Notes under the pieces: generated by a model
Told to the model about the DNA's origin: nothing
The model's input: only the letters and a program-made list of their open reading frames with translations
Database searches by the model: none
In this document: in pieces, positions 1 through 64,000 of the stretch
Layout: every line of letters begins with the position of its first letter
How positions within the stretch are numbered: position 1 is the stretch's first letter
DNA from: Octopus vulgaris
Lineage: Eukaryota
Direction of reading: 5' to 3'
NCBI GenBank assembly: GCA_951406725.2
Contig: OX597825.1
Location: forward strand, 15,686,001 to 15,750,000
Length of the DNA: 64,000 nt
Program-made: the position numbers and the translations under genes

Positions 1-106
1 TATGTATACGTATATGTATGTGTTATATATACGCATATGTATGCCAGTGTGTGTCTATGCATATTTGTGTGTGTATGTACATATACACATACATGTATGT
101 GTACAC

Positions 107-181
<75 letters not shown>

Positions 182-865
182 TATACATATACATACATAC
201 ACAATTTTCTTTCGACTTTTATTTTTTACTTTTCTAATCTCCATTTTGGCGTTTCTATTTTGTAGATATTAATTGCAGTTTGCTTGCCTGCTTCTATTTG
301 CCTTGTGTTTTAGTTTTGCTTTTTCTTTGTAAAAAAGTTTGTTTTTTTCAAGTGTCGATATATCCACATATTACCTTTAGCAGCAACATGTAGTATAATC
401 TGAGCTAATAAATGACTGTTATCTACCTAACATATGGATTTTTCCTTAACAGTCTCATTATCAATTAAAAGACACATTTTTCAAATTATTTCTTCTTAGT
501 TTTTTTATCAGTTTATTTTACTATACAATATATGTTCTTTTAATTTTTCGACATTTTGCGTAGTTATATGTTGGCTCTCTATGTACTTCTAATGTATATC
601 AATAGACTTGCTATAAGCCTATCTTAATTCCTACTTATCAAATAGGTATTTTGGTTGATAAGTAATATATTTTTTGCTTTCGTGATCAGTTTGTTAGATT
701 TGCGTTTTAGTGAATAGGCTTATTCGATAATTCATTTTTAATTTTTTTATCAACTGAACGAAACCTGAGAAGTTTCACGTTAAAACCTACCTGTGCCATA
801 TACATAAATATACACATTGGCGTCTACACCCTGTCTACACACACACACACGAAATATATATATAA

Positions 866-925
<60 letters not shown>

Positions 926-1017
926 TCATCCATACGTACATTGCTATGTATATCCATTTTTATATCCACAAGCATGTTGTTGTTGCTGTTGCTATTGCTG
1001 TTGCTGTTGTTGTTGTT

Positions 1018-1186
1018 GTTACGTTCTGAGTTCAAATTCCGCCGAGGTCGACTTTGCCTTTCATCCTTTCGGGGTCGATAAATAAAGAACCAATTTCGCA
1101 CTGGGGTCAATGTAATTGACTTAATCCCTTTGTCTGTCCTTGTTTGTCCCCTCTATGTTTAGCCCCTTGTGGGTAGTAAAGAAATA
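1018..1186 (+). mobile_element. tRNA-derived SINE family A, 5'-truncated copy
   Basis: gttctgagttcaaattccgccgaggtcgactttgcctttcatcctttcggggtcgat...gggtagtaaagaaata; B-box-like GAGTTCAAATTCC; more than 20 dispersed copies in the window. Confidence 0.9.
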
Positions 1187-1409
1187 TATTGTTTTTGTTG
1201 TTGTTGTTGTTGTTGTTATTGTTGTTCTCGTCGTTATTGTAGCAGTAGTGTTTTTAGCTTTGTCAAAATGCAAAGTATAATCGGTAAAAAAAATGATATT
1301 ACTGATTATGCACGTACGTTAGTATCTAAATAAATGTAATTGAGAGTGTTCGTGTGGTGTATGTATTTGTGTGTGTGCGTTTGCATGAATGTGCATGTGT
1401 GTGTGTGTC

Positions 1410-1482
<73 letters not shown>

Positions 1483-2339
1483 TAAGTGTGCATATCTAAT
1501 TTTTAGCTGAATCTTCGCAAATTCCTACTCTAAGTTTCAGGTTTTACAAATTTTTACAGATTAATTCATGAATCGATCTCATATTGATGCAGAAACTAAA
1601 AAACTGCCGGAATATAAAACTGAAAAATAGAGAAGGTTTAAGATTTTAACATGCTTAACCTGTGCAATTCTATGATACAAAGCTTTCCGGTTTACAATCG
1701 CTAAGCATATTGAAACGTGTCAACAAACTCAATTTGTGTGTAATGTTTAACTGTATGTTATAATCCTTACGTCCTGTACAACCGTTTCACATTTTAAAGT
1801 CTTCTGTAAAAAGTCGTTTGACAGCATCAAAATATATTAACTTTGTACTAGTGTGTTAGATAAAAATTACTCTACAGAATATTTTTCCGAAAGACAAATA
1901 TAGCAACCACTGTTATTCATTTTGATTATGATTTCATGATGTTTAATATTCCTCTTTGTTTCAAAACACCTGTCAAATATTTTTCAAATGTATTATAGTT
2001 TTAAATGAGTTTAAATTGACTCATTATATTAACTAGAAACCAAATCATTACATTTGCTCCATCAACTGCCGACGTCAAGCAAGTAAAACGTATATAATGG
2101 ACAACTGATGATGCTTACTCCATCGGCAAGTCAGTTTTCGAATGCATAAGGAACATACGCACACACAAACACAAACGATCCTTTATATATATAGATATAC
2201 GAAGGTCTTCTTTCAGTTTTCATCTACGAAATACATCTGTTTCTACGTCTGTTTCTTTTGCTCTTTCACAGCGAAACCCAGTATTTCTATATATGTACGT
2301 ACCTACGTATGTATGCATGTATTATGCGTGCATTATGAC

Positions 2340-2769
2340 TGTATGTATGTATGTATGTATGTATGTATGTATGTATGTATGTATGTATGTATGTATGTAT
2401 GTATGTATGCGACCATGTATATATGTATATACGTATGTATATATATGCGTGACAGTATGTATGTATGTATGTACGTATGTATACATCATCATGTATGTAT
2501 GTATGTATGTATGTATGTATGCATGTATGTATGTATGTAAGTATGTATACATCATCATGTATGTATGTATGTATGCATGTATGTATGTATGTATGTATGT
2601 ATGCATGTATGTATGTACGTATGTATACATCATCATGTATGTATGTATGTATGCATGTATGTATGTATGCATGCATGTGTGTATATATGCATGTATGTAT
2701 GTATGTATGTATATATGCATGTATGTATGTATGTATGTATGTATGTATATATGTATGTATGTATGTATG

Positions 2770-2803
<34 letters not shown>

Positions 2804-2980
2804 TGTATGCATGCATGTATGTATGTATGTATGTATGTATGTATCTATGCATGTATGTATGTATGTATGTATGTATATATGTATGTATGTATGTATGTAT
2901 GCATGTATGTATGTATGTATCTATGCATGTATGTATGTATGTATGTATGTATGTATGTATGTATGTATGTATGTATGTAT
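2340..2980. repeat. (ATGT)n microsatellite with higher-order variant units
   Basis: Direct reading; the variant gtatacatcatcatg recurs three times. Confidence 0.97.
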
Positions 2981-3122
2981 GAACAAGTTCAAGTTCACTA
3001 GAACTTCACTAAGTTATGCTTATTGGTTTCTTCAGCAAGTTTACTCGCAGTAAATCACCCCAAGCAATAACTGTCCCGCTGTTATTCTTAAACACGCCTT
3101 AAAATATTAACAGCATTTTAGT

Positions 3123-3165
<43 letters not shown>

Positions 3166-3527
3166 TACATACATACATACACCCTCTCTCTCATAAACGC
3201 GCACAAACACTCATGGCCGCTGCAGTTCAACGCCTCAGAAAAGACTTGTAACATAAAACATAAAAAGTTTCAATTATCTTAATATAATGTTCAGAGCATT
3301 AAGTCTGCATAGTCCTGTTTCTGATGGCTTTGAAAGTATTTAGCTTAACCACTTTACTACTATGTTTTTATATGACCTCTATGTCTCTGCAGTTATAAAT
3401 ATTTTGTCCTATGCGATAGCTACTGCTTCCTGTTGGCAGTTTCCTCAGAAATTAACTACCATAATCTAAATTCTACGCCACTAAACATGTATGAGTGTGT
3501 GTATTATGTTTGTATACATACATACAC

Positions 3528-3892
<365 letters not shown>

Positions 3893-6800
3893 GTGAATAC
3901 ATACATATATGCATACATCTGTATTCTCTAAACCGGAAATTTATTGCTTGCTTTTCAAGAGAATAAATTTATATAAAAATTCGTTCAGAAATACATGTTC
4001 ACAAAATTCTATTTTATTGACTAAATTTCAGGAAATTACAGTGTGAAACTTTGGTTTATTTTTTGTTTTTTATATATTTTTTATTCTTTTTTTTTAAATT
4101 AACTCAAATATATATTTGAAAATATGTACTTTCAATTTTTTTTTAATATTTTATTGTCTTTTTGTAGTTTTTATCTTATTTTAATTTTTTTTTTTTTTTT
4201 ACTATTTGGCAAAGTGGGTGGCTTTTTCAAGGGAAGTGCTAATTTGTTTAAGCAGTTTGGCATTTATTAAACTATTTCACTTCTATATACTTTATAAAAG
4301 TTTGTGAAGCGAAAAAATATATAAGATTTATAACCACACATTCGTACAACTAGACAAACATATATCTCTTAGGTAAATTGCTTGTCAAAATAAGCAACAC
4401 AGCTCCAACCAAGAGGAAAACAGGCAACTATATGCATACATATTATAATATCAACATAGATATACGCGCAGAAATACATACACATAACGTATATATTATC
4501 GCCATAGCTTTTCTTTATCCATTCATTTTGTACGAGCATAGGGTGAAATGATTTGGAATTCAGCGTCTTCCCACGTATCTAGAAACTGCACAGAATATTT
4601 TATGAGGTTTAATACGTATGTATGTATGTAGGTATGTATGAATATATGTATGAGTGTGGCGTATGTGCTCTGTGTGTGTCGAAAAATAATATCAAAGTAA
4701 AATAAATTTAAACTTATTGAAACAAAGAATATGTTTGAATTGCGTGTTTACATACAAAAATATGGTAGTAAACCTATCTTGGCAAAAGTAACAAAGTACA
4801 GTGTTGAGCTAAAATATTGCCGTTATACATCGTTTATGTTTCACAGTATAACTTCCACTATGGTAATTTATATTTGTATATATTTTATATTGTATTTTTG
4901 AAAAGAAAATAAATAAATATAAAAAACGTAACGTTGCTGGTTACTGATTTCAAGCGAGCTATTCGCTGGTTCACTGCATTTTTACGATGGCTAGAGTAAC
5001 AAGGGAATGTTTGAACATCTCAAGCGGAACAAATACCAGAATTTATTTTTTGTTTGAAGAACTCAGCTTTATCGGGGGTTTTTTTCGGTTTTTTTTTGGG
5101 GGGGGGTCGTTATTTCTTTGTTTTATTTTTTCTCTTATGCTTACAAATTTCACGAGCATATACTGTCAAATTCCACAAGGTATATATTAATTAATCTTAG
5201 AGAAGTGTTATTCATCAAAAATATTCTGAAAATACTCAAGTGTGATTGTGCGGTTGAGAATCTCCTTTTGCAACTACGTGGGTTCGAGTTTAGTTTTACT
5301 CGAACCCACGCGACACCTGGTGTAAATATATTTCCAAGCCGAACAATGTGCCTTTTTTTCTTATAACTAATAATGAAGCCGGCGAGCTGGCAGAATCTTT
5401 AGCATCCCGGGCTAAATGTTTAATAACATTTCCTCCGTCTGAACGTTCTGAGTTCAAATTTCGCTAAGATCGACTTTGCATGTCATCCTTTCGGGGTCGG
5501 TAAAATAAGTAACAATCATGTACTGTAGTCGTTATAATCGACTTGCCTCTCCCGCCAAAATTTCGGGCCTTGCGCCTCTGGTAGACAGGACTTTTGTATA
5601 GCAACTGAAGGGAAGGATATTGGGAAACTGGGTTATTCATAAATGGATTTATTTTAAATAACATAATTTGCAATCAAATATTTGTTGCAGTTATATTTTG
5701 GTAATATGAAACGGAAAGAAAATCAGGACCATATTGAAATTTTATAATTGTGTAAAGCATGGAAAATTGGTCTAAAATGAACCAGAATCTCTTCATAAAT
5801 CCATTTGGTTGCAAGATTACCTCTAACTTATACTTTCTACCAGTACTAATAAAACAAACAAACAGAGATTTGAGACAAGAGAAAATGAGATAATGCCGAT
5901 GGCAGCATTCAGTAGAAAAATTCTTTAGTTCGTTGTATTTTCATAATTACTTTCATTTTAAAGAATCCAGTTTATTCTAAGACCATTTCAGTCAATCAGT
6001 TTGTTTATTTTCATAAGTGTTTTCACAATTCCAATTTTCAGATAGGAAATGCCCACTTCCAAAGGTTATCAAAGCCGCTGGCTAGATGTTGAGAGATCGT
6101 AATTACATATTGTCTCATACAATTCCACCGGTTCCACTTACCAAGAATGAAAGATAAGTTTGAAATGTATTTCCTGCTGTTCAAAATATAGATTTATTAT
6201 TCAATGTGCCTGAAGCCTCTTAGTGAGACATGCCATCTGATATTTCCAATAAATACTGGAAATACACAAAAGTGGAATATAATTATTTCTTTTTAATGCT
6301 TTCAGTTGATTTTACGTGAGGCTACAATGTTTAAGAGAGCGTGGATGGTTGAAATGATAGCAAACCAAATAATCAGACATGAATGTAACAGTGTATATCT
6401 TGCCTCTATCGCTTTGTTGCATATGTTGTTAACATTATCGATTATCATAGGGCACTGTCAGCTTCGCTGTAAAATGATTCCACTGAGCATGAATATTTTG
6501 GACAACAATGGCCCAGAAAAATCAAGGAGCGTTTTCAAAGTTTGCATTGTCTAAGGGAAATTCTTCGTATGGTTATATCTTAGCAACAGACAACTTCCAC
6601 CAGGCTGCCTTATTTTCAATACGTTAAATGATGAGCAGCCTTTAAATTTAATGACCGAAAGATTGTCAGAGACGCTGCTATTAGCAAGAGTCTGAGTGAC
6701 TCAGATGTGAATGTATATGTTTGCCTCTTTCCATGGTGCAATCTATTTCTAGAACCAAGTCAATGCTGTCCAAATGAGTCTAACTTGATAAATAGATTAG

Positions 6801-6908
6801 AATCAGGAATGTATGCATTAAACGGGAAAAGCTGAAAAGAATGCCAATCAAAAGATGGCGGAAAAATTCCAATTAAAAAAAAAATCTCTTAAGAAATATA
6901 TACATATA

Positions 6909-7139
6909 TATTTCTTTATTGCCCACAAGAGACTAAACATAGAGGGGACAAACAAGGACAGACAGAGGGATTAAGTTGATTACATCGATCCCAGTGCGAA
7001 ACTGGTACTTTATTTATCGACCCCGAAAGGATGAAAGGCAAAGTCGACCTCGGCGAAATTTGAACTCAGGACGTAACGACAGACGAAAAACCGCTAAGCA
7101 TTTCGCCCGGCGCGCTAACGTGTCTGCCAGCACGCCGCC
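6909..7139 (-). mobile_element. SINE family A, full-length
   Basis: Reverse strand begins ggcggcgtgctggcagacacgttagc (A-box region), then the B box and body, ending aaagaaata. Confidence 0.92.
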
Positions 7140-7448
7140 TCAAATATATACATATTTAATGAGTAAATATTCAAAAGTAAATTAATATCTGCGCTAATTA
7201 TAAATTGATAATTACAACAATAATATAGGTGGCTGCAGGCGTTAAATAGTATTAGATAGCTATAGATTTAAAATTCATATTTATCCTAAGGGCACACGAA
7301 GCACCTACCTGCTAGAAAGTGGAGTTAAAACCCTCAAATTAAACACCAATAACACTGAAAAATTCAACAGATAACAACACTAGAGCAAGACAAAATTTAG
7401 AACGCCAGCAGACTCCAGCGTGACGTGTTCAATTTTTCACTTGATAAC

Positions 7449-7503
7449 ATTTGCTGAAGAGAGTTGTGGGTTTTTCGCCCAAACTTGAAATTGCGATACA
7501 AGT
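7449..7503 (+). ncRNA. Type I hammerhead ribozyme, copy 1
   Basis: atttg-CTGAAGA-gagttgtggg...cccaaactt-GAAA-ttgcga-TA-caagt; predicted cleavage after 7498. Confidence 0.75.
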
Positions 7504-7933
7504 ATATCCAAAATTCCAAACTATATGGCATTAAGCTGTGATGGTATGTCAAAATTTATTTTTGCTCCTTTGCCCGACTATGTTGTTATCTGTTGAATTT
7601 TTCAGTGTCATTGGTGGTTAAGTTGAGTGTTTTAACTCCACTTTCTAGCAGATAGGTGCTCCGTGTTCCCTTATAATAAATATAAATTTTAATTGTATAG
7701 CTATCTAACGCTATTTAACGCCTGCAGCCTTCTAAGTTATTGTTGTTGTTATTATCAGTTTACATTTACTGCTGATAGTAATAACAATAACAATATCTCC
7801 ATAAATATTCGCTTTTGAATATTTACTCCTTATTATAAATATGTGTACACTGAAGTTGTTGTGAATTTGGCGCGAAACAACTCAGAACGCCAGCAGACTC
7901 CAACGTGAAAATCTAAATTTTTCCCTTGGTAAG

Positions 7934-7987
7934 ACTTGCTGAAGAGAGTTAAGGTTTTCCGCCCAAACTCGAAATCATGATACAAAT
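7934..7987 (+). ncRNA. Type I hammerhead ribozyme, copy 2
   Basis: acttg-CTGAAGA-GAGTT...AACTC-GAAA-TCATGA-TA-caaat; palindromic stem III ATCATGAT; predicted cleavage after 7982. Confidence 0.82.
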
Positions 7988-8661
7988 ATATCCAAAATAC
8001 CAACCTATATAGAATTAAGCTGTGATGATATGTCAAATCTTTTTTTTCTCGTTTGCCCGAGTACTGTTGTTATCGGTTGAAATTTTCAGTGTCGTTGGTG
8101 GTTGAGTCTTTTAACTCCACATTCTAGCAGATAGGCGATTCGTGTGCCTTTATCATAAATATATGCACATATACACACATGCATATATATATATATATCT
8201 TTTATTAAAATTTTAATACTTTTGATATATATTTAAAATAATATAAATTAATTAATCTTATGTATTGGCTTAAGTTTTTCATTGTTTGATTTGCCTAATA
8301 GTGGTTTTATCTCTAATTTAATATAACATATATATATATATATATATATATGACTGAATTCCTTCAGTTTCTAAGATACTTGTTGTACTCGTTACCGATT
8401 ATCCATTCTACACTCGTAACCATTTTATCATTCCAGAATAAAAGTATATTTAGGAAATTGATTGCAACTGAACGGGTCTGTCTCTTTAATATGGCCTAAA
8501 TTCATTTGTTACCTCTCGTTACCGTATTGGCTACAATTATTGACTGCATGTCGTTGATTATAATAGCTACGATCTCTTCCGCCAGCCATTCAGCTACGTC
8601 TCATATGTATGATATTTCTAAATATACACCTTCTGCACAGTCAGGTCTCATCAAAGCTGCA

Positions 8662-9095
8662 GGCGCAAACATGGCAGTGGGGTTACAGAAGATTGCTTCC
8701 CAACCACATGGTTCCGGATTCAGTTCCACTGCGTGGCACCTTGGGCAACTGTCTTCTACTATAGCCACGGGCCGGCTAAAGTCTTGAGTGGATTTGGTGG
8801 ACGGAAACTGAAAGAAGCCCGTCGTATATATATATATATTTATGTATGTGTGTGTGTGTGTGATTGTGCCTGTGCATGTGTCTGTGTGCCTCTATTTGTC
8901 CTCCCTCATCACAGCTTGACAAGCGGTGTTGGTGTGTTTACGCCACCGTAACTCAACGCTGCAAAAGAGACCGATAGAATAAGTACTAGGCTTTACAAAT
9001 AAGTCCTGGGGTCGATCCGTTCGACTAAAATCCTTCAAGGCGATGCTCCAGCATGACTGCAGTCAAATGACTGAGACGAGTAAATGAAGAAAAGA
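8662..9095 (+). mobile_element. tRNA-derived SINE family B (CORE-like segment, internal microsatellite)
   Basis: tRNA-like head, CORE-like gcaccttgggcaa segment, (AT)n(GT)n after gaagcccgtcgt, 3' gcagtcaaatgactga; many copies in the window. Confidence 0.88.
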
Positions 9096-9127
9096 ATAAT
9101 GACCGAAAAAGTGCAAAAGAGAATACA

Positions 9128-9490
9128 ACCGACTGAGATGGGGGTTCCTCGAAGGACGTTACTCAAGAGTGTGCGTAGCTCGGAGTTCAGGGTGTTTCTC
9201 CGGGTCGAGTCACTACTTCTCTACATTGAAGAAGTCACAGCTCTAGTTTAACGGACATGCGATTAGAATGTCGTAGGAAAGAAACACAAGGCGACTACCT
9301 CAAGCCAAGAAAAATGACAGTAAACCCAGGGTAGACGGAAAACAAGATCGTTGGACTGTATCCATAACCTCAGAAAGTCTAATGATGGTTGCTTCTCATA
9401 GGACCTTATGGAGGAGATACCTGAAGTCTCTACACTGATGGTCCTTCCAAGAATAATTGGCAGAAAAGATAGATGGATGATTGGATAGTT
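9128..9490 (+). mobile_element. RTE-clade LINE 3' remnant (Expander/Rex3-like)
   Basis: Decayed translation ...VRSSEFRVFLRVESLLLYIE..SQL*FNGHAIRMS*ER...KPR..KTRSLD...LWRRYLKSL, followed by a gatg-type tail. Confidence 0.75.
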
Positions 9491-9590
9491 CGTTTCCCCC
9501 TTTCATAGAACTAAATTCTATTCTAACAAAATAGGATAAATATTCTATATTCATTACTTTTTATGTATTTATTATTAATATCAACGAAAG

Positions 9591-9960
9591 GGCGGCGCGC
9601 TAGCAGAATCGTTAGCACGCCTGGTGAAATGCTTAGCGGTATTTCGTCTGCTGCTAGGTTCTGAGTTCAAATTCCGCCGAGGTCGACTTTACCTTTCATC
9701 CTTTCGAGGTCGATTAAATAAGTACCAGTTACGCCCTGGGGTCAATATAATCGACTTATTTCCTTTGTCTGCCCTTGTTTGTCCCCTCTGTATGTAGCTC
9801 CGTGTGGGCAGTAAAGAAATAGGTATTTCGTTTGTCTTTACGTTCTGAGTTCAAATTCTGCCGAAGTCGACTTTGCTTTGCCTTTCATCCTTTCGGGGTC
9901 GATAAATTAAGTACCAGTGAAACACTGGGGTCGATGAAATTGACTAGTTCCCTCCCCACA
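9591..9960 (+). mobile_element. SINE family A dimer
   Basis: Full unit, then a second unit joined at aaagaaatag|gtatttcg (~9822). Confidence 0.9.
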
Positions 9961-10551
9961 ATTTTTCCTGTAGTAGTAAGTAAGGGTTAATATCAACGAA
10001 GGCAGCTGGCTGACAGAACCGTTAGCACGCTAAACAAACTACTTCGTGGCTTTTTCGTTCAAATTCCACCGGGGTCGACTTTGGCTTTCCTCATTTCGGG
10101 GTCGATAAAATACGTAGCAATTGAGTACTGGGGTCGGTGTAATAGGCGAACCTCCGCCCACTAAATTGCAGCCTTGTGCCAAAATTTGAAACCAATATCA
10201 ATGAGGGCCAAATGTTATTATCTCAGCATAACAACAAACCTACGAAGCGAAATAATTTTAGAATAATTTTAGACATCATATTTTAAAAGGGGTTCTTTGC
10301 TGTCATTTGCTCTTTTGTCTTTCGTATTGGCATTCATTCGTTATTCACTACTTTGTTCACACTATTTTGTCATCGCCCTTTTGTCTGACGCACTTATGTC
10401 ATCCCACAACACCACAGTGTTTCATTAAAGAAAATTGACATAATGTTCTAGTTGTATGTGTTATATAAGCATCATTAATCGAAAGTAAAGTGCTTAACAC
10501 AGTACCATTTTTCTATATGATTCCTCGATCACTTTAATGGTTTATTATTCT

Positions 10552-10651
10552 NNNNNNNNNNNNNNNNNNNNNNNNNNNNNNNNNNNNNNNNNNNNNNNNN
10601 NNNNNNNNNNNNNNNNNNNNNNNNNNNNNNNNNNNNNNNNNNNNNNNNNNN
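10552..10651. other. Assembly gap (100 N)
   Basis: Run of exactly 100 N, a placeholder length. Confidence 1.
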
Positions 10652-10837
10652 GGTATTTCGTCCGCCGCTGCGTTCTGAGTTCAAATTCCACCGGGGTCGA
10701 CTTTGCCTTTCATCCTTTCGGGGTCGATAAATTAAGTACCAGTTACGCACTGGGGTCGATATAATCGACTTAATCCGTTTGTCAGTCCTTGTTTATTCCC
10801 TCTGCCTTTAGCCCCTTGTGGGTAGTAAAGAAATAGG
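10652..10837 (+). mobile_element. SINE family A unit
   Basis: Starts ggtatttcgtc at the gap edge and ends gaaataggt. Confidence 0.9.
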
Positions 10838-12863
10838 TCCGTCGCAGGATTACTCATTTTTGCTATCTGGGAGGCCTGGGTCCAACGGGAAATGAAGTAT
10901 TTTGCTCAAGAATACGACGTGTCTCCTGGTCCAGGAATCGAAACCACAAACGTACGATCATGAATCCAATACTCTAACCACTAAGCCACTCGTCTCCACT
11001 AAGTAAATACTAGACAGACAACAGTGAAGTATTTCTGGTGTCTAATTTCTGCCCCTCGTGAAACAAGGAGTTTCTCCTTTGCTTTTTATTTTTTTACAGG
11101 TATGGCACTTATAATATCACCCAGTTGATCACTGTCCCCATCAGTTTCTTGAATGCCTTTCGTGGGATTTACTCAATTGCATGTGTCAAGATGAGGACCC
11201 TGTTTTTTTTTGGGGGGGGGGGGAGGGGTTCTTCTTCGTTCACTCTTTCTCCGCAGACATTGACATTCATATTATATTTAGACTAGCATACAACTCACCT
11301 ATCCTGTTCGCCGTCCAAGAATTTGGACCTGGAGATCTCCATTTCCAGCGACTTCGAGGGCCACCTCCCAGTGGTGTCGGGCGTCACCGAAGAGCCTTCG
11401 ACTACAACAAGACGGCCAAAGTTTTTTTTTTTCTTTATTCTCCAAGGTCTGGGGTCTCCCGCCCCTAAGCCCTAGACCATCACCTAATCACCCTTACCCC
11501 TCTTGTTGCTTAACAACAACAACAACAGCTATCCTGGTCGAGTAGAGCAACAGTCAAAGTCATTCAATGTCTTTATAAAAAGAAAAAGGCTCTCCCCACA
11601 TCTCCTCCAGTTCTTTCACTGCCCTGTCTGCTTCCAGAAGTACAGTCGCTTTATATTTTCTACTTTTCGGGGATATTACCGATTAAAAGCATCTAAATAA
11701 TGTATGTTTCTGTTTCTCCGAACGTCATATGTTACTTCTCATTCTTTTCCTTCTAATAAAGGTTGCTATAGAAGTTAAACGATTGCCTATCATTACATCG
11801 TTTATTAATTTATATATCTAATAGAATTTCCATTCAGCTGGCAATAATCTAATTTGTGAATTGTCTACCGTGATATAATTGTCTAGACTTTATGTTTCTG
11901 ATTGTTGCTGCTGGTGATATTTTTGTTGCTGTTGTTGTTATTGATAGTGTCAATTTTATGGTTGTAGTTGTTGCTAATAATGTTGTTGTTGTTGTTGTTG
12001 TTGTTGTTGTCTAACCCCTGGCTAGCCCTGATATAGCTGTCTTATTTTTCAGACACATTGTATTTAGAAACACTTTATCCAAAGAGCCTTTCTTTAAAGA
12101 CAATGCATTAGACAATTTAATTAATATTTGACTGTTATTTTTAGCATGTGAAGTGACTACGTATAAGGTCCCTATTTGATTCGTCCCTTAAACAGCTTCG
12201 TTATTCTTCGAAGTCTTTTACATCCTTTGTTTCTAAAGTCTCATATAACCAGCTTTTCTCTTACGACAATCATCTCTAAACTGTTAGTCCATTAATTCAA
12301 GACCTTAGCACGTCACCAAATATTTAGATATCTCGGAGGCAGCGAGCTGGATGAATCGGCAGAGGCATCAGACAAAATACCTAGCGGAATTTTTTATGGC
12401 TCTTTACGTTTCGAGTTCAAATCCGGCCGAAGTCAAATTTACTTTTCATCTTTTCCTGGTCGATAAAATAAAATTCCAGTGAAATACTAAGGTTGGTACA
12501 GTCGACTTACCCCCTTTCTCTTTCTCTTTCCTTGAAATCGCTTGCCTCGAGTCAAAATTTGAAACAAATATTTAGATGTTTCTAACATTAAATTTCCCTG
12601 GTGACCAAACTCAGTAACACATTTCTGTAGTTTTTTTTTAGTTTTTTTCCAATTTCTTCACTGAACTTTTTAAAGTATTTCTTATAGTCTCAGGTGTTCA
12701 TAATAAGTAGTGAAGGAAGTAAAGGTATTTCTAATACTAGTTGAGGTCACTACGTTATTGAAACATTTTACTATTATCAAACTTTGTTTCAAATTTATAG
12801 ATATATGACCAGTAATTTTGAGAAGAGAGAGCAAGTCGAGTACATCGAACCCAGTACATGACT

Positions 12864-13163
12864 GGTAATTTAATTTTATCGAGCGTGAAACGACGAAAGA
12901 CAAAGTCGACATCTTCGGGATTTTAACTCAAAACGTAACGCGTGGAAAGAAATGCTAAACATGCAGCTATTGTAGATTCATAGACTCTACTGAAAAGATA
13001 TCTCATAAAGGATTGGTAATTCAATTTTATCGAACGTGAAACGACAAAAGACAATGTCGACATTCTCGGGATTTGAACTCAAGATGTAACGCGTGGGAAG
13101 AAATACTAAACACGTAACTATTGTAGATTCAAGGACTCTACTGAAAAGATGTCTCATAAAGGA
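12864..13163 (-). repeat. ~150-bp tandem duplication of a decayed SINE A fragment plus flank
   Basis: tggtaatt...tctcataaagga occurs twice (12864-13012 and 13013-13163). Confidence 0.85.
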
Positions 13164-13286
13164 CCGTCCACCAACATAAACACCAAACGCTTGGGAGAGT
13201 AAAATCTGTTTTTGTCTATTTGACTGTATATAGGTTTGTTTCGGTTGTACAACCGACAATAAAATGAACTACAATATTAGTAACGC

Positions 13287-13573
13287 TGTGTAACCTATGA
13301 GATATTTAGATACGCAACGTAGGAATACTATACAGGAGAAACAGCTCGAAGTTTGAGTGAAATGATTGCAGACTACGAGTGAGAATATAAAGAAAAGAAA
13401 CAAACATCTGTAATCTAGCAACGTGTTGTATGGAAATACAATAGCTCGATAAAAATGTTGAAGAATAAATTTTTCCCAGACATCTAAATGACTTAGCATT
13501 AAAACAGATTATAGAAGCTGTACAAATAAAGAAAATAAATCCTGCTCACAGACTTAACATAATGAACGACTAG
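13287..13573 (+). pseudogene. Decayed GIY-YIG endonuclease of a Penelope-like retroelement
   Basis: CVTYEIFRYAT*EYYTGETARSLSEMIADYE*EYKEKKQTSVI*Q..., then after a frameshift ...LALKQIIEAVQIKKINPAHRLN; fits the VY-x-YIGET-R-L...H...EA..I...P..N pattern of PLE GIY-YIG domains. Confidence 0.75.
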
Positions 13574-14593
13574 TGAGAATTAACGTAACGAACGAGTAGT
13601 GAAACAACACCTACACTAACCATAACCCGCTATAGCTTTAATACAAGCGTAAGGATATAATAAGATTTAAAACAGCTGAGGTCTACCATCACACATATGC
13701 ACACACAACATATATACGTACGTGTTCTTATGTTGGCGACACAAAAGGAAGCGAAAATAAACTACTAAACATTAATGCTATCAGCTTCCATATTTTACTA
13801 TAGGGATATGGTAACGATAAAATCAGTTTAAAAAAAAAGGTGTTTGAAAATATGTATCCACTGAAAAAAAACTACAGTTTGATATAAGGAAAAATATTTG
13901 GGAGACTATAGACAAAGAATAAGTGCTTTGAAAAGTAGGGAAAATATAGACAAACAACAACCGTTGAGTGTGTTTATGGGTTTTGTTTTACTTATGACTT
14001 TTTCCGAAATGTAACAATATTGTATCGATACAGGATTTCAGATAAAAAAGATTTTGCAAAGCAAATTGAAAATTTGTATTTATCTTTTTTTATTTTTTTT
14101 TTTTTTTTAGAGAGACAAGTGCTTGTTGCCAAATGATGAAATATTCGATCGCTTCAATAGTATTTAATGACTCGGCAATGTGTGAATAGTATTGAATAGG
14201 AAGGAAAAGAAATTGTAAATTTAAGACAAATAGTTTTGGTGTCTCACAAAACAGTTAACCAGTAAGAAATCACTGATATTCGAACAACTTGTTGTAAGGA
14301 ACAACTTATGATAAACAAATAAATAAATATATAAATAAATAAATAAATAATGCTACGTTAGACGGAATACGTTTTACACAGACATATTCTCTCTGTTCAG
14401 TAATAATTTTACAGCAATTTCAAAATACAGAAATTTAAATAATATTAATTTAGTAAATTAGAAGAACAACGAGAAGAATAAAATAACCGCAAAGAAACAA
14501 CAAAACTAAACTAAGTATCAAACATGTGATAAGAAGTATTCTCTCTCTTTCTCTCTCTCCCTCTCTCTCTTTATCTCTCTCTTTCTATTGCTC

Positions 14594-14654
<61 letters not shown>

Positions 14655-14820
14655 AATATATATATGCATGTACATATATTTACATATATGTATAAATCAA
14701 TATGTACATATATGGATATATATATATATATATATATAGGTATATATATGGACATATATGTATATATAATTATATATATATATGTATGTATATGTAATTA
14801 TATATATATGTATGTATATA

Positions 14821-14851
<31 letters not shown>

Positions 14852-15789
14852 GTGTGTGTATATATATATGTGTGTGTGTGTATTATGTATGTATGTATGT
14901 ATACACATATATGTAGGCGTTTGTAAATATTTTTCCATGCGAACATACAGAAACAAACCTTTATACACATTCATATAGACAAAAACAGAAATAATCTTAT
15001 GATTTCCAACCAAACTAAAAAAAAAAAATGTTCTTCGTTTGGTTTATTTCGCATGTTTTTTCCTCTTTTTTTATTTCATGTTCTTTTTATTATTTCTTTA
15101 ACTTTTATATTTTTGCAGTTTTTTAGTTTCGTTGCTTCTTTTTGTTTATTTTGTTTTGTGTATGTTTGTGTGTGCGTATGTGTGTGTGTATGTCTTTTTA
15201 TCGGGAAAAATACTGTGAGTGAATTTCCTCTATATTTTGTTTCTGGATTCTCAGACCTTACAAGTGTTATGTCTGATAAATCTGCTGGCTTTAATATCGC
15301 TATTACAAATCTTACTGGCGAAGAAGCCATAGAGTATTTGAGTAGACATTAATTTTGCTGAGTTCTTTCTTCTGCGTTTCAATTTTTTTGCTTGTTTGTT
15401 TGTTTATTTTTATTTTTTTTGTTTTTGTTGTTGTTATTGTTGTTGTTATTTTGTCGTCTGTTTGCTGGTTGTATTTCTTATTTGTTTTGTTGTTTGTATT
15501 TATTTGTTTTGTTTTGTTTTTTTTTGCTTATTTTCTTGCTTAATATTAGCCAACATAGTAAGTTCCATGAACAGAATATGAAGATGTGCATTTATGCTGT
15601 GTGTGCGTGTGTCTGTGTGTATCTGTGCGTGTGTGTGTCTGTGTGTATCTGTGCGTGTGTGTGTCTGTGTGTATCTGTGCGTGTGTGTGTGTGTGTGTCT
15701 GTGCGTGTGTGTGTGTGAACGCATAACATGTGTGTCGTATATACTTCAACACTTGCACATACGGACACATGTATATACATATATGTGTC

Positions 15790-15821
<32 letters not shown>

Positions 15822-15886
15822 CATGTATATATGCGTATATATATATATATATATATGCGTATATATGTATATATACATATATATGC

Positions 15887-15939
<53 letters not shown>

Positions 15940-16215
15940 AACATACATACATGCGTACAGATGCTTCAATATATATATATTATATATATATATAGTTCTG
16001 TGTGTGTGTGTATATATATATATTTATATATGATATATTTATATATATATGTATATATACTTGTATATACATATATCTACATACTTCCATACATGCATAC
16101 ATACATACATGCTTACACACATACCTACGTGCGTACATACATGCATGCATACATACATACATACATACATACATACATACATACATACATACATAAATGC
16201 ATAGTAAATCCATAC

Positions 16216-16401
16216 AAAGAAACAGTGAAACAGCCGTAGGGAGTGGAAAAATCCCATATTGTGGACATCGTCATTCTTCAGGGGAAAGTATACAGGAGTG
16301 AAATTTAAAAGAAATAGCAGAGCTTTACACCTTTAAAAGAGGGACATTGTTCGAAACATGGGATTTTCCATAGCTTACAATAATTTCACTGTACTATCTT
16401 T
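16216..16401. repeat. Diverged inverted repeat with a degenerate HHR-like motif in each arm
   Basis: Minus arm ccc-CTGAAGA-atgacgatgtcc-acaatat-gggatttttcc versus plus arm cctttaaaaga-gggacattgttc-GAAAC-at-gggattttcc. Confidence 0.55.
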
Positions 16402-16443
16402 GTCGAGTTTACTCTCTATGTGTGTGTGTGTGTGTGCGTGCGC

Positions 16444-16506
<63 letters not shown>

Positions 16507-16736
16507 CGCACACTTGTGCGAATGAGTGAGTGAATATATGTATGTTATTATTTAGTTTTATTTCACGATTTCTTGCCAATAAATAACCGATTTCTAGCCC
16601 AAATCCAAGGCTTCTTCATTGCATGTATGTATGTATGTATGTGCTTATGTTTGTATGCATAATGTATGATGTATGTGTATACACACACACACGCGCACAT
16701 TCTATATGTTTGTTTGTGTGCGTGTGGCAGAAGCGT

Positions 16737-16790
16737 GTGCCATCTTATCGCACGTTCTTCATGCAACACCTTGCTTAAGACTTGTAAGAA
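16737..16790 (+). repeat. 54-bp direct repeat, copy 1 (copy 2 at 18557-18610)
   Basis: gtgccatcttatcgcacgttcttcatgcaacac(c/a)ttgcttaagacttgtaagaa; one mismatch between copies. Confidence 0.95.
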
Positions 16791-17739
16791 TACAGTTTAA
16801 AACAGCAATCTATGTATCATGCCGAAAGCAGATACTTCATTGAAAGTCTATTTTACACCGGTATTCGTTCTGAGATAATGTTTCTTAAAGGCATATAGTG
16901 TTAAGAAAGAGTGAAATATACCAGTTTCAGACGAAAAGTGTCCAGCAGCGGTGTTTGGTAGCACTAAATGTGCATTTCTGTCTCTTTCGATTTTGTCAGG
17001 AGTCCACTGGCAATGCTAATATATAATCAACCGTCATTGATATAGAAAGACAATCATTAAAAAATCACCGAGTTTGTACTTAGCCAGAAGCCTTAATAAG
17101 AATTCTTTTATCTGCGACAGTAGCAGTATTAGTTTAATATAGATATTTGTGTATCATACTTAAAGCAGATCAATCTTTGAAAGACTAATTTACTGCAGTA
17201 TTCGTCTCAAGAAAAATTCGGCTAATTGTGACACCGATGATCATTCAATCACTGTCTCACTACATTACTAAGGGCCGATCTGTCGGGGGTTATTTTCATT
17301 GCTCACATGATGGATCTGTTCTAAGAAACCGTGTCCTTAAGAGAATTGTTGTACTAAGGGGAGGCTATATTTAAGGCCGCTTCATCCACTGACAATTGAA
17401 GATTCGCTTGCCTATCTGATTAATCATATTTTTAAGACTACATGGTGGATGGGTGGAATTATTATTAATGTAGAATAAACTTTAGGTTTACAATAAAGCC
17501 TAAAACTGCTAGTTTCTCGGTCTGAAGTAATATCTAAAGAGTTGACACGATTACATTTCATATTAACAGCAACTAAGAGAGAATATTAAATCCTTATGCT
17601 AGAAGAATACAATAACATATTTTCCGAACTTATTGCGCTCATGACCCATCTTATTATGAGTATTAATAAGCCCGCCATCCCTGTATTCACCCATTCTTAA
17701 GTTTTGGAATTCTTTGTGCAAATAATGTAAAATATATGC

Positions 17740-18157
17740 ACCTATTTCTTTACTACCCACAATGGGCTAAACACAGAGAGGACAAACAAAGACAGACAAA
17801 CAGATTAAGTCGATTATATCGACTCCAGTGCGTTACTGGTACTTATTTAATCGACCCCAAAAGGATGAAAGGCAAAGTCGACCTCGGCGGAATTTGAACT
17901 CAGAACGTAGCGGCAGACGAAATGCCTATTTCTTTACTACCCACAAGGGGCTAAACACAGAGAGGACAAACAAGGACAGACATAGGTATTAAGTCGATTA
18001 TATCGACTCCAGTGCGTTACTGGTTCTTATTTAATCGACCCCGAAAGAATGAAAGGCAAAGTCGACCTGGGTGGAATTTGAACTCAGAACGTAGCGGCAG
18101 ACGAAATACCGCTAAGCATTTCGCCCGGCGTGTTAACGATTCTGCCAGCTCGCCGCC
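17740..18157 (-). mobile_element. SINE family A dimer
   Basis: Head at 18157; two bodies joined at the recurrent junction (~17925). Confidence 0.92.
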
Positions 18158-18556
18158 TTTTACCAAACATAATTCTGCCCCGTCATACACAGCCATATTC
18201 ACAACGTATAATTTATCCCGGCTTTTCTTAAACCAGCTTGAGTCGTGGAAAATCGGCAACGATATTCTAGCAAGCAGAATCACTTCAATGTCTGATTCCC
18301 TTAAAGGAATATATACCTTAGTAAGATAAAAATCTACTATATACTAATTCTAGTTTGATAGTATATGCCACTGATTTTGTATACCTAATCTTCAGCAAAC
18401 TATTTAATAAAGAAAATCACATTTTATTGAATGGACAGCATCTCCTAGCTTTCACTTACAAAGCATTATAGTATAGAAACACTTCTGAACATTAATAACG
18501 TTAGCAGCACAACAAAACACAATAAATAACTCTCTAGAAAGAAAGCTAAAATCCAC

Positions 18557-18610
18557 GTGCCATCTTATCGCACGTTCTTCATGCAACACATTGCTTAAGA
18601 CTTGTAAGAA
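18557..18610 (+). repeat. 54-bp direct repeat, copy 2
   Basis: Matches 16737-16790; the copies are 1820 bp apart. Confidence 0.95.
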
Positions 18611-19100
18611 CACAAAATGTCTTTTGTTTGATATTAAACAGCTTTTTGTACGCTATGGTCTAATGGAGTGGATCAGGATTATTTTTACCTATTGTGTTAA
18701 AACGGTCACTGGGTTGCGGCGAAGCTGGAGTACTATAAGTCACAGAAGTACTTTTTTCTAAGTCTGCTACTTATTTCGTCAATTTTTGCCGAGCCATTAA
18801 GTTACAGGCACGTAAACAAACCAACACCGATCGTTAAGCGAGCAAGCGAGTGAAAAGATAGTATAGACACAAAGGTTCATAAACAAACATACACTGAAAT
18901 CCCAAGACCTGGCTGATGCCATACCAGACGGTTCTTGTCTGATAGGATATATGTATCCGTGCTCTAAGTACCGAACATCTATATGAGAGGACTTCTCAGT
19001 GCGAATACCGCGTTCTAATAATCCATATCAGATAGAGTATAAAGACTGCCAGCCACACGCACGCGCACACACACATATATATATGTTTTATATATATATA

Positions 19101-19296
19101 TAGGGAGATTTTACGAACAACAAAAGATGAAGACATGTGGTGTACAAAACAAACACATGTATTAGTATAATGCTCAGTAATAGAAAAAGTCTTTTACGTT
19201 TCGAGCCTACGCTCTTCTACAGAAAAGGACAGAAAAAACAAGGAGAGAAACAAGGAGAGAGAAAAATGTGTGTAGTGGCTAACGATCAATCATGGT

Positions 19297-19299
<3 letters not shown>
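19101..19299 (-). mobile_element. ~200-bp element with minimal HHR (19191-19227) inserted in (TA)n
   Basis: Minus strand cttt(t)-CTGTAGA-A-GAGC-gtag-GCTC-GAAAC-GTA-aaag; homologous to 22932-23078; TA tracts on both sides. Confidence 0.7.
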
Positions 19300-19376
<77 letters not shown>

Positions 19377-19566
19377 CACACATATACATACATTATTCGA
19401 ACTTACACACAAGGTACAAAAAACTTCTATGTACACCATTCTGCTTAAACAATGGAACTGCAGATACAGTATCCTTACGTATCTCACGTCTGTTTTGATT
19501 CCTCCACTTCACTCTGTATTTCATATCTTCTCTATAATAACTATTGCTTAACCATTTTCTCGCACC

Positions 19567-19614
19567 GTCTCTAACGTAAGGACATATAAAATATCCCGGA
19601 AACAGCTGTAAGAC
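19567..19614 (+). ncRNA. Degenerate type I hammerhead
   Basis: GTCT-ctaacgt-aaggacatataaaatatcccg-GAAAC-AGCT-GTA-AGAC; stem I and palindromic stem III intact, CUGANGA box mutated. Confidence 0.55.
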
Positions 19615-19674
19615 CTCTTTATAAATGTTCTGAAATATTTCAAAGCCTTGGATTTTTTATGTCATTCTGTTAAT

Positions 19675-19731
<57 letters not shown>

Positions 19732-20506
19732 GTGTGTGTGTGTGTGTGTATGTATGTTTTCGTCGGGCTGCTATCGGTTTCCGTCTAGCAAATCCACTCA
19801 CAAGACTTTGGGTGAGTCGGGGCTATAGTAGAATACACCTGCCCAAGGTATCACAAAAGAATGGCAATTATTTTATCAAATTCATAAAAAGGATATATAA
19901 ACTCGACTTCGAAAGACTGTGAACTGAGACGGTATAGCAAGGCACTGCATTTTTGAACACGAAATCTACAGATGTTAAACAAAATACTGTACACTATTTC
20001 ATCCGATGCCTATATTTTATACCAATTTTACAGTCCCATTTTGAATAGCATCTACACATCGGACTTTTCAGAAATTGCCCATTAATGCACCGTTATCCAG
20101 ATATATTGTCTAATATGTTTTCAAAATCGTATTCAATAATCGATAATTGTTATCTAAGCTAGCCGATTTTATTTCTATGTGCACTATAAACGTTAAATAC
20201 GTGTAGTTATCTATATTTGTGTGTATTCATATATATATATATATATCCACAATAAGCAACAAGGATATCCAAAGGTATATCTGAATATATATATATATAT
20301 ATACCTGTGTAAGTATAGATATATGTAAATATATGCATATAGTGTGTGTATATTTAATGTATATATAAGTGACGTTATTGTCTTTTACAACATAGCCAGA
20401 TGTTACGTCTCTCGTCAGCTCGGAGAAGACAATTTTTGTTACCGAATATACTCCTTCCTTGTTGCTTCAAAAGCAACAATCCTGAACTCCAGGTGTGGCT
20501 GAAATC

Positions 20507-20673
20507 CAGGAGTGGCTGTGTGGTAAGTAGCTTGCTTACCAACCACATGGTTATGGGTTCAGTCCCACTTCGTGGCACCTTGGGCAAGTGTCTTCTACTA
20601 TAGCCTCGGGTCGACCAAAGCCTTGTGAGTGGATTTGGTAGACGGAAACTCAAAGAAGCCCGTCGTATATATG

Positions 20674-20739
<66 letters not shown>

Positions 20740-20944
20740 TGTGTTTCTGTGTCTGTGTTTGTCCTCCTAGCATTGCTTGACAACCGATGCTGGTGTGTTT
20801 ATGTCCCTCGTCACTTAGCGGTTCGGCAAGAGTGCCCGATAGAATAAGTAATGGGCTTACGGAGAATAAGTGCTGGGTTCGATTTGCTCGACTAAAGGCG
20901 GTGCTCAAGCATGGCCGCAGTCAGATGACTGAAACAAGTAAAAT
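20507..20944 (+). mobile_element. SINE family B
   Basis: caggagtggctgtgtggtaagtagc...(GT)n...gactgaaacaagtaaaa. Confidence 0.92.
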
Positions 20945-21048
20945 AGTATATATATACATTCACCCAAAGACTTCCAAGATTTGATAATACAGGTATTTCT
21001 ACTGAATAAGCACACAAGAACTATTCACCATTCTTACTGGGCGATTCC

Positions 21049-21385
21049 TCATAACTCCATCATCTCTCAATTACTGCTTCTGCGCCTTCCTTATTACTTT
21101 ATTAAAAATAAAATATTTACGTTTTCTCAGTTCTACTGTCAGTCGTTTTCAAACATTCATAGTTGATTCTCATGTTTAAATTACTCCCTCACTGAAGATT
21201 ACTTCAGATGAAAGATGGTCTCAGGAAATAGAAATGAATGCTGTGTGTTCTTATTATTCAATTTGGATTTCAGTTGTTGAATACGGACGAGTCGGAATTT
21301 TTACTTTTCAACAACCATAGTTGACAAAATTGTTAGAACACAGGACAAAATTTGCCTGTATTTTTATGTTCTGAGTTCTGATCCT
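21049..21385 (+). repeat. ~330-bp diverged dispersed duplicate (other copy ~32793-33130)
   Basis: Collinear similarity, e.g. ctgaagattacttcagatgaaagatgg versus ctgaagattgcttcagatgaaggatgg. Confidence 0.85.
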
Positions 21386-21623
21386 ACCTCTCCAATTCTT
21401 CCTAAAGACATATATTAATATATCTTTTTATCTTTTACTTATTTCTATTTCAGTCATTAGACTGTGGCTTTGCTGGGACACTGCCTTGAAGAATTTTAGT
21501 CGATCGAATCAACCTCAGTAATTATTTGTCTTTTTAAACCAGGCACTTATATGGAGCATTTTGGCGAACCACTATATTGCAGGTCACCCCAAATATCATA
21601 TATATATATATAAATATATACAA

Positions 21624-21624
<1 letters not shown>

Positions 21625-21716
<92 letters not shown>

Positions 21717-21722
21717 TAATAA
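21625..21722. repeat. (AAT)n microsatellite
   Basis: Direct reading. Confidence 0.98.
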
Positions 21723-21767
21723 TAAAAATATTAGTAATAATAAATTTAATATATATGCTTCTATGGC

Positions 21768-21841
<74 letters not shown>

Positions 21842-21964
21842 TGTGTGTAGGTATATATGGGGTTTGTTTTCGTTCGGTTCCTTGTATGTCTCCATTGTTT
21901 TGGTTTTGTTCCCAACTATGACCCTCCATAAATCCTAAATTATATTTTAGAATTTATGGGAGCA

Positions 21965-22019
21965 ACTGTCTTTGAAGATTCATATTGTCGTTGAATGCTC
22001 GAAATGAGGAGTAGACAGT
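21965..22019 (+). ncRNA. Degenerate type I hammerhead in an island between (GT)n and (TA)n
   Basis: ACTGTC-t-TTGAAGA-ttcatattgtcgttgaatgctc-GAAA-tgagga-GTA-GACAGT; 6-bp stem I, damaged stems II and III. Confidence 0.5.
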
Positions 22020-22161
22020 CAGCCGATAACTGATGAAAGGTTCTTTCTCTGTGTTTACTTATCCTGTTTTCCATTACTTTCTCTCGTTATTTACGTATTT
22101 AAGCCGTATGTTTACGTATTTCATGTTGATGGCACAGTTGGTGACGTCTGGTACCCATATA

Positions 22162-22442
<281 letters not shown>

Positions 22443-22694
22443 AAGGGGGATGACCACTAAGTGGACATTCATTATGCTAGATAAAGACTCCATATGGCGT
22501 GACCACTAAGAAAAGATTGTTCTCAAGAAAATTCAGCAAACGCCAGAACGTAAGCGAGCAAGACAAATGAAAAGCATTGAGACTGATTATCATAAGTAAT
22601 CCTAGATGGTCCTTACAACTCGATGCGGTTAACCATAACTAGGATAATAACCAAGTGCACGAACAGTACCCGCGCCTGGATACGCTTTCTCTAT

Positions 22695-22754
<60 letters not shown>

Positions 22755-22755
22755 G

Positions 22756-22791
<36 letters not shown>

Positions 22792-22931
22792 TGAATCTAT
22801 GTGTATATATATATATGTAAACATATATATATATACATGTATACATATATATATACATGTATACATATATACATGTATATATGTATACATATATACATGT
22901 ATATATGTATACATGTATATATATGTATACA

Positions 22932-23078
22932 TCTCTCTGTGTATCTTTCTGTTGAAGAGCGTAGGCTCGAAACGTTAAAGACTTGTTTTATATATATTTC
23001 CTGAGCGCCATACTAATACAATTGTTCGTTTGTTTTCCACCTGCCTTCGTCTTTTGTTTATTTTCATAAAGCTTCCCT
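22932..23078 (+). mobile_element. Short element with minimal HHR (22944-22981)
   Basis: TCTTT-CTGTTGA-A-GAGC-gtag-GCTC-GAAAC-GTT-AAAGA; the 3' end abuts (TA)n. Confidence 0.7.
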
Positions 23079-23134
23079 ATATATATATATATATGTATAC
23101 ATATACATATGTATATATGTGTGTGTGTATACAT

Positions 23135-23480
23135 GGTGGACGGTGCCTACACTAGAATGTTATATGCAGAACTCAACATCTCTTAGAGGGAGCTCTCAGC
23201 AAAACGGTTATGTGTAAATGTACCAATTTTCTCATCAACCATCCAAGAGCGGAATTTAAGATTTGCTGGCTACTATTGGAGAAGTAAAGAAATTGTGAGT
23301 AATGTGCTGCTGTAGACACCAAATCATGGTACCACAGCGGCTAGAAGAGCACGGAAGGCGTATGTGCTACAGCTTGCAGATGTTGTATTCCAATTTGAAG
23401 ACCTAAAATCACTAACGGAAGATCCGATAGGATGGAGAGAGGTGGTCAAGCTGGCCCTGACAATCAACCTGACTGGATGA
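23135..23480 (+). mobile_element. RTE-clade LINE 3' ORF remnant
   Basis: VDGAYTRMLYAELNIS*...IQERNLRFAGYYWRSKEIVSNVLL*TPNHG...AYVLQLAD...EDPIGWREVV, a typical RTE C-terminus. Confidence 0.8.
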
Positions 23481-23656
23481 TCCCTCGATAAAAAAAAACA
23501 AAAAAATTTATATGAATATAAATATACATGTGTGTATATATGTATAAATAAATTATCACATATGTATGAGTATGCAGACATATAGAGAGAGATATGTATA
23601 CACTTATGAGTAATGCTTGTATAATAAGTATGTTCATATATATAAACATTTTTATT

Positions 23657-24067
23657 GTGGCTGTGTGGTAAGTAGCTTGCTAACCAACCACATGGTTCCG
23701 GGTTCAGTTCCATTGCGTGGCATCTTGGGCAAGTGTCTTCTGCTATAGCCCCGGGCCGACCAATGCCTTGTGAGTGGATTTGGTAGACGGAAACTGAAAG
23801 AAGCCTGTCGTATATATATATATATATATGTATATGTATGTATGTGTATGTGTTTGTGTGTCCGTGTTTGTCCCCCTAGCATTGCTTGACAACCGATGCT
23901 GGTGTGTTTACGTCCCCGCCACTTAGCGGTTCGGCAAAAGAAACCGATTGAATAAGTACTGGGCTTACAAAGAATAAGTCCTGGAGTCGATTTGGTCGAC
24001 TAAAGGCGGTGCTCCAGCATGGCCGCAGTCAAATGACTGAAACCAGTAAAAGAGTAAAGAGTAAGAG
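23657..24067 (+). mobile_element. SINE family B
   Basis: Near-complete copy with an (agagta)n-like tail. Confidence 0.92.
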
Positions 24068-24126
24068 TATATCTTAATATATTTATATATGCATATTTAT
24101 ATATGCATCATATATGTATATATATA

Positions 24127-24178
<52 letters not shown>

Positions 24179-24664
24179 TCGGGTATGTTTGTGAGTTTGT
24201 ACTTGTGTGTGTGTGACCATCTATATCACTGTCTCTCCAGCTCTGGTAGTTTCCTGAGAGGAAGTAGCGCATTGCAGCGTCTGGCTAAATGTTATCCGCT
24301 CTAGCAATTCAATCAAATGATAATTACGTTTCCTAATTAACTATAATTACTATACTGTCTCAGAAATCTCCCAGATATACAATTTAATAGTCTGTGTTCC
24401 AAAGAAAATACATAGCATATTTGATATCTGTTGTCATTTCTTCCGCTTGCAAAATATCTAACTCGCTCGAACATTGTGATTGCTGGCCACCCTACAGTCA
24501 TTCATTCTCGCGATATCAATCATGTGTGTGTGTGTGTGTGTGTGAGAGAGAGTGTGCCCGCGCGCGCACGCGCACGCGTGCGTATGTGTGCCTGTAAGTG
24601 TTTGAGTGTGTCTGTGTATGTGCGTGTGAGTGTCTAATATGCGCTTGCGTTTGTTAGTATGTTT

Positions 24665-24705
<41 letters not shown>

Positions 24706-24752
24706 GTATATATATTTATGTATATATATATATATTTATGTATATATATATT

Positions 24753-24833
<81 letters not shown>

Positions 24834-24870
24834 ATATATATATTTATATATATTTATATATATATATATA

Positions 24871-24927
<57 letters not shown>

Positions 24928-25158
24928 GTATATATATATATTTATATATATATATATGTATATATATATGTTATATATGTGCGTGTGTACATATATATAT
25001 ATATATATGTGAAAATAAATATCTGTTTCTTTATATATGTGTGTATGTGTGTTTGTGTATTTATATATGTGTGTAAGTGTGAGTGCGTGCACGTGCGTGT
25101 GTGTGCATGTGTGTGTGTGTGTGTGCATGAATATACATATATATATACGTATATGTAT

Positions 25159-25237
<79 letters not shown>

Positions 25238-25762
25238 TATATATATATATGTACATATATATATATATACATATGCACATTTGTGTGTGTGTGAGTGTGT
25301 TTTTGTGTGTGTGCGCGTGTGTATTGATTCGGGCTGAGAATAACATTAAGAGTACACGTATTTATAGAATGTTCAGCTACTTATATGTTGATTCAATTAG
25401 TAGATAGTTTACATGATCTAACAACGGAATAACAGAATACTCCTCGTCGAAATTGACGTATACGCACTCAAATGATCCATATACATACACATATACAAGC
25501 ACACACACACACACACATGCATAATACGTATTATATATGTGCGATATATTATTAATATATCTCTTCTTAATTGTATTAAAACAACGGACAGTAAGCTAAC
25601 AAAAGACAGCAATGAAACGTATAGACACATATTTATTCAATAAAAGTAAACAGCAACTTTAAACTTTCGCCATTTTGAAAAACTTTTTCGACGAATCTCT
25701 GAAGTGATTGTCAACAACTGTATAAGAAAGATAACTGGTGTATGAACATTTCATTTGTGTAT

Positions 25763-25798
<36 letters not shown>

Positions 25799-25841
25799 AG
25801 TGTGTGTGAGAAAGAGAGTGAGTGCGTGTTTATATATATAC

Positions 25842-25931
<90 letters not shown>

Positions 25932-25935
<4 letters not shown>

Positions 25936-26128
25936 TTTATTTAAAAGCAGCAGAAATTCAACAAAACCTGTTACTCGGAGTTAAACTGTCCGACGAACGG
26001 GAACGTGAAACTCCGAGTAACAGGTTTTGTGAATTTCTGCTGCTTTTAAATAAAGCATATTACTCTACCCCTGGTATTTGAGCACTCTTTTTTCCACCTT
26101 GTTTCACTATTTATGTGTTTACTCCGGT

Positions 26129-26129
<1 letters not shown>
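25932..26129 (+). mobile_element. PLE-type insertion: 51-bp inverted arm, HHR and 3' tail, in (TA)n
   Basis: 25932-25982 is the reverse complement of ~26009-26059; the HHR lies at the fold; AATAAA at ~26049. Confidence 0.8.
25986..26023 (+). ncRNA. Minimal type I hammerhead, U4C core variant
   Basis: CTGT-CCGACGA-ACG-ggaa-CGT-GAAAC-tccga-GTA-ACAG. Confidence 0.72.
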
Positions 26130-26219
<90 letters not shown>

Positions 26220-26439
26220 CGTATATATATATACTGGCCATGGTTTTCTTGCCACTCCCGTAATTTAGCGGTTCAGCAAAAGAGACCGATGGAGTAAGTA
26301 CCAGACTTGAAAATCAGTACTAAGGTCGATTTGTTAAACTAAACCTCTCGAGGCAGTGCTCCAGCATGAGCGCAGTCCAACGACTAAAGCAAGTAAAATT
26401 AAAAACATAAAAGATACGTGTGTGTGTGTGTGTATGTGT

Positions 26440-26560
<121 letters not shown>

Positions 26561-29500
26561 AAGCAAAACAAAGAAGAAAGAGTTTGCTGTCTTGTGTATA
26601 TAAATATTTAAGTGAGGAAGAATGTCGGTGCCAAAAGCTGTTCTTTGAAGACTCTCAGGCCAGCAAGATTGATGCGGCCGATGACCTGCCTGATCATCTG
26701 CCAGTCAATATCAGCAGAAAAACCGTTGTTGAAAAATTGCTTACAAGAATTTGTTTCCCTCACAAAGGGAGATTATCCTGACATAATTCACGGCTGGTTA
26801 ACCATCCTTCCCATATAAGATATGCCTAATGATCTGGGGAAGGAGCGTCTGCGTTTCCAATCAATTTAGTAGAAACAGTAGCCAAGTTTTTGTCATTCAG
26901 ACCCTCAGATCAGTTTCTGTTATAAGAACACATTAATCAACGTATTTTATCGACCTCGACACGTACACAAAAATACTGAATTGTCACGGATGGAACGTCT
27001 TTAATAAATGTCCATATTTCATTCGCTTATTAATTACTGGTTGCACATATTCTATCAGTGTGTGTTAATGTTAGCTGGCAGAGTCGTTAGTACACTGGAT
27101 GAAATGCTTTGCAGAATTTCGTCCGTCTTTCAGTTCAAATTCCGCCGAGGTCGATTTTGCCTTTCATCATTTCGAGGTCGATAAAATAAGTACCACTTAA
27201 GTACAGAGGTCAATGTACTCGACTTACGCCTCACTCGATGTTGCTGGCCTTGGCCCAAAATTTGAAAGCAATATTATATACTGTATTTATATCATATTCG
27301 CATATTCTTTAGAATATGTTTATTGTATTCCTTTTGTAAGGTAATCAGGAGAGAACACAATGTTCATAATACCTACAGACGCATTTTTTTTCTTTATTTT
27401 TTTCACATTCATCACTGCTCGTAAACATTTGCTTCAAATTTTGGCATAAGGCCAACAATTTTGGGTGAGGGCTAACTCGATTACATCGAGTTCAGTACTC
27501 AACTGGTACTTATTTTTTCAACCCCGAAGGACGAAAGGCAAAGTTGACGTCGGCGGAATTTGAACTCAGAACAAAAAGACTGATGAAATGTTAACGATGC
27601 TGCCAGCTCGCCGCTCACAGTTTGTAAATGTTGGTACCAACAAGTAAGTGTTACAAATAACGAAGTGACATTATGAACGATCAAATTAAAAATTTGAACG
27701 CATAATCCCCGAGACTAGCTTATCTTCCTTTATTATTTCATACCATTTAGTTATCTGCATGAATCGTTTGCAGGTCCTACAAAATGCATAGCAGTATTGC
27801 TTCTGCTCTTTACGTTCTGAGTTCAAATCCCGCCGAGGTCAGCTTTGCCTTTGCTCCCTTTGCAGTCGATAAAATAAAGTACCACTCACATACTTTGGTC
27901 GGTGTAGTTGATTTGGCCTCTCCCCTTCAAAATTACTGGTCTTGAAACCTGGAACGGACCGGCATCCTGTTCAGAGGAAATGCTAATGTTATGATCTCGG
28001 TCGCTTATACGCCATGGTAACCGAATAACAAGCATTTAAGTCCGAGGGTTCGGCAACAAAAGATGTTATCTGCACACAAGTGCGGTTAAATTAGATCAGT
28101 TGCTTGACCTTTCGGAGATTAGAGGTATCTATGATCGAATGATCGTTTCTATTGATTTCTGCGGTGGAGGAAACATTCGATTATATTGATCTCAATGTAA
28201 TTGAGCGAGCAAGAGAGGAAAACAAAGGATGTCTGTCTGGTTTCTGATAAGAATATTTTGACTAAGCTCTGTTTTTCGTGAAGATACCGCTCAATATTTA
28301 TAGTTTACCTTCGTATCAAGGTTCATCAAATCACGGGAAAATAATTAAGAAAGGGCAATTTATATGGAGTGGCTTCAATGTTAAGAAATGGAACGTATAA
28401 TTTCCGGTAACTCAGACCGCCTCTTACAAAGGCATTTACCCAGAGGATGGCGTGGGAGATGGGCAGGAACAAACACTCTGAATCACGGGGGCTGCACTTA
28501 CGGATAACCCTCTACACCCCGATGGCGGTGAGCAGGGATATATTATGGGGACTGAGAACGCCGGAGGAGTTCTCCACTGTCACAGGCTCAACCATAATCC
28601 TGTCAGAGAGCGACCGATACCTTGAAAGTTTCCTTTTCATAGCCTAGCGAGCAGCAGAGCCTGGGCTGATAGCTGAACACACCAAGATTATTGATATTTT
28701 GTTTTATTGATCGCGGAAGGATGCAAAGCAAAGACAAATGTTTACACAACGCAATACGACTGCTATTACACAATACTCAACGCTCTCAATCAACGGCTCA
28801 CATTGAACTGCTCGCCACTCCATTGCTCACAGTTCTTTATTCTATAGCAACGTGTCAGTCCACTTTTAATCACATGGGGATGGTCGGAATCCTTCCACAA
28901 AACAACCTCAGAAGGATTCTAACACATCGTAAATACTGCAAGGTGACGCTTCACCATCGAGATATAGAAAATTACACGTTACACTTTTAAATAAGGCAAG
29001 GATACATTAGATAATGTAATCTTTCATATTCATAAACAGACAGGATGGTCACGGCCAAAATGTCTTTGAACATATATTTACCCCATCGTAGGTGCAGCTG
29101 TGTGGTTAAGAAGCTCACTTTGAAACCACTTCATTTCGAGTTCAGTTCTACTTCGCGGCATTTTAGACAGGTGTTTTCTACTTCAGTCCCAGGCAGGCTA
29201 ATGTCTTGTGAGTGAATTTGATAGACGGAAATTGTGTGGAAGCTTATCCTCGTATAAGTGTATATGTGTGTTTTGAATGTGTGTTCTGTATTGGTTAAGG
29301 TGTTATACTCACGATCGCGAGCTCGTAGGTTCGACTCCCAGATTGGCTGTGCATTGTTTTCTTAAGCAAAACACTTCATTTCACGTTGCTCCAGTCTGTC
29401 CAGCTGTGAATAGGTAACTCTGCGATGGACTTGCATTCCGTTCAGAGGGAATGTTAGCCTACCCGCCCAGGCAGTGGTATGGTACCATTCGTAAACTAAA

Positions 29501-31788
29501 ACAGTGCGAAGCGTATTGTGTCCAGCGGTGTATAACAGCAACCGGTAGTTTGATCGATACCGTAATGGATATATACATATGTATGTATAGTGTGTGTGTA
29601 TACATGTAAATATATACATACGTATGTATAGTGTGTGTATCCGTGTGTGTGTGTGTCTGTGTGTCTGTGCATATGCGCGTTTGTGTATGTCTTTACATAC
29701 ACACCACCGTTTGACAAATGATATTGGTTTCTTTACGTCCCTATAACTTAGTAGTTCGGCAAAAACTGACCGATAGAACAAGTGGCAGACTTGCAAAATA
29801 ATTACTGGGTTCGATTTGCTTTACTAAACTGCCGAAGGTAATGTCCCAGCATGGTCGCAGTCCAGTAAATGAAACAAGTAAAAGATACCGGATTAAAGGA
29901 AAACGAGTCGGGGCCGGTCTACCACCCTTTATCTCCCTTTAACACGTTCTTCTAGTTAGAAAAAGGAAGGTAAAAAGGACGTGTAAAACTAGTAATAAGG
30001 TAAATCATGTTTTTAAAACAATAAAAAAAGCAACGATTTCTTTAACTATTTTCTGAAATATTGAATTGTAAAAAGCACCACGATAAATGTTAATACTAAT
30101 TCAATTAAAACATACATCCATCATGTTTACAGTAATGACATTTGGGTGGAGCTATCAAATTTAAGCAACAGCGAATTGCATATCTCTGTAAACTACTAAA
30201 AACCATAAAATATTACCAACTTGTCTGATAGTATTTTACAGCAATATTCCGATTATTCACTGAAAAGAGAAAGTGAAAAACAAACATATATTTAAAAGAA
30301 GTGGCGGCGATGGCGGCAGTGGTGGTGGTGGTGGTAGTTAGTTGACGCATAGTAGTACAATATTCAAGTCAACACATGTCTTAATTACTGATCATTCATT
30401 ACAGCTATTAACATTTCAACTATTTATGCTGTAGCGATGAAATTAAAATATAATTAAAAACAGACAGGTTACTAAGGTATTAAATAATGTAAGATGACGA
30501 TATTGTTTGAGAAATGATTCTCATAGCTGTCATGTTGGGGAGATTTAGTTGTAAAGTTCGTTCAAAAGTATAGCTTGTCTTATTTGTTTGGCCATTTTGG
30601 TGTGGTTTAATCGATATGGAGTTTAGTAAGGCGTGCTGGGTTGGTAGAAACATTTGAGTGTTTGAAAAGCCCTTGTATTATTTAGTTTTGGTTGCCGAGA
30701 TCGACTTTGCCTTTCTTCCTTCCGGGCTCGATTAAATAAGTACCAGTGGAGCACTGGAGTTAATGTAATTGATTAGGCCCTCCCGCAAAAATTCAAGCTT
30801 TGTGTCTACAGTACAAGGAATTACTTTCGATTCGATCTTACAAGGCTACGAGTTAGCAGAACGGTCAAAGCCTAGGACAATATGCTTTCCGTTAGATCAT
30901 CGAACTCATTTCGTTCAGAGCTCAAATTTCGCCAAGGTCTACTTTTTTCTATCCTCTCGGGATTGGTCGATAAAAAAAAACACCTCTCTAGCACCAGGAT
31001 CAATGTAGTCAAATAACCAACTTTCTTAAAAGCTGTTGGCCTTGTACCAACATTCGAAACCAATATTTTATTATGATTCTCTATATTCTTAGTCCAAATT
31101 CCGATAACTATATTTTCAATCCTTCCTTCCAAGGACCAATAAAATAAATGCTCGTCAAATACCGAGATTCCTTTAGTCGACTATTTTCTCCTCGCCTCGA
31201 CACCCAATAACCTTCATCGCCGAGGATCAATGTAAAAAAAAAAATAGCTGATGTGTCCTAATTGTAGTTGTTTAACTGAATTGTATATGGATATGGGGGT
31301 GACGTAGTATCAAGTTGCTAAATAATCTTGCAGCCAGTCTAGTACATTTCTTAACCTTTTGAACCCGCCAGGCCAGAAAACTACACCACTATCTCAAATA
31401 TTACCTCACTATGTTTCTTATCTGCTGCCACCTGGCCTTTCTCAACCTTTCCCAACACAGCTCTTCAAGCCAATTTCTTCTTCCGGTCAATTCAGCACCC
31501 CATGACCATTTAACTCAGGCATGTTTCTTTCTCTCCATCCATTTTTCTGTATAAGAGTGTAGGCTCAAAACATTAAAGATTTCTATTTTCCTGAGTATCA
31601 ACCGAATACACTTTGTCTGTTGTTCTTTCCCCTCGTCTTTGCGTTTTCAGTATGTTTGGATCATATATTCATATATTTATTCACTTTACGATACAAATAA
31701 GATTATATTTTTTCGAACGCAGAGTTGTTGTTAGAACAGCAGAAATACAGGGAAAATTACCCTTACAAGGCGAAAAATTTGTCAACAA

Positions 31789-31860
31789 GCTGCCATGAGA
31801 TTCGAACCCGTATCGCTCAAAGACTATAGCCGAGTGCTTTATCATTAAGCTAAACTGTCC
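31789..31860 (-). pseudogene. tRNA-like sequence flanked by 12-bp inverted repeats
   Basis: Minus strand ggacagtttagcttaatgataaagc...acgggttcgaatctcatggcagc has A- and B-box motifs but a poor acceptor stem; flanks are aaatttgtcaac and gctgacaaattt. Confidence 0.55.
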
Positions 31861-31973
31861 GCTGACAAATTTACCATCGAATTAGACGCTAAATACTTTA
31901 ACTTTATTGAACAACCTGGTGTGTATAAATGTAAAAGAAAATATTTGCACTTTTATTAGAAGCGTCGAAAATT

Positions 31974-32386
31974 CTTTTACTCTTTTGCTTGTTTCACTCA
32001 TTTGACTGTGGCCATGCTAGAGCACCGCCTTTAGTCGAGCAAATCGACCCCAGGACTTATTCTTTGGAAGCCTAGTACTTATTCTATCGGTCACTTTTGC
32101 CTAACCGCTAAGTTACGGGGACGTAAACACACGAGCATCGGTTGTCAAGCGATGTTGGTGGGACAAACGCAGACACACAAACATATACACACACACACAC
32201 ATAAATACATATATACATATATACAACGGGATTCTTTCAATTTCCGTCTACCAAATCCACTCACAAGGCTTTGGTCGGCCCGAGGCTATAGTAGAAGACA
32301 CTTGCCCAAGGTGCCACGCAGTGGGACTGAACCCAGAACCATGTGGTTCGTAAGCAAGCTACTTACCACACAGTCACTCCTACGCC
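31974..32386 (-). mobile_element. SINE family B, full-length
   Basis: Reverse complement of the family B consensus; a partial copy follows at 32405-32705. Confidence 0.92.
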
Positions 32387-33169
32387 TATGTTTTCATTTA
32401 TCTTTTATCTTTTACTTCTTTCAGACACTTGATTGCGGCTATGCTGGAGCACCATCTTGCAGGGTTTTTTTCGGTCGAACACATCGACCCTAGGATATAT
32501 TTTTTAAAGCCTAGTATTTATTCTATTGGGCTCTTTTGCAGAAACGCTAAGTTACGGAACATAAACACACCAACACCGACTGTAAAGCTGTAGTTGGGGA
32601 GAAACACAAATACAAAATCACACACAAACAAACATACATATATATACAAATACATACAGACACACACACGACAGGCTTCTTTCAGTTTCCGTCTACCAAA
32701 TTCATACACACTCACACAATCTTGGTTCATACACCACTTCTTTAAATATCGGTCATCTCCGAGGCGATCCACTTGTTTTTAGAACCGTTCATCGTGACTC
32801 CATCCTCTCTCAGCAACTGCTTCTATGCTTTCCTTATTAAAAATAAAATATTCACGTTTTCTCGGTTCTACTGTCAGTCACTTTCAAAAATTCATAGTTG
32901 ATTCGCACCTTAAAATTAGTCCCACACTGAAGATTGCTTCAGATGAAGGATGGACTGGGGAAATGGAAATGAACGCTGTGTGTTTTTATAATTCAATTTG
33001 GATTTCAGTTGTTAAATATTGACGAGTCAAATTCTTTCCTTCTTTACTAACAGTAATAGTTGGCAAAATCGTTAGAATACCGGACAAAAATTATCCTGCA
33101 TTCTTGTATGTTGTAAGTTCAAATCCTAGCAAAGCCAACTACAATCACATCCTTCCAAAAATGGACAAA

Positions 33170-33568
33170 TCTTTATATATAAAAGTAAGGTTGTGTGTCT
33201 GTCTCCTACGATTTAGATTCCTAACTACTCCCACATTTTGAGGTGCGGTTTAACCAAAACCGGGTATCTTATAGTCGTGATTCATATCGAGCCCTTCTGG
33301 GTATTAGCGCGCGTCTACGATGAGTCTACGATTTTTAAAAAAATTTACCATCATTTTTTTCCATTTTAATGCATTTTTTCGCTATTATATAAGGGAAGTA
33401 ACTCTCTAAAAATGTCTACGATGAGTCAACGATTTTTTAAAAAAATTTGCCATCATTTTTTTTTCCATTTTTAATGCGTTTTTTTGCTATTTTTTGGCTA
33501 TAACTCTCTAAAAATGCTTTATAGTTATTTCCCTTACAAACCCGAGCAACGCCGGGCGATACTGCTAG
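33170..33568 (+). mobile_element. Non-autonomous Helitron
   Basis: 5' TCtttatatataaaag; 3' hairpin cccgagcaacgccggg then CTAG; inserted between A and T with no TSD; internal ~100-bp tandem duplication. Confidence 0.88.
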
Positions 33569-34460
33569 TAAATTATAAATTAAAATCTAATATCGATTGG
33601 ATCGACTGTCTCTTTTGGTTAGTAACCCTCTATTACAACAACGACCAAGTGCTCAACTCCTTCATATCATCATTCCTCTCTGTCTTTTCGTTTCTCTTAC
33701 CTCCTCCTTACTCGTCTTTCTTTTGCTGTCTTCCTTTATTTATTTATTTCCTTCTATCTCTCCCTTTGCTTCTTCATTTCTTCCTTCCTTCATCGTCTCG
33801 GCTCACTTCCAGCCTCTTCTTGTTTTCGTCTTAAGCTTTACACGCTGACAACTTACATTTCTGAATTATTTTACAAAGAGACATAAATCTTCAATCTTCA
33901 ACATAGTAATACTCCTCTTGCACTATAAAATGATTTTATATTCCTTTTCCTAAGAAATATTTTCACGTGTTAAACCCACTTCTTCCACAGGAGAAATATA
34001 ACATTTTACCGCCCATTTCCAACAGAGAGAAGCATTTCTCACAAGAGAACTCAATAAATATTTAATATTCAGAGCAACGGCATATACGTTTCGAGAAACA
34101 TATAACCGAAACTAAACATGTTACAACATCCGTTCTAAAGAAAGTATATGTCAAAATAATACCTAATTTACTAGCGTAGATGTATTCGGTTCCGGACTTT
34201 TATGTACAAGCTTCGCTTTCTGCGGGCTTGTCGAGGAATGCTAGCACGGACAACCGAGTTACTGTGTGGTGAAGTCTGCCATCATTACCTATCGACACAT
34301 GGTGGTGAAACTATTATTCTCTGAAGGAGTACAACGAAAATTTCAAATTTCAAACAGCATAATAGTTTCAGCTTCCGATAAATTATATAAATCTAATTTC
34401 AGTATTAGGTACAACTTTACACTCTTCTCCTTACACAAACGTACACACGAACTCACACAC

Positions 34461-34702
<242 letters not shown>

Positions 34703-34748
34703 GATAAATTACTCTGGCGGATAAATCACTCTTCTCTTGGTTTTCAAT

Positions 34749-34789
<41 letters not shown>

Positions 34790-34948
34790 AATTAATCAAA
34801 GGACATACTAAGTATGTCTACCTGCTGGAAATAACAGTCAAAACTCTTATTCAAATCGCCAAAATACAGTGATGATAACTACAGGAATCAACCTAGGGCA
34901 AATCAGGTTAAGACAATCTCCCGACGTACGTTTAAGCATTTGGACTGA

Positions 34949-34998
34949 CGTGGACCGGTTTCTGCACTGCCAAAAATAACCTTAGCTTCTTCAACACG
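34949..34998 (-). ncRNA. Degenerate type I hammerhead
   Basis: CGTG-TTGAAGA-agctaaggttatttttggcagtgca-GAAA-CCGG-TC-CACG; adjacent 34800-34900 resembles 7290-7385. Confidence 0.6.
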
Positions 34999-35098
34999 CT
35001 TTACCATGATAGAGACTCCCAACCTATCGTTTTAAAGTCTGCGCCGCAATTGATTCGTTTTGCACCGAAATCATTGCAGCCATCATTGTGGAAATAAT

Positions 35099-35130
<32 letters not shown>

Positions 35131-35159
35131 GTATGTGTTTGTGTGTGTGTGTATGTATG

Positions 35160-35212
<53 letters not shown>

Positions 35213-35279
35213 GTATATATATATATACATCAAAAATATGTATACATATATACATATATATACATAAAAAATCTTGCAA

Positions 35280-35332
<53 letters not shown>

Positions 35333-35426
35333 TAATATCTGTGTATACGTGAGCGTGTGTCTCTATTATTGTATGCTTAGCTATGTGTATATATATAAAT
35401 ATATACTGTGAAGCATTGTATAGAAT

Positions 35427-35700
35427 ATATTGTATAAAATATCGTGGGTAAGGCCAAAACAATGCGAAGTAAACGCAAGGTAAATCACAAGAAAACGAAA
35501 ATGTGAATTAATGTAGATTTACCTTGTATTCAATATTTTGGGGTTATGACCCCATTTTCAATTTCTTGGAAACGGGATCATAACCCCGAAATATTGAATT
35601 CAAGGTAAGACTACAATAATTCACATATTCGTTTTCTTGTGATTTACCTTGCGTTTACTTCGCATTGTTTTGGCCTTACCCACGATGTTTTATACAATAT
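35427..35700. repeat. ~127-bp inverted repeat with a ~20-bp spacer
   Basis: 35427-35553 versus 35574-35700 with few mismatches; AT microsatellite context. Confidence 0.93.
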
Positions 35701-36047
35701 AAATATATATATATAAGTATATCTATGTATGTATATATGTATTATGTATATATGCACACAGAGAGGAGAGAGAGATAAAGGTAAGTATAATTGGTTTAAA
35801 TAGAATTATATGCTATACTATGTAACAGATTTTTACAATTTATAACAATATATATGTGTATTTGTGAGGATGTGCGTATATGAGTGTGTATGAGTGACTG
35901 TTTTTGTATGTGTGTATACTGTATATATGTGTGTGTATGTGTATGTATTTGTGTGCAAATATGTATGCATTTATGTATGAATAAATGTATGTTTGAGTTT
36001 ATGCATTCATTACTATTTATTTATACATCTATATAAATATTTATATT

Positions 36048-36089
<42 letters not shown>

Positions 36090-36284
36090 GATATATATTT
36101 ACAAATATATACTGTATACAGTGACAGACACTCAGACATGCAGATACTATATATATATATATATATATGCGTGTGTGTGTGTGTGTGTGTGTGCGTGTAT
36201 ATGTATATATGTATATGTAAATATATATATATATATGTATATATATGTATATGTATATGTATATATGTATATGTATATATGTAA

Positions 36285-36331
<47 letters not shown>

Positions 36332-36697
36332 CATATACACGCACACCCACATATATGTATGTTTGTATGTATATATGTATGTATGTATGTATGTAAACAT
36401 ACAAGACGCCATAGAAGTGCATATATACATATATATATATATGTACATATATGTACGTCGTGTTTCTCCGTGTATATAGGTGAGCGCGTGAGTTCATGTG
36501 CCTGTGTCTGTGGCTGTAACTGCGTGCGTGTGTGCGTTTGCGTTTGTACGTGTGGGCATATGTGTGTTACCAAAAAGGAGTACGAAACGAGACATTAAAA
36601 CAATTTTCAGAACCAATATTGAAGGTGGCTAATGTTTGATTTTCTTGTTGTTTTTTTTTCTTTCATACGTGTTTATACGTCAACGCATGTATAAATA

Positions 36698-36756
<59 letters not shown>

Positions 36757-37633
36757 GTTATATAGAATTTCTTTTATTGTTCGCCTGTTTCCTTGTTTAT
36801 TTGTTATGTGTATGAATATTTTACATGTTTCATTGCTTTATCGATATTTTTTTTCTTTGTATATTTGTATATTTTTTATTGTTTGCTCTGGTTTTTTTTT
36901 TTTCGTTTGTTTATTCACGTCTGACTGTTATTTGTCTATTTCTTTGTTTGTTTGTTTGTTTTGTGCGTATTATTCTTCTATTATTGAAATTTAAACATTT
37001 ATCTAATTTGCCAGAATATTACAAGAATTGGCACTTAGGAATTTAACATTTATTTTTTAAAAGCAATAAAATACAATAAAAAAAAGTCTGCTAAAAAAAA
37101 ATAATATAATATACAACAAATACGGTGGCTTTCAGATTGTAATGTTATACATGACCCAAAATATAAACGAAGAATTCAAAAAGACAGTGGTTGTGAGTGG
37201 TGAATGATTTGGGTGGCGCGAAAGGTTGTGGCGTGAGTAAGAGCAACTGTGCCATAATGAATATTTAAATGTATAGTTTCTGTTTTTTTACCGAAAAAGT
37301 AAAACAGGAATAAGTTGAAATATTACATATGTATGTATATGTATATATATATATATGTATGCATGTGTATAATGGCTTAATGGCATATGTGTATATGTGT
37401 GTATTCATGAACTTATGTATTTGTGTATAGGTGTACATATACATGCACATACGTGCGTGTGAGAATATATTCTTGCGCATGTGTGTGTGCCTATACATAT
37501 ATATATTCATATGCACACACACACAATATATATATATATATACACACACATATATATATGTATGTATATATATATACGATATACTTCCATATATACGTAT
37601 TTATGTATACATGTGTGTCTACGTATGTTTGTT

Positions 37634-37667
<34 letters not shown>

Positions 37668-37726
37668 ATATACATAAACGTATATGAATATATATATATA
37701 TATATATATATACATAAACGTATATG

Positions 37727-37791
<65 letters not shown>

Positions 37792-38365
37792 TAATATGTA
37801 TGCATTATGTGTTTGTGAGAGTGCAAGTATATGTGTACATATATACACATATGTAGACACATATTCAACAATGTATTGTTGTGTAAATAAGTGTCTGGGT
37901 ATCGGTGTGTGTGCCTCTGATTTCATATGCGTTTGAGCTCTTGTATGTTAGTATGTCTGCGTCTGTGTACAATGACTACATTTTGTTGTCAGGTGATATT
38001 TACATATGTTGCTAGCAAATATATCAAATATATGAAAATGAAATATTATTTTCATATGCATATATATATATATTGATATACATATGTCTATCACATATAT
38101 ATATATATATGCAGTTTATATATATATATATGTATATATATATTTATATATGTATATGTATATACATACATACATACATACATACATACATACATACATA
38201 CATACATACATACATACATACATGTATGTGTTTATGTATGTATTGTATTTCCGAATAAGTTAATCTGCAATCATTTTTTTCGTTCCCTGTCACCAGTCTT
38301 TTTATTTTTCAGATTACTACACGCACACACACACACACGCACGCACACACACACACACACACACG

Positions 38366-38396
<31 letters not shown>

Positions 38397-38915
38397 GCTT
38401 GCACGCACACACACATACACACACACACAGAGAGAGAGGCACTTACGTCGTCATATATTATTATGCACGTATATGTGTATGAGAGAAAATCATGTATATA
38501 TGTGTATACACCTGTAAGTATATATATACATATACATACACACATGTATATAAACATATATGCACACACACATAATACACAGATATATATATATATATAT
38601 ATATATATTCATATGCATATATCAACATCTAAAAGTTTTTAATATCAAGGAATTTACGCTATTGGTTCTTTCTGTCTATGTTCTTTATTTCTAGTATTAC
38701 ATACTTCAGTCAGTCGATTGCGGCCAAGTTACAGCACCATTTTATAGAGATGTTTTAGTCCAGCATCGCTTCTTCAATATTTATTTTACTTTCGTAGTTA
38801 ATTTACAATCAGATATTTTACTAATTGTTTCAGTTATCATTTTTTTCCGTTTCAACTGGTTCTGGGTTGAACACAGAAGTACAGAGAGTCGTAAACAGTC
38901 GCATGGGCTTATATA

Positions 38916-39021
<106 letters not shown>

Positions 39022-39246
39022 TATATATGTATATATGTGTGAAAATTTGAACATCTAGTAATTTCATTGAAAATATTTCGTAAATATATAATAAATATGT
39101 TAACTTTCACAGACCCAAAAAATTAGTAAGAAAGAATAGTTTCATATAAACCCACGTATAATTTCGATCCCTGCACAAACAATCCCTAAAACATTATGTA
39201 AACACTCGCCTACTGTCATTAATATTGCAAAATATTCGGCAAAAAT

Positions 39247-39630
39247 GGCGGCAGAAACGTTAGTACGCCTGGTGAAATACTTAGCGGCATTTCGTCTGTC
39301 GCTACGTTCTGAGTTCAAATTCCGCCGAGGTCGACTTTGCCTTTCAACATTTCAGGGTCGATTAAAAAAGTACCAGTTACGCACTGGTATCGATATAATC
39401 GACTTAATCCGTTTGTCTGTCCTTGTTTGTCCCTCTGTGTTTAGCCCCTCGTAGGTAGTAACGAAATAGGTATTTCGTCTGTCTTTACGTTCTGAATTCA
39501 AATTCAACCGAGGTCGACTTTGCCTTTCATCCTTTCGGGGTCGATAAATTCAGTACCAGTTGCCTACTGAAGGCGATCTAATCGACTGGCCCCTCCCCAA
39601 AAATTTCGGGCGTTGTGCCTAGAGTAGAAA
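39247..39630 (+). mobile_element. SINE family A dimer
   Basis: Junction gaaatag|gtatttcgtc at ~39469. Confidence 0.9.
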
Positions 39631-40661
39631 AGAAGATATTCCATAAAAATAGTATCGAAATTAATTCTTTAACTAAAACCAATTCTGCAGCTGTTCGAAT
39701 AGTAACACTGTTGAACTTATTCAAACTACTCCAGTTACTTTCAACCAAATTTATCTTCAAAACTGTGTCGATGCTCCTATATATCTTTTCAATTTTAAAT
39801 ACCTAGCAAGTTTTATAGACTTTCGTGCAGAAGTGAAGAAACCTGATGAACGGATTAGGATAAGTGTCAAAGTCAATCTGATCGAAAACTGAACTCAAAG
39901 CATAAAGGGAAGTAACTAAAGATACCATTTATTTTTTCTGACGTTCTAATTTTTTTACTTTTCACTGTCATGTAATTTAGACATAATCTAAATAGGATGT
40001 CATCTAAAATTGAATTTCAGCTTAATCATAAAAAATATTCTTTTCTACTCTAGGCACAAGACCCGAAATTTGTGGGGAGAGGGCCAGTCGATTAAATTGA
40101 CCCCAGTACGCAACTGGTACTTAATTTATCGACCCCGAAATTATGAAAAACAAAGTCGATCTCAGCAGAATTTGAATTCAGAACGTAAAGACAGACAAAA
40201 TATCCGTACTGTATTAAGGCTCCCCCGCGTTAGATAGAAATAATTTATGTTGCAATAGCAGCCGATTCCATTGAGTAGTAGAACAACAAGAATACGAAGG
40301 TGATATGTGTAATTTGCTTCTTTGCTCATAAAAGGGGACTAGATTTGGTGCCTTAACTTGAATACTCTCGTTATTGATGGAGGGTGAGTTTTAATTGGTT
40401 CCAGTAATTAATATATTTACATTGTAACAGAATCTGGCTGTACTTGTTTATATATGTGAAATGATTTTGCCAAAAAACATGTGTAGGTAGATTCTGGCAA
40501 AACCAGGACAACGTCGAACAAAATACCAAAAATATGTCTTAATTTTTTTTTACTTTAAATACTGCTAAAGTTTGTAGTCGATAAAATAAAGCACCTAAAG
40601 TACGATTAAATTACTGAACCTTGTTCAAAGTTATATGGATTTGTGCCTATGATACAAATCA

Positions 40662-40960
40662 ATCCATGCATCATCTCCGCCCACTATTTCAGGGCTGGTT
40701 GTTGAGGTACAGTCCTCAAGCGTCCCTTCCATAAGGTCTTATCAGAGGCAACCATCATTAAACTTTCTGACTGGATTACAAAGCGTGAGAGTGTGTATAT
40801 TATCCAACCATCTCGTTCTTGGTCTACCCCCTGGATATCCTGCCGATTGGCAAGGCTTGAAGAATCCGTCTTGCTATTCTTTCCTGCGAAATTCTTATTA
40901 CAATTCCGTATTACCGAAGATGTTATCTCTCAATGCGGAGAAGCAGGATTAAATCGAAAC
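40662..40960 (-). mobile_element. RTE-clade LINE 3' remnant
   Basis: Reverse complement similar to 9128-9490 (agaaagtttaatgatggttgcctctgataagaccttatgga). Confidence 0.72.
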
Positions 40961-42048
40961 CGTTCAAAGGGATTTGGACTTCGACACGGACGCGTATTCT
41001 CTTTTTTTTATTCATAATTTTTATGAAGCGAATTAATACGTGCAGCCGTTGAGGAAGTATTATCACATATGGAAGGTGAATGATCGGTCGGCTGATATTT
41101 ACAGACGACATGGTGCCACTTGGCTCATCAAAGATGATCTCCGACATGCACTGAATGGGTTTCGGTGCCGTGTACTGCGAAAACTGATACAAATCAATAA
41201 AAATTAGTTCAAATACTACCGAAAGGATTTTGCTCACGATCCTACCAGGCGTGGATAAAATAAAGTACCAGTCCAGTACTGGAGTTGATTAAATCAGTTA
41301 TGCCCTACAAACAAATATACATTAAAAAATGTACTAATACAGATATTAATATAAAGTATCAAAACTAGAATGAGTAGTAGAACAGAAATGTTTCCAGTTC
41401 AAATCCCGCCCAAGTACACTTTGCTTTTCATCGTTCAGAAGTCGATAAAAAGATGAACCAATTAAAGATTAAGGTTGGTGTAATCAACCACATCTTAGAA
41501 GGCGGCGTCAGCATGATTAGAGTCTAATGACCGAAACCAATAAAAAGAATAAGAAGTCTATACTTTACCGATTTATTTCGTTAGTTCTTCAATCGATTTC
41601 CGATTTCCAAATCTGCTCTTTGTCACCTTTGTTGGAAGGATGAGGGAAAAAAAAACTGTATATGAAAAAAAAAATAGACGTAAAACATTTCAAACTAAAA
41701 ACGAAGAGAAGAAAAAATAAGTAAAATTGATGACACAAAGGAGACTATTAAGGTGAATACACCGGAAAGATCAATATAGGAGTTAACAAGAGCACTGTCG
41801 GATAATTCACAATTCTTCCCCCCACAATTCTTCTCTCTCCTTCTTTCTTCTCCCCTTTCTCTCCTTCTTACTTTCGTTTTCTCTGTGTATGTACATTTAC
41901 ACATACACATACACACACACACACACATGTATATATCTGTCTCTACCTTTTATTCTCTCTCCTTCACTCTTTCATTCTCTGTATATATAAATATGCATGT
42001 GTGTGCGTGAGTATATATATATATATATATATGTATGTATTTGCATGC

Positions 42049-42089
<41 letters not shown>

Positions 42090-42109
42090 CATATATATGT
42101 GTGTGTATG

Positions 42110-42140
<31 letters not shown>

Positions 42141-42230
42141 ATATATGTATATATATATATACATATATATATGTGTGTATATATATATATATACATACAT
42201 ATATATATGTGTATATATATACATATATAT

Positions 42231-42273
<43 letters not shown>

Positions 42274-42302
42274 CATATATACATACATATATACATACAT
42301 AT

Positions 42303-42341
<39 letters not shown>

Positions 42342-42354
42342 TACATATATATAT

Positions 42355-42389
<35 letters not shown>

Positions 42390-42447
42390 CATACGTACAT
42401 ACATATATATATATATATACATACATACACATATATGTATGTGTATG

Positions 42448-42484
<37 letters not shown>

Positions 42485-42490
42485 CCCTAC

Positions 42491-42550
42491 CATTTTCTTT
42501 CTGAACCGGTAGCCAAAATGGTGAGGTGTGAAATGAACTTGTTCAGGAAT
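42491..42550 (-). other. Candidate 60-nt exon
   Basis: Acceptor ttttcttgatgttccAG and donor atg|GTaggg; open in two frames ([20 protein letters not shown] or [19 protein letters not shown]); product not recognised. Confidence 0.3.
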
Positions 42551-42802
42551 CTGGAACATCAAGAAAATTTGAGATTCAGAGACGGGCTGCGTGGAACGTG
42601 ATGATAACGAAGACGACAGCGTAGGCGGCGGCTGCGGCGACATCAACGACAACAACAACGGCGAGGATGATGATGATGCATACACTCACACACTAATATA
42701 TACATGTGTGTGTATACAGACACACACACAAACGCTCGCACAAAACACAGACAGACAGATAGATATATACATACATAAATACATACATACATACATACAT
42801 AT

Positions 42803-42835
<33 letters not shown>

Positions 42836-42846
42836 TACATAAATAC

Positions 42847-42893
<47 letters not shown>

Positions 42894-43303
42894 TATATAC
42901 ATATACATATATATACATATATATATACTTATATATATACATATATATATTCACACACACATATATATATATATACAAATACATATATAAATATAAATAC
43001 GTACATATACTCATACATACATACATACACACTAGACATATGTATACCAATATAAAGGTGTTTAACATATATGTACATATGTCAGAAAGTGATTAAAACA
43101 TTATCTGATGCAGAACTCTATACAGAATACGAAGTCAAATAAACACATCTTATATTATAAATTCAGAGAGTAACTCGTAAGTTTCACCCGGCTGATTCGA
43201 TAGGACTGTGAATGTGGAAAATGATGTTTCTATTACTTTAATATTGTGCAGCATACAAGGAATTTATTAATTTTGTTAAAGGTGCTTAAAGAAAGCCAAC
43301 GAG

Positions 43304-43445
43304 TGAAGGCGCGTGACCTAGTGGTTAGGCTGTCGCGCTCACGATTGCCAGGTTGTGGGTTCGATTCCCAGACCGGGCGGTGCGTTGCGTTGCGTTGTGT
43401 TGTTGAGCAAAACACTTCATTTCATGTTCGTCCACTCCTCGCTTT
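43304..43445 (+). mobile_element. tRNA-derived SINE family C head
   Basis: ggcgcgtgacctagtggttagg...gggttcgattccc...ttgagcaaaacacttcatttca; related pieces at ~29290-29460 (+), ~10860-11000 (-) and ~63640-63730 (-). Confidence 0.8.
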
Positions 43446-43749
43446 CGATCAATTGGTGGGTGGAATGTTGGTCTGCTCGCCTAGCCAGCGGGATTGTCTT
43501 GATACGAAGTTACTGTTTACCGTATATGTGTGTGTGTGTGTCAGTATTTATGTGTGTAGGTGTATATACTGATAGCAGGTGAAAGTTACTAAGACGATAC
43601 TAAAAGATTGTAAAACTGCGATGATGATTGCAGAAGCAGTATCTTACTTTTAAAGTAACATACAAATATATACATATATATATATATATATATACGTTTA
43701 AATATTTATTGGCTAAACTGGCATTATGACCATTTCGAAATATAGCAAC

Positions 43750-43833
<84 letters not shown>

Positions 43834-43936
43834 TGTGTATATATGGTATATATATATATATATATATGTATATAAATATATATGTATATATATGTATATA
43901 TGTATATGTATATATATGTATATATATATATGTATA

Positions 43937-44045
<109 letters not shown>

Positions 44046-44525
44046 GTATATATATATATATGTTATATATATATATGTATATGTATATATGTATATACAC
44101 ACACGCACACACACATATATATATATATAATATATATATATATATATACATTTTAAAGAGAATATCCACGATATTTTATTAAAGTATATGTTGTCATTTA
44201 ATATGTGGCTGAAAGTAAACGAACATTTGACGTATATCCATATATGAACGCACGTACATATGTACTCGCACGTGTTTGTTCAAATTTTGATACGAGGTCA
44301 GCAATTTCGCGAAAGAGTTGAAGTCGATCAGATCGACACCCGGTTCTCAATTCAATCAACCCTGAAAGGGTAAAAGGTGAAGTCGACCACGCCCGGAATT
44401 TGAACTTAGAATGTGAAGACGGACGAAATGCCGTTAAGTATTTTTGCCCTGCATGCTAACGATTCTGCCAGCTCGCCACCTTCATATACTCGTACATATT
44501 GGCATACACATTTGTACACACACAC

Positions 44526-44575
<50 letters not shown>

Positions 44576-44578
<3 letters not shown>

Positions 44579-44939
44579 AATTGAGTAGTTGAATGAATTA
44601 TCTTATTATAGAGAATTCGGTTAACCGATACCTGGGTAGCAAATTCACGTCAGAAAAACACGGTTGAAGCTACATGCCTAGGGCAGAGATCCCGTGCTAT
44701 CGTGTGGAAATTTGTGCGTTTCTTTAAATACAAATAAATGAAAGAATGGAGTTGAACGACGAATTAACAAAATTCCTTTATTTTCGACATATGTTTCGAA
44801 GGCTGCATATTCCTAATTTCAAAGGAATAAGCGGTGCATTATGTCGCCTTCTCATCAGGAAAAACAAGGAACTTATGTCAGCATCAAGATGCACAAAAAC
44901 TTTTAGATGACTGTCCACACGGAGCCCATAGCGATAATA
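44576..44939 (-). mobile_element. ~360-bp HHR-bearing island inserted in (TA)n
   Basis: Unique sequence between two TA tracts, containing a canonical HHR followed by AATAAA. Confidence 0.75.
44781..44863 (-). ncRNA. Canonical type I hammerhead ribozyme
   Basis: TTTTC-CTGATGA-GAAGGC...GCCTTC-GAAAC-ATAT-GTC-GAAAA; all core nucleotides present, 5-bp stem I, extended stem II, palindromic stem III ACATATGT, GUC site. Confidence 0.92.
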
Positions 44940-45068
44940 TATATATATATATATATATATATAAGTTCAGTAAAATTTAGATTCAAATGAATATGGTACT
45001 TAAGTTAGATGCACCAGAATTTTGTATGGTGTTGTATGGTGTTCTCCATATAAATCCATGGGGTGATT

Positions 45069-45120
45069 ATAATCAAAATAAGCAACAAAATTACCGAAGA
45101 TATTCTTGTTGCTTATTTTG

Positions 45121-45124
<4 letters not shown>
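45069..45124. repeat. 20-bp inverted repeat at an island end
   Basis: ataatcaaaataagcaacaa and ttgttgcttattttgattat, abutting (TA)n. Confidence 0.85.
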
Positions 45125-45179
<55 letters not shown>

Positions 45180-45497
45180 CATGCATACATATATATATAT
45201 ATATATATACATATATATATTTATACATGCATACATATATATATAATATATATATTTTATATATATATTTATACATGCATATATATATATATTTATATAT
45301 ATATATTTATACATGCATACAATATATATATATATATATATATATACATACATGTGTGTGTATATATTAAATATATATGTATATACACATGCAAAATATA
45401 CATGTATTTTAATACATGTGTACATATCCGTACTGGTATATATAACTTTTATGTTCGCTTACATATGTATGCATACACATCCCCCTCGGTCTGTCTA

Positions 45498-45538
<41 letters not shown>

Positions 45539-45605
45539 ATATATATATATATACATATATATATATACCCACACACAGATTGATAGCTAGATATGCCTGT
45601 ATATG

Positions 45606-45637
<32 letters not shown>

Positions 45638-46351
45638 CGCACGCACATACACACACGCATATATACATACATACATGCATACATACATGCATACATTCAT
45701 ATATATATATATATATATATGAATGTATGCATGTATGCACATATACATATATGTGGGGCATATGTTCGTCGTGTATGGGAGTGTGCTTGTGTATGTGCGC
45801 GAGTGTATGCTATCATTTCAATATTTAATAGGTTATCACCAATGTAAGGCATGGCTTTCTTCAGTTAGCTTTTCTCATTTTCTTTATCAATCTAGTATTC
45901 TAGGTATGTTTGAAGTGGAATCTCCTTGGAATTTCAATTATAACAGTCACGAAGGGAACCAACAGTAATATAGCAAAGCATTAAAAAAATATACGATATC
46001 ACGATATATGGGCTTTCACGTATAAGCAACCATACGAACACATACACATACCTACCTACACACACACATACATGAATATATGTATACATGCATTCATATA
46101 TATATATATATGTATATATACTTATTACTGTGGCGACCAGACCATCAGCTCTTATTGTACACTGCTGTTCTCAATACGCTTCCAATTCTGTGTCTTGATT
46201 GCGCCATTATTTTCCATCTTGTCCCAAATAGCGCCATTTAATCATAATCACATCGTCGTGAAGGCCTTCCAAGGATTCCTTGGACACAACTCGCCAACTG
46301 CGCAGTGGGGTCCACTTGATGTCTGTGAGCCTTGTGACATGTCTGCCCTAG

Positions 46352-46386
<35 letters not shown>

Positions 46387-46388
<2 letters not shown>

Positions 46389-46612
46389 AAGAACTTATAA
46401 ACAAGGGCAAAAGAAAAGTTAATTCAATACCAATATGCTGAGAACAGACTTTAAATCGTCAATTTACACATTACAATATACATTGCAATGTATAAATTGA
46501 CGATATACATGTACTACACACCTACACGTGCACATTGTAATGACGATTTAAAGTCTGTTCTCAGCATATTTGTATTGAATTAACTTTTTTGCCCTTGTTT
46601 ATAAGTTCTTTA
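46387..46612. repeat. ~73-bp inverted repeat in an island between TA tracts
   Basis: 46387-46460 versus 46541-46612; the spacer shares tactacacacctacacgtgcac with ~47085. Confidence 0.92.
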
Positions 46613-46695
46613 TAATTTTAACCTTTATAGGTATTTTAATATGCTACCACTTTTGATGGAATTTTTTCTGAAAAAAATTTTTCGTATAATAGTAG

Positions 46696-46842
<147 letters not shown>

Positions 46843-47145
46843 ACATAGCGTTCTGTCCGCTATATCGATTCTACCAATATACTACAGCTTACTTGCTTAT
46901 GACAACCCATCAAAGGTGATGACAGTTTCGATTCAAGACAATCATTTTCCTCCACCTCCGGCACACCGTTTCTCATGACAGTGGACGTGGCTAACAAGAC
47001 CGTTACGAGATAGGCGGATCCTATAGCAATCTATTGCAGATATGTGTATAGACATGTGTGTATATGTGTTTATATATGTATCTGTACTACACACCTACAC
47101 GTGCACGTCTGACGTGTATTTCATGGGAGGGACTGTGTAGATATT

Positions 47146-47550
47146 GCAGGAGTGGCTGTGTGGTAAGTAGCTTGCTAACCAACCACATGGTTCCGGGTTC
47201 AGTCCCACTGCGTGGCATCTTGGGCAAGTGTCCTCTGCTATAGCTCCGAGTCGACCAATGCCTTGTGAGTGGATTTGGTAGACGGAAACTGAAAGAAGCC
47301 TGTCGTATATATGTATATATATATATATGTATATATGTGTTTGTGTGTCTGTGTTTGTTCCCCTAGCATTGCTTGACAACCGATGCTGGTGTGTTTACGT
47401 CCCCGTCACTTAGCGGTTCGGCAAAAAGAGACCGATAGAATAAGTACTGGGCTTACAAAAGAATAAGTCCCGGTTTCGAGTTGCTCGATTAAAGGCGGTG
47501 CTCCAGCATGGCCGCAGTCAAATGACTGAAACAAGTAAAAGAGTAAAAGA
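47146..47550 (+). mobile_element. SINE family B, full-length
   Basis: Matches the family consensus end to end. Confidence 0.93.
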
Positions 47551-47841
47551 GAGAGAGAGAGAGTTCATATATCGGAAACTTCAGTTTATCACAGAAGCCT
47601 CTCCAGTGAAACTTTCATTTATCTCACAAGTTTGAATGTATTGGACCGGATACAAATGCAACACGTGAGTATTCCAAAATTTAGATGCAGCAAAATCACT
47701 TCTCATTCGTTGCTATAAAACGTATAATTATTACTGATTGGAGTAATCTTAAAAACTTACAAAACACCCATAATTTCATAATGAGCAACAATGGATGTTT
47801 ACCGATATGGATATGTGTGTGTGCGTGTGTGTGCATGTGTG

Positions 47842-47880
<39 letters not shown>

Positions 47881-48349
47881 CTATAAATACGTGTTCCTAT
47901 CACTTTTCTGGGTTCCTATCATTTTTTCTGCGACACCTTGAACAATTTTCTTCTTCTATTGGCCCCGACTTGACCATTGCCTCGTGAGAGGGGTTGGCAG
48001 GCGGAAACTGAAAGAAGCCCGTTGTGTATATGTTCTTATATTTGTTTCAGTCATTTGACTGACCATGCTGGAGCACCGCCTTGAGAGATTTTAGTCGAAT
48101 GAATCGACCCAGCACTTATTTTTTAAGCTTAGTACTTATCCTATCGGTATCTTTTGCCGAACTGATAAGTTATGGGGGACGTAAATACACCAACACCACT
48201 TGTCAAGCGGTGTGAGCCACAGTCTAATGACTTAATCAACCAAAAGATATAAGAAATTATGTGTATACATAATTATGCATATGTGTGTGCGCGTGTATGC
48301 GTATGGTTGTGTGAGCGCATGCGTATATATATATATATATATATATATA

Positions 48350-48352
48350 GAT

Positions 48353-48397
<45 letters not shown>

Positions 48398-48503
48398 CAG
48401 ATAAGTAGGTAGGTAGGTAGGTAGGTAGGTAGGTAGGTAGGCAGGTAGGAAGGTGGGTAGGTAAGTAGGTAGGTAGATAGATACATGCCTACATACATAC
48501 GTG

Positions 48504-48588
<85 letters not shown>
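48350..48588. repeat. (GATA)n/(GGTA)n compound microsatellite
   Basis: Direct reading. Confidence 0.97.
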
Positions 48589-49066
48589 TGTTTGTGATTG
48601 CAGTGAGGTTGTGTACGTAGAGGGAACCAAATGTTTTCGTGCGACTCTAATACTTGCATTATTTAACAGTATTTTTTTTTTTTCTTTAACTTTGCAATTT
48701 CTTTGCTTGTTCCCGCTTCCAAGAAGGAAACCTTTTCTTAAATGTCTTAAAACATCTGGTGCTCAGCAGTCTTCTTCTTCTTCTTCTGTTATAGGATTAT
48801 AATACCTTGTTACAGAGATGATAAATTAAGAAGAAGAAAAAAAATGAATCTTGTTTAAGAATTCCCTTTCCTTAGTCAGTTATGTACTTTTGCTTTCTTT
48901 TGGTTTTTTTGTCCATAAAGCGGATGGATGTAATCTTGTTATTAGTATAAATGATTCAACAGTATGCTCATAAAAGTACAAAATAAAGGAAGAAACACTG
49001 ACGCGAACATTTGCACATATGCTACCATATGCACGTGTGTAGGCTTGTATGAGAGTCTATATGCAT

Positions 49067-49185
<119 letters not shown>

Positions 49186-49219
49186 TTTATATATATATAT
49201 TTATATATATATATACATA

Positions 49220-49296
<77 letters not shown>

Positions 49297-49411
49297 ACAT
49301 ATATTTATATATATATATGAGTACATGCATTTATGTATGTATATAGATAGGTTAATAGATAGACGTCTATGTATATATACATGTATGTACATGCATAAGC
49401 ATCCGTCTGTT

Positions 49412-49450
<39 letters not shown>

Positions 49451-49462
49451 CTATGTGTACAT

Positions 49463-49496
<34 letters not shown>

Positions 49497-50112
49497 ATGT
49501 GCGTGTACATATATATATGTATACATATATATGTGTGTGTGTGTAAATATATATATATATATATATCGATGTGTATGTATATATATAGAGAGAGAGGGGG
49601 GAGAGAGGGAGAGAGAGAGCTGTCTATGAATATATACACATGCATACGTATATATCCACATATATATATAAAATCTAGACAAACATATGTACATGTATAT
49701 ATACACAGTATATAGGTATATATATATATATATATATACATACATATGTGCGTGTGGGTTGTATGCGTGTAAATATGTATACATCTGTGTATATATACAC
49801 AGCGATTAAGAAGTTCCTTTAGCATGTAAATGATTTATAAAATTTCCATCTTTTATTGGTTTACAGTGTTTTTCGTTATATATTTTTAGTTGTATATGTG
49901 TTGTTTTATTGGGGAAATCTTTTGACAGATGTGTTCTTTAGATATTTTAGGAAAATATCATCATCGAAATCTCAAAGAAGATACACTTCCCTAAAAAATG
50001 CACGATCTAAGTGTATATAACTAAAGATATAAGTAGATGTATATATAAATATATCTATATATATAAACATATATATATATTATATATGATATATATAATA
50101 TATATTTACATA

Positions 50113-50160
<48 letters not shown>

Positions 50161-50255
50161 CATGTATACATCTATGTATGTATATATATGTATATATATA
50201 TATATATATATATACATATATATATTTTAAATACATATATATATATCTATGTATG

Positions 50256-50286
<31 letters not shown>

Positions 50287-51029
50287 CTATAGTAAATACA
50301 TATATATATATATATATATATACATATATATTGTAAATACATATATATATGTCTATGTATGTATATATATATATATATATATATGGAGGCGTTACGTATA
50401 TGTGTATGTATACATGTATATACCTTCCCCAAACGCCCTCATGCCCTCTTCACACCTACAATATCATCACTTTGCATTTATGCATACATCTTACGCATCT
50501 ATTCTCTAACACACTACTCTCCTACACTTGTACATCTCTAAACATACCCACATGCACCCACCCAAGATGCACCCGTATCTCATTCTACTACACACATCTC
50601 CTCTATGTATATCGCTATACATGGATCCCCTCCTATACATGCACAAACCATCCCACCTCGTTCTTTCTTCTTAACTTTTCCCCATAGAACCATATACCCA
50701 CCCGGCCCCTTTCTGTGTTTCATTCTATCTCTTTCTTCCTACTAACTTTCTGTCTATTCTATTTTCCGTTCTTTCTTTTTTAACCTTCTCATGATGAAAG
50801 ACTAATGTCGGAAACGTCAAATACTTTTTCTTTTCGTTTAAAGTGTTAGACTAATAATACCTTTACTGAAACTTGTCCTCATTTTTCTTCATTTTTTTTG
50901 CTCATTACCAAACATATATACTTTATTATTGCTTGCCGACGGTTTTTCGAAATCAGTGACGGAAGTTACTAGGAAAACACTTAAGTATTTGCATACAGGT
51001 CTTCCTTTTCATCGTAAACCGGTGATTAC

Positions 51030-51074
51030 CGCCCGTTGACAAGAGGCAACTACCTCGAAACTGCGGTCCATGCG
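51030..51074 (+). ncRNA. Type I hammerhead, U3-A8 core variant
   Basis: cgcccg-TTGACAA-GAGG-caacta-CCTC-GAAAC-tgcg-GTC-catgcg; stem I has two mismatches. Confidence 0.72.
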
Positions 51075-51287
51075 TATCACTTAGGCTTACGAGAGAGGGA
51101 TGACCTCCCTTTGCAAATACCATAAGGGCACAGATAGTGTGCCTAAAGCCAGCTGGAGACGATGACCTCCTGGGGCTAAAAGCTACAGTAACACCCACCC
51201 TTTGTGGTTAGCCATATTGAGATGGCTATTATACTTTACGTTGTCGAGCGGTTACTGTTTACATCTCGTTCAGAGATTTATTATTGC

Positions 51288-51322
<35 letters not shown>

Positions 51323-51328
<6 letters not shown>

Positions 51329-51775
51329 TTTATCGCCTTTTGACTATGTTTACGTATTTCTCGATAAATTTTGACCGTTAGACCCTATACCAGAACCCCT
51401 CTGTTTGTCGGGTATGTTCTGCGTCTGCGCAATGATCTGAAAAGTTAGAGAAAGTAAATCAGTAGAGTCGCACATGTTTCTATTGATATGTACTTCTAGA
51501 ATAACAGGTTGCTTACTGAAGAATCTGACCTGAGAAGATAAATTATATTTAATGCTGAAAAAGACGAAACTGCAGTATAAGATGAACCGAGTTTGTAAAC
51601 GTTTTTAATTTTCATTTCACTGAATTTATCCAACTTTTGTGTATCTAGTACTCACTTCTTCTTTTAGAAGCCTTTTAATGTACTTATATATGAATAACAT
51701 ATAGCCTATGGCTAAAATGTCTTTTGTGCTAGATCACCGGCGATAATAATTTATTTTATCGCCTTTCGACTATGT

Positions 51776-51776
<1 letters not shown>
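51323..51776 (+). mobile_element. 426-bp HHR monomer with 28-bp terminal redundancy, in (TA)n
   Basis: atttattttatcgccttt(t/c)gactatgtt at 51323-51350 and 51749-51776; central HHR. Confidence 0.8.
51512..51581 (+). ncRNA. Type I hammerhead ribozyme
   Basis: CTTA-CTGAAGA-aTCT...AGAC-GAAAC-TGCA-GTA-TAAG; palindromic ACTGCAGT; A-C mismatch at 10.1/11.1. Confidence 0.8.
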
Positions 51777-51867
<91 letters not shown>

Positions 51868-52005
51868 AAAAAGTTGAGTTGTGGGGTATCGCACGAGTGG
51901 GATTATATAAGAAAAAAGGTTTGAAAATGCAATTTAAACGATGTTTATTTACTTAACCGGTTTCACTCTTTGGTAAAAGATTGTCAAAAGTTACATTTAA
52001 GGAAA

Positions 52006-52233
52006 CATTGAATAATATGGGTTCAAAAAAAGTTTTTTACATAATTGTCACATTGAATATTATGCATTCAAAAAAGTTTTTTACATAATTGTCACATTGG
52101 ATATTATGGGTTCAAAAAAGTTTTTTACATAATTGTCACATTGGATATTATGAATTCAAAAATGTTTTTTACATAATTGTCACATTGGATATTATGAATT
52201 CAAAAATGTTTTTTTATACATAATTGTCACATT
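52006..52233. repeat. 44-bp minisatellite, about 5 units (mirrored at ~53082-53308)
   Basis: acataattgtcac recurs at 52039, 52083, 52127, 52171 and 52218. Confidence 0.95.
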
Positions 52234-52650
52234 ATTTGGGAAAATTTGGCAGAAAAAGGATAAAACAAATATATTATTGGGAATTGGTTGCGTTAATTAT
52301 TGGTTGTCGCAAATTGTCACATTACATGTATATATATACAATCTTTGGTATATATATACAGCGTTTTGACAGCAAAAATTAAAATGGCTTTTTTGTACAT
52401 CTCAGAATATTTTAAGTATGTTTTTACTGACCTGTCAGTATTAGCAGAAAGGCTGAACTGAGAGAACAGAAGAAGTAGCCAATGTGGTGTATACTTCCCC
52501 TTTATGCATGAATGATTTTGGGGTTATCAGGAGGTTAGTATGCAGGTGTGAATAGATGTGTCCGTGCCTGCTGGTCAGACAGCATCTGTTTGTCACACAC
52601 ATATATATACACACAAACACACACACACACAACAACACACACACACACAC

Positions 52651-52703
<53 letters not shown>

Positions 52704-53322
52704 TGTGTATATATATGTGTGTGACAAACAGATGCTGTCTGACCAGCAGGCACGGACACATCTATTCACACCTGTATACTAACCTCCTGATAACCCCAAA
52801 ATCATTCATGCATAAAGGGGAAGTATACACCACATTGGCTACTTCTTCTGTTCTCTCAGTTCAGCCTTTCTGCTAATACTGACAGGTCAGTAAAAACATA
52901 CTTAAAATATTCTGAGATGTACAAAAAAGCCATTTTAATTTTTGCTGTCAAAACGCTGTATATATATACCAAAGATTGTATATATATACATGTAATGTGA
53001 CAATTTGCGACAACCAATAATTAACGCAACCAATTCCCAATAATATATTTGTTTTATCCTTTTCTGCCAAATTTTCCCAAATAATGTGACAATTATGTAT
53101 AAAAACATTTTTGAATTCATAATATCCAATGTGACAATTATGTAAAAAACATTTTTGAATTCATAATATCCAATGTGACAATTATGTAAAAAACTTTTTT
53201 TGAACCCATAATATCCAATGTGACAATTATGTAAAAAAACTTTTTGAATGCATAATATTCAATGTGACAATTATGTAAAAAACTTTTTTGAACCCATATT
53301 ATTCAATGTTTCCTTAAATGTA

Positions 53323-53363
53323 ACTTTTGACAATCTTTTACCAAAGAGTGAAACCGGTTAAGT
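53323..53363 (+). ncRNA. Hammerhead-like motif with U3-A8 core (mirror copy at 51951-51991, minus)
   Basis: ACTT-TTGACAA-TCTTT-tacc-AAAGA-gt-GAAA-CCGG-TT-AAGT-AAATAAA; two extra nucleotides before GAAA. Confidence 0.62.
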
Positions 53364-53402
53364 AAATAAACATCGTTTAAATTGCATTTTCAAACCTTTT
53401 TC

Positions 53403-53439
<37 letters not shown>

Positions 53440-53498
53440 AGTGTGTGTGTGTGTCTGTACATATATATGCTACACACGCAGATACATATATTTATATA

Positions 53499-53530
<32 letters not shown>

Positions 53531-53585
53531 AAGAGAGAGAGAGAGAGAGAGAGAGATAAATAATATATATATATATATATATACA

Positions 53586-53775
53586 GGCGCAGGAGTGGCT
53601 GTGTGGTAAGTAGCTTGCTTACCAACCACATGGTTCCAGGTTCCGTTCCACTGCGTGGGGAAGTGTCTTCTTCTATAGCCTCGGGGCAACCAAAACCTTG
53701 TGAGTTGATTTGGTAGACGGAAACTGAAAGAAGACCGTCGTATATGTGTGTGTGTGTATCTATATAGGTATGTGT
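53586..53775 (+). mobile_element. SINE family B, 5' half
   Basis: ggcgcaggagtggctgtgtgg... ending at the internal microsatellite. Confidence 0.88.
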
Positions 53776-53840
53776 GTGTGTGCGTGTTCCTTATATTGTT
53801 CCATGGATTCTTTCAATTGACAGAGAGAGTGCGATCAGCT

Positions 53841-53880
53841 TCTTAGCTAATTTCAGTCTTTATTGCACTCTCATCAGTAT
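53841..53880 (-). ncRNA. Degenerate hammerhead-like motif
   Basis: CTGATGA-gAGT-gcaataaag-ACT-GAAA-TTAGCTAA; NUH triplet and stem I lost. Confidence 0.4.
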
Positions 53881-54258
53881 CTATCTACTTTTCCCCAACT
53901 GTGCCCGTTTACAATGCTTTTATAACTACTATTATTTAATTCGTTATTAAATCGGGTACATCTGTATTCATATAGATCGATTAATAAATTATCTATCCGT
54001 TATTAGTGTGGCTATAATGTATTACATATTAGACCTATAGATTTCAGCAGACATGGCGTGTGTAAATTAATTAAACTCCATTAATTAAAATTAAATACAA
54101 TTAAATGCACTATATGCTGTGAGATTAAATAAAGCAACGATGGTTGTTTATGACTGTCTAGTATAATTAATTTAATCACAATGTTGCCTGAATTCAATAC
54201 ACTTAGTGTTCGGTGATTCATTAGAAGAAAAAAAACAAAGACTTGTAATGCATCAGTA

Positions 54259-54294
<36 letters not shown>

Positions 54295-54333
54295 GTGTGT
54301 GAGTGTCTTTTAACGCTTCAGTTATATTATATA

Positions 54334-54968
54334 CAGGATGCGTTGCGTAAAGTGTCGCCAATTTTTATTTTTAATTTCGCGCACGTGCGTTGTTTGTTTT
54401 TGATTTTTGTCGACTACACAATATAGTAGGGTCGGTTGAGCATCGTTTGTGAGAAACGCAACACCATGGCGCAATTCATTCTGACAGAAATTCGGAAACA
54501 TGCTTTAGTGCTTGGGTGTTAATCTGAGGACAGTACAGCAGATTCGGAAAGAGTTGGATAAGTCTAATGACGATTACAAAAGTACGGCAACTCGGAAAAC
54601 TCACTCTGATTGTTCTCATAAGAAAAGAACTCCTGAATTTGTTGTAAGATCCAAGCTCTGATTGACAACGATCCCTCCAAATCAAGCAAGTTCATCTCCA
54701 GGGACGTGCGGGTGTCTGAGTTTCTTATCAGGCAAGGAGTGCATGAAGACATTCGTTATTCCTTAATTGAGATAAGAAAGGGCCAGTTTTTTATTCCAAG
54801 CCATCAAGGACAAGAGCAAAGACCGCGCGACGAAGCTTTTGAAGAAACTCATGCTTCCCCTCCAACTGAACATGCTTGGTTTTTCTCAAACGAGAAAAAT
54901 GTCTGCCAGGATCATAGTGTAAACACACAGAACAACTGTTGGCTTGTTGTATCCCCGAAATATGTACC
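54334..54968 (+). mobile_element. Tc1/mariner (maT/DD37D-like) transposon 5' remnant
   Basis: TA|CAGG terminus; frameshifted translation CLGVNLRTVQQIRKEL...KKRTPEFV..IQALIDNDPSKS...VSEFLIRQGVHEDIRY...WFFSNEKNVCQD...NTQNNCWL; truncated by a SINE array. Confidence 0.85.
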
Positions 54969-55759
54969 AAGTGCGTAACTGGTACTTATTTAATCGACCC
55001 CGAATGGATGAAAGGCAAAGTCGACCTCGACGGAATTTGAACTCAGAACATAGCAGAGAGACGAAATACCGCTAAGCAATTCGTCCGGCGTACTAAAATT
55101 TCTGCCAGCTCGCCGCCTTTAGCGGAATTTTAACTCAGAACGTAACGGCAGACGAAATACCTATTTATTTACTACCCACAAGGGACTAAACACAGAGGGG
55201 ACAAACAAGGACAGACAAACGGATTACGTCGATTACATTGTCCCCAGTGCGTAACTGGTACTTAATTTATCGACCCCGAAAGGACGAAAGGCAAAGTCGA
55301 CCTCGGCGGAATTTGAACTCAGAACGCAACGACAGACTCAATACCTATTTCTTTATTACCCACAAGGGGCTAAACACAGAGGGGACAAACAAGGACAGAC
55401 ATAGGTATTAAGTCGATTACATCGACCCCAGTGCGTAACTGGTACTTAATTTATCGACCCCGAAAGGATGAAAGGCAAAGTCGACCTCGGCGGAATTTGA
55501 ACTCACAACGTAACGCAGACGAAATACCTATTTCTTTACTACCCACAAGGGGCTAAACACAGAGGGGACAAACAATGACAGACATAGGTATTAAGTCGAT
55601 TACATCGACCCCAGTGCGTAACTGGTACTTAATTTATCGACCCCGAAAGGATGAAAGGCAAAGTCGACCTCGGTGGAATTTGAACTCAGAACGTAGCGGC
55701 AGACGAAATACTGCTAAGCATTTTGCCCAGCGTGCTAACGTTTCTGCCAGCTCGCCGCC
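54969..55759 (-). mobile_element. SINE family A tandem array
   Basis: Head at 55759, then units of 183-184 bp (junctions ~55527, 55344, 55160); a further head-bearing partial copy at 54969-55118. Confidence 0.93.
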
Positions 55760-56269
55760 TTACTCTGCAGAAAATAATGAAAATAAAATGTTACTAATTG
55801 TAGATTTAAAACTTGACGGTACAGGTTTCGAATCTCTGTAGCAGCTGCTATCCATTTCCTGTTGTTTTTTCTTTCTTTCTTTTTTGTCAAAGCGGTTAGT
55901 TTTACCCGATTTTCTAACGCTATTTTCACTGCTATTCCCTTGCGTTCGAGATTTTCTTAATTTCTAAATAGCTTTTTTATTATTAGATTGCATAAAGATG
56001 ATGAGCAGGAAGAATCGTTAGCACGCCGAGCAAAACACTTAGCGGCGATTCGTCCGTCTTTACGTTCTGAGTTCAAATTCCGCCGAGGTCAACTTTGCCT
56101 TTCATCCCTCGGAGATCGATAAAAAAATGAACCAGTTGAATACCAGGGTTGATGTAATCGATGTACCCCCTCCTCCGAAATTTTTAACTTTATGCCAAAG
56201 TTTGTAATTAGTATTAGGTTGTATAATTACGACACTGTTGTTGCAGCACACAAACCAGCAAACATTAAT

Positions 56270-56700
56270 TATATTCAATGTCTATTATGTTTGAAGAATT
56301 TTCGGGTAGCTAAAATTTCAACTGAAAAGAATGCTATCTCTCTTCAAGAATTTTGTAAAAAAATAAATCTAACAATAATTAGCAATTAATAATATTCATG
56401 AATTACAGGAAAAAGTGGTAGCCTGCTGTGTGCGAGCAGTATGACAAAATCTTTTACCTGAATCCAGTGGTCTTCAAAATTCCTATAAACGAACATCATT
56501 GATGAAAATTACTACCATTCAATGAGAACTTGGCTTCGAGGATGTTGATGCGAGAGATATTGGTGTGTTATTAGCTTCCTATTCAAAAGACTTAAGTGAT
56601 GATAATCTTGTTGAAATAGCCGGAAGAAAATGTGAAAAAACACACAATCTGTAAAAAGAAGTAATTGTGAAAGTACCTGAGTTTTAATTTCGTGATTTAG
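56270..56700 (+). pseudogene. Tigger/pogo transposase C-terminal remnant
   Basis: SLQEFCKK.N...INNIHELQEKVVACCVRAV*QNLLPE...ELGFEDVDARDIGVLLASYSKDLSDDNLVEI resembles the Tigger FWK.NI..AW..V....W.KL.P and LG.E.VD..DI.ELL.SH..EL motifs. Confidence 0.72.
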
Positions 56701-57166
56701 TGTTGTCCAAACAACGCTTAAAAGATGCGAAATTTGCAATTTATCACAAATGTATTTGCTTGCTGCTGTTTATATAAACAACTTGCTTCTCAAGCTAAAA
56801 TGAGTGCAAAAAGAAAGAATACAAGTGTTCAACTTAATTTTCTTAAAATTTTCTCGAAAATTGTAATGGCTAATTCAAGATAGCACCCCCACCATCACCA
56901 CCATGCTTTTACATTATATATCGACGTCATATTCTAATTATCCAAGTAATTCGTTGCTCACTTTAATAAAAGGAGTGTCATAATACGTGATTTATGTTGT
57001 AAAAAGACAATAAAACCGAATACATACACATATAGATAGACAGACAGACAAACAGACAGTCAGTCATACAGACAGTCAGTCAGACAGACAGTTAGACAGA
57101 CATTCAGTCAGACAGACAGATCGGTTAATAGATGTGCATATATACAAAGATTTAAGGCGTCGGATG

Positions 57167-57213
57167 TGATGCTGAAGAGAGAGCAATAACACCTGAAATA
57201 TGCATGTACATCA
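57167..57213 (+). ncRNA. Type I hammerhead with weak stem II
   Basis: TGATG-CTGAAGA-gagagcaataacacct-GAAA-tATGCAT-GTA-CATCA; 5-bp stem I and palindromic stem III. Confidence 0.72.
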
Positions 57214-57362
57214 ATTATCTATTTTTCTATCTTCGATCTTAGATATGTTATCGTCTACGAAACATCGTAACTTTCAGGTCCGAACCCTATAGAAAATCAG
57301 TAGAGATAATTTTTATATATGTGTGTGTGTGTGTGTGTGTGTACAGATATATGTATATAAAA

Positions 57363-57406
<44 letters not shown>

Positions 57407-57534
57407 AGCAATATATATATATACATATATATACACATACATATAGATATATAGATATATAGATATGCATATATATATATATATATATATGAGTGTGTGT
57501 GTGTGTGTGTGTGTGTGTATGTACATATATATAT

Positions 57535-57731
57535 AGTTATTCCAAACATGAAAGCACAAAAAAACACAACAACGCGAGGACGTGGAACAAATATAGTATT
57601 ATTGGACGCTCAGGAAAAAAGAAGGGTTTAACGTTTCGAGCGGAGCTCTTCGTCGGAAACATAGGAGAAGGAGAGATCCAGAGAAGGGAAGAGGGAGGGA
57701 AAAAATTGCCAACGGTACACACGCGGTCACA
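57535..57731 (-). mobile_element. ~200-bp element with a 35-nt minimal HHR (57626-57660), in (TA)n
   Basis: GTTT-CCGACGA-A-GAGC-tcc-GCTC-GAAAC-GTT-AAAC; layout shared with the 19101, 22932 and ~31530 copies. Confidence 0.72.
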
Positions 57732-57774
57732 ATATATATATAAATATATATATATATGTATATATACATGTAAA

Positions 57775-57813
<39 letters not shown>

Positions 57814-58158
57814 ATATATATACATATATATACATATATATATATATATACATACATGCATACATACATATGAAGATAAAAAAGCATATGAAGGACAATT
57901 GCAGTGGAATTATATTTTACTAATATAATATAAAGGCGAACTAGTTAATGCACTAATATTGTCTAATATTTCCAACATACGTAATAATTAATTAAAAATC
58001 TTTTCTAAGGAAATATTAAAATTTTTTTCAGTGATAGTGCATTCATTTCAGGGCTGTTTCCAGTTTACTATTTAATAACTGATATTTAAGCGTGAAAATA
58101 TGGAAGTATGGAAATTGTAGGCGAGGTAGAGCCTTATGTAATTGGAAGATAAGAAATG

Positions 58159-58222
58159 CAATTTATGTTCGGAAGAAATATTCCATATATAACCTTAAGA
58201 CAGGCCTCCTTCGTCAGGGTTG
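58159..58222 (-). ncRNA. Degenerate hammerhead-like motif
   Basis: caacc-CTGACGA-A-GGAGG...CTTCC-GAAC-ata-aattg; one core A missing. Confidence 0.4.
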
Positions 58223-58528
58223 AAAATCATGAATAAAAGTTTTCTCAATTCCAGCCTATCACCTCTCTCTCACACAATCCTACTATCTTACAATCTATCG
58301 CTCTCTGTTCTGCTATACAAGCTAATTGGCACGTAATTTGCATACAGGTGTGCAGATATTTCCACATGGTATTCTTATCCGATAATGCCGAGGAAATGAA
58401 TCGCTTGTAATAGAGCCAACCGGCTTATGTAATAAGAGCCAACCGGCTTATGTAATAAGGACAATCAACTTACGGAAACACTTGCATGTACTATAAAGAC
58501 TAAAACAGAAATTACGTTTTCTGATTTA

Positions 58529-58820
<292 letters not shown>

Positions 58821-59507
58821 GTGCATTATTATTTCCGGTTATGTACCTACCTGAATCGGAAAGAGAAAGACTGGAAGAAAATAATATAAAACAGAATATT
58901 TTGTTCACCTAAGTTTATCTATTATTGAAATCCGTTCATCTTAGTGTTATTGGGTGCAACATCGATGAGAGAAAAACATTCATTATCATTCTCAAATTTT
59001 TGTATTGCTTAAAGACATAATTCCTATTAACTATTTACTACTTCGGAATTGTGTATGTCCAAATATCAACATTTACAAGAATTCTTATTCTCCTCCTCTT
59101 TTCACCAAGTACACGCCTTCCAAAATACAAGATTTAATTTTGGACGGTCGGGAATTTCAAGAGAATACTGAAATTTTTCTCTATTTTTTCCTTTTGTTTT
59201 TTTTTTTTAGTTGTTACAGTCTTTGCACTTTGGCTATGCTGGAGCACCGCTTTGAAGAGTTTGGTCGGAAGTAGTCGATCCTAGTACTTATTTTTTGAGT
59301 CTGGTACTTTTCCTATAAACAATAGGCGCAGGAGTGGCTTTCTTACCAGCCACATGGTTCCGGGTTCAGTCCCACTGCGTGGCACCTTGGGCATGTGTTT
59401 TCTACTATAGCCTAGGGCCGACCAAAGCCTTGTGAGTGGATTTGGTAGCCGGAAACTAAAAGAAGCCCGTCGTATGTATATATATGTATATACACATATG
59501 TATATAC

Positions 59508-59555
<48 letters not shown>

Positions 59556-59889
59556 CTTCTTACATTAGTACATGTTTTGATATTTTTATAGCTCAACCAC
59601 CGATGGAAGATCACCGCTTCCGATATCTTTCAAAGGTTGTTCGAGACTACAGAAAGGTACTGAGGATGGAAATTTAGCTTCAGAGAAAAGACCTAAATCG
59701 AAATCTTGCGACTAAAAGCACAGAAAGGAACACTAAAAAGAACTCTTCTAAAACCGCTAAAAGCCCTCGAGGACCAAGTTGCTATTTAAACTGAGAACTT
59801 TTAAGTGTAGTACTTTGCTGGAATTTGAACTGAAAAGTAAAGGGACAAAATAGCAAATGCCGAAGGTCATTTTGTCCTGAAACTCTTCT

Positions 59890-60301
59890 TATTTCTTTAT
59901 TGCCCACAAGGGGTTAAACATAGAGGGGTCAAACAAGGACAAAGGGATTAAGTCGATTACATCGACCCCAGTGAATAACTGGTACTTTATTTAACGACCC
60001 CGAAAGGTTGAAAGGCAAAGTCGACCTCGGCGAAATTTGCACTCAGAACGTAGCGGCAGACGAAATACCTATTCCTTTACTACCCACAAGGGGCTAAACA
60101 CAGAGAGGACAAACAAGGACAGATAAACGGATGAAGTCGATTATATCGACCCCAGTGCGTAACCGGTACTTATTTAATCGACCCCGAAAAGATGAAAGGC
60201 AAAGTCGACCTCGGCGGAATTTGAACTTAGAACGTAACGGCAGACGAAATACTGCTAAGCATTTCGCCCGGCGTGCTAACGTTTCTGCCAGCTAGCTCGC
60301 C
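59890..60301 (-). mobile_element. SINE family A dimer
   Basis: Junction at ~60068. Confidence 0.92.
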
Positions 60302-61481
60302 TTGTTCTGAAACTCTTCTGATTCAGCCAGTCACTGTCCATGAGAGACCATAAGAGCCACTTGATCCGCTAGAAAGGGTAGGCAGATCTTCATTCAATTA
60401 CAGCCTATTGTTTAAATAAAGAGGACACATAGGTAATTGCGTTCTCGGAGCACCAACTCTGGTAAAAAGACGTGATGATCACGCATGGAATAATATCTTC
60501 GATTATGGTCGATCTGGGACAGAACAGCGAGAAACACTGTCCATATGGAGACGAAGCAAGGAAAAGAGAACAATGAAAAATTACTTTTAAACCTCTGGAA
60601 ACTGAATATTTTCTCAGCATATTCCGTAAATATATTTGAAGAGGAAAAGACGTGGCTTAGGTAATGTTCACCTAGATTGATGAGAACTCACCTATCATAT
60701 TTGGCCTCGGATGTTTTTATGTCAGAATGATAAATGTATCCATAAAATAAATGACATTTTACGCTGTCTATACATAATTCTTCAACTGTATATTCACTAA
60801 ACTGACATGCATACAGACATACACACTGAAATGCACATTTACACAGACATACACATAAACGTATAGACAGTGGGCCGGGAATGTTACCGCCATTCCCTGA
60901 TGTACCGGCATTAACTGTGATGCTATATCGGGGATAAAACTATAACCTTAACATTTTCACATGTCACCAAGAGCATCTGGGTGACCTGAAGCATTGTCCA
61001 AAATCTAAAAAAAAAAGCATTAATCTAGATTTATAGACTTACTATATTCTTCGCTCTCGAAACAGAAGCTATTCTTGAACTAATCTTTAAATAAAGATTT
61101 TGTAACACAAGTTTTTGTATTAGATTTCCGATAATCTAGTAAGCAATACTGGCTGCACCTTTTAATAGTTTGTTGGTTTTCTGAAAGATATAACACAGGC
61201 ATTTGTTGCAAATCATTATCAGTATATCTATCCAATAAAATTCTTCGACAATTGATCGTTAACCACTTTGACCCTGGTTACGCTTTTCCTTTCTTCGCTA
61301 AATAAGGACATCAATTTCCAAAACAATGTCGTTTCGTTCGTGGTTATATTCTGGCCATTAACAAAATCTCCACTGTGAATATATTATTTTACTTCAGCCT
61401 GACATCCACACTTTCTTCTATAAATCTAACCTAGTGGATTCTAGACCGTTTTCCTGTCAAACAATATATTGTGTTGTGACC

Positions 61482-61680
61482 CCCTTCGGTCATGAATGAC
61501 CGTGGGATTGCAACCTAGAAAGTTACACGCCGAGGCACAATTTGGGCAAGGTTGTTTATGGAAGACCAGCAGTCGCCCATGCATACCAGCCTCCCTTCTC
61601 CACGCCACCGATGTTATCCAAGGGAAAGGCAAGGGCCGATCCGATACAATTTAGCATCTGTGACGTCGCAGCTCATTTAT
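61482..61680 (-). mobile_element. Probable SINE 3' segment with an RTE-like tail
   Basis: GC-richer segment gcataccagcctccc...gatgttatccaagggaaaggcaa; recognised from recall as a cephalopod SINE tail, with no full second copy in the window. Confidence 0.5.
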
Positions 61681-62136
61681 TATTACATTTGAAGGTTATG
61701 TGTTTATTTCCAGATTGTTTTAAACAGAATCTATCCAAATGAATTACAAATAGTTGCCACATTGTAGTTATGCGATGTGAGCTCGATTTTTGTAAGGGGT
61801 TTATGGTAGAAGTACTGCAGTTTTGCGTGATTTTAAAACCTTACGTCAGCGTTGTTTCTTAGTATAACATCGCCTGATAGTACACTTTCCACATTGTACA
61901 AAGGATGAAGCGCTCGCGGTGGCGTTGGAGAAACTCCAGTCTATTGTTTTCAATCAAGGTTAGTCATACTTTTTATTTGCTTTCATTTTCATTTTTCTTC
62001 TGTAATTGTTCTCTGAAATATCTCAAACAAGTCTCATTATTTTGCTTCGTATGGAGGGAAGTTTCAAAGCAGTTGGCCATAGTTATCCTCTTTTTCTTTG
62101 ATTTTCAAAGAGATATTTTCACAGATGATCTCTATG

Positions 62137-62915
62137 ACGAGCTGGTAGACACGTTAGCACGCCGGGCGAAATGCTTAGCGCTATTTCGTCTGCCGCTACG
62201 TTCTGAGTTCAAATTCCGCCGAGGTCGACTTTGCCTTTCATCCTTTCGGGGTCGATTAAATAAGTACCAGTTACGCACTGGAGTCGATATAATCGACTTC
62301 ATCCGTTTGTCAGTCCTTGTTTGTCCTCTCTGTGTTTAGCCCCTTGTGGGTAGTAAAGAAATAGGTACACACTTTTCTTATGAGCGGCGGGCTAGCAGAA
62401 TCGTTAGCACGCCCGGCGAAATGGTTAGCGATATTTCATCAGCAGTTAAGCTCTGAGTTCAAATTGCGCTGAGGTCGATTTGACTTTCATCCTTTAAAGC
62501 AGCGAGCTGTCAGAAACGTTAGCACGCCGGGCGAAATGCGTAGCCGTATTTCGTCTGCCGCTACGTTCTGAGCTCAAATTTCGCCGAGGTCGACTTTGCC
62601 TTTCGTCCTTTCGGGGTCGATTAAATAAGTACCAGTTACGCACTGGGGTCGATATAATCGACTTCATCCGTTTGTCTGTCCTTGTTTGTCCTCTCTGTGT
62701 TTAGCCCCTTGTGGGTAGTAAAGAAATAGGTATTTCGTCTGCCGCTACGTTCTGAGTTCAAATTCCGCCGAGGTCGACTTTGCCTTTCATTCTTTCGGGG
62801 TCGATTAAATAAGTACCAGTTACGCACTGGGGTCGATGTAATCGACTTAATCCGTGTTTCTGTCCTTGTTTGTCTCCTCTGTGTTTAGCCCCTTGTGTGT
62901 AGTAAAGAAATAGGT
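62137..62915 (+). mobile_element. SINE family A cluster (monomer, partial copy, dimer)
   Basis: 62137-62366, 62384-62495 and 62499-62915, the last with a 184-bp unit. Confidence 0.92.
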
Positions 62916-63709
62916 CCATACTTTTCTTATCTGTCCCAAACAAAAGATATATGACTTAATAAGTTTGCACTTTTACAAAGTTTTTATTAGAATGTGTGTC
63001 TGTGTGTCTGTGTGTCTGTGTGTGTGTGTGTGTGCAAGTGTATCTATATATGTTTGTATGTATTTATGTATGTATGTATTCATGTGCACGTGTGTATGTA
63101 TGTGTGTGCGTAAATTTGTATTCCAGGTTATCACCCTCTCCGTGTTGGAAGCAGAAAAACTACAAGGAAATGGGAATTTACATTTCGCAATATGTGTAGT
63201 TTTCACAGGTTAATCTATTATTGAAGAACATTTATCTTGATAATATGAAACACAATGAAGATGAGAGCAAAACATCCCTTATTATTGCTGGAGGATATAT
63301 TTCTTATTAACTATTTATTACTTTGCAATATTTATGTATCCAAATATCATCACTCGAAATAATTGTTTTTCACCTCTTCATTTCGCTAGATAGAGATTGA
63401 ATTTTAGAAGATCAGGAATTTTATTAGAATACTGAAATTCTGGCAGTAAACGTTTCAATAGTAAATTGCTTTAAAGATGACAAAATTACCAACAATGATA
63501 AATATGATGCAGACCAACAGAGTTAATGCAGATATACCTGATAAACCATTCCTTTCGTTGTTATCATCATTAACACCTGGACATGTCTGTCTCGAATCTG
63601 GGGAATCATAAAACTGATTACCCAGTTTCCATGGTATGAGGAAACAAAATCACATTTCTCGCCTGTTCGTCGCAAGTTTACTCGTTACCAGCTGAGTTGA
63701 CTGGAACTA

Positions 63710-64000
63710 CATGAAATGAACTGTTGTGTTCACGAAATAAAGTTATGTTCATAAAATGAAATATTATGTTCACGAAATGAAGTTATGTTCATGAAATGAA
63801 GTGTTATGTTCATGAAATGAAATTATATTCATGAAATGAAGTGCTATGTTCATAAATTGAAGTTATGTTCATGAAATGAAGTATTATGTTCACAAATTGA
63901 AGTTATGTTCATGAAATGAGCTACATGACCTGAAGTGTTATGTTCATGAAATAAAATTATGTTCATGAAATGAAGTTATGTTCATGAAATGAAGTGTTAT
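63710..64000 (+). repeat. 20-22-bp minisatellite atgaaatgaagt(gt)tatgttc
   Basis: Tandem units running to the window end. Confidence 0.95.

Follow-up and report, generated by a model that had tools for sequence, protein, structure and literature searches.

A probable old retrozyme insertion with a Penelope-like layout in a TA microsatellite of Octopus vulgaris

Introduction

Is a short stretch of octopus DNA that carries two hammerhead ribozyme motifs in tandem the source of a small circular RNA, or is it the remnant of a mobile element, and if so of which kind? The locus that raises this question lies in a 64,000-nt stretch of the Octopus vulgaris genome (contig OX597825.1, positions 15,686,001 to 15,750,000 of the forward strand), which we refer to as the window and in whose coordinates all positions are given. 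The original prediction, made from the letters of the window, was of a candidate retrozyme: two hammerheads in tandem units of 484 nt, preceded by an inverted partial copy, from which a read-through transcript would release a monomer able to circularise. Here we examine the motifs, the layout of the locus and the family to which it belongs, and weigh the explanations that could account for them.

Two type I hammerhead motifs in direct repeats

Hammerhead motifs were searched for with a descriptor scan that includes helix checks (stem I of at least 3 bp, stem II of at least 5 bp), using 100 dinucleotide shuffles as controls. The scan recovered three motifs in the window, two at this locus and one unrelated to it, compared with none in the 100 shuffles at each of three settings. 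A looser hammerhead pattern gave 11 matches in the window, with 2.1 expected. These results support the claim of two homologous hammerheads in directly repeated units, with predicted cuts after 7498 and 7982 (Table 1). Comparison with Rfam yielded no hit at the gathering score, and no hammerhead family among the 19 hits at E≤10; as the Rfam models gave no match, the hammerhead call rests on the descriptor scan.

Both copies contain the type I core elements CUGANGA, GAAA and UH together with stems I, II and III, and both catalytic cores are intact in sequence. The core CTGAAGA starts at 7454 and 7939 and is followed by a 5-bp stem II closed by a loop of 15-16 nt, then by GAAA, a 2-bp stem III with a 4-nt loop, and UH. 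Stem I consists of 5 bp, a 2x1 internal loop and 4 more bp. In copy 1 one of the five proximal stem I pairs is a G.U, a further G.U sits at the base of stem II (10.1-11.1) and the palindrome of stem III is broken; in copy 2 the stem III palindrome is intact and stem I contains a C.A mismatch. A contig from another member of the family (X21 record 12, a loose end behind 7954) carries a different stem III palindrome, in which the 15.2-16.2 pair has changed on both sides. This covariation, a single case, supports the hammerhead reading. A CpG palindrome as the starting point from which both stem III loops decayed found no support, most copies having A at 7493. A pattern scan of metagenomes gave five loci, which were attributed to chance, since none has a stem I or a stem III and none gives a BLAST match to the element.

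A two-armed element in TA-rich DNA

BLAST of the region against the window revealed a direct pair (7399-7684 and 7884-8163, 83% over 287 nt), an inverted pair (7181-7379 and 7581-7782, 86%) and a second inverted pair (7157-7177 and 7812-7832), and no further relatives of the element in the 64 kb beyond simple repeats. Tandem Repeats Finder listed nothing at the element. The locus thus holds three element copies, 80-90% alike, arranged as a two-armed structure (7157-8163) whose outer ends both border on TA-rich DNA: a forward arm, 1.6 units long (7385-8163), is joined back-to-back, 5′ to 5′, to an inverted arm. The left boundary of unit 1 was taken from the alignment with unit 2 and from alleles in contigs of public runs. 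The predicted tandem of units 484 nt apart holds in that a direct repeat carries the two hammerheads, but the array is 1.6 units long, its second unit stopping at 8163; the inverted copy, put at about 180 bp, turned out to measure about 228 nt.

The inverted arm has a 26-nt deletion in the long hairpin, and its 3′ end abuts TA-rich DNA. Other family copies (records 11 and 19) read across this hairpin without a long gap; a local duplication as its origin was rejected on these grounds, the deletion being that of the inverted arm. The hairpin region (7730-7835) folds at -28.8 kcal/mol. Folded as a circle, the monomer of this decayed copy has a z-score of -3.0, which depends on the one long hairpin and becomes -0.7 without it. 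Both flanks of the element are degenerate (TA)n, in which no target-site duplication is readable.

Across six frames, compared by length, the stop-free frames of the element reach 78 codons at most, and no RT or GIY-YIG ORF is present; by eye, the ORF list of the window consists mostly of microsatellite frames, with no PLE-like ORF noticed, and no host gene was recognised. The lack of an ORF concerns the present locus, and ORF-bearing relatives are possible elsewhere.

Table 1. Positions of the features of the locus in the window
Feature	Position	Strand	Remarks
Left TA-rich target remnant	7140..7156	.	Doubles as the right target-site copy of the SINE-like repeat 6904-7139
Inverted arm	7157..7384	-	5′-truncated copy of the 3′ part of the unit (unit positions ~7577-7832); 87-90% like unit 1
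Forward unit 1	7385..7871	+	One full unit, ~484 nt; left boundary ±3 nt
Hammerhead copy 1, type I	7443..7508	+	Core 7454-7498; predicted cut after 7498
Monomer between the two cut sites (predicted)	7499..7982	+	484 nt, 34% GC, ORF-free; predicted as RNA
Long AC/GU-rich hairpin	7736..7798	+	A 9-bp hairpin (7802-7825) comes next; the pair sits between the two preferred 3′ ends
Forward unit 2, partial (0.6 unit)	7872..8163	+	~290 nt; its end, which corresponds to 7684 and 7277, borders on TA-rich DNA
Hammerhead copy 2, type I	7928..7992	+	Core 7939-7982; predicted cut after 7982
Right target remnant	8164..8200	.	Degenerate (TA)n, read from the sequence

A dispersed family with recurrent end points

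The family is known from contigs assembled from public runs, none of which contains another copy in full. Parts of the stretch were found in 17 of 24 runs, under six species labels. Four DNA runs were aligned on 7110-8320, and three presumed-RNA runs plus one DNA run on the monomer; the four-run alignment is represented here by 40 of 354 allele rows, 15 of 93 joints, 30 of 785 loose ends and 32 of 5,725 pieces. In DNA run X1, 179 contigs align on the monomer and 107 of them are less than 90% alike, revealing a dispersed multicopy family, which was seen under three species labels. At the variant sites listed, the carriers in X1 number 16-33 contigs between 7652 and 7800 (13 at a single site) and 2-8 at 7843-7924. 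Such a gradient of 5′ truncation is what one would expect of copying that begins near 7833 and in most cases breaks off early.

Among the records listed, the unit junction is crossed without an insert by X12 record 14 (7688-7990) and by a locus present in two runs (X2 record 22, the same as X6 record 29; 7792-7993). X1 record 5 crosses it as well, covering 7803-7996 and then 7530-7796, with only 30 letters left of 7833. The unit is closed in at least two other loci, in each of which the 3′ end region leads on through 7839-7873 to the hammerhead half, ORF-free and with at least 31 letters on each side. The opposite case envisaged at the outset, in which other copies are never tandem and always attached to a PLE ORF, is not what these loci display: X12 record 14 and X2 record 22 run from unit to unit ORF-free. 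Arrays of three or more units were not seen for the family in the public-run contigs.

The outer ends of the locus also recur. Among the ends listed for run X12, 10 contigs end at 7833 and eight at 7277 (equivalent to 7684 and 8163), all bounded by TA repeats. One contig of run X18 likewise ends behind 7833 on a TA repeat, and the TA-bounded end at 7684 recurs only in run X12 among the ends listed. These two recurrent end points are the outer ends of the present locus. Furthermore, a joint of 7318 to 7867, found in runs X1, X2 and X6, represents another inverted-plus-forward locus.

Probable insertion by a Penelope-type enzyme

We consider it probable that the locus is an old insertion of a non-LTR retrozyme, that is, a non-autonomous derivative of Penelope-like elements (PLEs), placed in a TA microsatellite by a PLE enzyme acting in trans, and that it has by now lost the capacity to cut and circularise efficiently. 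PLE insertions are described as 5′-truncated and partly tandem, often with an adjacent inverted copy and a tail, and as preferring microsatellites (PMC8557442). Purified PLE protein is reported to cut both strands of AT-rich DNA and to start at two internal RNA sites, ribozyme cleavage not being required (PMC11167929). From two-strand cutting and two internal starts we infer that a two-armed product could arise directly. The view that the inverted-plus-tandem layout is that of a PLE-type insertion is supported, as the locus matches the PLE scheme and its end points recur at other loci on TA repeats. What speaks against a PLE reading is the offset of about 150 nt between the ends, far above the 30-40-nt tail described for PLEs.

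The course of events that we propose is as follows. A tandem parent locus would be transcribed, and both strands of a (TA)n tract would be cut by a Penelope endonuclease. Reverse transcriptase would have two fixed internal starts on the RNA, at unit positions 7684 and 7833, separated by about 150 nt. The strand primed at 7684 would copy 1.6 units, passing the ribozyme site twice, and the strand primed at 7833 would copy 228 nt. Both cDNAs would then be joined 5′ to 5′ at about 7384/7385, and the three resulting copies would decay after insertion.

Both cut sites lie in the long arm, which extends 113 nt further upstream than the first of them. Since the cut site was crossed twice, the template should have been an uncut multimer or a circle, both of which explain the layout equally well. 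On balance we lean towards an uncut multimeric transcript, and regard an RNA circle as a serious possibility. Three contigs of other copies (X1 record 2; X21 records 11 and 13) have G at the cut position 7982 and are predicted to be uncleavable, and two of the three have a similar downstream stretch in common. They are possibly a ribozyme-dead branch that still spread, and they fit the view that at least some of the family was copied from RNA that had not been cut. A more speculative and rather doubtful version would combine these elements: Penelope-type twin priming would take place on one RNA circle, from two fixed starts about 150 nt apart that bracket the conserved hairpin pair (a 'tail' of four times the described length), the branch with G at the cut would have kept spreading, and the hairpins, rather than the ribozyme, would recruit the Penelope enzyme.

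Age and sequence history of the locus

The junction between inverted and forward arms was found under two further species labels, organism B (record 24, 20 differing letters in 241) and organism F (record 8, 35 in about 350). The arrangement is hence old. Private changes in the roughly 100 nt common to the three copies number 3, 10 (in unit 2) and 6 (p=0.14, in a test of low power); such counts are compatible with three copies of one age, stemming from one insertion event.

It had been proposed that each hammerhead copy keeps one perfect half of a consensus stem I. This agrees with the letters of the family since, among the allele rows listed, other copies have mostly C at 7450 and G at 7986. 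The organism F version of the locus has C at 7450. That of organism B has T at 7450 and, by subtraction of depths (14.2 left, at a record depth of 17.5), apparently G at 7986. As organism F keeps C at 7450 and organism B apparently keeps G at 7986, the changes are two separate late transitions, and their complementarity is most likely due to chance. The same family letters, at 7450 in organism F and apparently at 7986 in organism B, led us to reject an origin of the outer halves from one subfamily and of the inner monomer from another, with a joint at the cut site.

The organism B version as a whole is 92-93% like the window (X6 records 24 and 28), yet at five other family loci organism B shows exactly the same mismatch counts as organism A. 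This divergent version may be a deep allele, a paralog or a product of fast local decay. Within unit 2, the late changes at 7964 and 8131 match the unit 1 letters at 7480 and 7652, which hints at possible gene conversion between the units.

Alternative explanations

In the most ordinary alternative, the locus would be pseudo-LTR debris of an autonomous PLE, with no separate non-coding family. The layout is indeed the textbook layout of a PLE, PLE insertions are mostly 5′-truncated (bioRxiv 10.64898/2026.07.22.740005), and the public-run contigs contain no long array. Moreover, one long contig of 1,011 nt (X1 record 1) matches only at 7511-7700 and exits the unit upstream of 7511; the remaining 821 letters have no counterpart on the monomer and could be PLE body. 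We nevertheless find this explanation unlikely, because at least two other loci cross the unit junction into the hammerhead half without an ORF, because the hammerheads lack the marks of the minimal PLE type (there is no extra base before stem II, and stem I is extended), and because no stop-free frame in the element exceeds 78 codons. A local DNA accident, in which replication or recombination produced the tandem and inverted copies on the spot from a solo ribozyme fragment, with no retrotransposition of an array, is hardly credible. Inverted and tandem duplications can arise in AT-rich DNA, and the unit 1 letters shared by the late changes of unit 2 give a hint of conversion in place, but the unit junction, both outer ends and the inverted-forward layout all recur at other loci, which largely refutes such an origin.

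The remaining alternative is that of a working source of a 484-nt circular RNA, in which the complementary changes in stem I would have been kept and the ribozymes would cut as a swapped pair. Hammerheads of this sort are described as cutting poorly alone and better as dimers (PMC4209133, PMC7229834), and the same is stated for PLE hammerheads in a review (PMC6765202). In favour of such a pair, both catalytic cores are intact, proximal stem I is perfect at the would-be circle joint (5/5 paired) and also between the outer halves (5/5), and the order of the alleles, from C-G through T.G to T-A, is the one that a compensated change would follow. However, the stem III duplex required between copy 1 and copy 2 amounts to only -0.4 kcal/mol, versus -7.2 for two copy-2 stems III, and the changes at 7450 and 7986 occurred separately. 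Nor does the ribozyme region show better conservation than the rest, the copies being 80% alike upstream of the cut and 88% downstream (p=0.09), and one of nine predicted frog dimers was reported to cut in vitro (bioRxiv 10.64898/2026.07.22.740005). We therefore judge a working source to be very improbable. The active hammerhead fold lies 7-9 kcal/mol above the free minimum in all four forms computed. The defects in stems I, II and III appear to be later decay, and the present copy has probably lost efficient cutting and circularisation. The claim that this locus is a likely source of the circle is not supported, the copy being old and decayed, with defects in all three stems and a weak duplex between its stems III. 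Among the runs listed as containing the stretch there was no RNA run; the three presumed-RNA runs yielded 4, 3 and 0 contigs on the monomer, all less than 90% alike and none from this locus or spanning a unit, and are uninformative either way.

Comparison with known retrozymes and Penelope-like elements

At the level of sequence, the locus can be placed among the metazoan non-LTR retrozymes. Like those of coral, mussel and axolotl (Cervera and de la Pena 2020, PMC7229834; Li, Clavereau and Pollet 2026), it has a non-coding tandem unit with GC below 50% and dispersed copies, and it shares with them one type I hammerhead per unit and a proposed mobilisation by PLEs (PMC7229834; bioRxiv 10.64898/2026.07.22.740005). 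The 2-bp stem III with a small palindromic loop resembles that of axolotl HHR_Amex2 and of invertebrate motifs (PMC7229834). The unit of 484 nt is above the range of 150-450 bp given in PMC7229834, but within the 51-972 bp of the 2026 survey (bioRxiv 10.64898/2026.07.22.740005). For the retrozymes of coral, mussel and axolotl, circles were shown by northern blot (PMC7229834), whereas the present locus holds 1.6 units, is decayed and has a monomer that is predicted.

Insertions of EN+ PLEs (PMC8557442; PAc of Anolis, PMC11167929) are also similar, with a partial tandem, an inverted 5′-truncated copy at the 5′ side and 5′ truncation, as well as a (TA)n or AT-rich target, a hammerhead in the repeat and two internal end points. 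They differ in their RT/GIY-YIG ORF, which is absent here, and in a tail of 30-40, as opposed to about 150 nt between the end points here (7684 versus 7833). The minimal hammerheads of PLEs (Cervera and de la Pena 2014, PMC4209133) share with the present ones the type I architecture, a palindromic stem III and a predicted need for dimers. Their stem II, however, has 7-8 bp and is preceded by an unpaired base, while here it has 5 bp without such a base, and stem I is extended past an internal loop (PMC4209133). As judged from these motifs, the hammerheads of the locus seem nearer to the canonical metazoan type I than to the minimal PLE motif. Retrozymes have been argued to be PLE derivatives from phylogeny and co-occurrence (bioRxiv 10.64898/2026.07.22.740005).

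Both this kind of element, the animal retrozymes, and its Penelope-like link are already in print. Among the papers listed by literature searches, titles and abstract openings gave no description of a cephalopod retrozyme. The 2026 annotation of octopus repeats (PMC13282606) reports recently active Penelope-like families, and its main text, as available, contains 0 mentions of ribozyme or hammerhead. The 484-nt family may thus be undescribed so far. The single locus is of little weight, being an aged representative of an element type that has been described; the family is one more genomic case of animal retrozymes with Penelope insertion marks.

Neighbouring repeats in the window

The window is AT- and microsatellite-rich. 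A SINE-like repeat (6904-7139) adjoins the element, with a 14-nt target duplication in the same TA-rich site (match at 6898-6911). This repeat is abundant in the window (for example at 17741-18107, 55122-55711, 59890-60252 and 62546-62915), often in tandem units of 184 nt.

The third type I hammerhead recovered by the scan (44786-44858, minus strand) lies in a solo insert of about 350 nt (~44575-44935) with (TA)n on both sides. Its stem II has 6 bp and a long loop 2, its stem III is palindromic and its stem I is extended. The insert, which matches neither the present element nor any other part of the window, probably stems from another PLE or retrozyme family, as a truncated copy.

Finally, a 44-nt tandem array occurs twice in opposite orientation, at 52005-52233 on the plus strand and at 53083-53309 on the minus strand, about 850 nt apart. 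The two arrays enclose a direct duplication near 52441-52876 and could constitute a foldback-type element.

Follow-up and report, generated by a model that had tools for sequence, protein, structure and literature searches.

Features of the locus

The region studied lies in a window of 64 kb (the whole stretch of DNA analysed), whose GC content per 2 kb ranges from 26 to 42% and in which microsatellites and interspersed repeats are abundant; this AT-rich window looks like non-coding animal DNA. The 187 open segments of at least 55 amino acids across the window gave five Pfam matches, all under the curated cut-offs, and no match to a RT or GIY-YIG domain. A SINE-like repeat at about 53586-53740 is of a type that we take to be reminiscent of octopus genomes. 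A 184-bp unit recurs in the window, both dispersed and in several short tandem arrays (including 54963-56183, 59890-60309 and 62134-62930), and neither the descriptor nor the covariance model described below found a hammerhead in it.

At 50922-51288 the window contains a retrozyme-like element, whose components are listed in Table 1. The preliminary description had placed a structured island at 50935-51290; depth, joints and the terminal repeat shift both limits. The 355-bp unit has a GC content of 45.6% and no coding capacity was found in it, its two overlapping open segments being without Pfam match. No second copy occurs elsewhere in the 64 kb, and the Rfam matches near the element are microsatellite hairpins under threshold. 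In addition to the microsatellite on the 3' side, a short TA-like tract is present 5' of 50922, and the TA-rich flanks are likely the insertion target.

Table 1. Coordinates of the element, its hammerhead motif and associated features (positions in the window)
Feature	Position	Strand	Remarks
One 355-bp unit of high-copy head-to-tail repeat, retrozyme-like monomer	50922..51276	+	depth, joints, loose ends
12-nt terminal redundancy, identical to 50922-50933	51277..51288	+	start of next unit
(TA)16 microsatellite directly 3' of the element	51292..51323	.	
Canonical type I hammerhead motif, U3-A8 core	51021..51082	+	descriptor, covariance model, family variants
UAC bulge of hammerhead	51027-51029	+	
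Helix I of hammerhead	51030-51035/51069-51074	+	
Core TTGACAA, U3 to A9	51036-51042	+	
Helix II, perfect, 4 bp	51043-51046/51053-51056	+	G10.1-C11.1; 6-nt loop 2 ending in A
GAAA	51057-51060	+	
Predicted cut site, GUC	after C17 (51068)	+	2-bp helix III with tetraloop
U1.7 of hammerhead	51075	+	
Long rod (extended helix I), about 50 pairs, hammerhead at tip	50978..51129	+	predicted; pair probability at least 0.85 at 11 of 13 sampled positions
Hairpin (second of the preliminary description)	51126..51144	+	inner-pair probabilities 0.96-1.0
Hairpin (third of the preliminary description)	51209..51228	+	inner-pair probabilities 0.96-1.0
Imperfect U3-A8 hammerhead-like motif	53321..53365	+	mirrored at about 51949-51993, minus strand
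Inverted repeat, arms 51904-52620 and 52697-53409, 98.7% identical	51904..53409	.	CA/TG microsatellite at centre

A high-copy head-to-tail family

The stretch carrying the element was present in 20 of the 24 public runs listed (10 studies, 4 organism labels); no RNA-recorded run was among the listed carriers, and runs guessed to be RNA were given no weight as a sign of expression. Family depth and variants were obtained from the contigs of four public runs (X1, X2, X8 and X9) over the region 50700-51288, at 80% likeness. Depth is about 3-90 in the flank and, from 50920 on, between 1e3 and 2.5e6 in the element (X1, X2 and X8), values which we do not accept as a measure of copy number. A joint leading from 51276 back to 50922, i.e. 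355 bp back, was found in two of the four runs (two contigs in X8, one in X9), and in three of them (X2, X8 and X9) the loose ends upstream of 50922 correspond to the 3' end of the unit. Together these joints and matching loose ends define a family with a 355-bp head-to-tail unit; no contig among the pieces listed spans a whole unit, and circular and tandem DNA look alike in contigs. Family contigs carry the 12-nt repeat between the end of one unit and the start of the next. As it lies inside the family junction, we rejected it as a target-site duplication.

The 3' half of the unit is covered 10 to 100 times more deeply than the 5' half, which fits truncated insertions of the type produced by Penelope-like elements (PLE) and a shared 3' module equally well. 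At 51178, 51239 and 51253 many contigs diverge from the element into loose ends that they share, and depth reaches its peak at 51200-51219. Another abundant family or subfamily may have the module at 51178-51253 in common with it.

The insertion starts 146 nt upstream of the predicted cut site, contains the ribozyme uncut and extends 12 nt beyond one turn. A linear copy of a doubly cut monomer would start at 51069, so that the observed start suggests that the template was a circle or a multimer, or that an array was copied at the DNA level. In the low-depth flank, 100 bp to the left of the element, a degenerate minimal hammerhead-like relic with an altered position 3 is visible at 50790-50820.

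The hammerhead motif

The preliminary description had noticed a TTGACAA core with a perfect stem II and a GUC site, and all three were borne out at the positions given in Table 1. The heptamer by itself carries no information, as it occurs 17 times in the window compared to 11.7 times per shuffle. The motif as a whole is of another order: at 51036 we found the full set of core positions (Y3 U4 G5 A6 N7 R8 A9, G12 A13 A14, A15.1-U16.1 and H17), four of the six pairs of helix I, U1.7, the UAC bulge and a 5-bp closing stem. Helix III is palindromic; in this copy its predicted 8-bp self-duplex includes two wobbles and has an energy of -9.7 kcal/mol. A strict type I descriptor retained three sites in the window (7454, 7939 and 51036) versus 0.19 per shuffled window, and its U3-A8 form gave 0.06 matches per shuffled window (150 shuffles in each case).

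To these counts we added a covariance model built from an alignment of 22 hand-picked C3-G8 metagenome hammerheads unrelated to the element. They came from a scan covering 5 of 64 parts of a metagenome collection, in which 123 loci were found and 122 examined. The model gave 51021-51082 a score of 40.6 bits (E of roughly 1e-10), the next best site of the window reaching 12.7 bits, although it leans towards this motif, the scan pattern having fixed a loop 2 like that at 51036. The UAC bulge, the 6-bp register of helix I, U1.7 and the closing stem lie outside the scan pattern and are nevertheless common to the motif and the metagenome hammerheads. The hammerhead motif at 51021-51082 is thus real; cleavage is predicted from its sequence.

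Rfam gave no match above the gathering threshold in the window, and none at 51036 even with E up to 10. Family-specific patterns had no match in the viral, metagenome and genome collections searched. The broad patterns matched viral contigs by chance alone: of 32 matches not one combined the two stems, and none of the 26 examined (of 27) passed. No sequence relative was present among the metagenome loci, the sole BLAST match being of 36 nt with an E of 0.03.

Identity of positions 3 and 8

The core of the motif carries U3 and A8 in place of C3 and G8. Positions 3 and 8 were said in the preliminary description to form a Watson-Crick pair, so that the double change would be compensatory. The pair and the compensatory nature of U3-A8 are established by two papers (PMC3088659, PMC4209133) and by the rescue of C3G by G8C in a third (PMC11167929); the reading proposed for the 51036 core is plausible and already published.

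A8 accounts for 96.5% of depth in X1, 97.3% in X2, 86.8% in X8 and 64.9% in X9, with G8 making up 3.5% (one contig), 2.7% (five), 13% (three) and 35% (two), respectively. With A8 predominant in the family contigs, these shares argue against decay of the 50922-51288 copy alone. U3 is probably the majority state too, since no position-3 variant appears among the 40 of 88 variant rows listed; depths give no linkage between positions 3 and 8. If the rows are ranked by share, as we infer, at least one of the two G8 contigs of X9 does not carry C3, which would point to U3.G8 copies without linkage. In X1, X2 and X8 the core is covered at 19-48% of the depth reached 25 nt downstream, and the contigs covering the core may represent a subfamily near the 50922-51288 copy.

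The double change can come from decay, given that C7-G8 is a CpG and that a decayed copy in a member of an unrelated C3-G8 family (L124:279-340, minus strand) carries TTGACAA, hence U3-A8, with a broken helix II. Decayed copies of other unrelated C3-G8 families show single changes, C3-A8 in L116 and U3-G8 in L149. Among the 122 metagenome hammerheads examined, 28 passed a loose structural filter; 27 of them are C3-G8, one is C3-A8, and none is U3-A8 or U3-G8. The U3-A8 pair is therefore uncommon in canonical motifs of this shape, and single changes are rare in intact motifs. All the other hammerhead-like motifs of the window with a clear core are C3-G8 (7454, 7939, 44858 on the minus strand, and 51516). 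In the master copy of the family U3-A8 likely took the place of C3-G8, and it was likely retained for preserving the 3-8 pair.

We also considered a probably cephalopod retrozyme family of thousands of copies that holds both core states and produces rod-like circular RNA in abundance, in which A8 would be edited from A to I and this change from U3-A8 to U3.I8 would tune self-cleavage. The five A>G rows listed are all highest in the run guessed to be RNA, with 35% at position 8 versus 3-13% elsewhere. A different mix of subfamilies explains this excess as well, and rows other than A>G are raised in the same run too; we regard the editing scenario as very improbable.

Predicted folding and family variants

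The description of the region as highly structured was confirmed: the linear fold has a z-score of -4.8, and 50922-51276 folded as a circle reaches -118.4 kcal/mol with 63% of positions paired and a z-score of -6.4, none of 100 shuffles equalling the real sequence in either case. The circle of the minus strand is weaker than that of the plus strand (-102.7 kcal/mol). Two of the three serial hairpins previously proposed were recovered (Table 1). The remaining one, at 51096-51110, had a probability of 0.0 at the six pairs checked (of six) and was rejected as a hairpin; it is the 3' strand of the long rod. Fifteen variants in the rod arms were checked: three create new pairs, six keep pairing, four break a pair and two are neutral. 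One of the four pair-breaking variants would be mended if 51000 C co-occurs with 51103 G.

The predicted fold of 51021-51082 is not the active one, a misfold of -17.7 kcal/mol being favoured versus -9.0 kcal/mol for the hammerhead-like structure, with a helix III probability of about 1e-5. Private changes of this copy favour the misfold and likely weaken or inactivate the ribozyme. Given this predicted misfold and a solo unit lacking a tandem partner, we consider the ribozyme of 50922-51288 likely weak or dead.

The family letters draw a different picture. Position 51070 is G in 91-100% of family depth, which restores pair 2.2-1.2; 51065 is A in 86-96%, which makes helix III a perfect palindrome suited to dimer formation; and 51033 is A in 14-56%, which restores pair 2.3-1.3. 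Position 51050 is A in 47-77%. Within the element, the 32 rows listed place variation at N7, position 8, loop 2, loop 3 and helix I, and none at U4, G5, A6, A9, G12 to A15.1, U16.1, C17 or helix II; as these belong to the 40 of 88 rows listed, the invariance of the core is limited evidence.

Other hammerhead-like elements in the window

According to the preliminary description the TTGACAA core recurred in an unrelated element at 53327/51981, from which selection for catalysis in at least two families had been proposed. The core is indeed present there, in a motif whose helix I measures 4 bp, whose helix II has a U.U mismatch at its base and whose helix III is palindromic (self-duplex of -10.1 kcal/mol); position 17 is U. 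The copies at 53327 and 51987-51981 are located one on each arm of a single inverted repeat and were rejected as two observations. Selection in two or more families is not established, its basis being one imperfect motif duplicated by inversion. The motif at 53327 is excluded by the strict descriptor because of the U.U at the base of stem II, and the covariance model gave no match there at E up to 2. A relaxed descriptor recovers it, with 0.22 U3-A8 matches per shuffled window; adding the palindrome, a condition introduced post hoc, lowers this to 0.03. One hammerhead of an axolotl retrozyme cleaves despite such a U.U in helix II (PMC7229834), and the 53327 motif may by analogy be real. The repeat that carries it, a near-perfect 1.5-kb foldback with a 44-bp minisatellite in each arm, may have arisen by inverted insertion as in PLEs or by local fold-back duplication, or may be an artefact of the assembly.

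Directly 3' of the 355-bp element, at 51323-51776, lies another monomer-like element, bounded by (TA)16 and (TA)42, whose 426-bp unit has a terminal repeat of 28 nt. Its C3-G8 motif at 51516 combines a helix I of 4 bp with a long loop 2 and is mismatched at 10.1-11.1, and its palindromic helix III is identical to the family majority of the 355-bp element. The circular fold of the 426-bp unit is weak (z-score of -1.5), as is its match to the Rfam family RAGATH-1-hammerhead (E of 2.9). Further away, 7181-8163 holds a partial tandem of 485 bp in which two type I hammerheads with C3-G8 occur (7454 and 7939), with a circular-fold z-score of -3.6 and an inverted segment (7181-7379 versus 7581-7782); it is PLE pLTR-like or retrozyme-like. 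A last hammerhead-like motif was found on the minus strand at 44783-44861, with C3-G8, a long helix II, a palindromic helix III and a score of 12.7 bits.

In total, three or four hammerhead-bearing elements are located within 2.6 kb at 50790-53409, and their clustering around TA microsatellites suggests an insertion hot spot.

Nature and spread of the element

The features collected above are those of a retrozyme: a head-to-tail unit within 150-450 bp, one type I hammerhead, no coding capacity, GC below 50% and a predicted circle that is largely self-paired. We therefore consider it probable that 50922-51288 was inserted as a solo unit and belongs to a non-LTR retrozyme family with a U3-A8 type I hammerhead. 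By analogy with the retrozymes of coral, mussel and axolotl, tandem 355-bp copies would be transcribed, adjacent hammerheads would pair through the palindromic helix III and cut after C17 to release 355-nt monomers, and a host ligase would circularise these into rod-like circles. A circle or a multimer would then be reverse-transcribed at a TA-rich site by the RT and endonuclease of a Penelope-like element or, alternatively, by a non-LTR RT. Such copying would account for the start 146 nt upstream of the cut site, the uncut ribozyme and the 12-nt overshoot.

The unit could instead be a pseudo-LTR (pLTR), solo or in partial tandem, of a Penelope-like element or of a non-autonomous derivative, moving as linear multimeric RNA. 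The insertion adjoins (TA)n, three strand-switch joints (each in a single contig) and one go-back joint from 51285 to 51007 were found, and depth is strongly biased to the 3' side; PLEs are known for tandem and inverted structures and for a microsatellite bias. Retrozymes have moreover been proposed to derive from pLTRs, so that the two readings grade together. Nevertheless the 355-bp joint runs directly from end to start without an intervening ORF, the hammerhead has the canonical loop-loop form of retrozymes and not the minimal form of most metazoan PLEs, and the 187 open segments of the window are all free of RT and GIY-YIG matches. We judge a pLTR origin unlikely.

A further explanation accepts that the hammerhead was once functional and takes U3 and A8 as two unlinked transitions that hitch-hiked with a successful master copy, spread being independent of cleavage. 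The CpG at C7-G8, the single changes in L116 and L149, the double change in the broken L124, and the persistence of G8 (3-35% of depth) where the listed rows, 40 of 88, include no C3 all go in this direction. Cleavage was also dispensable for insertion of an anole PLE in vitro, which HHR mutants did not block. What speaks against it is the pattern of variation: among the rows listed the loops and N7 vary, but helix II and the core positions other than 3, 7 and 8 do not, and the majority letters of the family preserve both helix I and the palindrome. Moreover, single changes are rare in intact motifs, the 28 filter-passing metagenome hammerheads including no U3-G8 and one C3-A8. We find hitch-hiking quite unlikely.

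Finally, a chance match in a structured DNA satellite or foldback repeat, to which the missing Rfam match and the inactive predicted fold of this copy could be ascribed, is largely refuted and hardly credible in view of the rarity of strict U3-A8 matches in shuffled windows, the E of about 1e-10 with an independent model, the ribozyme pairs restored by family variants, and a plus-strand fold of -118 versus -103 kcal/mol on the minus strand.

Comparison with known systems

Metazoan retrozymes are described in coral, in Mytilus galloprovincialis (350-390 bp) and in axolotl (330/350 bp), and their features and cycle are set out in the same source (Cervera and De la Pena 2020, PMC7229834). Retrozyme monomers are common, and retrozymes are treated as PLE derivatives in recent work including the same preprint (bioRxiv 2026.07.22.740005). 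For PLEs themselves, internal initiation by the RT and AT-rich or TA-microsatellite targets are documented. The 355-bp family resembles metazoan non-LTR retrozymes in its length class, GC content, head-to-tail organization and solo monomers, and also in its single type I hammerhead per unit with a 2-bp helix III and tetraloop. It differs from them in its apparently predominant U3-A8 core, in its strong 3' depth bias and in having no sequence relative in the viral, metagenome and genome collections searched.

Earlier work describes U3-A8 in two settings. Natural variants with in vitro activity cited are scattered (Perreault et al. 2011, PMC3088659); they share the change from C3-G8 to U3-A8, whereas here most of a high-copy family apparently carries it. 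Cercyon PLEs of Schistosoma mansoni have U3-A8 minimal hammerheads with about 1,300 matches (Cervera and De la Pena 2014, PMC4209133). They share with the 355-bp element the swap in an animal retroelement, the type I topology and a dimer-type helix III. However, Cercyon hammerheads are minimal (long helix II, short helix I, no helix III) and reside in the pLTRs of RT-coding elements, whereas the 355-bp unit is non-coding and its motif is of the canonical loop-loop kind. For the giant squid, 235 Rfam hammerhead matches are reported (PMC6962438). A search of openly readable papers returned no published account of the 355-bp family or of a cephalopod retrozyme.

Neither the U3-A8 swap, in print since 2011, nor the class of element is new. 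The family itself is probably a new retrozyme family, likely cephalopod, in which U3-A8 appears dominant at high copy number within a canonical hammerhead. Descriptor screens requiring C3-G8, and Rfam screens, would overlook it. With thousands of copies and residual G8, this family could reveal the path from C3-G8 through U3.G8 to U3-A8.

Follow-up and report, generated by a model that had tools for sequence, protein, structure and literature searches.

Non-LTR retrozymes have been described as ORF-free repeats of 150-450 bp with a GC content below 50%, each unit bearing one type I hammerhead, which are joined head to tail or dispersed as monomers (PMC7229834; bioRxiv 10.64898/2026.07.22.740005). 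Circles derived from hammerhead repeats of 150-450 bp were reported in coral, mussel and axolotl by Cervera and de la Pena 2020 (PMC7229834), who hypothesised that retrozymes are mobilised by Penelope-like elements (PLEs), a model that has been restated in a 2020 review (PMC7761336). Retrozymes were related to pLTRs by Li 2026 (bioRxiv 10.64898/2026.07.22.740005), where dispersed monomers were also found and one of nine dimers was cleaved. Minimal hammerheads in pLTRs had been reported by Cervera 2014 (PMC4209133), together with the proposal that circles serve as templates for more-than-unit copying, and the formation of pLTRs has been summarized elsewhere (PMC8969392).

Among PLEs, Craig 2021 (PMC8557442) described partial tandems, inverted copies, non-autonomous derivatives arranged head to tail, and insertion into (TA)n, where target-site duplications are concealed. 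A tail of 30-40 bp, found at either end, was explained there by the resolving action of the endonuclease. A PLE tail of 31 bp was given by Arkhipova 2013 (PMC3846280). Frangieh 2024 (PMC11167929) mapped the tail to a segment downstream of the hammerhead that is bounded by two internal starts of reverse transcription, with AT-rich DNA being cut and uncut RNA being the main substrate in vitro. A squid genome contains 235 hammerhead matches (PMC6962438), and recently active Penelope-like families have been described for an octopus in a paper whose main text does not mention ribozymes (PMC13282606). Neither the family analyzed here nor a monomer-plus-tail signature was found in a search of the literature on retrozymes (cephalopods; terminal redundancy, tail), most subscription journals lying outside its scope; for cephalopods, the one paper retrieved deals with PLEs.

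The window, that is, the whole stretch of 64,000 nucleotides that was analyzed, is AT-rich, microsatellite-rich, animal-like DNA, with a scaffold gap of about 100 N at 10552-10651. It includes an island of 454 bases that is very probably a non-autonomous PLE-associated hammerhead repeat. As in non-LTR retrozymes, the island has an ORF-free unit of suitable size and composition (426 bp, 33.6% GC), one type I hammerhead per unit, a head-to-tail junction and a dispersed monomer, and its stem III, with one pair and a palindromic tetraloop, is like that of the axolotl HHR_Amex1. The match concerns motif, size and copy number, and the island differs from the described retrozymes by its long loop II, its mismatched stem II base and an overhang of 28 nt inside (TA)n.

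With endonuclease-bearing PLEs (PMC3846280, PMC8557442, PMC11167929) the island shares a hammerhead in a terminal repeat, a partial-tandem layout, a (TA)n target that hides any target-site duplication and a short extension downstream of the hammerhead. Unlike these elements, it lacks an RT/GIY-YIG ORF, its extension duplicates its own 5' end and measures 28 nt instead of 30-40, the distance from tail to cut is 172-199 nt and the whole unit comprises 426 bp. Insertion into an AT-rich or (TA)n target, used here to recognize non-autonomous PLE derivatives, was found for the island. Chlamys PLEs such as MRC1 are also non-autonomous, with pLTRs and head-to-tail copies, whereas they are green algal elements and most of them are without canonical hammerheads (Craig 2021, PMC8557442).

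The 426-bp unit and its relatives

The island consists of a 426-bp repeat unit (51323-51748, plus strand) followed by 28 nt that repeat the beginning of the unit. Self-comparison and pattern matching placed the first copy of this 28-mer at 51323-51350 and the second, a candidate PLE-type tail, at 51749-51776 (both on the plus strand), at a spacing of 426 and with in-register identity ending at both edges. The copies differ at one position, T51341 versus C51767, the latter within a CpG. Self-BLAST of the repeat gave an E value of 2e-9, a 27-nt pattern taken from the 28-mer was found only at these two places in the window with up to three mismatches and never in 100 shuffles, and the 28-nt repeat was the only one found when the island was searched for repeats. 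The flanks are a left (TA)n tract at approximately 51292-51322, which is the likely insertion target, and a right (TA)n tract at approximately 51778-51868. A single G (51777) separates the second 28-mer from the right tract. At the other side, the AT with which the island opens is assignable either to the left tract or to the element. The sequence-only reading of this DNA had described an island lying wholly between TA tracts, delimited by the same 28-mer with a period of 426 bp and carrying the hammerhead in its middle. Its coordinates, period and flanks were confirmed, as was the central hammerhead (51512-51581), which scores below the Rfam gathering threshold and has its predicted cut 255 nt into the island, counted from the 5' side, with 199 nt remaining up to the 3' end; "same" has to be corrected to 27 of 28 bases.

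The ORF scan detected no frame of 100 aa or more in the unit, the longest stop-to-stop frame having 84 aa on the minus strand, and no RT or GIY-YIG ORF was recognized there or among the flank frames, the latter being checked by eye only. The window contains no second copy of the 426-bp unit, and the material examined, the window included, yielded neither a parent PLE of the island family nor a remnant of its ORF or a tandem array. Exact-pattern scans for the unit yielded no loci in metagenome contigs, prokaryote genomes or viral contigs. Several other candidates were discarded: matches to snoRNA, miRNA and RAGATH-1 in the island were rejected as chance or TA-driven, a Helitron identity was rejected by eye from its end motifs, and microhomology at the 5' junction was not distinctive, as the unit includes three 8-mers that resemble TA more closely. 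A promoter scan of the island was uninformative, the models being bacterial.

Part of the island was present in 20 of the 24 listed sequencing runs (10 studies, 4 organism labels), the best of which contained 53% of its words. Contigs from four of the 24 listed runs (3 studies, 3 organism labels) were compared at 80% likeness with the island only, flanks excluded. The numbers of matching contigs were 149, 268, 54 and 146, and in all four runs these contigs covered the 29 bins of the island, including those of the 28-mer. Since the 54-268 contigs per run span a range of identity to the island from less than 90% to more than 99%, the unit is a multi-copy family with close and diverged members, sequencing depth not being convertible to copy number.

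A contig of 224 nt from one run (X3) joins 51748 to 51323 and continues to 51465 (143 nt), the short side having 61 nt. The end of the unit is thus joined to its start, and the unit closes into a loop without any ORF. This head-to-tail junction was observed in one contig of one of the four runs, most of the listed pieces being 70-115 nt long and barely spanning the repeat, and none of the pieces listed spans two hammerheads. In this contig, which comes from another sample, the 28-mer is embedded in element sequence to its left and right, so it is evidently part of the element and not a target-site duplication. Continuation into unlike sequence amounted to 1-2% of the matched sequence in the two deepest runs and to 13% and 22% in the others. 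The 24 loose ends listed, out of 121, all read as element variants, and no internal junction to (TA)n was seen among them, in a ranking where single-copy ends stand low. The variant-free stretch at the junction (0 of 39 listed sites in 96 nt, naive P 6e-5) was not relied on, as it is subject to edge effects, double placement and one unlisted row.

The hammerhead motif and its neighbours

The type I hammerhead motif (51512-51581, plus strand) was recovered by a structure-aware scan, the Rfam model and folding, with its core at 51516-51522, GAAA at 51566-51569 and a predicted cut after 51577. All the core nucleotides of a type I hammerhead are present; stem III has one pair and the palindromic tetraloop, stem I has 4 bp and loop II is long. 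The score with Rfam RF00163 was 20.7 bits, compared with a gathering threshold of 34 (E 0.018 in 441 nt), and no match was obtained at the gathering threshold in the whole window. The base of stem II shows an A.C mismatch at 10.1-11.1 in the island copy, and G10.1-C11.1 has been described as highly conserved in hammerheads (PMC4209133). In the unconstrained fold, loop II is predicted to pair with the cut site and to sequester it. The weak stem II and this alternative fold incline the interpretation towards uncut RNA.

Loose ends in another run (X4) point to relatives in which position 10.1 is the canonical G and the free position 7 is a T, so some copies of the family may cleave better than the island copy. 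With its lone hammerhead, the island copy would be a dead end from which the release of a monomer would be impossible. Folding of the unit was compared with that of shuffles, giving a z of -2.39 as a linear molecule and of -2.1 as a circle (-86.0 kcal/mol), with 1 of 60 shuffles as low as the circle. The hammerhead core and stems (35 nt) contained one of the 39 listed variant positions when 3.0 were expected, which is not significant (P 0.17). An 8-bp hairpin predicted at the junction (51739-51763, plus strand), with the start of the 28-mer in its AT-rich loop, was dropped as evidence: G51742A, which accounts for 55-91% of depth across the four runs, breaks one of its pairs, with no compensating change listed.

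The structure-aware scan, whose pattern was widened and whose thresholds were set after an initial motif search, found eight hammerhead-like motifs in the window, compared with 0-2 in 30 shuffles. These motifs belong to six separate insertions, and in all of them (TA)5 is met no farther than 223 nt downstream of the cut, at distances of 200, 223, 200, 44/91, 94 and 210 nt; for comparison, (TA)5 lies within 250 nt of 21% of 1622 background positions. In four hammerhead families the distance from the cut to (TA)n is 200-223 nt, and this shared spacing suggests a set geometry. When five other stretches were compared with themselves, three had no internal repeat. The 361-bp island at 44576-44936 (minus strand), located between perfect TA tracts, has a hammerhead with a long branched loop II inside and no terminal repeat, which indicates that a middle position between TA tracts is not a sign of permutation.

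To the right, the island adjoins a 1.54-kb palindrome formed by another hammerhead family (51869-53409), with arms 98.4% identical and 35 extra nt at the outer end of the left arm, as in a one-sided PLE-type tail. Its centre is a CA/TG microsatellite, and in each arm there are five tandem repeats of 44 bp and a hammerhead-like motif of the U3-A8 type. The palindrome resembles an inverted insertion of PLE type that is young and has captured flanking DNA, although it may be an assembly artefact. To the left, the region 50760-51287 carries a degraded hammerhead-like motif of the U3-A8 type at 51036, from which the left TA tract of the island is 223 nt away. Three hammerhead families thus lie side by side, separated by two TA tracts. 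The U3-A8 variant present in these two neighbours was already noted in Cervera 2014 (PMC4209133).

Other repeats were also observed in the window. The stretch 7140-8165 bears two hammerhead motifs and consists of an inverted copy and a partial tandem of 485 bp (83% identity); the inverted copy starts near a motif that resembles the 28-mer of the island. This likeness (7553-7585, in another hammerhead family than that of the island) was not equalled in any of 500 shuffles and is kept as a lead only, as the sister copy is unmatched and the window-wide E value is 0.024. A fragment of about 190 bp at 57541-57731 (minus strand), between TA-rich tracts, bears a minimal hammerhead variant with C at position 4, and the short degenerate hammerhead-like stretches at 57170-57210 (plus strand) and 53845-53880 (minus strand) are related to each other (81% over 32 nt). 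An abundant SINE-like family, whose members contain 2-3.2 copies of a 184-bp unit in internal tandem, is found at 17741-18107, 55122-55711, 59890-60252 and 62546-62915, and we take these 184-bp repeats to be reminiscent of octopus SINEs.

Template and ends of the island

The explanation that we prefer, with a probability of about 0.45, is that the island is a dispersed copy of a non-autonomous PLE derivative of the non-LTR retrozyme type, written by PLE enzymes from uncut tandem RNA, with the 28 nt as the tail. A head-to-tail template is evidently required for the island because of the 28-nt overlap and the contig that joins the end of the unit to its start. In the proposed mechanism, a tandem master locus elsewhere would be transcribed, a PLE protein acting in trans would nick (TA)n, and reverse transcription would start about 200 nt downstream of the hammerhead, pass through one unit and then through the unit junction, and the copy would end or be resolved at a second site located 28 nt earlier in the unit. 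The ends would be set by PLE enzymes, since the overlap is near the tail range and downstream of the hammerhead and the geometry of the neighbours is similar. That the overhang would be a PLE tail is suggested by its length, just under the published 30-40, and by its position; the limits of the 28-mer are simply those of the overlap, and a chance 5' truncation would give the same picture.

An uncut tandem transcript, a ligated circle and a template jump between cut monomers all give the same DNA, and as the ligation site (51577/51578) is seamless, no sequence at the island locus separates these templates. The uncut tandem transcript is slightly more likely than the ligated circle, given that the hammerhead is weak and that uncut RNA was the main substrate of the PLE in vitro; against this stands the stem III layout, matching that of the axolotl hammerhead whose repeats yield circles (PMC7229834). 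It is possible, although we lean against it, that the same element and the same enzymes used a hammerhead-cut, ligated circle of 426 nt, copied from a set start and rolled 28 nt past one turn. Closure of the loop without an ORF is consistent with such a circle, as are the palindromic stem III, found also in dimer-acting hammerheads, and a circular fold somewhat better than that of shuffles; moreover, circles of non-LTR retrozymes accumulate in coral, mussel and axolotl (PMC7229834), and more-than-unit cDNA from circles is a published model (PMC7229834, PMC4209133). However, a tandem transcript yields the same DNA, the island copy has the A.C mismatch at the stem II base, eight of nine frog retrozyme dimers were uncleaved in vitro (bioRxiv 10.64898/2026.07.22.740005) and the insertion of an anole PLE did not need cleavage (PMC11167929). 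Identical repeats would also be expected from one circle, and one base differs, though CpG decay could account for it. The sequence-only reading had favoured a circle copied slightly more than once over a truncated tandem. The need for a head-to-tail template has held, but not the preference for a circle, because a mid-element hammerhead between TA tracts is usual for PLE-type fragments in the window and a terminal extension of about 30 nt is a documented PLE tail. Nor do the relatives keep the constant period of about 426 bp that it had named as possible support for a circle, as they include an 11-nt deletion, an inferred deletion of about 18 nt and insertions of 1-4 nt, mostly in loop II.

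The strong form of that reading, in which a circle is copied from random entry points into circularly permuted insertions, is quite unlikely. Terminal redundancy and loop closure agree with it, but PLE reverse transcription starts at defined sites (PMC11167929), four hammerhead families of the window show the same 200-223 nt between cut and (TA)n, and the insertion at 44576-44936 has a central hammerhead without redundancy; the lack of internal (TA)n junctions among the loose ends listed also points against it, weakly. It is unlikely as well that the insertion was once a longer tandem, of n units plus 28 nt, which shrank to one unit by unequal recombination or was collapsed in the assembly. 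Repeats of this kind are known in tandems of up to hundreds of units (bioRxiv 10.64898/2026.07.22.740005), and the one-base difference between the 28-mers would fit, whereas the island locus gives no direct sign of such a history and other near-identical repeats of the window, the 184-bp arrays and the 98.4% palindrome, were resolved. Very unlikely, and largely refuted, is the reading of the island as an autonomous PLE end that was truncated at 5' and locally duplicated, or of the 28 bp as a host target-site duplication, even though other islands of the window resemble plain truncated PLE ends. The flanks are pure (TA)n, and the bins of the 28-mer are covered in the four runs. The sequence-only reading would have been refuted, in its own terms, if the 28-mer were host sequence or if all copies extended into a PLE ORF; neither is the case, as the 28-mer is flanked by element sequence to its left and right in the contig found elsewhere, and at least the island copy and that contig copy do not enter such an ORF.

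Significance of the family

As a single copy, the island is an ordinary repeat whose value is that of a test case. A wider interpretation, which we consider doubtful, is that it represents a young, high-copy retrozyme family whose monomers are one-turn-plus-tail prints of a circle copied by PLE enzymes, with ends set 28 nt apart. Circle-to-genome copying is already a published hypothesis (2014, 2020: PMC4209133, PMC7229834), and PLE reinsertion of animal retrozyme circles is still hypothetical. If the wider interpretation were true, the copies would document across the whole genome how circles are written into it, a step that has been proposed and not demonstrated in the cited papers, and the PLE tail would be tied to retrozyme mobilisation. 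Near-identical copies with a visible overhang would allow the positions of the ends and their mismatches to be compared, which could tell an origin from circles from an origin from tandem transcripts, and the same family could show whether the PLE tail marks copies.
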